From IMG/VR virus record IMGVR_UViG_3300031701_000003, positions 1 to 41,564 of that record: a stretch of 41,564 nt of DNA; one strand, written 5' to 3'. This DNA comes from a virus (lineage: Duplodnaviria; Caudoviricetes). Shown piece by piece: positions 1 through 41,564 of the stretch (its first letter is position 1; the number at the start of each line of letters is the position of its first letter). Position numbers and translations under genes: made by a program. The notes under the pieces were generated by a model. It did no database searches and was not told where the DNA came from. It saw nothing but the letters and a program-made list of their open reading frames with translations.

Positions 1-14
1 TAGCTGTGACGAGC
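1..14. repeat. Terminal direct overlap (1-14 = 41551-41564), circular assembly junction
   Basis: TAGCTGTGACGAGC is at both ends, and the baseplate J frame continues across the join (...WSLVTA|NPDLNG...). Confidence 0.9.
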
Positions 15-487
15 GACCAATTGGTATTGGAGTTTGCGATGAGCGGTCCGGTGTCGATGGCAGACAAGACACCGGCAACCGCACCGGGGCCGCCCGCGTA
101 CGGGCCGCCCGTCGCTTGCCATAGCGTCGACGTATCGTCGTTGTTGAAGATGTCACCGTTGGCAACAACGCCGGGCGCGTTGAAGTCGAAGACGACCTCG
201 ACCACCGACACCGTTGCACCCTTGCGGATGGAGCCGGTGAGCGCGGCAAGTCGGTCGAGTCCGACGCCGACCGACCCGTTGGGATCGAAGCACCGATAAA
301 TTGCGAGCGCGACTTGTTGATCAAGCGCTCGAAACTCCGAAACGATGTTGACCAATTGTCCCATGATCGACGAGGTCGAGGTGTTGAGGTTGTTGCCAAA
401 GGTCGCGCGAAGTTTCGCGGACAACTCGTCGACGATCTCGGCTTGTGTTTGGGTCTCTAACCCGGACGCTGTCAATTGAAAGCTCAT
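1..487 (-). CDS. Baseplate J-like wedge protein, N-terminal part (continues at 41550-40814, 407 aa total)
   Basis: ATG at 487 overlaps the upstream stop (ATGA). Reads MSFQLTASGLETQTQAEIVDELSAKLRATFG...FDPNGSVGVGLDRLAALTG, typical of baseplate J. In frame with ORF 40814..41452 across the junction. Confidence 0.85.
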   Translation of the reverse strand, partial: MSFQLTASGLETQTQAEIVDELSAKLRATFGNNLNTSTSSIMGQLVNIVSEFRALDQQVALAIYRCFDPNGSVGVGLDRLAALTGSIRKGATVSVVEVVFDFNAPGVVANGDIFNNDDTSTLWQATGGPYAGGPGAVAGVLSAIDTGPLIANSNTNWSLVTA

Positions 488-846
488 GGTGTGGCCTCGA
501 TGATTGTGGAGAAGTCGATCTCGCCGTCGATCGTTTGCATGGTGCCGGCGATGTTGAGCACGCGCGTCCCACTGTCCAGATTGAAGGTCGTGAATTGCAC
601 CCCCTCAACGCCGGGCGTACGTAGGATATTTTGCTCAAGGATGAATTGGATCGAAGGCAAGTTTGGATTCTTGCCCTTGAAGATAACTTGCAGCCACGGC
701 ACCCCCGCGGTGACATCGTAAACTGTCTCCTCAAGCCACGTCCGCAAGCGCATCTCGACGTGTTGTCCGATGGCCTCGCGCCCAAGCACGAAAGTCAATT
801 CGCCGTTGGTGAGATCCATGTCGTAATCGGTGAGTAAAAGATCCAT
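484..846 (-). CDS. Baseplate gp25/W-like sheath initiator (120 aa)
   Basis: MDLLLTDYDMDLTNGEL...AIGQHVEMRLRTWLEE...GVPW...ILRTPGV pattern, located between spike and baseplate J. Confidence 0.75.
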   Translation of the reverse strand: MDLLLTDYDMDLTNGELTFVLGREAIGQHVEMRLRTWLEETVYDVTAGVPWLQVIFKGKNPNLPSIQFILEQNILRTPGVEGVQFTTFNLDSGTRVLNIAGTMQTIDGEIDFSTIIEATP

Positions 847-850
847 GTTG

Positions 851-1603
851 CTACTCGGTGAAAGTCTTGACCGAAAGCCACGAGGCGATCGTGCCCGCGA
901 GTGTAGCCGTGGCCGTGGTGATGGCGACAAGGTACGCCGCGTTGGTGACGGGGTTGGGCGGCAAGGCGGCGGCATGGGTAGCGCCAGCGGTCGCCACGGT
1001 CGCAGTGTACGTCGTGAAAGCGGCGGCGAGTTCGGTGCCCCTCACGAGGGGCGCGCCCACGGGGAGGGAAGTGGCGAGCGCACCGAGTGCAATTAGAGGG
1101 CCCTCGATCACGTGATGAGTGAGCGAGGTGGGAGGGACGATCGGGTTGGTGTCGTTGAAGATCGCGGGGTGAAAAATTGAGTCGGCTAGATTGTGGGTCC
1201 ACGCGGCGACGGGGTCGGTGGCCGTGCCGAGATCAAGCCACGCATCGAGGCTCCGATCTTGGACGTGCAATTCCCCCTTGTCGCCGGGCACGATCGGGAG
1301 CGTCGAGTACCCCGCCGCGGTGCGGGTGAACGCAACCGGGATGTCGATGAGCGTGATCGGCTTTTGTGTCGTCGTCGGGAGCGGGTTGGCACGCGTCGGC
1401 GGTACCGCGTTGTTGACCATCACCGATAAGATGTCGACGAGCACCGAGACTTTTTGCGTGGCCGGATTGTACGCGGTCACGGTGCACACGGTGTGCGTCC
1501 GCATGGTGAGTTGAAGACCCCGCAACGCGACCCGAAAAAGATCGGGGATCTTTGGATCGTTGGGCATCGTGAAGAGCCCGGCTTGTTGCTCGCGGTTTCC
1601 CAT
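851..1603 (-). CDS. Baseplate central spike (gp138/gpV-like, 250 aa)
   Basis: ATG at 1603 overlaps the upstream TAA. OB-fold-like N-terminus (VTAYNPATQKVSV...LIDIPV...LPIVPGDKGELHVQDRSLDAW...HNLAD). Confidence 0.75.
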   Translation of the reverse strand: MGNREQQAGLFTMPNDPKIPDLFRVALRGLQLTMRTHTVCTVTAYNPATQKVSVLVDILSVMVNNAVPPTRANPLPTTTQKPITLIDIPVAFTRTAAGYSTLPIVPGDKGELHVQDRSLDAWLDLGTATDPVAAWTHNLADSIFHPAIFNDTNPIVPPTSLTHHVIEGPLIALGALATSLPVGAPLVRGTELAAAFTTYTATVATAGATHAAALPPNPVTNAAYLVAITTATATLAGTIASWLSVKTFTE

Positions 1604-2508
1604 TAGATCAGCGCCTTCGATGCCGAGACTTGCATGAGCGACTCGGCGGTTGTGTCTCCGGTGAAAATGACTTTGTCGACGCGGTACGCGGGGGCCCCGA
1701 AGGGCACACCGCGATCGTCTTGCACGAGGACTTGCACGCCGGGCTCGACGTCGGGGTTGGCGAGTGCCGAAAGATCGATGCCACCATCGTCGCGGACTTG
1801 GTACTCGATGAGCCCGGTGCGCGGTGCGAGGATCGGTGGGAGCCTGTCCGAGATGCCGCCGCGCATCACAACGAAGGCGCCGTTGTGAACGCGCCACTCT
1901 AGCCCGAGCGTGGCCATTGCGAAGTCGATGAAGGTGCGCGTGTTGTACCCGGCCGGGATGTTGTTGAACGTGCGCACCTTGAGCGCGGCCGCGGCCGCGC
2001 TCACGAGCGCCTTCGACTCGGGCGGATATAGTAACCCGAGCCCACCCCCCGCGGTGTCGCCGGGGTTGGGCGGTAGGGTGATAAAAGCGGTGAGCACCGT
2101 GCCGAGATCGACCTTGGAAAAAGACGCGCCCGTCGCTTGATCGCGTACGTTCTTGATGCCGTCCCCGATCGAGAAGATCGAAAGTACATCGGTCGGTGTT
2201 CGCTTCGCTGGCACGAAGCGCCACACGTCTCCGCGGATCACAGTTTGCGAGAGTCTCTCCCACCCAATTCCGAAGTCGACAAGGTACCCCGACGACTTCG
2301 AGAAAGCCGACCACGCTTCGTATATCGCGCCCGACAATGCGGGGGAGAGATTGAAGATCACGACCTCACCAGTGTCCGGCGTCGGCGTGTTGTCGCGGGT
2401 GATCGTCCATTGCATCCGAATCCCTTGGCCGTCTGGATTGAAGATGATCCCTTGGGCTGTCATTAGCTTCGTCGACGGGATGAAGAAACGCTGAAAAGCC
2501 GCGACCAT
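1603..2508 (-). CDS. Baseplate hub protein (gp27/gpD-like, 301 aa)
   Basis: PDTGEVVIFNLS and ILAPRTGLI...LANPDVEPG...YRVDKVIFTGDT motifs, plus synteny. Confidence 0.7.
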   Translation of the reverse strand: MVAAFQRFFIPSTKLMTAQGIIFNPDGQGIRMQWTITRDNTPTPDTGEVVIFNLSPALSGAIYEAWSAFSKSSGYLVDFGIGWERLSQTVIRGDVWRFVPAKRTPTDVLSIFSIGDGIKNVRDQATGASFSKVDLGTVLTAFITLPPNPGDTAGGGLGLLYPPESKALVSAAAAALKVRTFNNIPAGYNTRTFIDFAMATLGLEWRVHNGAFVVMRGGISDRLPPILAPRTGLIEYQVRDDGGIDLSALANPDVEPGVQVLVQDDRGVPFGAPAYRVDKVIFTGDTTAESLMQVSASKALI

Positions 2509-2840
2509 TACGCCGGTACCTCCTCGTAATACAGCGCCGCACCTTGATCAAAAAAAGTGTCAAGCCCGGGGTCTTCACTCGGGCCCGTTAAGTCATTGAC
2601 GAAGAGCAGCCCCGCGGGGAGATCGAGGTACCGGTACGGGTACAAGAGATCAAGCCCGGTGACGAGCGCGAGACCTTGCACGAGCGCGACGTTGTCACCA
2701 TCGTACACGTCGAGATACCAACAACCATCGTACTTGTTTGTGTACGTGTCGAGTCGGAAGCGGACACCGTTGAGGGTGAGCGTCTGCGACGTATGCGTTT
2801 CGTCTTCTCGAAACTGTACCGTGATCGCTACGATTGCCAT
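2508..2840 (-). CDS. Small baseplate (plug-like) protein (110 aa)
   Basis: QTLTLNGVRFRL...WYLDVYD...GLALVTGLDLL pattern, located just before the hub gene. Confidence 0.6.
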   Translation of the reverse strand: MAIVAITVQFREDETHTSQTLTLNGVRFRLDTYTNKYDGCWYLDVYDGDNVALVQGLALVTGLDLLYPYRYLDLPAGLLFVNDLTGPSEDPGLDTFFDQGAALYYEEVPA

Positions 2841-2843
2841 GGC

Positions 2844-3545
2844 TTAGAAGTCCAACGCGGGGATCACCTCGGGCGAGGCGGGGAAAGATTGCGGGGTGAC
2901 GGATTGAGTTTGCACGGGCGTTGGTGCCTGTGCACCCGCGCCGGTCGGTGCGTTGTTGCCGGTCGCGGAGCCGGCGACATCGGGCACCGTCGCACCGGTG
3001 AGCGGTGAGACGATCCGCGCCTCGACGATCGTGATAGTTACGAGCGTGTTGTCGCCTTGGTCGGGAGTCCACGAAGGGGAGATCGACTCGATGAAAGCCG
3101 TGGGGAAAGATCGACGCGGGGTGACGACCATGATCGGCTCGCGTCGGTCCGCGATCTCTTCGAGTTTCGCCAGCCGCAAAAGGTCCGCACGAAGACCCCC
3201 GCCGAAGCCGGGGATGCCCCCGAGCCCCGTGGCTCCGATGAGCGGGAGATCGATGCCCGAGATGAGTGTGCCCGACAGGGTCATACGCTTGAGCGCTCGG
3301 TGCACGTTGCTCGTCGCGGTCGTGAAATCTTGCAACGGATTCTCAGTGACTTGATACGATAGCTCGACATCCTCGGAGTCGACCATATCGAGCACGACGC
3401 GGTTGGCTAGTCCACCGAGCCGCGCCGGTACAAGATCGGGGAGCGCTTCGATCGGCGTGAGGGTCAACCGGTCGAGTCGAAAAAACGAAGCGGTGCGTGC
3501 ACCGAGGATGCCGCCAAGGGGGGATTCGATGAAGGGAGAAACCAT
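2844..3545 (-). CDS. Tube initiator / Dit-like baseplate protein (233 aa)
   Basis: LDMVDSEDVELSYQVTENPLQ motif, immediately after the tape measure gene. Confidence 0.6.
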   Translation of the reverse strand: MVSPFIESPLGGILGARTASFFRLDRLTLTPIEALPDLVPARLGGLANRVVLDMVDSEDVELSYQVTENPLQDFTTATSNVHRALKRMTLSGTLISGIDLPLIGATGLGGIPGFGGGLRADLLRLAKLEEIADRREPIMVVTPRRSFPTAFIESISPSWTPDQGDNTLVTITIVEARIVSPLTGATVPDVAGSATGNNAPTGAGAQAPTPVQTQSVTPQSFPASPEVIPALDF

Positions 3546-3549
3546 GTTT

Positions 3550-5598
3550 TTACCTCACGAGATTCGAGTCCATCTGTTGACCGGCAACCGCAAGCCGCGT
3601 ATCGAATTCTTTTTTGATCGCCTCAACCGAAGCGGCGCCCGCCGCCTTGGGATCCATCACCCCCGAGATCGTTTGCGTTACCTTGAAATCAAAGTTGTTG
3701 TTCGTGATGTCGATCGCAACCGTTGGCTCGATGTCCTTGACGCTTGGAGTACGTGCGGCGATGGGTCCAAGATCACCGCGCGAAGCCTGTGCAAAGAACT
3801 CAGAGATCGACGTTGCCGATGTAACCGCGGGCTTTTTCTTTTTCTTGCCCTTCTTGCCCCCGCCGAAACGCTTGCGCGTCGTCTTGTCCGCGGCCGATAG
3901 CGACGATTCGAGCGACTTGCCCTCGGACAATCCGACCGCGACATCGTCAAGCACCGATTGTTGCCGGTCGGTTAGCTCGGCACCCTCGCGGATGTTGAGA
4001 CGTTGGCGCGCGGTCGCAAGATCCCGATCGAATTGCGCATCCTCGGCGCTCGCAATTTCCTCGCCTTGCGTGAGCCCGAGAGTATCCCGCGCGGCTCGGA
4101 CTTGCCCAAGTGAGCCGCCGCCTTGCGCGAGCAACTCGGTGGCCGCGGTGCGTTGTCGTTGCCCCTCGGCTTCCGCGTCGGCGGCCGCCTGTGCCGTGGC
4201 GCTCGCCTTGGCTCGCTCGTTCTCCCGAATAAGCCCGCGCTTTTGTGCCTGTAACTTTTCGAGATCTTTCGATGCGAGCCCGCCGACATCCGCGCCTCGC
4301 TTGCTGAGACGCTTGCGCGCCTTGGAGATCTTCTTGTCGAGAGCGAAGGCGCGGGACTGCAACGATCCGGCACCCTCGAAATCCGCCGCGCCCATCTCCT
4401 CCTCCGGCTCGACGGGCGGGGCCTTGCCTTGAGCACCGCCGAAGACTTCGCCCATCGCACGGTTGACGTCCCCGGCGATCGGGATCAACGCCATCATCGC
4501 CGTCGCAATAAGACCGATCGGTCCTAGCGCGGTACTAGCCGCGAAGCCCATAGCGCGGAGCCCCGTTGCAAGCGACGCGAACGCTTGAAAGGTTTTCGCC
4601 CCCGCGATCAAGCCGATGAAGAGCTTGAAATTGTCGACGACGAATTCGATGGTCTTCGCCGCGGTCTTGAGCGTCTCGATGAAGTCGCCTTTGAGCGCGC
4701 CGCGTAGCGTGCGGATCGCCTTGACCAAGACGCGGGCGAGCGTCTTGGCGAGCCCCTCCTTGTCTCCGCTCGCGTCGCGTAGATCCATCACGAGCGCCTT
4801 GAATTCTTCGAGCGGTCCTTGCTCCGCAATGGCCAGCATGAATTCAGAGAAAGCGTCTTGGAGATTCGAGATGATCCCGTTGAGCGTCTCCATTTGTTCG
4901 GCCATCGCGCCCGCGAAATTGTTTTCGCTAAGCCCGATCAAAAACTCTTCGATCTCCGAAGCGTTTTTGCCGACTGTCGTGGTGACACCTCGGAAGGTGA
5001 AGGAGACTTTATCTCCCTCACTTTTCGACTTGATGCCGAATTCTTTTAGCCGCTCAAATTCCCCGGTCGTTGCGTCGGCTACCGCCTCGATGAGTTGATC
5101 GAGATCCTTGCCCATCGCGGACGCGGTGTCGCCGTACGCGGTGAGGGCTCGCTCGCTCGGGTTGAGTCCGAGGTTAGTGAGTTTGATGAAGGCGCCGACA
5201 ACTTGCTCAACTTGAAACGGCGTATTCTTGGCAAACTCTCGGACGAAGCCGAAGGCTTTTTCGGCACCCTCCGCGGAGCCGGTCGCGGTCTTGAGTTGCG
5301 CGCGCAGTTTCTCGAAGTTTGCAGCGGTGCCGATCACCCCCTTGCCGAGTCCCGCGAGCACGGTGCCCGTGCCCGCGAGGATCTTTGTGAGCCCCGCCGC
5401 GAAGCTACCCGCAAGCTCGCCCGCCTTGCCTAGTCGTTGCCACGCTTGCTCGGTCTTCTCGGTCGCTTTCGTGTTTTCGTCGGCGGCTTTCTTGGCCTTG
5501 TTCAAAGCCTTGCCGATATTGTCGGCAGACTTCACCGCCTCCTTCGAGTCGACGCCGATGGCAACAAGCAATTCCGCGATTACGTTTTTACCTGCCAT
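3550..5598 (-). CDS. Tape measure protein (682 aa)
   Basis: Long Ala/Gly-rich helical protein with FAKNTPFQVEQV...YGDTASAMGK...AVADATTGEFERLKEFGI tape-measure domain. Confidence 0.9.
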   Translation of the reverse strand: MAGKNVIAELLVAIGVDSKEAVKSADNIGKALNKAKKAADENTKATEKTEQAWQRLGKAGELAGSFAAGLTKILAGTGTVLAGLGKGVIGTAANFEKLRAQLKTATGSAEGAEKAFGFVREFAKNTPFQVEQVVGAFIKLTNLGLNPSERALTAYGDTASAMGKDLDQLIEAVADATTGEFERLKEFGIKSKSEGDKVSFTFRGVTTTVGKNASEIEEFLIGLSENNFAGAMAEQMETLNGIISNLQDAFSEFMLAIAEQGPLEEFKALVMDLRDASGDKEGLAKTLARVLVKAIRTLRGALKGDFIETLKTAAKTIEFVVDNFKLFIGLIAGAKTFQAFASLATGLRAMGFAASTALGPIGLIATAMMALIPIAGDVNRAMGEVFGGAQGKAPPVEPEEEMGAADFEGAGSLQSRAFALDKKISKARKRLSKRGADVGGLASKDLEKLQAQKRGLIRENERAKASATAQAAADAEAEGQRQRTAATELLAQGGGSLGQVRAARDTLGLTQGEEIASAEDAQFDRDLATARQRLNIREGAELTDRQQSVLDDVAVGLSEGKSLESSLSAADKTTRKRFGGGKKGKKKKKPAVTSATSISEFFAQASRGDLGPIAARTPSVKDIEPTVAIDITNNNFDFKVTQTISGVMDPKAAGAASVEAIKKEFDTRLAVAGQQMDSNLVR

Positions 5599-5860
5599 GT
5601 TGCTCCGAGTTGTTTCTTAGTGCCGCGTGCGACCACGACTGATGCACCTCTTGCAATTCCAAAAGATCGAAGAGCCCATCGATGTCGATCGACGTATGCA
5701 ACGCAACGTAGGTTGCGACATCGATGCGATCCCCGGTCGTGCACGCGAGCATGATCTCTCGCGGCACGTTGGGTGCTTCAATTCCTCGGTGGGCTCCACT
5801 TGCGCCCATGTACCTCGACCAAGCCGGGATCGGCTTGCGGGTTAGGGCGCGATGAAATTG
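5588..5860 (-). CDS. Downstream (-1 frame) part of tail assembly chaperone (GT-like), start uncertain
   Basis: An open frame fills the gap between chaperone and TMP (...VATYVALHTSIDIDGLFDLLELQEV...) and overlaps the chaperone 3' end in the -1 frame. Confidence 0.55.
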   Translation of the reverse strand, partial: QFHRALTRKPIPAWSRYMGASGAHRGIEAPNVPREIMLACTTGDRIDVATYVALHTSIDIDGLFDLLELQEVHQSWSHAALRNNSEQHGR

Positions 5861-6252
5861 GAGGTGCCGACCCATAAGGCGACCTCCATCAAGTGTCGAT
5901 AGCGTCCGGCGAAATGCCCATCGAAATGTGAGTGCACGTTGCCCGGCACTTCGGCATCCCCGATGCTCACGCGGTCGCACTCGGTCGAGACCAAAAGATC
6001 CTTGAGCACGAGGAGTGCGTTGTCGGCCGCGGCGTTCTCCGCGACTTTTGCGATGATCGCCCCGAGCACTTTGGGGTTGGCAAACACCTCCGCCTTCGAC
6101 TCGTCGTCGACTGCAAAGAAGAGCCCGATCAAAGCCTCGCCAAAGATCGACATTACCTTCGGCAAGATCGTCAACCCCGCCGAGGCGGGGAGCGTGGTTG
6201 TGGTGTACGTGATTCCTTCGATTACTTTGGTATGCGTCTTTGTGATCGCCAT
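5842..6252 (-). CDS. Tail assembly chaperone (136 aa)
   Basis: Between tube and TMP, with IEGITYTTTTLPA...FDGHFAGRYRHLMEV...NF pattern. Confidence 0.7.
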   Translation of the reverse strand: MAITKTHTKVIEGITYTTTTLPASAGLTILPKVMSIFGEALIGLFFAVDDESKAEVFANPKVLGAIIAKVAENAAADNALLVLKDLLVSTECDRVSIGDAEVPGNVHSHFDGHFAGRYRHLMEVALWVGTSNFIAP

Positions 6253-6270
6253 GCTTTTTCTCCGTCGCTC

Positions 6271-6711
6271 TTACGAGCCGACTACGTTGTTGTTGAAGCC
6301 GAAAGGTTGCCGGACTTCTTGACCGAAGATCCACACCCAAGTGTAGATCGTGCTTTGCGTTCCCTTTTGCAAATTGGGGAGCGTCTTGATCCTCGCTTTG
6401 TTGTAGTACGAGATCTCTTTTGTGTTGACGTCCCACACCATGAGCGGCCCCGCGAGCGAGCGCGAGATGAGGTCCGCGTTGTGGAACGTCACAAGCTCTT
6501 GATGGGTGCGGGACTCGCCGTCGATCTGCAACGACATCTCCCCCGACTTGTCGGGGTTGAAGAGGTGCAACACCCCGCCGATCCCGTTGGGTTTCTGCGA
6601 CCACGCGTCCGCGTTTCTTGTGACTTGGAGAAAGGTTCCCTGTGCAAGTCCCGGCGTAATGTCGAGACCAAAAAAGGACACCTTGATCAAGTCGCTTGCA
6701 AACTGTCGCAT
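6271..6711 (-). CDS. Tail tube protein, paralogue 2 (146 aa)
   Basis: GLDITPGLAQGT...NPDKSGEMSLQIDGESRTHQEL, clearly homologous to the adjacent ORF. Confidence 0.7.
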   Translation of the reverse strand: MRQFASDLIKVSFFGLDITPGLAQGTFLQVTRNADAWSQKPNGIGGVLHLFNPDKSGEMSLQIDGESRTHQELVTFHNADLISRSLAGPLMVWDVNTKEISYYNKARIKTLPNLQKGTQSTIYTWVWIFGQEVRQPFGFNNNVVGS

Positions 6712-6718
6712 TCACTTC

Positions 6719-7168
6719 TCACGTACCAACGAGGTTGGTCAAGTTGTCCGCAAGCGCGACGCTTGATCGACTCTCAAAACCGAAGACCCACGTGAAGGTT
6801 GCCGATTCTGTCGCGCGTGACGCGTCGGGCTCGGTGATGATGAAGGCGTTTTTCCACTCGATCACTTCACCCGAAGACGCGTCAGTCATTCGCATCGTCG
6901 AGACTTGATCGCGCGTAGCGGGAGCGCGGTCCGACGCGGCGATAGCTTTGAGTTGTTGGTGCGTGGTCGACTCTTGATCGACGACGACCGACACGGTGCC
7001 CGTGCGGTCGGGGTTATACACGCGGACAACCTTGCCTTGCCCCGTTGGTTTCATGGTCCACGATGGAGCGTTGCGAGCTTCGGTGATTGAGGAGCCTTGG
7101 GCAAGGCCGGGCTTGAGATCAAGTCCGAGCCAACCAAGCTCCACAGTGTCGATTGAGTATTGGCGCAT
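6719..7168 (-). CDS. Tail tube protein, paralogue 1 (149 aa)
   Basis: Follows the sheath gene. GLDLKPGLAQGS...NPDRTGTVSVVVDQESTTHQQL...FTWVF. Confidence 0.75.
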   Translation of the reverse strand: MRQYSIDTVELGWLGLDLKPGLAQGSSITEARNAPSWTMKPTGQGKVVRVYNPDRTGTVSVVVDQESTTHQQLKAIAASDRAPATRDQVSTMRMTDASSGEVIEWKNAFIITEPDASRATESATFTWVFGFESRSSVALADNLTNLVGT

Positions 7169-7184
7169 GGTGTTTTTCCTTATC

Positions 7185-8225
7185 CTAGAAAGTCAAGTTC
7201 AGGTTGAAGACAACCTTTTGCACGGCGCCCGCAAGCACGGCTTCCGCTTGTAATGTGAGGAGCCGATCGATCTTGTCTTGCCCCGATACTTCCGAGGCGT
7301 CGGGGGCGGTGATGATAGGCGGCACGTCGGGCGAGAAGTGCCCGAAAGTTACGCCGCGGTTGAGCACGTCTTGCAACGCGGCGACGACGAGGTTGATCCC
7401 CGCGTTAGTGTACGGGATCTTTGTGGGTGTCCCGACCGCGAGAGCGATCCACGCTTCTTCACTTCGAGCCGTGACCCAATCGATCGACGTCGTGATGTCG
7501 ATGAAGCGGCCCGATGCCATCGTGCCCTTCGACGTAAAAGACACGCCTTTGTTCCGACCAAAGAGGTTGGCATCGACGGCGTACAAGGTCGTCGCAAATG
7601 CACCCGTTACAGCATCGAAGGGGACGGCTTCAAGCTGTCGGTACGCCCAAATTCCGGCGCCGTCCGGGGCGTCGAGATTGAGCCCGCCGCCACTCGACGA
7701 CCATGCGCCATCGAGGTACTCGCTGTCGGTGTCGTGAAAGATGCCAGCGCTTCGGTTGTACCCGAGCCCCTGCCATGCCGTGAACGCAACGAGCGTTGCG
7801 TCGTCGGACTGTCCGACGAAGATCTTGGCGCGCGTCTCAGTCCATGCGGCAACCGTTGCAAGGTCCGCGTCTAGTCGGCTTTCGATGTTGGTGATGTACC
7901 AATCGTTCGGCCCGGCCGCCTCGATGGCGGTGAGGGCAACACCGTAGTCGCCAGCGTCGGCAACGGCGAGCAAGCCGATGATCAGTTGATCGACCCCGTC
8001 GTCTTGCGCGAAGACTGCCGACGCCCATGCGTGAACCTCGGGCTCCGCGCCCGAGTCGAAGCCCGCCAACTCAACTTCGGCAAGTGAAAAGTACGGACCG
8101 TTCTGTCGATCGGTGTTGACGGTGTGCGAGAAGACACCGAGCAACGCCCCGAAGGAAAATTTCTCCACCGAAACCCCGGTGAGTGTGACGTTTACGTCGA
8201 TGAATTCGATAATTGCGGCGGGCAT
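7185..8225 (-). CDS. Contractile tail sheath protein (DUF3383-like, minimal 346 aa)
   Basis: GTMASGRFIDITTSIDW...KIPYTNAGI...LAGAVQKV C-terminal sheath motifs. Confidence 0.85.
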   Translation of the reverse strand: MPAAIIEFIDVNVTLTGVSVEKFSFGALLGVFSHTVNTDRQNGPYFSLAEVELAGFDSGAEPEVHAWASAVFAQDDGVDQLIIGLLAVADAGDYGVALTAIEAAGPNDWYITNIESRLDADLATVAAWTETRAKIFVGQSDDATLVAFTAWQGLGYNRSAGIFHDTDSEYLDGAWSSSGGGLNLDAPDGAGIWAYRQLEAVPFDAVTGAFATTLYAVDANLFGRNKGVSFTSKGTMASGRFIDITTSIDWVTARSEEAWIALAVGTPTKIPYTNAGINLVVAALQDVLNRGVTFGHFSPDVPPIITAPDASEVSGQDKIDRLLTLQAEAVLAGAVQKVVFNLNLTF

Positions 8226-8236
8226 GTTTCCTCGTT

Positions 8237-9091
8237 TTACGGGGTGTTGGTGAACGTACTAGATCCCGCGGGTGTACCGGTGGGATTGTTGACCGTGATG
8301 TTGGCGGTGAGAGTGTCGATCCGCGCAACGGGACGAACCCAAAAAGCACGCGCGGCAATGTTGATGTCGAAGGAAACTCGCGTTTCCCAATGCGCCCCGG
8401 CGATGGCAGAAAGATCGGTCAAGACTCCCTTCGACCAAACGCCAACGCCAAAGCGTCGAAGGGTCTCGATGTAGTCTTCGGATTGAAGCGCGGCAAGGAC
8501 TTGTTGCGCGATGGCCCAAGCCCCGTTTCGAGGCTCGCGGCACTTCGAGAAAACTTGGACATTCACGAGCATCGATTGCGAGCCTTCGACGACGAGCACC
8601 GAATTCCCGTTGAGCACTTTACCCGACGACGACAGTGCCCCGATCAAGAAGAGATCACGCATACCCCCGAGGTAGTCGGCGGTGAGTGTTATGGCGTCGA
8701 CGCCACTGTCCGACGCGGTCACGCTTTCGAGTGCGTCGTCGTTGATCTCGTCGCGTAGTCGATCGCGGATCGTGGTCGGTGTATCTCCGAGCACGGCGTC
8801 GGTGCGATAGTCAAAACAATTCAATCGGACGATGTACCGCTTGCCGACCTCAACCGCGTCCACGGTTACGATGATCGAGTCGGCGGCGTTGAGGATCGTG
8901 CCGCGCTTGCCTCCTCGAAGATGCGGAGACGGGCCCCCCAACATCGTCAACGAAACGAGCCCTTCGTCGGGGATATCCTCGAAGACTTGCTCACCGTACG
9001 CCCACGCAACGCGCACCGGATCGACCGCGTCTCCGAGGGTATTGAAGAGCGAGCTTTGCACGCGGTCGAGTCGAAGGGGTACGGGGATCAC
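8237..9091 (-). CDS. Neck/tail terminator protein with inserted domain (284 aa)
   Basis: Precedes the sheath gene, C-terminal DLSAIAGAHWETRVSFDI motif. Confidence 0.6.
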   Translation of the reverse strand: MIPVPLRLDRVQSSLFNTLGDAVDPVRVAWAYGEQVFEDIPDEGLVSLTMLGGPSPHLRGGKRGTILNAADSIIVTVDAVEVGKRYIVRLNCFDYRTDAVLGDTPTTIRDRLRDEINDDALESVTASDSGVDAITLTADYLGGMRDLFLIGALSSSGKVLNGNSVLVVEGSQSMLVNVQVFSKCREPRNGAWAIAQQVLAALQSEDYIETLRRFGVGVWSKGVLTDLSAIAGAHWETRVSFDINIAARAFWVRPVARIDTLTANITVNNPTGTPAGSSTFTNTP

Positions 9092-9495
9092 GGTTTTGCC
9101 TGTAGATCAACTAGAGTTGCTAGGCCGCACCATACCGCACCTTGCGTGCTGTAGTTTTGCGATGTCGTGAAACGGTAGTCTCGCCCGTTATACGTGATCA
9201 CGTCGGGGGCGTGCCCTTGATCGGCCACGCGAAAGCCGATGCTTTGACCCGCTGGCCATGAGGCATCCCTCGCGTAGAATTGCACCGTCTCTCGGTTGCG
9301 ATCCGCCTCGGGGACTTGCTCAAGGTCGCGCCCGGTGGCGACGTGCGCCGCGACGGGAGCGAGTAGAAACAGCACCGACGCCGCGGGGTCGAAACCCCCG
9401 TATGAGTTTTGCACCGGCACGGTGCGACGCGTGACGGTAAGCGGTCCGACATTGCAGTCGACCACGACCGAGCCGACATCGATCGGAAGACTCAT
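9088..9495 (-). CDS. Head closure/stopper protein (135 aa)
   Basis: ATGRDLEQVPEADRNRETVQFY...DVITYNGRDYR pattern, plus synteny. Confidence 0.65.
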   Translation of the reverse strand: MSLPIDVGSVVVDCNVGPLTVTRRTVPVQNSYGGFDPAASVLFLLAPVAAHVATGRDLEQVPEADRNRETVQFYARDASWPAGQSIGFRVADQGHAPDVITYNGRDYRFTTSQNYSTQGAVWCGLATLVDLQAKP

Positions 9496-9716
9496 GGGTC
9501 CACCTCGCTATCAGCGGGGAGGATATCCTCCGCGGGTCCGTCTCTCCCGGCCTCGAAGCGGTGGCGGATAACCCCGCCGAGAGTAGCGAGCGCTCCCACT
9601 ACAATGGCCAAATCATCCCCGGAGATCCCCAAGAATGCGGCCACGTGGAAAACTCCAAGAATTGCGAGGACCGCTCCCGTGGTGGCCGCGCTTTGGTCGA
9701 TCGTTGGCCGTCTCAT
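9492..9716 (-). CDS. Small two-TM membrane protein, holin candidate (74 aa)
   Basis: Two hydrophobic segments and an acidic tail, with ATGA coupling on both sides. Confidence 0.5.
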   Translation of the reverse strand: MRRPTIDQSAATTGAVLAILGVFHVAAFLGISGDDLAIVVGALATLGGVIRHRFEAGRDGPAEDILPADSEVDP

Positions 9717-10150
9717 TTTTTGCGCTCCGGTGCTAAGTGAACCCCAGACGGGACTCCAGAATCCCTCCGAGACAGGGTGTTCACCGCGTCCCGGAGGTGG
9801 TTGACTGCGGACGTGTTAAGGTTAACCGCTTTGAGCAATTCCGTTTGGGTGTTTTCGGACTCGCGCGTTAGGACGATTAGCTCTTCAAGCAATTGAGAGT
9901 GTCTCCGGGGAGTGTAAACCCGCGGGACTCCATCATCATCTCGGGCCTCGATCACGCGGTGCAAATCTTCCAATTTTCTGGTGGCGGAAGAAAACATAAG
10001 AGCGTCGTGGGGCCCGGTATTGGTGGAGTCCACCGCTTTGGGGATTGTCGCGTCTTGGGCCCTCCAATCTTTCACGAATTTCAGAACGCGATCAATCAAG
10101 AGAATTGCGAAAATCCCACCGACACCAACTTGAGTCAAAAGATCATTCAC
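9713..10150 (-). CDS. N-terminally anchored membrane/coiled-coil protein, holin-like (145 aa)
   Basis: GTG at 10150 overlaps the upstream TAG. TM segment QVGVGGIFAILLI followed by a coiled coil. Confidence 0.5.
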   Translation of the reverse strand: MNDLLTQVGVGGIFAILLIDRVLKFVKDWRAQDATIPKAVDSTNTGPHDALMFSSATRKLEDLHRVIEARDDDGVPRVYTPRRHSQLLEELIVLTRESENTQTELLKAVNLNTSAVNHLRDAVNTLSRRDSGVPSGVHLAPERKK

Positions 10151-11631
10151 TATTCCAGTCTCCAAACGCTATCCACCCCATCGAATTTCCAGATATACGA
10201 TCCGCGGCTGCCGGGAATTGTGGCCGTCGCCACTAGTGATCCTCCGGGTTGGACGATGTTATTTCCGTTACCGTCCATCGTATAGGTGGTAACCGATCCG
10301 CTCGTGTCCACGATCCCCACCCGCTCCCCGGCGAGTGGCGACGCGGGCATCGTGATCGGTGGCGCCAGCGCTGCTAGCACCCGCACGTGCTCGCCTGCGA
10401 CGGCAGTGTAGGCCGCGCCTTTTGCCGCGCCTAGTGTGTACGCGAGCGCGCCCAATTTCTCCCACGCGCTAGCGGCTGCGCCGCGCTTGACCCAAAGCTC
10501 ACCGAGCCCCGCGTTATCGCGGAAAAACAGCGAGGCGGTATCAGGGTTAGCGGCAAATCCCGTCGGGTCCGATGTCCCCGTCAACATCTGGACATCCTCG
10601 CCGCCACCCGTCCCCACGCCTTGATTTCTTAGGTGGACGATCGGCTGCTCTTCGGTGAGAGGTCCCGTTGGCGTGTTGAGATATAGGCTCTCGCTTGTGG
10701 CACCACCGCCCGGCGTGAACGATATCAGCCCACCGACGCCAGCCGATCCACCGGCAACAAATGCCATGTCTCCACCGTTTGAGAAGCCGCTGCCAGTGGT
10801 GAAATTCAAGTCACCACCCGCGCCAACGGAAAACGAACTACCCGTGCGAAACGTAGCCGCGCCAGCGTCCGCGCCCGTGTTATCGGGCGTTTCAATCAGA
10901 AGTAGGCCCGGCGTATTGCCCACCGAATTTGGGCCGGTGCGAAACGTAGCGCCGCCACCGGCAGAGCCTGCACCACCGGACGTGCCAGCCTCACACAATA
11001 GATCGCCAGCGTCGCCACCAAGGCCCGCGCCACCCGTGCCGGCGCGCATGATAATGGGTGAGCCGTTGCCCGAGCCGTTGCCCGCGCCTCCAAGAATGTC
11101 GATCTGATCGGCCGTGGTATTTGCGAACGTGCAGTCGGGGACACTGACTGTGAGCCCGGCCGAATTGCCGTCACCGCTTGCGCCCGATCGGATCGACAAA
11201 GGTCCGGCCGTGCCTAGCGTGGCGTCTCCGCCTCTGAGGACCGTGGCGCCAGCGATCCCGGTGGCCGCGTCGAAGCCTCGCAATGTTAGCTCATCGACTC
11301 CGGCGATCACTTGGCCGGTGCTCACGTTGAGATCGCGCGGGCCCGTGATATCACCCAACACGAGCGTAGCGGCTAGGTCCTCACCTCCGCCGCCGCCGCC
11401 CGTCGCTACCGTGCGCAAAAGCGGATAGGCCGCGAGCACGAAATCGTCGATCGTGTTGCCGTATATCTGACCCGCCGCGATCCTGATCTCCGTCGCCTTG
11501 GCCTCTTCGCCTACCTGGTCGATCTTCAGCGCCTCGACGACGTCAGCATAGGTGCCATCGTCGACGATCTTAGCTAAGAAGGTCGCCAGGGTCTCGGTTG
11601 CAAAGTCGAATGGATTGATTAGGTCTGCCAT
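10150..11631 (-). CDS. Glycine-rich fibre-like virion protein (493 aa)
   Basis: Repeated Gly-rich motifs (GGDLxxxxG type) and a C-terminal YTAVAGE...ITMPASPLAGERVGIVD...WKFDG domain. Confidence 0.65.
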   Translation of the reverse strand: MADLINPFDFATETLATFLAKIVDDGTYADVVEALKIDQVGEEAKATEIRIAAGQIYGNTIDDFVLAAYPLLRTVATGGGGGGEDLAATLVLGDITGPRDLNVSTGQVIAGVDELTLRGFDAATGIAGATVLRGGDATLGTAGPLSIRSGASGDGNSAGLTVSVPDCTFANTTADQIDILGGAGNGSGNGSPIIMRAGTGGAGLGGDAGDLLCEAGTSGGAGSAGGGATFRTGPNSVGNTPGLLLIETPDNTGADAGAATFRTGSSFSVGAGGDLNFTTGSGFSNGGDMAFVAGGSAGVGGLISFTPGGGATSESLYLNTPTGPLTEEQPIVHLRNQGVGTGGGEDVQMLTGTSDPTGFAANPDTASLFFRDNAGLGELWVKRGAAASAWEKLGALAYTLGAAKGAAYTAVAGEHVRVLAALAPPITMPASPLAGERVGIVDTSGSVTTYTMDGNGNNIVQPGGSLVATATIPGSRGSYIWKFDGVDSVWRLE

Positions 11632-12501
11632 CTACTCCTCATAGCCGATCAGTGTGCCGCTCATCGTGAGTGTGCCCGATGCCTCATCGTAAAAAACTCC
11701 CGCGGTGAAAGGTAGCGCCTCCGCGAAAGTATGAGAGACGGTCGTTACCGTCGACGATCCCGCGCCGGGATCTGGGCAGAAGATCGGAAGGACGATCGGC
11801 CCCGCTACGGTGAGTCCGTCTCGGATCAGGAGCTGTCCTAGGCTGTTTGCCGACTGCTCGACTGTCACGATCATATCCGTAATGTATAGGGTCTTTCCGG
11901 CCGTCACAGTGTACTCAAGCGTCGGGACGGTGATCGCGTCAGTCACGATCACGATCGGCGTTCGGCCCGGAAGCTGCGACGGTCGAGCGCCGGAGACGAC
12001 TTGAAGATTCTGCGAAGTTCCGGCTGCGTTAGTGGTCGGAGCGGTCGAGACGTTGTTGTAGGCTCCTCCGATGTCAGTGCCAACGAGGATCGATCGGTTG
12101 AGTTGGGCGACCATGCCGCCCGCAATGAAGGCCGTGAGCCCTAGAATTTGAGGCGAGAGAGCGGTGTGGAGGAACTTAGTTTCGTAGAAAAAGTCGGCTT
12201 GGGCCGCGACTCCATTTGTGTATTCGTATCTTACAAAAGGCGTAAAAGCCGGGGCGCTGAAAAGCTGAAAACCGTTTGAAGCCGAGTAGGGGATCGTAAG
12301 GAGTCGGACTTGATCTGTGCCTGCCGCGTCGGAGTACCATCGAACGGTGATCGTCCCGTCCACGTCGCTTACGATGTGCGTGTCGACTTGCGTAAATCCT
12401 TGCAGGTCGAGGACGCCCGAATCATAGACGCCAGCGATCCCGAGAGGAGCGGTTGTGAGGTACGCCTGAAAGGCTGCGGGTTCTGCTGGTTGATACGCCA
12501 T
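11632..12501 (-). CDS. Putative beta-rich virion accessory protein (289 aa)
   Basis: ATG at 12501 after AAGGGGAAAAAC. Thr/Gly/aromatic beta-strand composition. Confidence 0.6.
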   Translation of the reverse strand: MAYQPAEPAAFQAYLTTAPLGIAGVYDSGVLDLQGFTQVDTHIVSDVDGTITVRWYSDAAGTDQVRLLTIPYSASNGFQLFSAPAFTPFVRYEYTNGVAAQADFFYETKFLHTALSPQILGLTAFIAGGMVAQLNRSILVGTDIGGAYNNVSTAPTTNAAGTSQNLQVVSGARPSQLPGRTPIVIVTDAITVPTLEYTVTAGKTLYITDMIVTVEQSANSLGQLLIRDGLTVAGPIVLPIFCPDPGAGSSTVTTVSHTFAEALPFTAGVFYDEASGTLTMSGTLIGYEE

Positions 12502-12511
12502 GTTTTTCCCC

Positions 12512-13093
12512 TTAGTAGATCCACCAATTCGAGCCGTCCGAGATCGCGGTGACCATCTCGAATTGTTCCGCAAGCGGGAGCCCGGTCGCGCTGTAGTCTG
12601 TGCCGTCAATCGTGATCCCGGCGCCGCTAGTGCGGATCTCAATACTGGTAGCAGTAGCAGGGACCGCGATCGCTTTGACCGCCACCCGTGCGTTCGCCAC
12701 GGGCGCGGGGAGGGTGACAACACACGTCGCCGCGTTGACAAGAACGAACTCCCCTCCCGCCGCGGAGCGTGCTGCGGTTGCCTCGATGGCGACGGTCCAC
12801 ACGGTACCCCCGCTCGCCTCCGCTCGCATGGTGAGCCCACCGGCTCCGTCCGGCGCTAGGACATGCGTGAGGGTAGCGGACGCGGTGGAGAGGTCCTCCA
12901 CCGTGAGAGGGTCCGCGGCCCCCTTGTCATGGGTCGCCGCGTGGATCTCCGCGTGGTGATCGTTCGGAGTTTGTCCGGTGGTGGACGCGTGGGTGACCGA
13001 CCCGCCGCCGCCACCAGGGATCACGCCGCCGATCGTGATGAAACCGGTGAGCCTAACGCCGCCGATCGTGATCAAACTTTGTGCGAGTCCCAT
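12512..13093 (-). CDS. Short fibre-like protein with His motif (193 aa)
   Basis: HASTTGQTPNDHHAEIHAATH His cluster. C-terminal domain resembles that of 10150..11631. Confidence 0.6.
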   Translation of the reverse strand: MGLAQSLITIGGVRLTGFITIGGVIPGGGGGSVTHASTTGQTPNDHHAEIHAATHDKGAADPLTVEDLSTASATLTHVLAPDGAGGLTMRAEASGGTVWTVAIEATAARSAAGGEFVLVNAATCVVTLPAPVANARVAVKAIAVPATATSIEIRTSGAGITIDGTDYSATGLPLAEQFEMVTAISDGSNWWIY

Positions 13094-13096
13094 GCC

Positions 13097-13477
13097 CTAA
13101 CCCTCGGTGTTGACGAAGTCATAGTCGATGGTAAGCCAACCATCCGAGGAAAGCCCGACCGTGGTGAACGTGAGCGACCAAGAGTCCCCCGCCGCGTCGT
13201 CTTCGGTTGCGATGATCATCCCCTCGATGGTGAAATCATTGATCGGTCCGCCCGTGCCCTCGTTGAGAATTAGCGGCGTATTGCCGGGGTCGGTCGGGTC
13301 GATCGTTCGCACCTCGAAAGTCACCGGCGCCCCGTCGCAATGGAAGCGCATCGAGTTGATCCGCGTTTCGATCATACGGTCCCCGGTGTTGCCGTTGTTG
13401 CCGGGGTCGAAGAGCCCGGTTAGATCGGTGAGCCCGTCGAAGTCGGCGGCGGTCAATTTGTTTTTGAAGATCGGCAT
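13097..13477 (-). CDS. Hypothetical acidic beta-rich virion protein (126 aa)
   Basis: Tightly packed in the operon with consistent codon usage. Confidence 0.6.
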   Translation of the reverse strand: MPIFKNKLTAADFDGLTDLTGLFDPGNNGNTGDRMIETRINSMRFHCDGAPVTFEVRTIDPTDPGNTPLILNEGTGGPINDFTIEGMIIATEDDAAGDSWSLTFTTVGLSSDGWLTIDYDFVNTEG

Positions 13478-13480
13478 GTG

Positions 13481-14026
13481 CTAGGCGCTCCCTTGCGCGA
13501 TGATCGACCCCTTCGCGGAGCCCTTGCGAACGGCCCACGACACCGAGTCGCGAAGCTTAAGTGTTTCGTGTAGGGGCCAATCGAAGCCCTTGTTTTTGAT
13601 GGTGCTCGCGGCGTTGCCTTTGGCCCATCCGCGAGACCCTCGGATCTTTTCCGTCACCATGCGCGCGACCTTTTGTCCGACGTCGGACAAGCCCGCGATC
13701 GGTGTGGTGCGGCCGTTGACGATCGCGCCCAACGAGGTCGCCATCTCCGTCTCGATGTCGTGGCGTCTCTCGAAGAGTGTACCGCGGAGAAACGATCGAG
13801 CGGGGATGCCGAGGTTGGCACCTCGACCGCCGCCGTGCCCATCGGTTCCGAATTCGTTATACAGCGCAACGGTCGCCACATTGATCCCGGTCGGGTATTT
13901 TTGTCGCCCGTCCTTGCCTTGAAAGCCGATCGTCAAGGTGAGCTTGCCGAGCCGCTCCATCGTCCGCTTGAAGCGCACAAGGTTGTCGAGATCAAGCGTG
14001 ACTTCAACGGACACGCTAGCACCCAC
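13481..14026 (-). CDS. Neck/tail completion protein (181 aa)
   Basis: VATVALYNEFGT...IPARSFLR...NAASTIKNKGFDWPLHET motifs. Confidence 0.75.
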   Translation of the reverse strand: MGASVSVEVTLDLDNLVRFKRTMERLGKLTLTIGFQGKDGRQKYPTGINVATVALYNEFGTDGHGGGRGANLGIPARSFLRGTLFERRHDIETEMATSLGAIVNGRTTPIAGLSDVGQKVARMVTEKIRGSRGWAKGNAASTIKNKGFDWPLHETLKLRDSVSWAVRKGSAKGSIIAQGSA

Positions 14027-14729
14027 ATCCCGGGATGAAGGCGCCTCGACGACCGGCGATCGGCGCGACGAAGATCGTTTTTTTCATGGCGAGATATAGG
14101 CGGCCCCAACGCGTCGATCCAAAGTCCGCGTCGATCCCTGTCGCGGTACCCGTGGCCGCGAAGCTCACCTCAATCTTGTCGATCTTCTTGCGGTTGATCG
14201 CACCCCCCTCGCCACCCCCCGCAACGGTGAGCATGTGCGCCGCGAGATACACCGAAGCGCATGAGGCTTTGACGCCCCAACATGCGAGGTTGATCATCGA
14301 GCACGAGCACGACAACGAGAACACAACGAGAGCATCGCCACCGGTCAACGTGAGCGCGTCGAAGGTGAGCGCCGCGGGATTGCTTGCCGCAAGTTGGACG
14401 GCCCCAGCGGCGCCCTCCTTGGCGCTCACGAGGTACACCAAAGAGCCCGCGCTCGCGCTCGTCGTCGAGATGAGCAACGAGGGCAACGCGAGCAACGCCG
14501 CGAGCAAGTTGGTAGCGGTGTCGGCGGTCGTCGCACCGATCGCGTAGTCGGTGCCCGCGGCAAGGGTCTCGACGATCGGCGGGAAGGCGTACGGATCTGT
14601 GAGCGTGATCGTGTCGCCCGGTGTCGGCTGTACCGTGATCGTCAACGTGCCCGTCGACGCATCCCCGAGCGTGAGATACTCGGGAACGAGATCGACAAAC
14701 TCGTCGATCGTGGCGCACGCTTGGCTCAT
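14016..14729 (-). CDS. Head-tail adaptor (DUF4054-like) with inserted domain (237 aa)
   Basis: TIDEFVDLVPEY N-terminus and YLAAHML...EVSF...FGSTRWGRLYLAM C-terminus. Confidence 0.7.
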   Translation of the reverse strand: MSQACATIDEFVDLVPEYLTLGDASTGTLTITVQPTPGDTITLTDPYAFPPIVETLAAGTDYAIGATTADTATNLLAALLALPSLLISTTSASAGSLVYLVSAKEGAAGAVQLAASNPAALTFDALTLTGGDALVVFSLSCSCSMINLACWGVKASCASVYLAAHMLTVAGGGEGGAINRKKIDKIEVSFAATGTATGIDADFGSTRWGRLYLAMKKTIFVAPIAGRRGAFIPGCGC

Positions 14730-15100
14730 GCGCGAAGCTCTAACATCCGCGACTCGATAGCCTTGAGCACAGACTTGCGAGACTCGACCGCGTGAAAATC
14801 CGATAGCACGTCAAGGTCGTCTTCGGTCGCAACCATTGCGACGACCTTGCGCCAATTCAAAAGTGTGATGTCGGTAGCATCGTCGTCGAGATTCTCGACG
14901 GGTGCGACGGCCTTGGGCGCGTCGGTTGCGACGGCAATGGTGCCCGCGTCGATGAAGGCGCGCACGTCAGTCTTGGCTTTCCACGCGAGCGCAACATCCT
15001 CGGGCACGTCGGTCTTCGTTGAGTCGGAATTGATGATCGCGGTGTACTCGTTAGCGAGTACAGCGATGGTGAATTTTGTCCGGTTGATGATCGTCGCCAT
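14726..15100 (-). CDS. Hypothetical protein after capsid gene (124 aa)
   Basis: GGAG SD and C-terminal ESRKSVLKAIESRM helix common in post-capsid genes. Confidence 0.65.
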   Translation of the reverse strand: MATIINRTKFTIAVLANEYTAIINSDSTKTDVPEDVALAWKAKTDVRAFIDAGTIAVATDAPKAVAPVENLDDDATDITLLNWRKVVAMVATEDDLDVLSDFHAVESRKSVLKAIESRMLELRA

Positions 15101-15114
15101 GTTGCTCCGAAGCG

Positions 15115-15159
15115 CTTGAAAGAATACGCGCCCCCGGCCACGCGAAGCCGGGGACGCGT
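15115..15159 (-). terminator. Probable intrinsic terminator/attenuator after capsid gene
   Basis: Minus strand ACGCGTCCCCGGC-loop-GCCGGGGGCGCGT followed by ATTCTTT. Confidence 0.55.
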
Positions 15160-15166
15160 GGCGGAT

Positions 15167-16117
15167 TTACACGCCGTCGAGACGAAGCACCGAGCGCGGG
15201 CGCGGTGTCATAACGCCACCATACCGCGACTCGAAATTGAGCACGAAGGCAAGCCCGCGTTGCTCCGGTGGCACGGCGGCCATCATCATCGGAAACACCG
15301 CGCGCATGCGCATCGGGTCGTTTCGATAGACCATCACCGAAGCGCCACCCGCGGCTGAGACCGAGTCCATGCCCGGCTCCCAATCCCAACGCGTGATCAT
15401 CGGGAAAGCCTCACGCAAAAACGAGAGGATCGTGCGATCACTCGCAGCGGGTAAGTGCACCTCGGTGCTCACGATGTTCCACGAGGCAACATCGAAAACG
15501 ACCGTGTCGGGCATCTCGACTCCGTCGCTTGCGTTGTTGATCGAGTTGATCGCGGTGCGAAGATCGGCAACGATCTGTGCGCCGGTGGCCGTGGCCCAAT
15601 TGCCCGTGACCGCATTGGCGACAATGATCCCGGGTTGGTTAGTGACGCCGACGAGCGAAGTGCCCGGGACGCCCGATCTGATGAAGCGGTTAAGCGCCCG
15701 GTCGTGACCCTCACGAGCGGCCGCGGCTTTCTCCGCTGCAATGTCGAAGGTGCCTTGCATCCGCGCGGTGCGGATATCCTGTCGACTGTACTTGACCGCG
15801 ATCCCGACGGTCTTGATCTCGCGCAAGTTGTTGCGCCCCTCGATGTCTGCCATCGGCAGATCGGTAGCACAATCGGCAATGATCTCGGCTTCACCTACCG
15901 TGCCCAATTCAGTGTAACTGTACTCCGTCGCACCCTCGTTGATCGACGTGTTGAACGGGAGCAGTCCCCCGTTCATCCATTTTGAATCTGGGTACTCGAA
16001 GCGAAACAGTTCGGTAAAAGTAGCGCGCACAAGTTGTTGCGCGAAGATGCCGTTTTGGGAGTCGCCCCGGAACATGTCCAAGCCGACAACCGCGTCGCAA
16101 ATGTTTTTGATCTTCAT
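15167..16117 (-). CDS. Major capsid protein (DUF2184-like, HK97 fold, 316 aa)
   Basis: GEAEIIADCATDLPMAD...YSRQDIRTA...ESRYGGVMTPRP motifs, plus synteny. Confidence 0.85.
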   Translation of the reverse strand: MKIKNICDAVVGLDMFRGDSQNGIFAQQLVRATFTELFRFEYPDSKWMNGGLLPFNTSINEGATEYSYTELGTVGEAEIIADCATDLPMADIEGRNNLREIKTVGIAVKYSRQDIRTARMQGTFDIAAEKAAAAREGHDRALNRFIRSGVPGTSLVGVTNQPGIIVANAVTGNWATATGAQIVADLRTAINSINNASDGVEMPDTVVFDVASWNIVSTEVHLPAASDRTILSFLREAFPMITRWDWEPGMDSVSAAGGASVMVYRNDPMRMRAVFPMMMAAVPPEQRGLAFVLNFESRYGGVMTPRPRSVLRLDGV

Positions 16118-16135
16118 GGTCTTGAGTCCTTCGGA

Positions 16136-16939
16136 TTAGACGCGGTTGATGGAAACGCGAGCAAGGCCCGGTCCCGTGGTGACGCTCCGAAATCGGATGC
16201 CGGTGAGTGCGATGGCGTCGCCGCCGTCCGCGTCAGATCGGAAGTTTCCGACCGCTTGGTTAAGTCCGGGGTTCTGCGTCCTCATGAAGACCTGACCGTT
16301 GAACGCAACCGCGTCTTCGACGGAAACAACCGTATCCCCCATCGACATCGCGGACAGGCAATTTCCAGCCGCGACACCGTTGGGATCTGGCGCAACGCCC
16401 GTTGCAACTTGAACGTCGACGACACCGCACACGAAGACGCCGAGAAAATCGGCGTCGACGGTAGCGGCTCCGGGGAGCGTTGCAAAGCCGTCACCCGAGC
16501 CGGGGACAAGCCCGACACCGATGGGCAAGAAAGTCCCGCCCGGTGCTTGCGCCGTTGCGATCGTAATGTTCGCGCCGGGGTTGCTTATCATGGTGAGCGC
16601 GTACGCGATCCCCGGGTGGATGAAGTCCAAGGTGAGGACCGGATCCGCAAGCGAAGGGACAAGGATATTTAGAAAATCCGGGTCGGCAAGGATCGCCGCC
16701 TCGATAGCTCCTAGCAACACCGCGGTCGACTCACCGCCAACGGCAACAACGTCGACGGAGAAAGTGCCCTCGGGGGCGACGATCTCCAGCGTGTACGTGC
16801 CCGCGGTTGCGACACCACCCGCGGTGAGCGTGCTTTGCTGTGCGAGCAATTCGTTGATGTAACTGTCAACGGTCCAAGGGGACGCCGTGCCAAACTGGCC
16901 AAGTTGTAGAAGGGGTCGATCGTAATTGAATTGTGGCAT
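16136..16939 (-). CDS. Capsid decoration/cement protein with inserted domain (267 aa)
   Basis: Start MPQFNY at 16939, between protease and capsid. VEDAVAFNGQVFMR...NFRSDADG C-terminus. Confidence 0.65.
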   Translation of the reverse strand: MPQFNYDRPLLQLGQFGTASPWTVDSYINELLAQQSTLTAGGVATAGTYTLEIVAPEGTFSVDVVAVGGESTAVLLGAIEAAILADPDFLNILVPSLADPVLTLDFIHPGIAYALTMISNPGANITIATAQAPGGTFLPIGVGLVPGSGDGFATLPGAATVDADFLGVFVCGVVDVQVATGVAPDPNGVAAGNCLSAMSMGDTVVSVEDAVAFNGQVFMRTQNPGLNQAVGNFRSDADGGDAIALTGIRFRSVTTGPGLARVSINRV

Positions 16940-16943
16940 CGTC

Positions 16944-18191
16944 TTAGCTCTCCGCCTTGACGGCGTTGCCGGTGTGCTTGTAGCGGTCGTGGTATGCGGT
17001 TTCGATAGCGTCGAGATCCTCGCGCTCACCCGCTTGCATGGCGTCGAAGATCACCCGCCCCGTCTCTTCGACGGCGTCGGTACGCGAGCGATGAAGGTCA
17101 AGGCACGCATCGAAGGAGGCGCGCAAATATCCGGCGTCGTTCTTGTTGGCGTCGAGTCGATCCTTGAGCCCGGGGTTGACCTTGACGATCACCGCGCGGC
17201 GGATCGCGTCGTCGGTTGCGCCGTCTGTCTTCGCGTCGGATCCGAGGATCTCCCGCGCGTCGGTCACAAGTGCAACGCGTGCGTCAATGCGTGCACCCTC
17301 GGAGTTACGGCGCGAAGTAGCGTCGGCTTCGAGTGCGTCGATCTTGGCTTGCATGGCGACGAGATCGCCGGTGTCGTTCTTGTTGGGCATGTTGTCTTCT
17401 TCGTCTTCGTCCTTGTCGGTGTCGAAGGGGAGCCCGGCGTCTACCTTGGCGGCGAGCGCCTTGGCGACCTCGGGCGCGACGTCGAAGGACTGTCCTTCGA
17501 TGTCGACCTTGACGGTGTCGGTAGTAATTTCTTCGTGTGGCATGTTGGCCTTTTGGGTGATGTTGAACGCGTCACCGCGAGCAAGCAGGAGCCGGCACTC
17601 GGGCCCGGCTCTTCCGTGATCGACGATAGCAACGTGGTTGCCTCGGATGTTTGTTTGCCTCGCGGCAAAGGTCGCACCCTCGGGGGTCGCGCCCGTGTCT
17701 CTAACTAGCGTCGCCGTATAGCCGCACGACAGTTCTGTTTTGCCTTTCTTGATCGCCGCGATCGTGTCGGCGTCGGTCACGACGATCGACGCGGCGACGT
17801 GTATGCCGTCGCGTCGGACATCGGATCCGGCGTGCCCAACTTGAACGTCTTTCACGTTGCGAGCTGTGACGAATTCCGCGGGGTGATCATTGGTCAACAC
17901 GCTCATCTCAAACGAGCGGAGCGCGTCGGGGTGGAACACTTCGACGGGGTCGCGGTACTCCCCCCAAGTGTTGCCGTCGGCGTCGCTGTAAAGCTGGACA
18001 CCCGTGCGGGAGATCTTTGCATCTACTCGAAGAAAGCCGGTGCCCGCGTCGACGCGCGCAAGCATGCCGTCTTGGCGCTCCGGGTCGAAGTGGATCTCAC
18101 CGAGTCGATCGATCCGCGTGACCGTCGATCCGTCGGCCGCGTCGAGCATCTCGACGCATGCCTCGAAACGATCGACCAAGTCCTTGCCCAC
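16944..18191 (-). CDS. Prohead protease/scaffold (DUF2213-like, 415 aa)
   Basis: ISRTGVQLY, LTNDHP, ELSCGY and NHVAIVDHGRAG motifs, with a helical scaffold C-terminus. Confidence 0.85.
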   Translation of the reverse strand: MGKDLVDRFEACVEMLDAADGSTVTRIDRLGEIHFDPERQDGMLARVDAGTGFLRVDAKISRTGVQLYSDADGNTWGEYRDPVEVFHPDALRSFEMSVLTNDHPAEFVTARNVKDVQVGHAGSDVRRDGIHVAASIVVTDADTIAAIKKGKTELSCGYTATLVRDTGATPEGATFAARQTNIRGNHVAIVDHGRAGPECRLLLARGDAFNITQKANMPHEEITTDTVKVDIEGQSFDVAPEVAKALAAKVDAGLPFDTDKDEDEEDNMPNKNDTGDLVAMQAKIDALEADATSRRNSEGARIDARVALVTDAREILGSDAKTDGATDDAIRRAVIVKVNPGLKDRLDANKNDAGYLRASFDACLDLHRSRTDAVEETGRVIFDAMQAGEREDLDAIETAYHDRYKHTGNAVKAES

Positions 18192-18263
18192 TAACCCATC
18201 CTCCGCACCGGTGCGTCTTGCTTCTCGTCGTCGAGTCGATCGACGATCGGTAAGCCCCGCGCG

Positions 18264-18503
18264 TCAGTCTTCGTCGTCGAAGTCGTCGGGGTCGTAGTCG
18301 CCGGGGTCGTAGTCGCCGGGGTCGAGGTCGGTGTTGTCTTCGGGCTCTTCATCGGTTGAGATCTCCGGGGGCTCTTCGGGCTTGCTTTCGATCTCGTGCT
18401 TGGGCTCAACCGGTACATCGATCCGCACCTTAGTCGATGGCGTTGCCGTGCTCGCTTGCAGCCGTTGGGCTCGGGTCAAGGGATAGCGGGATCGGCGTGC
18501 CAC
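18264..18503 (-). CDS. Small protein with very acidic tail (up to 79 aa), start uncertain
   Basis: Basic N-terminus and DPGDYDPGDYDPDDFDDED tail, fills the gap in the operon. Confidence 0.4.
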   Translation of the reverse strand: MARRSRYPLTRAQRLQASTATPSTKVRIDVPVEPKHEIESKPEEPPEISTDEEPEDNTDLDPGDYDPGDYDPDDFDDED

Positions 18504-18535
18504 CCTCCGAGGGTGGCCCTACTCCCGGCCCCGAG

Positions 18536-19063
18536 TCAAGGTATAGCCAACGCTTCGAGATCCTCTCGCCACACAGGAGCGACACCGGTGGGTTGCCGTC
18601 TCCACTTACATCGCCCCCATCGCACGCTTGCGGGGTGCCTACGGCCCGGGGGCGTCTCGCACAAGGTCTTAAGTTTCGACGCCGCGACCCACGCCGAAAG
18701 CATAGGGACATCGAGAACCCACGCGGGTGCACAAGGCCAGAGGAGCCGCACATGGTAGGCGGCCATGAGTCCGAAGGCCCCGCGGGTTGACCACCCCCCG
18801 GGCCCGTACGGCTGGCACGCGGGATCGATCCACCCAACGCGCGCCGCGTTGCCCCAAACCTTGCGGCTATGCCCCGCGTCGAGTTTATGTACCCCTACGG
18901 AGCCGCACGCGCCAACACCAGGGCCCCTAGACTCCCGGTGGCACACTCGGACCAATTCAACCGCGGCCGCTGTGGGGAGCCCCTGTGCCCTCACAGCGAT
19001 ATGCGCCGCAAGCTCCGGGGGAGCCGCAAGCGACGCAAGATAAACGAAGATCTCGATGAGCAT
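18536..19063 (-). CDS. Lytic transglycosylase (SLT-like) with N-terminal hydrophobic segment (175 aa)
   Basis: VCHRES (catalytic Glu-Ser) and RGAFGLM (GLMQ-like) motifs, signal/SAR-like N-terminus. Confidence 0.6.
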   Translation of the reverse strand: MLIEIFVYLASLAAPPELAAHIAVRAQGLPTAAAVELVRVCHRESRGPGVGACGSVGVHKLDAGHSRKVWGNAARVGWIDPACQPYGPGGWSTRGAFGLMAAYHVRLLWPCAPAWVLDVPMLSAWVAASKLKTLCETPPGRRHPASVRWGRCKWRRQPTGVAPVWREDLEALAIP

Positions 19064-19065
19064 GC

Positions 19066-19144
19066 CGAGGGGACAGTAAAAGCTAAACGAGTTAAGGGTA
19101 AGGATAATTGTTCTCCCCCTCGTTTAGCTTTTACTGTCCCCTCG
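19066..19144. repeat. Perfect 26-bp inverted repeat with 27-nt spacer at the late/early strand switch
   Basis: CGAGGGGACAGTAAAAGCTAAACGAG (19066-19091) and its exact reverse complement (19119-19144). Confidence 0.95.
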
Positions 19145-19184
19145 CCGTCAAGACGCCCCGTCAACCGTGCGGTGTCGGACGCGC

Positions 19185-19233
19185 AAAAAAGCCACCGACC
19201 CCCGAGTGTATGAAGACGAAGGGGGTCGGTGGC
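19185..19233 (-). ncRNA. Candidate antisense sRNA: terminator-type hairpin with loop complementary to cassette start regions
   Basis: 13-bp perfect stem (19191-19203/19221-19233) and U6 tail on the minus strand. The 17-nt loop matches GAGTGTATGAAGACRAA of the cassette starts. Confidence 0.55.
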
Positions 19234-19259
19234 CGGACCTACCCGTCGAGCATCACCAC

Positions 19260-19289
19260 GACAAGCCCCCGCACGATACACCGTGCGGG
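19260..19289 (-). promoter_or_regulatory. Palindromic element CCCGCACG-N6-CGTGCGGG plus -35-like hexamer, copy A
   Basis: 27/30 identical to 22823-22852 in inverted orientation. Followed by TTGTCG-17 nt-TAGGTC pointing at the hairpin. Confidence 0.5.
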
Positions 19290-19340
19290 CGCGTGCGTCT
19301 ATGCCCGAGATCTCGGTGGAGGATCCCCACACCCGAGGGT

Positions 19341-19389
19341 TCCGACACCGGGGGGTTGACAACCCCCCGAGCGGACTTAGATTGAGTGC
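19341..19389 (+). promoter_or_regulatory. Sigma70-type promoter in repeat copy 1 (representative of copies 1-9)
   Basis: TTGACA-16 nt-TANNNT (TAGATT/TAAGTT/TATATT), then 6 nt and ATG, with no SD. Confidence 0.8.
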
Positions 19390-19626
19390 ATGCAAGCAAT
19401 TCAAACTAAGTACCACGGCCCTACCAACCACAAGCCCTCGCGGATCTCCGCAACATGGATGGAGTCGGGCAAGCGCGTGTACGTGAGTTGGGCTTGCGAG
19501 CTAGACGTCCGCGACAACCACGAAGCGGCCGCCCGGGTCCGACTCGCCAACAACGACAAGTTCTTCGACATCGTCGGGGGATCGATCAAGAGCGGCTATG
19601 TCTGGGTGCTTGTTCAAAAGAACTAA
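19390..19626 (+). CDS. Cassette 1 hypothetical protein (78 aa)
   Basis: Exactly fills the inter-repeat space. MQAIQTKYHGPTNHKPSRISA resembles a widespread small phage protein family. Confidence 0.85.
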   Translation: MQAIQTKYHGPTNHKPSRISATWMESGKRVYVSWACELDVRDNHEAAARVRLANNDKFFDIVGGSIKSGYVWVLVQKN

Positions 19627-19674
19627 ACGACACCGGGGGGTTGACAACCCCCCGAGCGGTCTTAAGTTAGGTGT

Positions 19675-19914
19675 ATGAAGACAAACACAAACAGCTACAA
19701 CGGACACAAAAACTACGACTTTTGGAACGTGGCGCTTTGGATCGCCAACGACGAGACCATGTACAACCGCGCGCTCGCGTGTCTCAACATCCCGGGCTTT
19801 ACCACGCGCCGCGCGGCACAAGCCCTCCTTGAGATCTTCCCCACCCAAACCCCCGACGGTGCCAAGTACACGCTAGCTAACATCGAGGCCGCGATCTCGG
19901 ACCTTGCAGAATAA
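19675..19914 (+). CDS. Cassette 2 hypothetical protein (79 aa)
   Basis: Fills the inter-repeat space. YNGHKNYDFWNVALWIAND motif resembles a common phage family. Confidence 0.85.
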   Translation: MKTNTNSYNGHKNYDFWNVALWIANDETMYNRALACLNIPGFTTRRAAQALLEIFPTQTPDGAKYTLANIEAAISDLAE

Positions 19915-19963
19915 TCCGACACCGGGGGGTTGACAACCCCCCGAGCGGTCTTAAGTTAGGTGT

Positions 19964-20152
19964 ATGAAGACGAACACCACTTTCTCAGTCCTGATCCCCT
20001 TCACCGACAAGATGCCCACCAAGTGGCACCCGAGGACCATCAAGACCCTCGTGCGTGGGTGCTTCGACAGTGTCGAAGAGTGCCACGCATGGGCGGCGGC
20101 TCACCTCATGTCGTTTCACCGGTACACGATCGGCTGTTATCCGGCCGAATAA
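19964..20152 (+). CDS. Cassette 3 hypothetical protein (62 aa)
   Basis: ATG and TAA abut the flanking repeats. Confidence 0.8.
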   Translation: MKTNTTFSVLIPFTDKMPTKWHPRTIKTLVRGCFDSVEECHAWAAAHLMSFHRYTIGCYPAE

Positions 20153-20201
20153 TCCGACACCGGGGGGTTGACAACCCCCCGAGCGGACTTATATTAGGTG
20201 T

Positions 20202-20414
20202 ATGAAGACGAACACGGAAACAAAAACCCTCCCCCGATACACCAACGTCGGAAGCTACCCGATCCTGTACCTCACTCCCACAAACGACTGTCTGTGCGCG
20301 GACTGTGCCACCGAAGAGACCGAAGAGCCGGTGCAAGGTCACATCAACTACGAGACCCCTACCACGTGCGACGAGTGCGGAGACGACATCGAGGCCGCGT
20401 ACCCGACCGAATAA
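20202..20414 (+). CDS. Cassette 4 acidic zinc-finger-like protein (70 aa)
   Basis: CADC and CDEC pairs, abuts the repeats. Confidence 0.85.
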   Translation: MKTNTETKTLPRYTNVGSYPILYLTPTNDCLCADCATEETEEPVQGHINYETPTTCDECGDDIEAAYPTE

Positions 20415-20463
20415 TCCGACACCGGGGGGTTGACAACCCCCCGAGCGGTCTTATATTAGGTGT

Positions 20464-20670
20464 ATGAAGACAACAACAACAACAAACACCACCTTCCACG
20501 TCGGTAGCATCGTCCAAGTCGGGCCCGCATTCACCGGCAAGGGGTACACCGCGGACTATCTCACGGGGCGCACCGATCGCATTGTGCGGATCTCCGAAGC
20601 TGGCGACCTCGTTTTCGGTGACGACGAAGCGGCGCACGCGAGCCGGTGCTTGCTCATCTCGACCGAATAA
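20464..20670 (+). CDS. Cassette 5 small SH3/KOW-like protein (68 aa)
   Basis: FHVGSIVQV...GRTDRIVRI pattern, abuts the repeats. Confidence 0.8.
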   Translation: MKTTTTTNTTFHVGSIVQVGPAFTGKGYTADYLTGRTDRIVRISEAGDLVFGDDEAAHASRCLLISTE

Positions 20671-20719
20671 TCCGACACCGGGGGGTTGACAACCCCCCAA
20701 GCGGTCTTATATTAGGTGT

Positions 20720-21040
20720 ATGAAGACAAACACCGACACCCTCAACGACCTCGAAGCAAGCCCTACCAGCAGGATCCACGAAGCCCGGTACACGATCGCG
20801 GGCAACCCCGATCAAGACCCTCGCGAGCGCTTCACCCTCTACGCAGCCGCGAAGATCCTCGCTGAACTTGGCCGCGCGTGCAAGTCGACCGACGCCACAC
20901 ACATCCGCCGCGGTGGACGCGTGATCGGCTTTTGGAGCAACTACCACGGGACGATCCGCCCGACTCACTACACCGGACCCCGCGCGGACCGGGGCGCGCG
21001 ATCCGACGAGCAGCACGCGCTTACCATGTGGAGGATGTAA
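20720..21040 (+). CDS. Cassette 6 hypothetical protein (106 aa)
   Basis: ATG and TAA abut the flanking repeats. Confidence 0.8.
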   Translation: MKTNTDTLNDLEASPTSRIHEARYTIAGNPDQDPRERFTLYAAAKILAELGRACKSTDATHIRRGGRVIGFWSNYHGTIRPTHYTGPRADRGARSDEQHALTMWRM

Positions 21041-21088
21041 TCGACACCGGGGGGTTGACAACCCCCCGAGCGGTCTTAAGTTGAGTGT

Positions 21089-21277
21089 ATGAAGACAAAA
21101 ACTCACTGCCCCGAGCACCTCAAACCCTCAGATCGTAGGGCTCTCATCGCGTCAAGAGACGGGACGCGAGTCTCAGCCAAAGACTTCTGGAGCTTAGAGT
21201 CCCAAGGTCTCGCGGCATCATCAAGCAAGGGGTGGGGACTTACAGACCTTGGCCGGGAGATCGCAGCGCTTCAATAG
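21089..21277 (+). CDS. Cassette 7 possible winged-helix protein (62 aa)
   Basis: SLESQGLA...WGLTDLGREIA wing motif. Atypical composition and a TAG stop. Confidence 0.75.
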   Translation: MKTKTHCPEHLKPSDRRALIASRDGTRVSAKDFWSLESQGLAASSSKGWGLTDLGREIAALQ

Positions 21278-21339
21278 ACCCCACCCCTCAATCGACACCG
21301 GGGGGTTGACAACCCCCCGAGCGGTCTTAAGTTGAGTGT

Positions 21340-21648
21340 ATGAAGACAAACACCGAGCCCGCGACGATGTCGCAATGGTACCTCACCGCGATATGCGGCC
21401 ACCTCCTCACCCGCAACGGGGGCGGGGCGTACACGATCACCGCCAACCCCGAGCGCACCGAGCGAACCCCTAGCGGGATCGGGCACGTGCCCTACGCGGA
21501 CGAAGACGCGGCCGAGCGCGTCGAGAAATTCTTCGCCCGGATCTTCCCCGCCAAGAAGACCCCCCGCGTGTGCACCGGTGGGTACCCCGTGTTTCGTTGC
21601 AACCGGTGCGACGGGCACCCGCTGTACAGCGGATGCGCTTGCAAGTAA
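21340..21648 (+). CDS. Cassette 8 Cys-rich hypothetical protein (102 aa)
   Basis: Abuts the repeats, C-terminal CNRC...GCACK. Confidence 0.8.
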   Translation: MKTNTEPATMSQWYLTAICGHLLTRNGGGAYTITANPERTERTPSGIGHVPYADEDAAERVEKFFARIFPAKKTPRVCTGGYPVFRCNRCDGHPLYSGCACK

Positions 21649-21697
21649 TCCGACACCGGGGGGTTGACACCCCCCCGAGCGGTCTTAAGTTGAGTGT

Positions 21698-21892
21698 ATG
21701 AAGACAAACACACCAGACTTTTTTGACACAATCAAAACCCTCGTTTCGACGGGCCCTCGCGATGGCACCGAGTCCTTCGACGATCGCGTTGAGATGGCCC
21801 TCATCGCTGTCTCGTCCGCGTGTGCGGATGCCAATGACTTCGACGCGCGAGATCAGATCAACGCGCTCATCGTTAGGCTATTCGCAAACTAA
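21698..21892 (+). CDS. Cassette 9 hypothetical protein (64 aa)
   Basis: ATG and TAA abut the flanking repeats. Confidence 0.8.
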   Translation: MKTNTPDFFDTIKTLVSTGPRDGTESFDDRVEMALIAVSSACADANDFDARDQINALIVRLFAN

Positions 21893-21974
21893 TCGACACC
21901 GGGGGGTTGACACTCCCCACAACCGACCCATACTAGGATCAGCCGCAACAACCAACAAGGACAAGGACAAAAAC

Positions 21975-22472
21975 ATGGGACGAAGAAACTACAAGATCAT
22001 CAAGCACGAAGGCACACTCCGCGACTGTATCAGCGACGCGGGCGAGGTCGAGGATCTCCGCGAGGAGATCGAAGAGTGGAAAAGCAGTCTCGAAGATAAT
22101 TCGATGGAGCACCTCCCCAAATTCGAGGAGCTTGAAGAGTGCGCGGGAGAGCTTGAAGCGCAAGACGAGATTGAGACCCAAGCAGAGGAGCTAGCCACGG
22201 CACTTGAAGAGACACCGTGGGCGGACCTCCTCGACAAGAAGATCTCGTATACAAACATGCAACCGTACAAGGGGCGCGGATACCCTCGATGGATGCGCAT
22301 GAGCAACTCACTCGCGGCGATGCGTGCGGCACTCGAAGAGCTAGGCGATCTAACCGTCCCCGAGGGGGACGAAAAAGCCGACGAGCAACACACCGAGATT
22401 GAGTCCGCGGTGCAAGAGCTTGAAGCAACTTGCGAGCAACTTGAGGGTGTTTGCTTTCCCTCGATGTTCTAG
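21975..22472 (+). CDS. Highly acidic helical protein (165 aa)
   Basis: ATG after CAAGGACAAGGACAAAAAC, downstream of degenerate repeat 10 (TTGACA-16-CATACT). Glu/Asp-rich. Confidence 0.8.
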   Translation: MGRRNYKIIKHEGTLRDCISDAGEVEDLREEIEEWKSSLEDNSMEHLPKFEELEECAGELEAQDEIETQAEELATALEETPWADLLDKKISYTNMQPYKGRGYPRWMRMSNSLAAMRAALEELGDLTVPEGDEKADEQHTEIESAVQELEATCEQLEGVCFPSMF

Positions 22473-22532
22473 GCCACGCGCACCGATCGACCCTCGGTCC
22501 GTACCCCGCAAGGGGTCGGGCTTTCGGAGGTG

Positions 22533-22748
22533 ATGAAGACCAAGAAGAAACCCCCCCCACGCCTTGCCGCGAACCTCACGATCCTACGCGAGAAATCCGG
22601 CTTAACTCAAGAAGGGCTCGCAACGATCCTCGGGGTAACGCGCGCGTGGGTCTCCAAGATCGAAACCGGCCACGGGTTGCCGAGCCTCGCGCGCACCGTC
22701 GAGATCGCCAACGTCTTCAAGGTGACGATCGATCGGTTGGTGACATGA
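22533..22748 (+). CDS. XRE-family helix-turn-helix regulator (71 aa)
   Basis: NLTILREKSGLTQEGLATILGVTRAWVSKIETG...PSL...IANVFKVTIDRL, classic HTH_3 with no S24 peptidase domain. Confidence 0.9.
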   Translation: MKTKKKPPPRLAANLTILREKSGLTQEGLATILGVTRAWVSKIETGHGLPSLARTVEIANVFKVTIDRLVT

Positions 22749-22817
22749 GCCACGCGGCCGCACGCGCCCCGGTGCGCCGCGCCCCGCGGGGGGCCCTCGT
22801 TGGGTAGCCTCGAAACA

Positions 22818-22853
22818 AAGCCCCCGCACGGTGGACCGTGCGGGGGCTTGACC
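22818..22853 (+). promoter_or_regulatory. Palindromic element copy B (15-bp arms) upstream of replication operon, operator and/or terminator
   Basis: AAGCCCCCGCACGGT-GG-ACCGTGCGGGGGCTT overlapping TTGACC, then 18 nt and CAGACT. Confidence 0.55.
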
Positions 22854-22951
22854 CCGGCGCAAGCGTTGGGGCAGACTGTCGGCTCTTCTAACCGCCCCGA
22901 GGGTGCCCGACTTGGGACCGGGGCGCAAGCCCCCATGCCAACCGGATCTCA

Positions 22952-25939
22952 ATGCCCCTAGACTGGCAAGCGTTCGATGTTGCGTCCGAGATCTTTGGGC
23001 TCGCGGGGTTCAACGTGATCCCCTTGCCACCGCAAGCCAAAGGGCTCGCGGGGTCGGGCGTTCTTTTCAAGCATCTCAACAAGCCCGACTCCCGACGCGT
23101 GACCGCGGACGATCGCGCGAAGTGGCGACGCACCTTCGAGCGCAAGGGCTTCGACGGTGTTGTTGGCGCGTACCTTTTGCCCGCGTCGGGGCAGCATTAC
23201 GCAATGGCGATCGTCGACGTCGACGATGAAGCCTTCGACGCGCGAGCGGTCGAAGTCTTTGGGGACTCCCCGGTGTACGTCACGCGCTCCGGTCGAGTGC
23301 GGCACCGGTACTTCAAAACGAAGCACCCAAAGCGCGCGCATCTCATGGGCGCCTTCGGCAAGCGCACCGTCGATCTCATCGCTACCACCGGCGTCGTCTT
23401 GCCGGGGTCGGTGCATGCGGACGGCGGCACGTACACGATGCACGGCAACCTCGACGACCTCCCCGAGATCGACCTCGGGCACGTCGAGAAACTACGCACC
23501 GAGCGACGCGGAAAGATCAAGACCGATCTTGCATCCGCGGAGCCGGTCGAGGGTAGCGCGGTCGGCTTCGTGCACGTCCGAGATCCGTTAGACTTTGGGG
23601 ACTCTGTATGGTGCGGGCACGTCTTGCCGGCCACGTTGATCAACACGATCGACGGGCCGGTTGAAATGCGGAGCGTGAGCGCGGGCGCCAAGTGTTTCGC
23701 AACGTACCGCGACGACGCACACCCGTCCTCGCACGTGTCCGACTACAAGGGGCGCCGATACTTTTGGGACATGTCCACCGAGCCAAAAAGATATTGGACA
23801 ATGATCGACGCGCTCGACAGTGCGACAGATCCACAACTTGAGCGCGACACCGTTGCGGCACTCGAAGCCGGGCTCCGAGATCGACTCGGTGTCGAGGTCG
23901 AGATCGTCGACGACACCGGATACCTAGCCGACCAAGTGCCGATGCTTGGAGACGACGAAACGGTTTTCGTGATCGCCCCGCACGGGTCGGGCAAGACAGT
24001 GATGGCAAGACGCGAGCACGACCGGGCGACGACGTCGATCTCGGTGTGCAACACGCAAGCCCTAACGCTAGCCAACGCAAGCGTGCTCGGCTTGCGTCCG
24101 GTGTACGAAGGGGTCGACGCGCACCCCAAGGGGTCGGCCTGTATTCCGTCGCTCCATCGGTACGACGCACCGCCCGAGTTTTTCCACGTCGACGAAGCGG
24201 ACGCGGTGCACGGTTTCTTGCACTCGGGCAAGGTCGACGATCCGCTTGGAGCGTGGCGCGTGCTTGCATACTTCGCGGCACTGTCGAAGCGTTGTTTGAT
24301 GTCGAGCGCCGATCTCAGTTTCGAGGACATCGCACTCTTCGTACATGCGATCCGCGAACGCAACGCGGCGCGCCGGCTTCGAGTGATCATCCGCGTCCCA
24401 ACGCGGACGCGGTGCACGCTCGTCGTACGTCCCACGGCTTTCGTCAAACAAGAATTGCACGCGCACCTCGACGAGCAACAAGAGCACCCGACTTTTGTGG
24501 GCATCACAACGCGCAAGCTCGCGGGACAGATCGCGCAAGGGTACAAGTCGATCGGAGCACACGAAACGATCGATCTCGACGAGGTCTCGACGCTCACCTC
24601 GGTCGTCGACTCACCGCGCCCGTACCCCTTGGCGGATGTTGCCGACGACATCGACGACGAGATCACAACCGAGGTCGTTGCGCCGTTCTTTGTGAGCGGT
24701 GAAAACAACCGGTACAGCGAAGCGGTGCGATGGCTCGCGGATACTCGGTCGCTCGTCGAGTCGCACGATCTGATCGTGACCTCGCCCGCGGTACAGTCCG
24801 GCGTCTCTTTGGACCCTGAGATCTCGCGCGTGTTTATCTTCCACGGCAACCGGGACATCCCCGCGGATGCTGTCTTGCAGATCGCCCGACGCGCACGCAA
24901 CCCGATCGACGCGGGCATCCTTGTCGGGGTGCCTCGATGGGTAGCGCAACCGCACCGCACAGATCGGCCGTATCTCGACGACCTCGTTGCGAAGCGGAGC
25001 CGCACGACAGTGCGCGCGATTGCACAATCGTTTCCCGACTTCGTGCACGACACCGAGACCGATCAAGAATTCTTATGGTCTTGGCGGATCACCGCTCGCA
25101 AGTCGCTGCGCTCGTACGCCGATCCGATCGGTGAGCTTGAGCGAAGCGCAAGGCGCCACGGTTGGGACGTCGATGTCGACCTTGACGAAGAAGGAGACGG
25201 CGAGGAATTCAACGCGATCGTCTCGGCCGCCAAGGTGCATCGAGCACTGATCAACGCCGACGAAGTTGTACGCGCCGACGACATCGAGTCCGGTGAGCGC
25301 GATCGACTTGAGCGAGCCGCGGAGCTTGCCGATGGTGAGCGCCAACAACTGGACAAAGCTACCCTCGGCGTGTTCTATGGAATGGAGGTGACACCCGAGC
25401 TTGTGATCTTAGACAACGCGGGACGCTATCGGGCGAAGGTCCGGGCCTACGTGCACGCGCGCTTGCTCGTCGAGTTGCCCGACGTCGTCGCGTATCACGA
25501 TCACCAACGCGCACGCGGTCGACAGCCAACCGAGTTGTCCCACGCGTACGCGAAGGCGTCGTTGATGGTCGATCTCCTCACGCATATCTTCGACGGCTTC
25601 GACGGTGAGGAGATCGACTTCGATGTCCGCACCGTGCGAGCCCCGGTCCGCGCATGGTGGGGACGCAACCGGGAGCGCGCGCAAACTTTCTTCCCCCGAC
25701 TCAAAGGACCGAGCAAAGACAAGGAGGTGCGGTGGCTTGGAGATCGTCTCAGATCCCTCGGCGCCGTACTCCTCACGCACGGCAAGAACACAAACCGAAG
25801 CAAGCGCGTATCGTGGCTTCGAGTCGACGCGTTGGCGGGTGCCTACGCGGAGCGACTCGTCGAAGCACACGACAAGATCGAGGACGAAAAGTGGAGGACG
25901 CAATGGAAAAAAGAAGCATCACAAACAAGCTCGGCATAG
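22952..25939 (+). CDS. Bifunctional primase-polymerase fused to SF2 origin-binding-type helicase (995 aa)
   Basis: N-terminal GFNVIPL, VDVDD, HRYF and VVLPGSVH (PrimPol). Central APHGSGKT, VDEAD, SPAVQSGVSLD and QIARRARN (SF2, UL9/CyRepA1-like). Confidence 0.75.
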   Translation: MPLDWQAFDVASEIFGLAGFNVIPLPPQAKGLAGSGVLFKHLNKPDSRRVTADDRAKWRRTFERKGFDGVVGAYLLPASGQHYAMAIVDVDDEAFDARAVEVFGDSPVYVTRSGRVRHRYFKTKHPKRAHLMGAFGKRTVDLIATTGVVLPGSVHADGGTYTMHGNLDDLPEIDLGHVEKLRTERRGKIKTDLASAEPVEGSAVGFVHVRDPLDFGDSVWCGHVLPATLINTIDGPVEMRSVSAGAKCFATYRDDAHPSSHVSDYKGRRYFWDMSTEPKRYWTMIDALDSATDPQLERDTVAALEAGLRDRLGVEVEIVDDTGYLADQVPMLGDDETVFVIAPHGSGKTVMARREHDRATTSISVCNTQALTLANASVLGLRPVYEGVDAHPKGSACIPSLHRYDAPPEFFHVDEADAVHGFLHSGKVDDPLGAWRVLAYFAALSKRCLMSSADLSFEDIALFVHAIRERNAARRLRVIIRVPTRTRCTLVVRPTAFVKQELHAHLDEQQEHPTFVGITTRKLAGQIAQGYKSIGAHETIDLDEVSTLTSVVDSPRPYPLADVADDIDDEITTEVVAPFFVSGENNRYSEAVRWLADTRSLVESHDLIVTSPAVQSGVSLDPEISRVFIFHGNRDIPADAVLQIARRARNPIDAGILVGVPRWVAQPHRTDRPYLDDLVAKRSRTTVRAIAQSFPDFVHDTETDQEFLWSWRITARKSLRSYADPIGELERSARRHGWDVDVDLDEEGDGEEFNAIVSAAKVHRALINADEVVRADDIESGERDRLERAAELADGERQQLDKATLGVFYGMEVTPELVILDNAGRYRAKVRAYVHARLLVELPDVVAYHDHQRARGRQPTELSHAYAKASLMVDLLTHIFDGFDGEEIDFDVRTVRAPVRAWWGRNRERAQTFFPRLKGPSKDKEVRWLGDRLRSLGAVLLTHGKNTNRSKRVSWLRVDALAGAYAERLVEAHDKIEDEKWRTQWKKEASQTSSA

Positions 25940-27537
25940 CCGAGGACTTCAAAAACGACACGCGGTGGAAGGTGTCGCCGTCACAGCTCAAAGTGTTTTC
26001 GGCGTGCCCCCGCAAGTGGGGCTTTCGATACATCGATGGGCTTGATGGTGGGTCGAGTAAAGCCGCGGAGCTAGGGACGCGCGTGCACACTCTTCTCGAA
26101 GAGTATCTCCGCGATGGTGCGGCGTTGCCCGACACCCGAGAGGGGAAGATCGCCGCGCCCGGGTTGGAGTTTCTCCCGGGCCCTTCCGAGGCAACTTTCG
26201 TCGAGGCCAAATTCATCTTCGACGTCGACGGGATCCTCTTTCGCGGCATCGTTGATCTCGGTTTCGAGGACGATGTCGGGGTGTGGATCTCCGATCACAA
26301 AACATCGAGCGCCCCGGAGCGCTACGGGTTGACACCGCCCGAGATGCCCGAGGATCTGCAAGCGATCACGTATGCCGTGTTCGGGCTAGACTTTTGGGAG
26401 GTCGATGAGGTAAGATTGCAGTGGACCTACTTTCGCACCCGTGGCAAAGCCTCCGCTTTCCCCGTGCGTGCCAGCATCACCAGAGACACCGCCAACGAAA
26501 ACTTCCGACGACTAGCGCTACCGATCGCGCGGGACATTGTCCGCGCACGAGACGAGCACAACGAGACAGGCAAGAAGTCCAATGACTTCCTGCCGACGAA
26601 CACGAAAGCATGCGGGGACTTTGGGGGTTGCCCGCATGCCGAATACTGTGAACGATCCCCCGATGAACGCATCACCGCCGTCTTCGGTGAACACAAGAAC
26701 AAGGACAAGAACGATATGGGACTCAAGGAATTACTCGAAGCAAAACGCGCCAAGAATGGCGCTCCAAAAACCAACGGCAAGAAGCAAGCGCCGCCACGCA
26801 TCGCGGAGATCGTCGAAGCCGCCAACGAGGACACGATCAACGCACCCGAAAAGCCGGCCAACATCGCCGTCGAGCGCGTGCTATCTCGGGCGATCGGCAA
26901 GCTCACCGGCAACGCGGCGGGCAAGAAAGCAAAAGCAAAACAACTCACCGACGCGGTCGCGGGTATCACGTCCGCCATCGAGGCAACGCGCATCGTGAAA
27001 GCGAAACTCGAAGAGCTTGAAGCGAAGCCCGAGAAAGCAGCACCGAAGGGCAAGAGCCCGACACAAGCCGAGGTGCTTGTGCTCGTTGCCGAGAGTGTTG
27101 AGGGGATCTTCGCAAGCACAAGTGCCAAGGCCACCGACGAGCAGCCTTTCGTCAACGGTCGCACGCTTGCGGCGATGAAGAAAAAGGGGTTGATCAACTA
27201 CCGCGACAACCACCCAACGCCCGGCGTTCGCATGGTCCGCTTGTCGGACATCGGACGCGCGGCACTCGTGCCCGAGCCCGAGCCCTCATTGGCCGCAAGG
27301 GCTTGTGAGGAGGCTTTGCGGCAAGAGGAAAAAGAGGAGACCCCGGCACCGAAGCGCAAGGGCAACAACCCGGCACCGAAGCGCAAGGGCAACAACCCGC
27401 CACCGGTGGCGGGGACGATCGACACGGCGGCCGACTTGTCGGACCGCCAAGCGTTCGCAATGTTCTTGATCAACTCGGGCGGCGATGTCGGTCTTGCGAA
27501 GAGCATGATGAGCGCGTTTGATGGGCGCTTCGCATGA
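25903..27537 (+). CDS. PD-(D/E)XK (RecB/Cas4-like) exonuclease with long C-terminal extension (544 aa)
   Basis: ATG after GGAGGA. SPSQL..FSACPRKW, GTRVH, GIVD, ISDHKT, QAITYA and CGDFGGCPHAEYC Fe-S-type cysteines. Confidence 0.8.
   Translation: MEKRSITNKLGIAEDFKNDTRWKVSPSQLKVFSACPRKWGFRYIDGLDGGSSKAAELGTRVHTLLEEYLRDGAALPDTREGKIAAPGLEFLPGPSEATFVEAKFIFDVDGILFRGIVDLGFEDDVGVWISDHKTSSAPERYGLTPPEMPEDLQAITYAVFGLDFWEVDEVRLQWTYFRTRGKASAFPVRASITRDTANENFRRLALPIARDIVRARDEHNETGKKSNDFLPTNTKACGDFGGCPHAEYCERSPDERITAVFGEHKNKDKNDMGLKELLEAKRAKNGAPKTNGKKQAPPRIAEIVEAANEDTINAPEKPANIAVERVLSRAIGKLTGNAAGKKAKAKQLTDAVAGITSAIEATRIVKAKLEELEAKPEKAAPKGKSPTQAEVLVLVAESVEGIFASTSAKATDEQPFVNGRTLAAMKKKGLINYRDNHPTPGVRMVRLSDIGRAALVPEPEPSLAARACEEALRQEEKEETPAPKRKGNNPAPKRKGNNPPPVAGTIDTAADLSDRQAFAMFLINSGGDVGLAKSMMSAFDGRFA
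27343..27396 (+). repeat. 27-bp in-frame tandem duplication (PAPKRKGNN x2)
   Basis: CCGGCACCGAAGCGCAAGGGCAACAAC occurs twice in tandem. Confidence 0.9.
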
Positions 27538-27695
27538 TCCGTTGGGGCACATTCTTTGTGCTCATGTTTTGGCTAGCGTCCCCCGCGTGGGGCGTGGCCT
27601 TTGCACTCTCGGCAACCTTCGCGGCGGGCGTGATCGTCGTGGGGTACGAGTGGCACAAGTACAGATCGAGGACGTGGAACGATGAGCAAGAATAA
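27534..27695 (+). CDS. Small membrane protein (53 aa, not in ORF track)
   Basis: ATGA coupling to the nuclease gene. MIRWGTFFVLMFWLASPAWGVAFALSATFAAGVIVVGYEWHK is hydrophobic. Confidence 0.55.
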   Translation: MIRWGTFFVLMFWLASPAWGVAFALSATFAAGVIVVGYEWHKYRSRTWNDEQE

Positions 27696-27819
27696 GAACA
27701 AGAACAAGGGCAACACGCGGGGCATGATCGCCACCGGGCGAGCCGGCAAGTGGGCCGGTGGTCGCGTGTTGTTTTTCAAAGTGCGAGTACCGTGGGCAAC
27801 GCAACAATCGAAAGGATGA
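27682..27819 (+). CDS. Small basic protein (45 aa, not in ORF track)
   Basis: MSKNKNKNKGNTRG..., stop overlaps the helicase ATG (ATGA). Confidence 0.45.
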   Translation: MSKNKNKNKGNTRGMIATGRAGKWAGGRVLFFKVRVPWATQQSKG

Positions 27820-29570
27820 AGGCGGGCGCGCGTCGACGTGCGCAAGCTACTCGCAACGCCATCGGCACCGAGCCCGGCACACCGGCGTCGGTGTCGGCGG
27901 CACTTGATGCCGCCTTCGCTCCAAAGCCGGCAACGATCCCCGGGTACGAAGGGGACACGCACGGCCACGTGAACAACACCGAGGACTTCCGACGCGTGCA
28001 CGATCTGCCCCGTCGAGACTGGCACACGCGCACCGACATCGACGACCTCGTTGCGTTGCTCACCGCGGAGTACAAGACACCCTCGGGGTCGATGGTGTTG
28101 CGACCGATCCAAGCCGTGACCCTCGAAGCCTTGCACGACATCCGCGGTTGCTTCGGTGCCATCGGTGTCGGTGAGGGCAAGACGTTGATCACCTATCTCG
28201 CACCTCTTGTGCTCGGTGCAAGGCGGCCCTTGTTGATCGTGCCTGCCAAGCTCAAGGAGAAGACCGCGCGAGAGTTTGCGGCACTGTCGAAGGACTGGCA
28301 AAGCGGACCGGCCATCGAGATCGTTTCGTACGAGTGGCTAGGGCGCGTAGGTGCGGCCGACTTTCTCGATGGCTTCGACCTTGTCGCGGCGGATGAAGTG
28401 CACAAGATCCGCAACCCGAGCGCGGCCGTGACTCGACGAGTCGTGAGGTACTTGCGAGCCAACCCCGGCGTCGCTTTCCTTGCGTTGTCGGGGACCGTGG
28501 CGTCGAGATCGTTGATGGACTTTCACCACCTCCTTGCGCTCACCGTTGGGCCCGAGCAAATGCCCTTGCCGCAAGCACGCACCGAGTGCAAGACGTGGGC
28601 GCGTGCGGTCGACGAGAAGATCACGACGCGGGGCCGCCCCGGTGCGCTCAAGCTGCTACTCGACGAAGGCACGCGCCCCTCGTTGCAAGCGATACGCGAG
28701 GCGGTCGGCTCGCGGATCTATCAGACGGCCGGCGTGGTCAACACGATACGCAAGAGCGTCGACGCGTCGATCGTGATGGAGCTACGCAAGACCGAGATGC
28801 ACCCGAGCGCGGAGATCCTAGTCGACGACTTGATCAACCTCAAGATCGCACCCAACGGGGACGAAGCATTTCCCGCGGATGTTGCCCGGCATATCCGCAC
28901 GCTTGCGTGCGGTTTCTATTACGTTTGGGATCCGGCACCGCCCGAGGACTGGCTTGATGGTCGACGCAACTGGAAACGCCTAGCCCGCGACATCCTTGAG
29001 CGCGAAGACGAAGGGCTCGACAGCGAACTACAAATTGCGAACGCGATACGATCGGGCGCGGTGAGTTACGGCGCCGACATCCTCGAAGAATGGACCGAAG
29101 TGCGCGACACTTTCAAACCGAATTCTGTGCCGGTATGGATCCACGATCCACCGGTCGACAAGCCGACCGAGCCGACGATCGTTTGGGTCGAGCACCGAGC
29201 CGCGGGGCGCAAGCTCTCGGAGCTGTGGGGCGTGCCCTACTTTCACCGGCTCGGACTCGACGACGCGGGCAACTTTATCGACGACGCGAGCGGAGTGATC
29301 GTCGCGTCGATCGCTAGCAACTCCGAGGGGCGCAACCTCCAAGCGTGGCACCGCAACCTCGTGATCACTCCCCCCGCCAACGGGCGCACGTGGGAGCAAC
29401 TGCTAGGCCGCACGCACCGACAAGGACAGACCGCCGACGAAGTGTCGGTCGACGTGCTCGTTGGGCACGGGATGATCCGCCGACAACTTCGGCAAGCCTT
29501 CGACGATGCGCGCTTCATCGAGGCGACAACGCGACAACCTCAAAAGCTCTTACAAACTGATCTTACTTAG
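27816..29570 (+). CDS. SF2 (SNF2-like) DNA helicase (584 aa)
   Basis: LRPIQ, GVGEGKT, DEVH, LSGT, EGRNLQ and EQLLGRTHRQGQ motifs. Confidence 0.85.
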   Translation: MKAGARRRAQATRNAIGTEPGTPASVSAALDAAFAPKPATIPGYEGDTHGHVNNTEDFRRVHDLPRRDWHTRTDIDDLVALLTAEYKTPSGSMVLRPIQAVTLEALHDIRGCFGAIGVGEGKTLITYLAPLVLGARRPLLIVPAKLKEKTAREFAALSKDWQSGPAIEIVSYEWLGRVGAADFLDGFDLVAADEVHKIRNPSAAVTRRVVRYLRANPGVAFLALSGTVASRSLMDFHHLLALTVGPEQMPLPQARTECKTWARAVDEKITTRGRPGALKLLLDEGTRPSLQAIREAVGSRIYQTAGVVNTIRKSVDASIVMELRKTEMHPSAEILVDDLINLKIAPNGDEAFPADVARHIRTLACGFYYVWDPAPPEDWLDGRRNWKRLARDILEREDEGLDSELQIANAIRSGAVSYGADILEEWTEVRDTFKPNSVPVWIHDPPVDKPTEPTIVWVEHRAAGRKLSELWGVPYFHRLGLDDAGNFIDDASGVIVASIASNSEGRNLQAWHRNLVITPPANGRTWEQLLGRTHRQGQTADEVSVDVLVGHGMIRRQLRQAFDDARFIEATTRQPQKLLQTDLT

Positions 29571-29617
29571 CGAAACAAGAACAAGAACAAGAACCCAAAC
29601 CAACAAGGAAAAACACA

Positions 29618-30076
29618 ATGCCAAACATGGACAAATTATTTTCGGACTTCGACGACGCGGACCCCTCCAAGACCTCGGGACAAAACGACAAGATCAACGT
29701 GCAAGGTCGGCACGTCGTCGAGATCACGTCCGTCCGATACAAAGAGTCTGATCAGTACAACGCGATCTACTTTCTCGTTGACTTCAAGATCGTCGAGACG
29801 ACTTCCGACATGGTCAAAGTCGGTGCCGAGTACACGTGGAGCCACGATATGACGAACAAGTTTTTCGGGGCTGCTAACACAAAGCAATTCATCGCGGCCG
29901 CGGTCGGTCTCGATGCGAAGAGCGACGAAGCGAAGGCGCTTGATCGGTCGAGCGTCGAAGAGGCATGGGGCGAAGACCAACCCCTTGCGGGGTCGGTCGT
30001 TGGGTTGTTGACGCAACCCAAGGAGACCAAGGGCGGCTACGCCTTCGTCGTGCACACTTGGGCGGTGCACGCCTAA
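29618..30076 (+). CDS. Putative single-stranded DNA-binding protein (152 aa)
   Basis: OB-like GRHVVEITSV...FLVDFKIVE, between helicase and polymerase, with a strong AAGGA SD. Confidence 0.55.
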   Translation: MPNMDKLFSDFDDADPSKTSGQNDKINVQGRHVVEITSVRYKESDQYNAIYFLVDFKIVETTSDMVKVGAEYTWSHDMTNKFFGAANTKQFIAAAVGLDAKSDEAKALDRSSVEEAWGEDQPLAGSVVGLLTQPKETKGGYAFVVHTWAVHA

Positions 30077-31956
30077 TGTTTACCGCGCTCGACTCGGAGA
30101 CTTTCTTGATCGCACCGGGCAACCTTGCCCCGACGATGGTGTGCGTGAGTTGGGCGCGGGATACCGCGTCGGGCGTCGTTCATGCGAACGACCCCGGCGC
30201 CTTTGAGATCGTTGCCCATGCCATCAACGAAGGGCACACGATCTACGCCAACGCACCTTTCGACCTTGCGGTCTTTGCTCGCAAATGGCCCACCCTCCTC
30301 CCCGATATTTTCAAGGCACTCGATGAGGACCGAGTGCACGACGTACAGACCCGCGAGAAACTTCTTGATCTCGCCCGCGGCACCTTCCGATTCGAGGAGG
30401 ATGAAGACGGAAAGATCCGCGCGAAGGGGTACTCACTTTTTGATCTCGCGTTGCGTCGTCTTGGGCGCAAGCTCGACAAGGACGAATGGCGCATGCGCTA
30501 CCACGATCTTTGGGACGTGCCGATCGAAGAGTGGCCCGCGGGCGCGATCGACTACGCCGACTCGGATGCCGTGTCGACCTTGCAGATCTTCGAGGCGCAA
30601 GAGTCGCTCAAGAAGTACCTCGGCAACGCGACCGCACAAGTGCGGGCGCACTTCGCTTTGCATCTCATGGCGTGCCGTGGCTTTCGGACTAACCCCGAAG
30701 CGGTCGACCGCCTTGAGGTGATGGTGCGCGAGCGCATCGACGAAGTGCGCGCGGACCTCGAAGAGATCGGGCTTGTCCGCCCCGATGGATCGCGCGACAC
30801 GAAGACCGCGAAGCGGTTGATGGTCGAGACCCTCGGGGATGAAGTCGTCTTCACGACGAAGGGTCTAGACCTCTTGAAAAAGATGGAGAAGTCGAGCAAG
30901 CAATTGCGCGAGGATGCCAATTTTATTTCACTGTCCGAGGACTCTTGCGTGTTGTCGGCGCACCCTCACTTGCTCGCGTACTCGACGTACACGAGGTACC
31001 GCAACTTGCTCACCGGATCGGTCAAGCACTTGCGCCGCGGAGTGACGACGCCGATCCAAACACGGTACGAGATCTTGATGGAGACGGGGCGCACTTCATC
31101 GAGCGCGCCCAACGTGCAAAACCTTCGACGCGCGCCCGGTGTGCGTGAGTGTTTCGTGCCGCGTCCGGGGTACGTCTTGATCGCTTGCGATTACAGTGCC
31201 GCGGAGTTGCACACGCTCGCGCAAGTGTGCCTCGATCTCTTCGGGGAGTCGAAGCTAGCCGACGCGCTCAACGAAGGCATCGACGTGCACGCGCTCGTTG
31301 GGTCTCAAATCGTCGGCATCGATTACGCCGACCTCGTTGCGCTCATCAAAGCCGGCGACGTCGAGTCCGCCGACGCGCGCCAACTTGCGAAGGCCGCCAA
31401 CTTCGGTTTCCCCGGGGGGTGTGGTGCCAAGCGCTTCGTCGGACAAGCCCACGGGTACGGGCTCAACATCGAGATCCGCGACGCGGCAAGACTCAAGGCA
31501 ACATGGCTCCGGGCGTGGCCCGAGATGCGATCGTTTTTCGACTACGTCGGCAAGCAAGAAGACGACCGCGGTTTCTATTGGGTGAAGCAACTACGCGCCG
31601 AAAGATTGCGCGCCCGTTGCACGTACACCTCGGCTTGCAATTCTTACTTTCAAGGACTCGCCGCGGACGGTGCGAAGGCGGCCGCGTACGAGGTCGCCAA
31701 GGCGCAACGGTGCGGCGCACCGGGGCCGCTCGTTGGCACGTACTCGCTCGCGTTTATTCACGACGAGATCATCGTCGAAGCACCCGAGGAGACGGCACAC
31801 GAAGCGGCCCTCGCGTTGTCGGCCGTGATGGAGCGAGCCTTCAACCGCTTCGTGCCCGACGTGCCCACGAAAGCCGAGCCGACTGTGATGCGCTACTGGT
31901 CCAAGAAAGCAAAGCAAACTTGGGACGGGGATCGACTGATACCGTGGGAGGGGTGA
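30076..31956 (+). CDS. polA: Family A DNA polymerase with 3'-5' exonuclease (626 aa)
   Basis: ALDSET, NAPFDL and YADSD exo motifs. TGRTSS..PNVQN, motif A DYSAAEL, motif B RQLAKAANFG, motif C IHDE. Confidence 0.92.
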   Translation: MFTALDSETFLIAPGNLAPTMVCVSWARDTASGVVHANDPGAFEIVAHAINEGHTIYANAPFDLAVFARKWPTLLPDIFKALDEDRVHDVQTREKLLDLARGTFRFEEDEDGKIRAKGYSLFDLALRRLGRKLDKDEWRMRYHDLWDVPIEEWPAGAIDYADSDAVSTLQIFEAQESLKKYLGNATAQVRAHFALHLMACRGFRTNPEAVDRLEVMVRERIDEVRADLEEIGLVRPDGSRDTKTAKRLMVETLGDEVVFTTKGLDLLKKMEKSSKQLREDANFISLSEDSCVLSAHPHLLAYSTYTRYRNLLTGSVKHLRRGVTTPIQTRYEILMETGRTSSSAPNVQNLRRAPGVRECFVPRPGYVLIACDYSAAELHTLAQVCLDLFGESKLADALNEGIDVHALVGSQIVGIDYADLVALIKAGDVESADARQLAKAANFGFPGGCGAKRFVGQAHGYGLNIEIRDAARLKATWLRAWPEMRSFFDYVGKQEDDRGFYWVKQLRAERLRARCTYTSACNSYFQGLAADGAKAAAYEVAKAQRCGAPGPLVGTYSLAFIHDEIIVEAPEETAHEAALALSAVMERAFNRFVPDVPTKAEPTVMRYWSKKAKQTWDGDRLIPWEG

Positions 31957-31959
31957 ACG

Positions 31960-32295
31960 ATGAAGCGCCGCCCGTTTCTACTCCTCCCGATCGCCGCGTG
32001 CGGGGCCGTGGTCGATCTTCCGAGATCCGATCTTGGGTCTGCCCCCGGTGCGGCAAGCAAGGTGAGCAAGGTTATCGAGGCTGCGTTATCCGAGGACCGT
32101 GCGCGCCCCGTGTTTGATCAACTAGGCGCCGTCGATCGTTGGGAGCTTTATCATGCGCTCATCGTCGACGCGAAGTCGAAGGACTGCGCGCACCTTTTAC
32201 TCATGGCGGCGATCGAAGATCCGCTCGTCAACGACAGCCAAGAAGCCGCACTCTTGGACGTCTTCAACCTCAACCACGGAAACAAGAAACGATGA
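31960..32295 (+). CDS. Hypothetical protein, possible lipoprotein (111 aa)
   Basis: MKRRPFLLLPIAAC lipobox-like N-terminus, GGAGGG SD. Confidence 0.55.
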   Translation: MKRRPFLLLPIAACGAVVDLPRSDLGSAPGAASKVSKVIEAALSEDRARPVFDQLGAVDRWELYHALIVDAKSKDCAHLLLMAAIEDPLVNDSQEAALLDVFNLNHGNKKR

Positions 32296-32507
32296 TCGAA
32301 CTAACCCACGACCCCGACCGCCCCGGCACCTTGACCGATGGGCGGCACACGTTTTTCAAGTGCATCACAACGCCGCGATGGCGATGGGCCGAAAGCCACT
32401 TCCACGACGACGGGCTTGGCATCGCCGGGCACGGTGCCGCGTCGACTCTCGAAGAGGCACGCACCGCGGCACAGGCAAGCGCGGAGATCCGCGAGGCGAT
32501 CAAGTGA
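32292..32507 (+). CDS. Hypothetical protein (71 aa)
   Basis: ATGA/GTGA coupled on both sides. Confidence 0.6.
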   Translation: MIELTHDPDRPGTLTDGRHTFFKCITTPRWRWAESHFHDDGLGIAGHGAASTLEEARTAAQASAEIREAIK

Positions 32508-32803
32508 AACCCGGCAAGCTAATCTCCCTAGGTCTTGAGGTCGTCAAGTTACTAGGCAGGATCAAGACGCGAGATCCAAAGGTCCGCGCGAAGTCGATGC
32601 GGGGGCGCGCGAGGCTCTTGCACGATCAAGCCGACGCACTCAAGACCGAGATGCGACGCCATGAATTGAGCAGTCGCAACGGGTCGAAGAAGACCCGACG
32701 CTTTCACGCACGAAAGCAACGACAGATCGGCCGGCGCATCGGTCGAATTGATAACCGTGCTTGGTGGTGGAGTCGCCAAGCCGAGAGGATAAATCCACAA
32801 TGA
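32504..32803 (+). CDS. Very basic hypothetical protein (99 aa)
   Basis: GTGA/ATGA coupling, Arg/Lys-rich. Confidence 0.55.
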   Translation: MKPGKLISLGLEVVKLLGRIKTRDPKVRAKSMRGRARLLHDQADALKTEMRRHELSSRNGSKKTRRFHARKQRQIGRRIGRIDNRAWWWSRQAERINPQ

Positions 32804-33090
32804 GCAACCCCCAAGTAATTCACCTTCGTCCCCGCTCTTCCCTCCCCTTCGTCGAGTCTCGACCGTCGACGCCACCGCGTGAGCCGGCGCGAGAGATCGA
32901 GGTCGACATCCTATCCGACGAAGACGACACCGTTGAGACGCACCAGATCCCCGCGTCTGAGATCGGCGTGCCGCACGATGTTGCGAAGGCGTTGCACCTC
33001 AATAGAATCGTCGACTACAACACCGCGCGATCTCTCAACCTTGAGCAGCTTTTCGACCTATTGACGGAGGACGCAACGTGGAAGCGATAG
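32800..33090 (+). CDS. Hypothetical protein (96 aa)
   Basis: ATGA coupled, start MSNPQVIHL. Confidence 0.55.
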   Translation: MSNPQVIHLRPRSSLPFVESRPSTPPREPAREIEVDILSDEDDTVETHQIPASEIGVPHDVAKALHLNRIVDYNTARSLNLEQLFDLLTEDATWKR

Positions 33091-33593
33091 ACGCTCCATC
33101 GGTTCGGGAAGGCGAGACCCTTGATGAGTACATCGTGCGGCACGGCATCGATCACTTCTCGGCGCGTGAGGTCTTGACCATGCGCCGCCTCGGAGTGACG
33201 GTCGACGCACCGCCGCGCGCATGGTGGCCGCGCATGATCCCGACGCTCTTGTTGGCTGAGCGGATCCGAAGCAAGTGCGGGCACCCCTTGATCGTCGGCA
33301 ACGGATACCGACCCAACCCGTACAACAAGCAAGTCGGCGGCGCACGCAACTCGATGCACCTCCACTTCCGAGCCCTCGATCTCGACCTCCCCGATGGGCA
33401 CAAGTCCCGCGAAGATCAAGAGCGTCTGTACCGTGCCGCGGGTGAGTTGTACTTGACCCTCGGGCGCGACTTGAAAATTGGTCTTGGTCTGTACCGCTAC
33501 CACCGAGGCACGCGCGTGCACATTGACACCGGATACCGGCGCCGCTCATGGTCTCGCAAGTACGTGCAACCGTTGCTTCGGGAGTTGCGCTAA
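33078..33593 (+). CDS. Peptidase M15A family zinc peptidase, probable endolysin (171 aa)
   Basis: NGYR...YNKQVGGARNSMH...ALDL...VHIDTG motifs, GGAGG SD. Confidence 0.85.
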   Translation: MEAIDAPSVREGETLDEYIVRHGIDHFSAREVLTMRRLGVTVDAPPRAWWPRMIPTLLLAERIRSKCGHPLIVGNGYRPNPYNKQVGGARNSMHLHFRALDLDLPDGHKSREDQERLYRAAGELYLTLGRDLKIGLGLYRYHRGTRVHIDTGYRRRSWSRKYVQPLLRELR

Positions 33594-33596
33594 CAC

Positions 33597-34199
33597 ATGG
33601 AGTCGTTCGGACGAACCGCGCGAGAAGGTCGCGGAGATAAAAGCTTCACCCCCGCGTGGCTTGTCGAGATCGTCGACGCGCTTCTCGACGGGATCGACAC
33701 CGATCCATGTTGGCATCCCGAGAGCCACGTCCGCCCGTTCTTGCTCGCGTGCGATGGCGACGAACTCGGAGACGGTCTCGCCGCGACGTGGCTCGGTTCG
33801 GTGTGGGTCAATCCGCCTTACTCGAAGCCGGGACCGTGGATCGAGAAGTGTGAAGCGCACGCCGGCCCGGTGATCGCCTTGCTGAAGTGTGACACTTCGA
33901 CGAAGGCGTTCGCGGCGGTGTGGCGTGCGGACGTCCGAGTCTTCTTCTCGAAGCGCCTCAAGTTCGAAGGATACGGTGAAGCGCAGTCCGCCCCGTTCGC
34001 GTCGGTGCTCGCGGTGTGGAACGTCGACGCGGCTCTCGTCCGTGCTGCCTTCGAAGATCTCGGACATGTCGACGACGCGCGTGCGCTCCTCTCGGAAGCA
34101 AGCGCGCACGTGTTTCGCCAACAACACGCGGGCAAGCATGGGCAAGATCGACAAGACGCGATCGATCTCGGTCCGCGGATCTCGAAGGCGCTCGCATGA
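33597..34199 (+). CDS. Phage DNA N6-adenine methyltransferase (200 aa)
   Basis: FTP, IDTDPC, DGL...W and VWVNPPYS motifs. Confidence 0.85.
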   Translation: MESFGRTAREGRGDKSFTPAWLVEIVDALLDGIDTDPCWHPESHVRPFLLACDGDELGDGLAATWLGSVWVNPPYSKPGPWIEKCEAHAGPVIALLKCDTSTKAFAAVWRADVRVFFSKRLKFEGYGEAQSAPFASVLAVWNVDAALVRAAFEDLGHVDDARALLSEASAHVFRQQHAGKHGQDRQDAIDLGPRISKALA

Positions 34200-34609
34200 G
34201 TAAGCGCAAGCCGGGCGAGCTTACCGAAACGCAAGAGTCGATCGACTTCGCGCGATGGCTTCGACGTCGTCGACTTTTGTTTTGCCACGTACCCAACGAG
34301 GGGCGACGGGGCGCACGCGAAGCGGCGACGCTGCAACGCATGGGTGTCTCGTCGGGGGTGCCGGACTTTCTCGTCTTCTCGCCACCCCCGAAATTCGTCT
34401 TGGGTGTCGTCACGATCGACGGTGCCGAGTCCTACACGCGGGCCCGGGGCGTAGGGGTCGAGATGAAGCGAGCCCGTGGGGGGCGCGTGAGCGCCACACA
34501 AGCCAAGTGGATCGCGGACCTTGAGTGCGTTGGGTGGGTCGCGTTCGCGGCCGATGGTAGCAAAGATGCCATCGCGCGCATGGCGCACCTCGGGTACCCC
34601 CTATCCTGA
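34196..34609 (+). CDS. VRR-NUC family nuclease (137 aa)
   Basis: HVPNEG...GVSSGVPDF...VEMKR..GGRVSATQAKW. Confidence 0.85.
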   Translation: MSKRKPGELTETQESIDFARWLRRRRLLFCHVPNEGRRGAREAATLQRMGVSSGVPDFLVFSPPPKFVLGVVTIDGAESYTRARGVGVEMKRARGGRVSATQAKWIADLECVGWVAFAADGSKDAIARMAHLGYPLS

Positions 34610-34768
34610 GAAGCCATAGGCGCCACGCTAAGGCCCCTCCAACCTCGGAGGTCCGAGCACGCCACCCCTCCGACAGAACCTCACAGCGAGGCGTGTGTGG
34701 CTTCTAAGGTGTATCTGGGGGCGTCTTAGTCGGGCCCCGAGCGTATTGAGCCCCAAATTGGGGTGCGC

Positions 34769-35821
34769 TTATAGCGCAGCACCGGGGCCGGGGTCGTTGG
34801 CTTCAAGTCCGGGGCGTTCGGTGAGCACCTCACCGCGCACGTTGGGATCGTCTATGTTGATGAAGTCGCCATCACTCAAGACTTGCGCGCGATCGACTAC
34901 CGCGCGACCCCAGCACCGACATTGAATTGGTTGACCCGGGATACCGACACCGGGGGCACCATCGGCCCACGTAAACGTGCGGCTCTGGAGTGCCGCATGT
35001 TGCGAGCGTACGCGTGAATCTTTCTGCGTTTCCCACACAAATTTAGTTATGCCCGCGGCGGTCTGTCGTGTGCGATTGAGTTGGCCGTTTAGTTTTGAAA
35101 CTTGATCGCGTGCGATGAGTGCCGCGTGATTCTCAAGGGTGATCAAGACCGGGGATCCATCCTTGCGAAGTCGGCGGATCGGGATCTTCGACGGCACCCC
35201 CGAGCGTTGCCACTTGTCGAGGAGTCGATCGGCAAGCTCGTCGCGTGTTGGGTTGGGCCCGAGGTCTTCACCCTCGATGCCCTCACCTAGCATCACCGAG
35301 CGCGTGACAGAATCACCGAGCCCATCAAGCACGCCTTGCCGCAAGGTCGACACGAGCCGCACGTTGTCGTCGACGAATTGATCGTTGAGCAATTGCGGCG
35401 ACATGTTTGCGCGGACAACAAGTCGCACCGAGCCCGGGCGAGGTAGCGCCGCGGTCGGCAAGAACGTCGGCACGTTGATCTCGGTGCCGGGCTCATCGCT
35501 CCCGATCACCTCGACATTCAATTGCTTTTGCAACGCGTCGAAAAACAAGCGCCGGTGTCGGTCGTTTTGAATCGTCGCAACCGAGCGCGCCTCGTCGCGG
35601 ATCTTCGAGTCGGGAAACGCGATCGCAAGCGCCGCCTCGACGAGCACGATCGCCGCGAAGATCTCCGCGTTGCTACCCGTGCGGATCGCCGGCACAAGTT
35701 TGTCCGCGATGATCTTGAGGGCGACCGCATTCATCGCCCCGTACTTGCGCGCGAGTTCGTCGGCAAGACGCTCGGGGAATTCTTGGTTGAGCCCGCTAAG
35801 GGTACTAGGTTTCTCCGGCAC
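34769..35821 (-). CDS. Head morphogenesis protein (SPP1 gp7/Mu gpF-like, about 350 aa)
   Basis: LIARDQVSKLNG...FVWETQKDSRVRSQH...PGQPIQCRC. GTG start at 35821 is inferred. Confidence 0.85.
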   Translation of the reverse strand: MPEKPSTLSGLNQEFPERLADELARKYGAMNAVALKIIADKLVPAIRTGSNAEIFAAIVLVEAALAIAFPDSKIRDEARSVATIQNDRHRRLFFDALQKQLNVEVIGSDEPGTEINVPTFLPTAALPRPGSVRLVVRANMSPQLLNDQFVDDNVRLVSTLRQGVLDGLGDSVTRSVMLGEGIEGEDLGPNPTRDELADRLLDKWQRSGVPSKIPIRRLRKDGSPVLITLENHAALIARDQVSKLNGQLNRTRQTAAGITKFVWETQKDSRVRSQHAALQSRTFTWADGAPGVGIPGQPIQCRCWGRAVVDRAQVLSDGDFINIDDPNVRGEVLTERPGLEANDPGPGAAL

Positions 35822-37121
35822 GATCGGGGCTCTCCAACGGGGACAGTACACCCTCGGAGATCAAGCGCGCGCGGACTTCATCCGCCGACGTGACACCGTT
35901 GAGCATGTAGATCTGATCTGACTGAGAATTCTTGAGCGTGGTATCGGCTTTCTCCGTCGCGGTCGGTTGCCAAAGCGGGTTGAAGTCGATCGTGAATTCC
36001 TCGGGCACGTCTTCGTTGTTGTTCTTGCGGACGGCGAAGAGTACGTTGAGCAATTCGGTGAGGACCGGGGTGAGCTTGAGCCCTTGTTGCGAGGCGACCC
36101 AATCGAAGTAAGATCGCATGGTCGAATCCCCCGAAGCGTTGAGCCCCGAGGGTGTTTCCCCGAGCAACACCGGCCGTGGGTAGTCGGTCGCGCGGGTGAG
36201 CCCGTCGATGAATTGATTGAGCAACAAGTCGAGCCCCGACACGTTGCGGTTGACCTCCGAATATTCGTCGTTTTTGTCGAGCGCGAGCACGTGCAAATTG
36301 TCGACGCTCATGCGGAGCGCCTCCATCACCCCCTTGATGTCTTGTTGATCCTGAGCCGACCCACACAACGCCTCGCGCAAGCCTTCGAGTTTGTACACTT
36401 GGATCGAGATGTCGTGCATGATCGATCGGGCGTAGCCCATCACCTCGCCAAGCTGTGAGATCTCGGTGTACACGCGCTCCAAAATTGACGGGCCCCAACC
36501 ATTGTTTTGGATCATCCGCGTAGGTGCGACGCGCATGCCGTCGAAGCGGATCGTGCGGGACCGATGCACCTTGCGGATCGCGTTGCTCCCGAAGGGCACC
36601 GTGATGTCGTAATGACTCGGGCGACGGAAGGCGCGAGCACCGAGCCCGGGGTTGAAGCCCGACGGGTTGACGAAGGGCGCTTCGACGACTTGCAACGAAG
36701 ACAACTTCGTCGCGGTGTCGAGGTTGAGCGGCATGTCCATCGTCTGCCCATCGTTGACGACCATGATCAAGATCGCACCGCCGTATAATCTCGACCACCG
36801 CCACGCGTCCGCGATACCGTTGAGCGCATCGAGGTCTTCGAGTTCGGACTGTACCGACGCGAAGTCGAAAGCCTCGTCGGTGCCGGTGAGGGTGAAGCCC
36901 TCGCGCGTCGCATCGTCAACGAGTCGGTCGACGATGCGCGCCGACATTGCGTCTTGCTCGTACAACACCGACAGCGTTTCGGTCTGTAGTTTGGGGCGCT
37001 CCAACACGTACCCGTAAGACGACTTATCTTTTGCGCCCGCGAGTCCCGTGATGGCGTTGGCGTAATCGTCGCCGCGAATTTGCATCGTGACTCCGGGGGC
37101 TAGTTTTGTTTTGTCGTTCAT
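35805..37121 (-). CDS. Portal protein (DUF1073-like, 438 aa)
   Basis: WSRLYGGA, LLGETPSGLNASGDS and FNPLWQ motifs, follows terL. Confidence 0.88.
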   Translation of the reverse strand: MNDKTKLAPGVTMQIRGDDYANAITGLAGAKDKSSYGYVLERPKLQTETLSVLYEQDAMSARIVDRLVDDATREGFTLTGTDEAFDFASVQSELEDLDALNGIADAWRWSRLYGGAILIMVVNDGQTMDMPLNLDTATKLSSLQVVEAPFVNPSGFNPGLGARAFRRPSHYDITVPFGSNAIRKVHRSRTIRFDGMRVAPTRMIQNNGWGPSILERVYTEISQLGEVMGYARSIMHDISIQVYKLEGLREALCGSAQDQQDIKGVMEALRMSVDNLHVLALDKNDEYSEVNRNVSGLDLLLNQFIDGLTRATDYPRPVLLGETPSGLNASGDSTMRSYFDWVASQQGLKLTPVLTELLNVLFAVRKNNNEDVPEEFTIDFNPLWQPTATEKADTTLKNSQSDQIYMLNGVTSADEVRARLISEGVLSPLESPDRAGET

Positions 37122-37127
37122 CGTGTC

Positions 37128-38447
37128 CTAGAGATAGGCCCGGAGAGGTCCGGCCGGTCGATCGGATTGCAAAAGTAATTCGTGAAAGCCCCACACCAAA
37201 GCGTCGAGTCTGTCGGGGCTCTTCGACATCGAAGCATCCCACGAGGTGAGTTGAGTTTCGAGGGTGTCGTGTACCCCGACATGGTGCACGAGGTTGCGCT
37301 CGTACAACGCGGCGACGGGCTCCGCTCGCGTCACCTTGCCGCGACTTGCTCGCACGCTCTTCACCTTGACCCGGGGATCTACCGCGCGGATGTTCGCGGC
37401 AACGAGGTCGCCCCCGTTGTTGACCTCGACAACGATACAGTCGGCATCGTATCTCAGGTACGCGGCGATCGCTTGTTTGGCCCATGCGTGGGGTGAGTAG
37501 GTGCCCGACTTATCCGCGAGCACGTATCCATGTTTCGTCGAGTCGATGCCGCACACAACGATCCCGGTTTCGTCCGAGTCCTTGTGAGCAGTGACAGCCG
37601 GATCGACCGCGACCACAATGCGGCGAAGTGTCGGCGCATCCTTGACGCGGTTGGCTTCGAGGTTGTCGAAGTCCCAAAGCGCGTGCTCGTTTGTTGTGAG
37701 GTACTCACCGAGCAACTCTTGCCGACCGATGCGCGTGCCCTCGTAATGCGCACGAAAAAGATCTCGCACCTCCTTCGGCAAGAAGGCGTTGTCGAAGGTC
37801 GACGCGCGCGAGACTACGGTGCCCGGCTCGTCTTCGAGTGCACGAAGATCCGACGCGGGCAACGGCGTTGTCGTGAGCATCGCGCGAGCCCATCCCGCAC
37901 GCAAGCCGGGCTCGATTACTTCCCACCATGTTTTGGCAAAGTTGGGCCAGTGCGCGGGCTCATCGGCCCACACCCAAGCGGCGTTAGGCCCTCGACCTTG
38001 CTCCGGTTTATCAGCCGAGAAGATCCGACCCTTGACCCCGTTGGGCCACGTGAGCAATTTGTTTCCGGGCTCCCACTTGGGTCGGAAGTTTCGGGGCGCC
38101 GTGGCGAGGATGCCGGACGGGCCTTCGACCATAGTGAAACGCACATCGTCGTGGGTACGTCCCCACAAGGCGATCTCCCCGCGCTTGATCTTCGTGCGGT
38201 CCGCGGCGACGTCGTTGGTAGTCGCGGCGCCGGTGTGCGTCTTGCCGGTGCCTCGACCGGCGCGAAAGATCCACCGTCGCCAATCGCCCGGGGGCAAGGT
38301 CTGATACGGCAAGCGCCACAACGACCAATCTGAAAGCACAGTATCGAGTTCGTCGACCTCCATTGACTCGACGATCTTGGCGATCTTGTCGGGCGTCAAA
38401 GGCAAGAGACGCCGGACGATCTCCGGCATCGGCATCTCAGTTTCCAT
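37128..38447 (-). CDS. terL: Terminase large subunit (439 aa)
   Basis: AGRGTGKT Walker A, WADE Walker B, VAVDPA, SDETGI and SPDRLDA nuclease motifs. Confidence 0.93.
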   Translation of the reverse strand: METEMPMPEIVRRLLPLTPDKIAKIVESMEVDELDTVLSDWSLWRLPYQTLPPGDWRRWIFRAGRGTGKTHTGAATTNDVAADRTKIKRGEIALWGRTHDDVRFTMVEGPSGILATAPRNFRPKWEPGNKLLTWPNGVKGRIFSADKPEQGRGPNAAWVWADEPAHWPNFAKTWWEVIEPGLRAGWARAMLTTTPLPASDLRALEDEPGTVVSRASTFDNAFLPKEVRDLFRAHYEGTRIGRQELLGEYLTTNEHALWDFDNLEANRVKDAPTLRRIVVAVDPAVTAHKDSDETGIVVCGIDSTKHGYVLADKSGTYSPHAWAKQAIAAYLRYDADCIVVEVNNGGDLVAANIRAVDPRVKVKSVRASRGKVTRAEPVAALYERNLVHHVGVHDTLETQLTSWDASMSKSPDRLDALVWGFHELLLQSDRPAGPLRAYL

Positions 38448-38847
38448 CGAGAAACCTCGACAGTTTTTCCGCTAGGATCTCGGCCGCTTCGCGCTTGATC
38501 ATCTCACCCGTCTCGTCGTCAAGGTGCGCGTTGGGGTTGTTGCTGTACAGCTTGTTGTATCGAGCCCGCAAGAAGTCCATCTTGAGTCGCGGATCGTCGG
38601 CCGACAGCACGTCTTGCAATAGTTGCGCATGGCACTCCCCCTCGGCCATGTCGAGCGCGCGCACTAGCTTCGCCTGTATGTTGTCCACACCCTCGCGCCG
38701 GGCCTTGAGACCCTTGCGGATCCACGCTTGAAACGTGGCGACCGGGATGCCGAGCCGCTGAAAAGCGACGTACCGAAAGTTGCCGGCGCCAACGATGGCG
38801 GCGGCCTCTTCGATCACGCGATCGGTGAGGGTGAGCGGACCGGACAT
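38437..38847 (-). CDS. terS: Terminase small subunit (136 aa)
   Basis: N-terminal HTH (AFQRLGIPVATFQAW), directly upstream of terL. Confidence 0.7.
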   Translation of the reverse strand: MSGPLTLTDRVIEEAAAIVGAGNFRYVAFQRLGIPVATFQAWIRKGLKARREGVDNIQAKLVRALDMAEGECHAQLLQDVLSADDPRLKMDFLRARYNKLYSNNPNAHLDDETGEMIKREAAEILAEKLSRFLDGN

Positions 38848-38848
38848 G

Positions 38849-40120
38849 CTACTCGTACGATCCCCGCGCAACGATGCGCGCGTTGTCGATGATCACTTCG
38901 GACGCGGGGCCCGGTGCACCGCCGTTCGATGCGATGGCGAGATGGAAAAGATCGGGGCCGCCCGGGTTGGCTAACGTGTGCCGCATGAAAAACGAAACGG
39001 TCTTGCGCTCACCGACCGCCGCGAAGTCGGTGTACGTGGCGACCGACCCACTGCCCGGGCTCAAGAAAGTCACCACCGCCCGGATGCCAAGACCGGCACC
39101 GGCACCGAGTCGCACCGTTGCCGAATACTCGACGATGTAATTGCCGTTGGGTTGATTGAATTTGCCCGACGATGAGCCCATCGACATCGTGACCTTGTTG
39201 ATCGTGCTCGTCGCAGCCTCGGAGGTGTCCCCGAGCGACTCCGCGTACCCGTACCCGAAGCCCTCGGTCGTCGAGTGCGCGCGTTGCTTGCCCGGTGCCG
39301 CACCGAGTGCACCGCCCGCGGGGTCTTGCCACTCTAGCCCGCCGCGCTCCAAGGACACGGTGCCCGGGCGTTTCCAAAAGTCGCCATCGATCGGGGTGCC
39401 GGGCACGACCGTCGGTTGCATGTAGATCGTGCCGCGGACTTGAGCCGCGGGGAAGATCGACCCGAGCGCCGCAAGCGCCGGTTGAGGTGAGGTCGCAATG
39501 CCGAGCGCTTGCACCCCCCCGCCCGTCGGGCCGGCGACACCGTTGAGACCAAAGCCCCCACCGAGCCCGATGCCCGTGACACCGGTGCCGCCCGCGGGGC
39601 CACCGGTGGAGACGAGCCCAGTGAGAGTCCCGCCCGCCGTGACGCGCACACCCTCACCGCCGACCGAGTCAACGGTGAGCCCGACGCCGTTGCCGTTGTT
39701 GGTGATGATAGCCGCGGCGATCGTCGAGGTCGCACCGACTTCGAGGGCATTGCCCGCCGCGTTTGAGTTGAAGATCGTGGCGCTTTGAATCCCCGCGTTT
39801 TCGGTGACGACAAGACCGGGGCCCGCGGCAAGTGTGCCGCCGAAGATCCCGGTGGCGATCCGGGTCTCTCCCGATCCGCTAGTCTCGACGAGATGCGCGT
39901 CCAGTCCGGCCACCGCAGACCCGAGCGCTAGCCAACTTGTGATCCAATCCCCGGTGATATTGAAAAGTGTGTTGACGTGCTCCGCGTCCGCACCCGTGCC
40001 GGGGATGAAGCCTTGCGCCGGGAAGGGCACGGGAAGTTTCGTGTCGAAGGTGTTGGCCGGGCCGCTCGTGAAGGTGAGATCGGTCGCGTGGGTGTACGTG
40101 GATCCGGGTTTCGTTGCCAT
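38849..40120 (-). CDS. Tail fibre / receptor-binding protein (423 aa)
   Basis: Follows the baseplate wedge genes. QGFIPG...AEHVNTLF attachment motif and Gly-rich beta-helix-like repeats. Confidence 0.7.
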   Translation of the reverse strand: MATKPGSTYTHATDLTFTSGPANTFDTKLPVPFPAQGFIPGTGADAEHVNTLFNITGDWITSWLALGSAVAGLDAHLVETSGSGETRIATGIFGGTLAAGPGLVVTENAGIQSATIFNSNAAGNALEVGATSTIAAAIITNNGNGVGLTVDSVGGEGVRVTAGGTLTGLVSTGGPAGGTGVTGIGLGGGFGLNGVAGPTGGGVQALGIATSPQPALAALGSIFPAAQVRGTIYMQPTVVPGTPIDGDFWKRPGTVSLERGGLEWQDPAGGALGAAPGKQRAHSTTEGFGYGYAESLGDTSEAATSTINKVTMSMGSSSGKFNQPNGNYIVEYSATVRLGAGAGLGIRAVVTFLSPGSGSVATYTDFAAVGERKTVSFFMRHTLANPGGPDLFHLAIASNGGAPGPASEVIIDNARIVARGSYE

Positions 40121-40124
40121 GATT

Positions 40125-40817
40125 CTACTCGCAAGGTTGGGTGCCAATAGGCACGGAGAAATTCCAGATCATCGGGGGAGCAACGGCGACGCTTGCGGAA
40201 TTCCAATTGCCCTCGTTGAGAAACGGTCCGACGCTTTCGCTATTCCATAGCGAGTCGTCGGCAAGGATAACTTGCACTTGCCCAAGCACGCCGGCATAAG
40301 TCGCGCGGCAAATGAAGTTGATCAAGATCAACAACTCCGCAAGCACGATGCCGGGCACGGTGAGAAAGTACGAGGATGGGCCGGATGCCGTGTAGATAAC
40401 CGGCGCAAGGATGCCGGTGCCGATGAAGGTGCGGGAGATGGTGAGGAGGTTGGCGATCGTGCCGGTCCACTCCGCGTCGTCACGGTTCGCGGAGATCAAC
40501 AACTCGATCTGTATCTCAAGAAAAACACGGTACCGATCGTCGTTGAATCCTTGCCGCGGCAAGCCGACCACGCCACCGATCGCGTCGAGTTGTACGCCGA
40601 CCGCGCTGTCGATATCGAAAGCGACCTTGACCGCGTTGAGAACGTCGACGTATTGTTCAAGACCTTCGACGAGATCGCAGATCAGATCCCGAAACTTTCG
40701 GTTGCTCGTCTCATCGTCCATCTGAATGAGCACGCGCTCATCTGCAAGCTCACAAAAGGGGTGCGTGATCCCCCAAAAGGAGCTGAGCCCCCACGTGCCA
40801 CCGATGCCGAATCTCAT
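40125..40817 (-). CDS. Baseplate wedge protein (DUF2612/gpI-like, 230 aa)
   Basis: FDIDSAVGVQLDAIGGVVGLPR...DDRYR motif. Confidence 0.75.
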   Translation of the reverse strand: MRFGIGGTWGLSSFWGITHPFCELADERVLIQMDDETSNRKFRDLICDLVEGLEQYVDVLNAVKVAFDIDSAVGVQLDAIGGVVGLPRQGFNDDRYRVFLEIQIELLISANRDDAEWTGTIANLLTISRTFIGTGILAPVIYTASGPSSYFLTVPGIVLAELLILINFICRATYAGVLGQVQVILADDSLWNSESVGPFLNEGNWNSASVAVAPPMIWNFSVPIGTQPCE

Positions 40818-41564
40818 GGCGTCACCGTGACGACGATGCGGCCCGAGTCAAACTCGGGACGCTCGCGGATCCCGATCTCTAGCGGGTCAAAGAACGGGCC
40901 GATCTGTGCGATGCGCGACAGCGTCACGGCTACCGACACGGCCCCGGTGATCTCGCCGGACGCTTGCAGCCCCGACACGATTGCGACGTACTCATATGTG
41001 AGTTGATTCTTACCGATGCCGTTGAAGTTTGCGTTGGCAGTGGCGAGGACTTGCGCCGCGACTACATCGGCCATGTTAGTCGAGACGACTTGCTCGGTGC
41101 CGGTCGTGTCGATGTCGACGTTGATGAAGACGTCGACCTCGTCGATCAAGTCGAAAGCGACGTTTTGCACAATGCCCTCGGAGTCGGTGACGGTCTCGGG
41201 AAAGTCGGTGCCGTACGCTTCACCCCCCGCGCCGGTAGCTGAGAAGATTGCATCCGCGATCGACTGTCGAAGCGCAATGCCGGGGGGCGTTGGGTTAGTT
41301 TCGACGACGACGTTGAACGCTTTGAACGGGATACCATCGAGGTCCGCGCCGGGCACGTTGGGGTTGTGATACGTCCGCACCGATGTCACGCCGTTGACTT
41401 TGGAAACTACAGCGGTGATCGCCGCAAGCCCGCCGACGTTGCCCGCAAACAACTCGACCGATCGACGTACTCGAAAGTCGGGATCGGATTCTTGATCGCG
41501 TCCGATGTCGGCATCGTCGATCGGGTTGGTGACGCCGTTGAGATCGGGGTTAGCTGTGACGAGC
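40814..41564 (-). CDS. Baseplate J-like protein, C-terminal part (joins 487..1)
   Basis: GRDQESDPDFRVRR...AVVSKVNGV...IADAIF, in frame across the circular junction. Confidence 0.85.
   Translation of the reverse strand, partial: LVTANPDLNGVTNPIDDADIGRDQESDPDFRVRRSVELFAGNVGGLAAITAVVSKVNGVTSVRTYHNPNVPGADLDGIPFKAFNVVVETNPTPPGIALRQSIADAIFSATGAGGEAYGTDFPETVTDSEGIVQNVAFDLIDEVDVFINVDIDTTGTEQVVSTNMADVVAAQVLATANANFNGIGKNQLTYEYVAIVSGLQASGEITGAVSVAVTLSRIAQIGPFFDPLEIGIRERPEFDSGRIVVTVTP

Follow-up and report, generated by a model that had tools for sequence, protein, structure and literature searches.

Why should the loop of a terminator-like hairpin in a phage genome repeat the start of a row of neighbouring small genes? 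The window analysed here is a whole virus record of 41,564 nt. Based on its ORF annotation, it has the gene content of a phage, with genes for tail sheath, baseplate, head, terminase and DNA polymerase; a PD-(D/E)XK exonuclease is also encoded. The structural genes are found on the minus strand, from 19063 leftwards, and the replication genes on the plus strand, from 22952. The latter position begins the gene of a 995-aa Prim-Pol/helicase-like protein (22952-25939) with 28 metagenomic homologues, some on contigs of 40-43 kb, and without a match in cultured phage records. A blastn comparison with cultured phages gave a single match, inside cassette 2 of the gene row. The phage group therefore appears to be uncultured and myovirus-like. 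The best DNA matches to the window are seawater metagenomes, and none of the six listed runs holding window DNA is an RNA run.

Between the structural and replication blocks, a 44-nt repeat occurs ten times (19343-21894), each time heading a small gene. In cassettes 1-9, the layout is TTGACA, 16 nt, a TAnnnT hexamer, 6 nt and ATG, with a stem-loop over the -35 box within each promoter repeat; this hairpin has no U-tail. In cassettes 2-5 (19900-20670), a GAATAA end (E-stop) adjoins the repeat, which spans the stop as well as the start codon. One cargo gene, that of cassette 2, encodes a DUF7249 protein whose homologues in cultured phages stand in rows of small, separately spaced genes. The array was therefore read as early genes, which is likely what the cassettes hold. 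The stretch CCCACCCCTCAATCGAC in front of repeat 8 (21279-21295) also precedes a hairpin element of the relative L013 (7779-7795).

On the other side of the hairpin, the minus-strand block begins with a conserved gene for a 175-aa protein with 14 homologues. In the Atlas it resembles, at 0.94, SLT transglycosylases as well as unnamed clusters, two of them mostly from Myxococcota, which can serve as a lead only, for function and for host. Directly before its ATG lies a perfect 26-bp inverted repeat with a 27-nt spacer (19066-19144). L013 has a similar inverted repeat in the same place (6367-6438) with many bases changed; an origin, a packaging site or a translational lock are candidate roles.

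The hairpin itself has a perfect 13-bp stem (19191-19203 with 19221-19233) and a 17-nt loop that reads GAGTGTATGAAGACGAA on the plus strand. On the minus strand, the G+C-rich stem is followed by U6, where a 14th pair (G-U) is possible, as expected for an intrinsic terminator. The stem, the adjacent A6 and the minus-strand polarity described in the preliminary description are thus confirmed by the sequence. At 17 nt, the loop is longer than the 3-8 nt by which the consensus scan defines a short-loop terminator, and that scan missed the hairpin. Contigs of runs X1 (18818-19370; possibly the source sample) and X2 (19119-19334) span it without a difference, so an assembly error does not account for it; a contig of X3 covers it up to 19227. 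The minus-strand loop is pyrimidine-rich and predicted to be mostly unpaired, while four bases of the plus-strand loop are almost always paired. A search of the hairpin region against Rfam gave nothing above the gathering score. U-turn motifs in the loop proved too common for counting. An origin of the whole hairpin as a collapsed repeat with its -35 and -10 boxes deleted was also discarded, the score of the stem arm against the repeat being reached by 1296 of 3000 shuffled arms.

The loop matches the starts of eight cassettes. Fifteen contiguous bases agree with cassettes 3 and 4 (19958, 20196), 16 of 17 bases with cassettes 7-9 (21083, 21334, 21692), and 14, 13 and 14 of 17 bases with cassettes 2, 5 and 6, respectively; the counts for cassettes 3, 4 and 7-9 had been proposed from inspection and were found again on recounting. 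The window holds nine copies of GTGTATGAAGAC (the loop and eight cassettes), against none in 100 shuffles. Shuffling the loop 20,000 times never gave 15 contiguous matches (the maximum of 14 came up once), and elsewhere in the window, beyond 19150-22000, 17-mers had at most 13. The match is therefore beyond chance and due to copying, selection or both. It stops exactly at both stem edges. Since it is confined to the loop and the stem arm is not repeat-like, a copy of a start site appears to have been set into a separately built terminator. Among 22 long-loop terminator-like hairpins in the window, only this one matches the starts by more than 6 nt. A weak 8-bp hairpin in a coding region near 16284 has a 9-nt match (1/361), indicating that matches of 9 nt can come by chance. 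At +9, the loop carries the minority allele, present in only two of the eight cassettes, and cassette 3 of a relative has the non-matching allele.

Not every gene of the region shares this start. As noted before, cassette 1 does not match and the HTH gene begins like the cassettes. The gene of cassette 1 begins ATGCAAGC and agrees with the loop only upstream of its ATG; the HTH gene begins ATGAAGAC, a start that is changed in a relative of about 90% identity. Cassette 10 was considered as a further target and dropped; its homologues begin MARR, MGRR or MGKK, so its start is a family trait. The suggestion that one RNA silences the whole bank at once is not supported: cassettes 1 and 10 lack a site and the HTH start differs in the relative. 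Just before the HTH gene, a nested hairpin ending CGGGC(T/A)TT(C)GG (22490-22530) has counterparts before gene starts in L013 (7790-7830) and L018 (about 21630-21690); the 3' motif is common to the three and the stems differ, making it a candidate cis-regulatory RNA. All features are listed in Table 1.

Table 1. Positions of the hairpin, the predicted RNA, the promoter repeats and the neighbouring genes in the window
Feature	Position	Strand	Remark
U6 tail of intrinsic-terminator-type hairpin (A6 on plus strand)	19185..19190	-	read from the sequence
Hairpin at the 3' end of the predicted RNA: perfect 13-bp stem, 17-nt loop	19191..19233	-	fold z -4.09 for 19183-19267
Loop UUCGUCUUCAUACACUC, complement of positions -6..+11 at the cassette starts	19204..19220	-	leaderless 5' ends would find a partner in its first 11 nt
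Predicted small RNA of about 80 nt	19185..19266	-	ends inferred from promoter candidate and fold
Candidate sigma70-type promoter TAGACG-17-TATCGT (8/12)	19273..19301	-	predicted start near 19266
Palindrome CCCGCACG-N6-CGTGCGGG, overlapping the candidate promoter	19268..19289	.	candidate protein-binding site
Palindrome twin, perfect 14-bp arms	22818..22849	.	between HTH gene and primase-helicase gene
Antisense promoter-like site TTGTCA-17-TATTCT (9/12) inside repeat 3	19908..19936	-	RNA of about 720 nt to the same terminator possible
Promoter repeat 1 (TTGACA-16-TAGATT)	19343..19389	+	cassette 1 gene 19390-19626; start without loop match
Repeat 2 and target start	19628..19688	+	ATG 19675; DUF7249 gene
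Repeat 3 and target start	19917..19977	+	ATG 19964; 11-bp match
Repeat 4 and target start	20155..20215	+	ATG 20202; 11-bp match
Repeat 5 and target start	20417..20477	+	ATG 20464
Repeat 6 and target start	20673..20733	+	ATG 20720
Repeat 7 and target start	21042..21102	+	ATG 21089
Repeat 8 and target start	21293..21353	+	ATG 21340
Repeat 9 and target start	21651..21711	+	ATG 21698
Divergent repeat 10 and leadered gene (165 aa)	21894..22472	+	ATG 21975; no target
HTH gene (Xre/Cro-type), starts ATGAAGAC	22533..22748	+	doubtful target
Conserved 175-aa gene (SLT-like lead)	18536..19063	-	opens the minus-strand block, which would be insulated by the terminator

It had been proposed that a small RNA explains why unrelated cassette proteins all begin MKT. 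The array argues otherwise. When cassettes 2-9 are compared, 40 of 47 columns upstream of the ATG and 8 of 11 downstream of it do not vary, and the similarity ends at +14, so that conservation at the start does not exceed that of the remainder of the repeat. The homogenised repeat takes in the first codons and, in cassettes 2-5, also the stop codon of the gene ahead; being inside this repeat, the MKT start needs no sRNA. A relative in run X5 keeps the same 10-nt start with other cargo, i.e. 143 other letters between this start and the next repeat, as seen on a single contig of depth 2.9 with a 31-nt side. One permuted joint in X2 could likewise point to cargo exchange, but is perhaps an assembly effect. 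Cultured phages also share starts in part: ATGGCTA opens 5 of 27 listed genes in the array of L161 and 6 of 25 in that of L162, without a matching hairpin. Among 62 leaderless starts elsewhere, 25 have a lysine codon in second place, partly by record selection. An sRNA would exploit the shared start and not cause it.

What could the loop pair with? The ATG stands 6 nt past the -10 hexamer, which puts its A at the usual +1, and the mRNAs of cassettes 1-9 are therefore probably leaderless. The same pattern (TTGACA-N16-18-TAnnnT-N6-ATG) is frequent in the uncultured phage records G001-G005, with 54 matches against 0 in a reversed control, and 53 of 62 starts are at exactly 6 nt, in records that were chosen for holding one leaderless start and of which four are fragmentary. 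Leaderless mRNAs depend on a 5'-terminal start codon, as described in the accessible text of PMC4007540. The six loop bases that correspond to positions upstream of the ATG fall past the -10 hexamer but ahead of the point where transcription is predicted to begin. Messages from the cassettes' own promoters would omit -6 to -1, so only the first 8-11 loop bases have a partner. The pairing of 15-17 bp envisaged earlier would then shrink to 11 bp in cassettes 3 and 4 (computed at -15.0 kcal/mol) and to 8 bp in the other six targets (-10.8 kcal/mol), compared with -2.3 for cassette 1 and with -20.7 to -24.9 kcal/mol for the full 17 bases. The limit of 8 bp in these six of the eight targets is due to the minority +9 allele of the loop.

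By prediction, both the seed and the translation starts are accessible. Freeing bases 1-11 would cost 0.2-1.8 kcal/mol in the eight matched cassettes and 5.7 in the unmatched cassette 1. Among 160 genome sites scanned, 23 others pair with the 11-mer more strongly than the six majority starts, though internal sites are poorer targets. When the RNA (83 nt) was cofolded with gene starts, the loop stayed unused in the two structures printed, and the values for the cassettes (-4.3 to -15.7) overlapped those of 38 other gene starts (-0.1 to -16.4), so that the cassettes were not singled out by models that handle loop pairing badly.

A minus-strand RNA that displays the loop had been suggested, and this suggestion stands in part: the terminator polarity, the open loop and a candidate promoter 40-70 nt upstream agree with it, while the RNA keeps the rank of a prediction. 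In its predicted form of about 80 nt, it folds into two hairpins with an open loop (z -4.09). The candidate promoter came from a relaxed scan. Shuffling the 109 nt upstream produced such a site in 41 of 3000 trials, and the minus strand as a whole has 12; the threshold was fixed after the site had been seen, so this statistic is modest support. A second promoter, TTGTCG-17-TAGGTC at 19264-19236, was set aside with only 6/12, as was a kissing contact of the main loop with the loop at 19276-19281, since bases 19276-19281 also serve as the -10 box and precede the predicted RNA start. The palindrome over the candidate promoter gave four strand matches, at two sites only in the window, and none in 100 shuffles. 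The position of its twin, before the replication genes, suggests that the two may be controlled together, perhaps by the HTH protein.

Taken together, the loop-start arrangement seems real, non-random and unusual, and a regulatory function is plausible, as judged from one genome. With a probability of about 0.5, the hairpin belongs to a minus-strand antisense RNA that acts as a brake on the leaderless early mRNAs of eight cassettes. The repeats would serve as host sigma70 promoters with the RNA starting at the A of the AUG, and the weak, palindrome-overlapped promoter at 19301-19273 would make the small RNA, perhaps with the replication wave. This RNA would end at the hairpin and would use its open loop to bind the mRNA over its first 8-11 bases. 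Unlike internal sites, which can only kiss, a free 5' end is able to wind through a closed loop; our literature search gave no paper on such winding. The mRNA end would do so here, and the other six loop bases would act as a linker across the helix. The pairing would cover the 5'-terminal AUG, which is not known to be backed by any further signal on leaderless mRNAs, and would block loading of the 70S ribosome, so that leaderless AUGAAGAC messages would lose expression. The same hairpin would also keep antisense transcription out of the late genes. One observation against this reading is that the loop bases for -6 to -1 are partnerless on a leaderless mRNA, yet kept. As the tag is placed inside a recombining repeat, new cargo would enter the regulon automatically. 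The wider proposal, in which the repeat stamps captured genes with a leaderless tag and one terminator-loop sRNA caps them all as a protein-free off-switch, falls somewhat short of an even chance. Such an RNA would perhaps also reach host leaderless mRNAs with the same start.

Relatives holding both the array and the loop were sought with DNA patterns in viral contigs and with the helicase and the SLT-like protein, and none was found. The protein searches gave L001, L002 (L017 being the same region), L012-L016, L018, L140 and L163. L001, L002, L013 and L018, which cover the region (helicase identity 30-61%), have neither a promoter array nor a loop-start hairpin; L012, L014-L016, L140 and L163 are too short on the array side. 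A variant contig of X5 ends at 19204 and has 11 differences, of which eight are listed, so that it gives no information on the loop. A comparable hairpin was absent from 121 loci with a leaderless ATGAAGAC start in 17 of 64 collection parts; ten of these loci have at least three such promoters, with a best loop match of 9-10 nt to a single start. In five other leaderless-array records (four fragmentary), 0 of 73 hairpins match starts by 8 nt. Early regions of 22-24 kb from four cultured phages hold 297 hairpins, the best of which matches 4 of 27 starts at 8 nt, and none is comparable. Two of the relatives have unusual repeats of their own. L001 carries two near-perfect palindromes of 110 nt (4766-4875 and 5481-5590) in flip/flop arrangement, 715 nt apart, which resemble hairpin-end or origin sequences, and L013 has, in place of a tandem array, a divergent gene pair whose 83-nt leader is duplicated in inverted orientation (7364-7586).

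The array-less L013 also has a minus-strand terminator, with a tetraloop, 130 nt from the conserved inverted repeat versus 41 nt in the window, and termination alone therefore accounts for stem and tail. This leads to a plainer explanation, which is possible although rather unlikely: the hairpin would insulate the SLT-like gene and the late block from antisense transcription arising in the palindromic repeats, and its loop would be a recently captured 17-nt copy of a start without a pairing role, still similar because the capture is recent or because conversion with the array preserves the likeness. Besides the terminator at a comparable place in L013, the antisense promoter-like site in repeat 3, the six loop bases partnerless on a leaderless mRNA, the minority +9 allele and the lack of such a hairpin in nine other cassette phages fit this explanation, and a strongly homogenised array in a phage encoding a PD-(D/E)XK exonuclease would suit the capture of a copy. 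A 17-nt loop, however, far exceeds the need of a terminator. The copy fills it from edge to edge and is oriented antisense on the terminated strand, the stem is not derived from the repeat, and a candidate promoter lies just upstream, all of which speak against a plain terminator.

Three further explanations would put the loop to another use. The loop might act on read-through or long antisense RNA, where its 17 bases would pair with internal copies of the repeat and lead to cleavage or early termination. This would account for the kept bases at -6 to -1, the full pairing is much stronger on paper, and read-through is plausible since the repeat's own hairpin lacks a U-tail. Nevertheless, it is improbable: a 14-bp G+C stem closes the loop and thereby limits long internal pairing topologically, and internal starts without a Shine-Dalgarno sequence are expected to be translated poorly anyway. 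A plus-strand decoy RNA, a DNA recombination guide or a vestigial cassette with a 49-codon ORF at 19210 is quite improbable as well. The plus-strand loop would display the AUG and the shared start, and cassettes seem to exchange cargo. Even under relaxed settings, however, no plus-strand promoter was found upstream, the tail has minus-strand polarity and the plus-strand loop is partly paired; no recombinase family was detected among the 55 ORFs scanned, and the 49-codon ORF has no TAA end before the next repeat, unlike cassettes 1-6, 8 and 9. Finally, the RNA could act on DNA, with the loop pairing to the non-template strand of the promoter bubble and blocking promoter escape. Positions -6 to +11 are roughly the part that is melted in initial transcription and free of sigma region 2. 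All 17 bases would be used, no leader would be needed, and the match is centred on the predicted start site. Still, this is very improbable, as the non-template strand is largely enclosed by RNA polymerase, no effector-like protein is encoded near the hairpin, and the palindrome over the -35 box is already usable by a protein repressor.

The shutdown of strong early promoter banks in lytic phages is mostly explained by proteins. If true, a single RNA directed against a repeat-built tag would be a new and simple way of turning down early genes, and an example of natural antisense control by capping of leaderless 5' ends. If the loop is inert, it is a warning that copying alone can yield loop-start matches in cassette arrays. 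In the literature searched (mostly non-subscription, main texts), no description was found of one phage RNA acting on the shared leaderless starts of a cassette array.

Parts of the arrangement are nevertheless familiar. According to the accessible text of PMC2839356, the PeSL cassettes of T4-type phages combine a repeated sigma70 promoter and a G/C stem-loop before small ORFans, and act as recombination sites for cargo exchange. The array described here resembles them, with ten repeats that place a sigma70 promoter and a stem-loop over the -35 box before small genes. However, PeSLs are described there as ending in a Shine-Dalgarno sequence and a start codon, whereas here there is no leader and the repeat extends over about the first 14 nt of the gene; the main text of that paper, as far as accessible, never uses the word 'antisense'. 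In the Cuckoo/CcsR sRNAs of Alphaproteobacteria, as portrayed in the available part of PMC4615179, a loop is likewise complementary to a start signal common to many mRNAs. These are bacterial RNAs of 2-4 hairpins with CCUCCUCCC anti-Shine-Dalgarno loops, compared with one phage hairpin against the AUG and first codons here; the loop differs from CCUCCUCCC and there is no Rfam match. SviR of the PLE satellite (bioRxiv 10.1101/2022.04.08.487710, accessible text) is a single sRNA of a viral element that regulates several viral mRNAs, as the RNA proposed here would. It serves in a conflict of satellite versus phage and uses distinct seeds, and a repeat-borne shared tag is not part of the system as that text presents it. 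The C4 antisense RNA of phages P1 and P7 is similar in that a structured phage RNA of about 77 nt pairs its loops with the translation start of its own mRNA, following the part of PMC5320573 available. The same text gives features that only C4 has, namely three stem-loops with two recognition loops, processing by RNase P, a role in lysogeny and immunity, and occlusion of the ribosome-binding site. The Rfam model of C4 had no match in 18000-23200 at E<=5, and two hairpins are predicted here versus three in C4. Unlike C4, the RNA proposed here would use one loop, placed in a terminator, for eight predicted leaderless targets.
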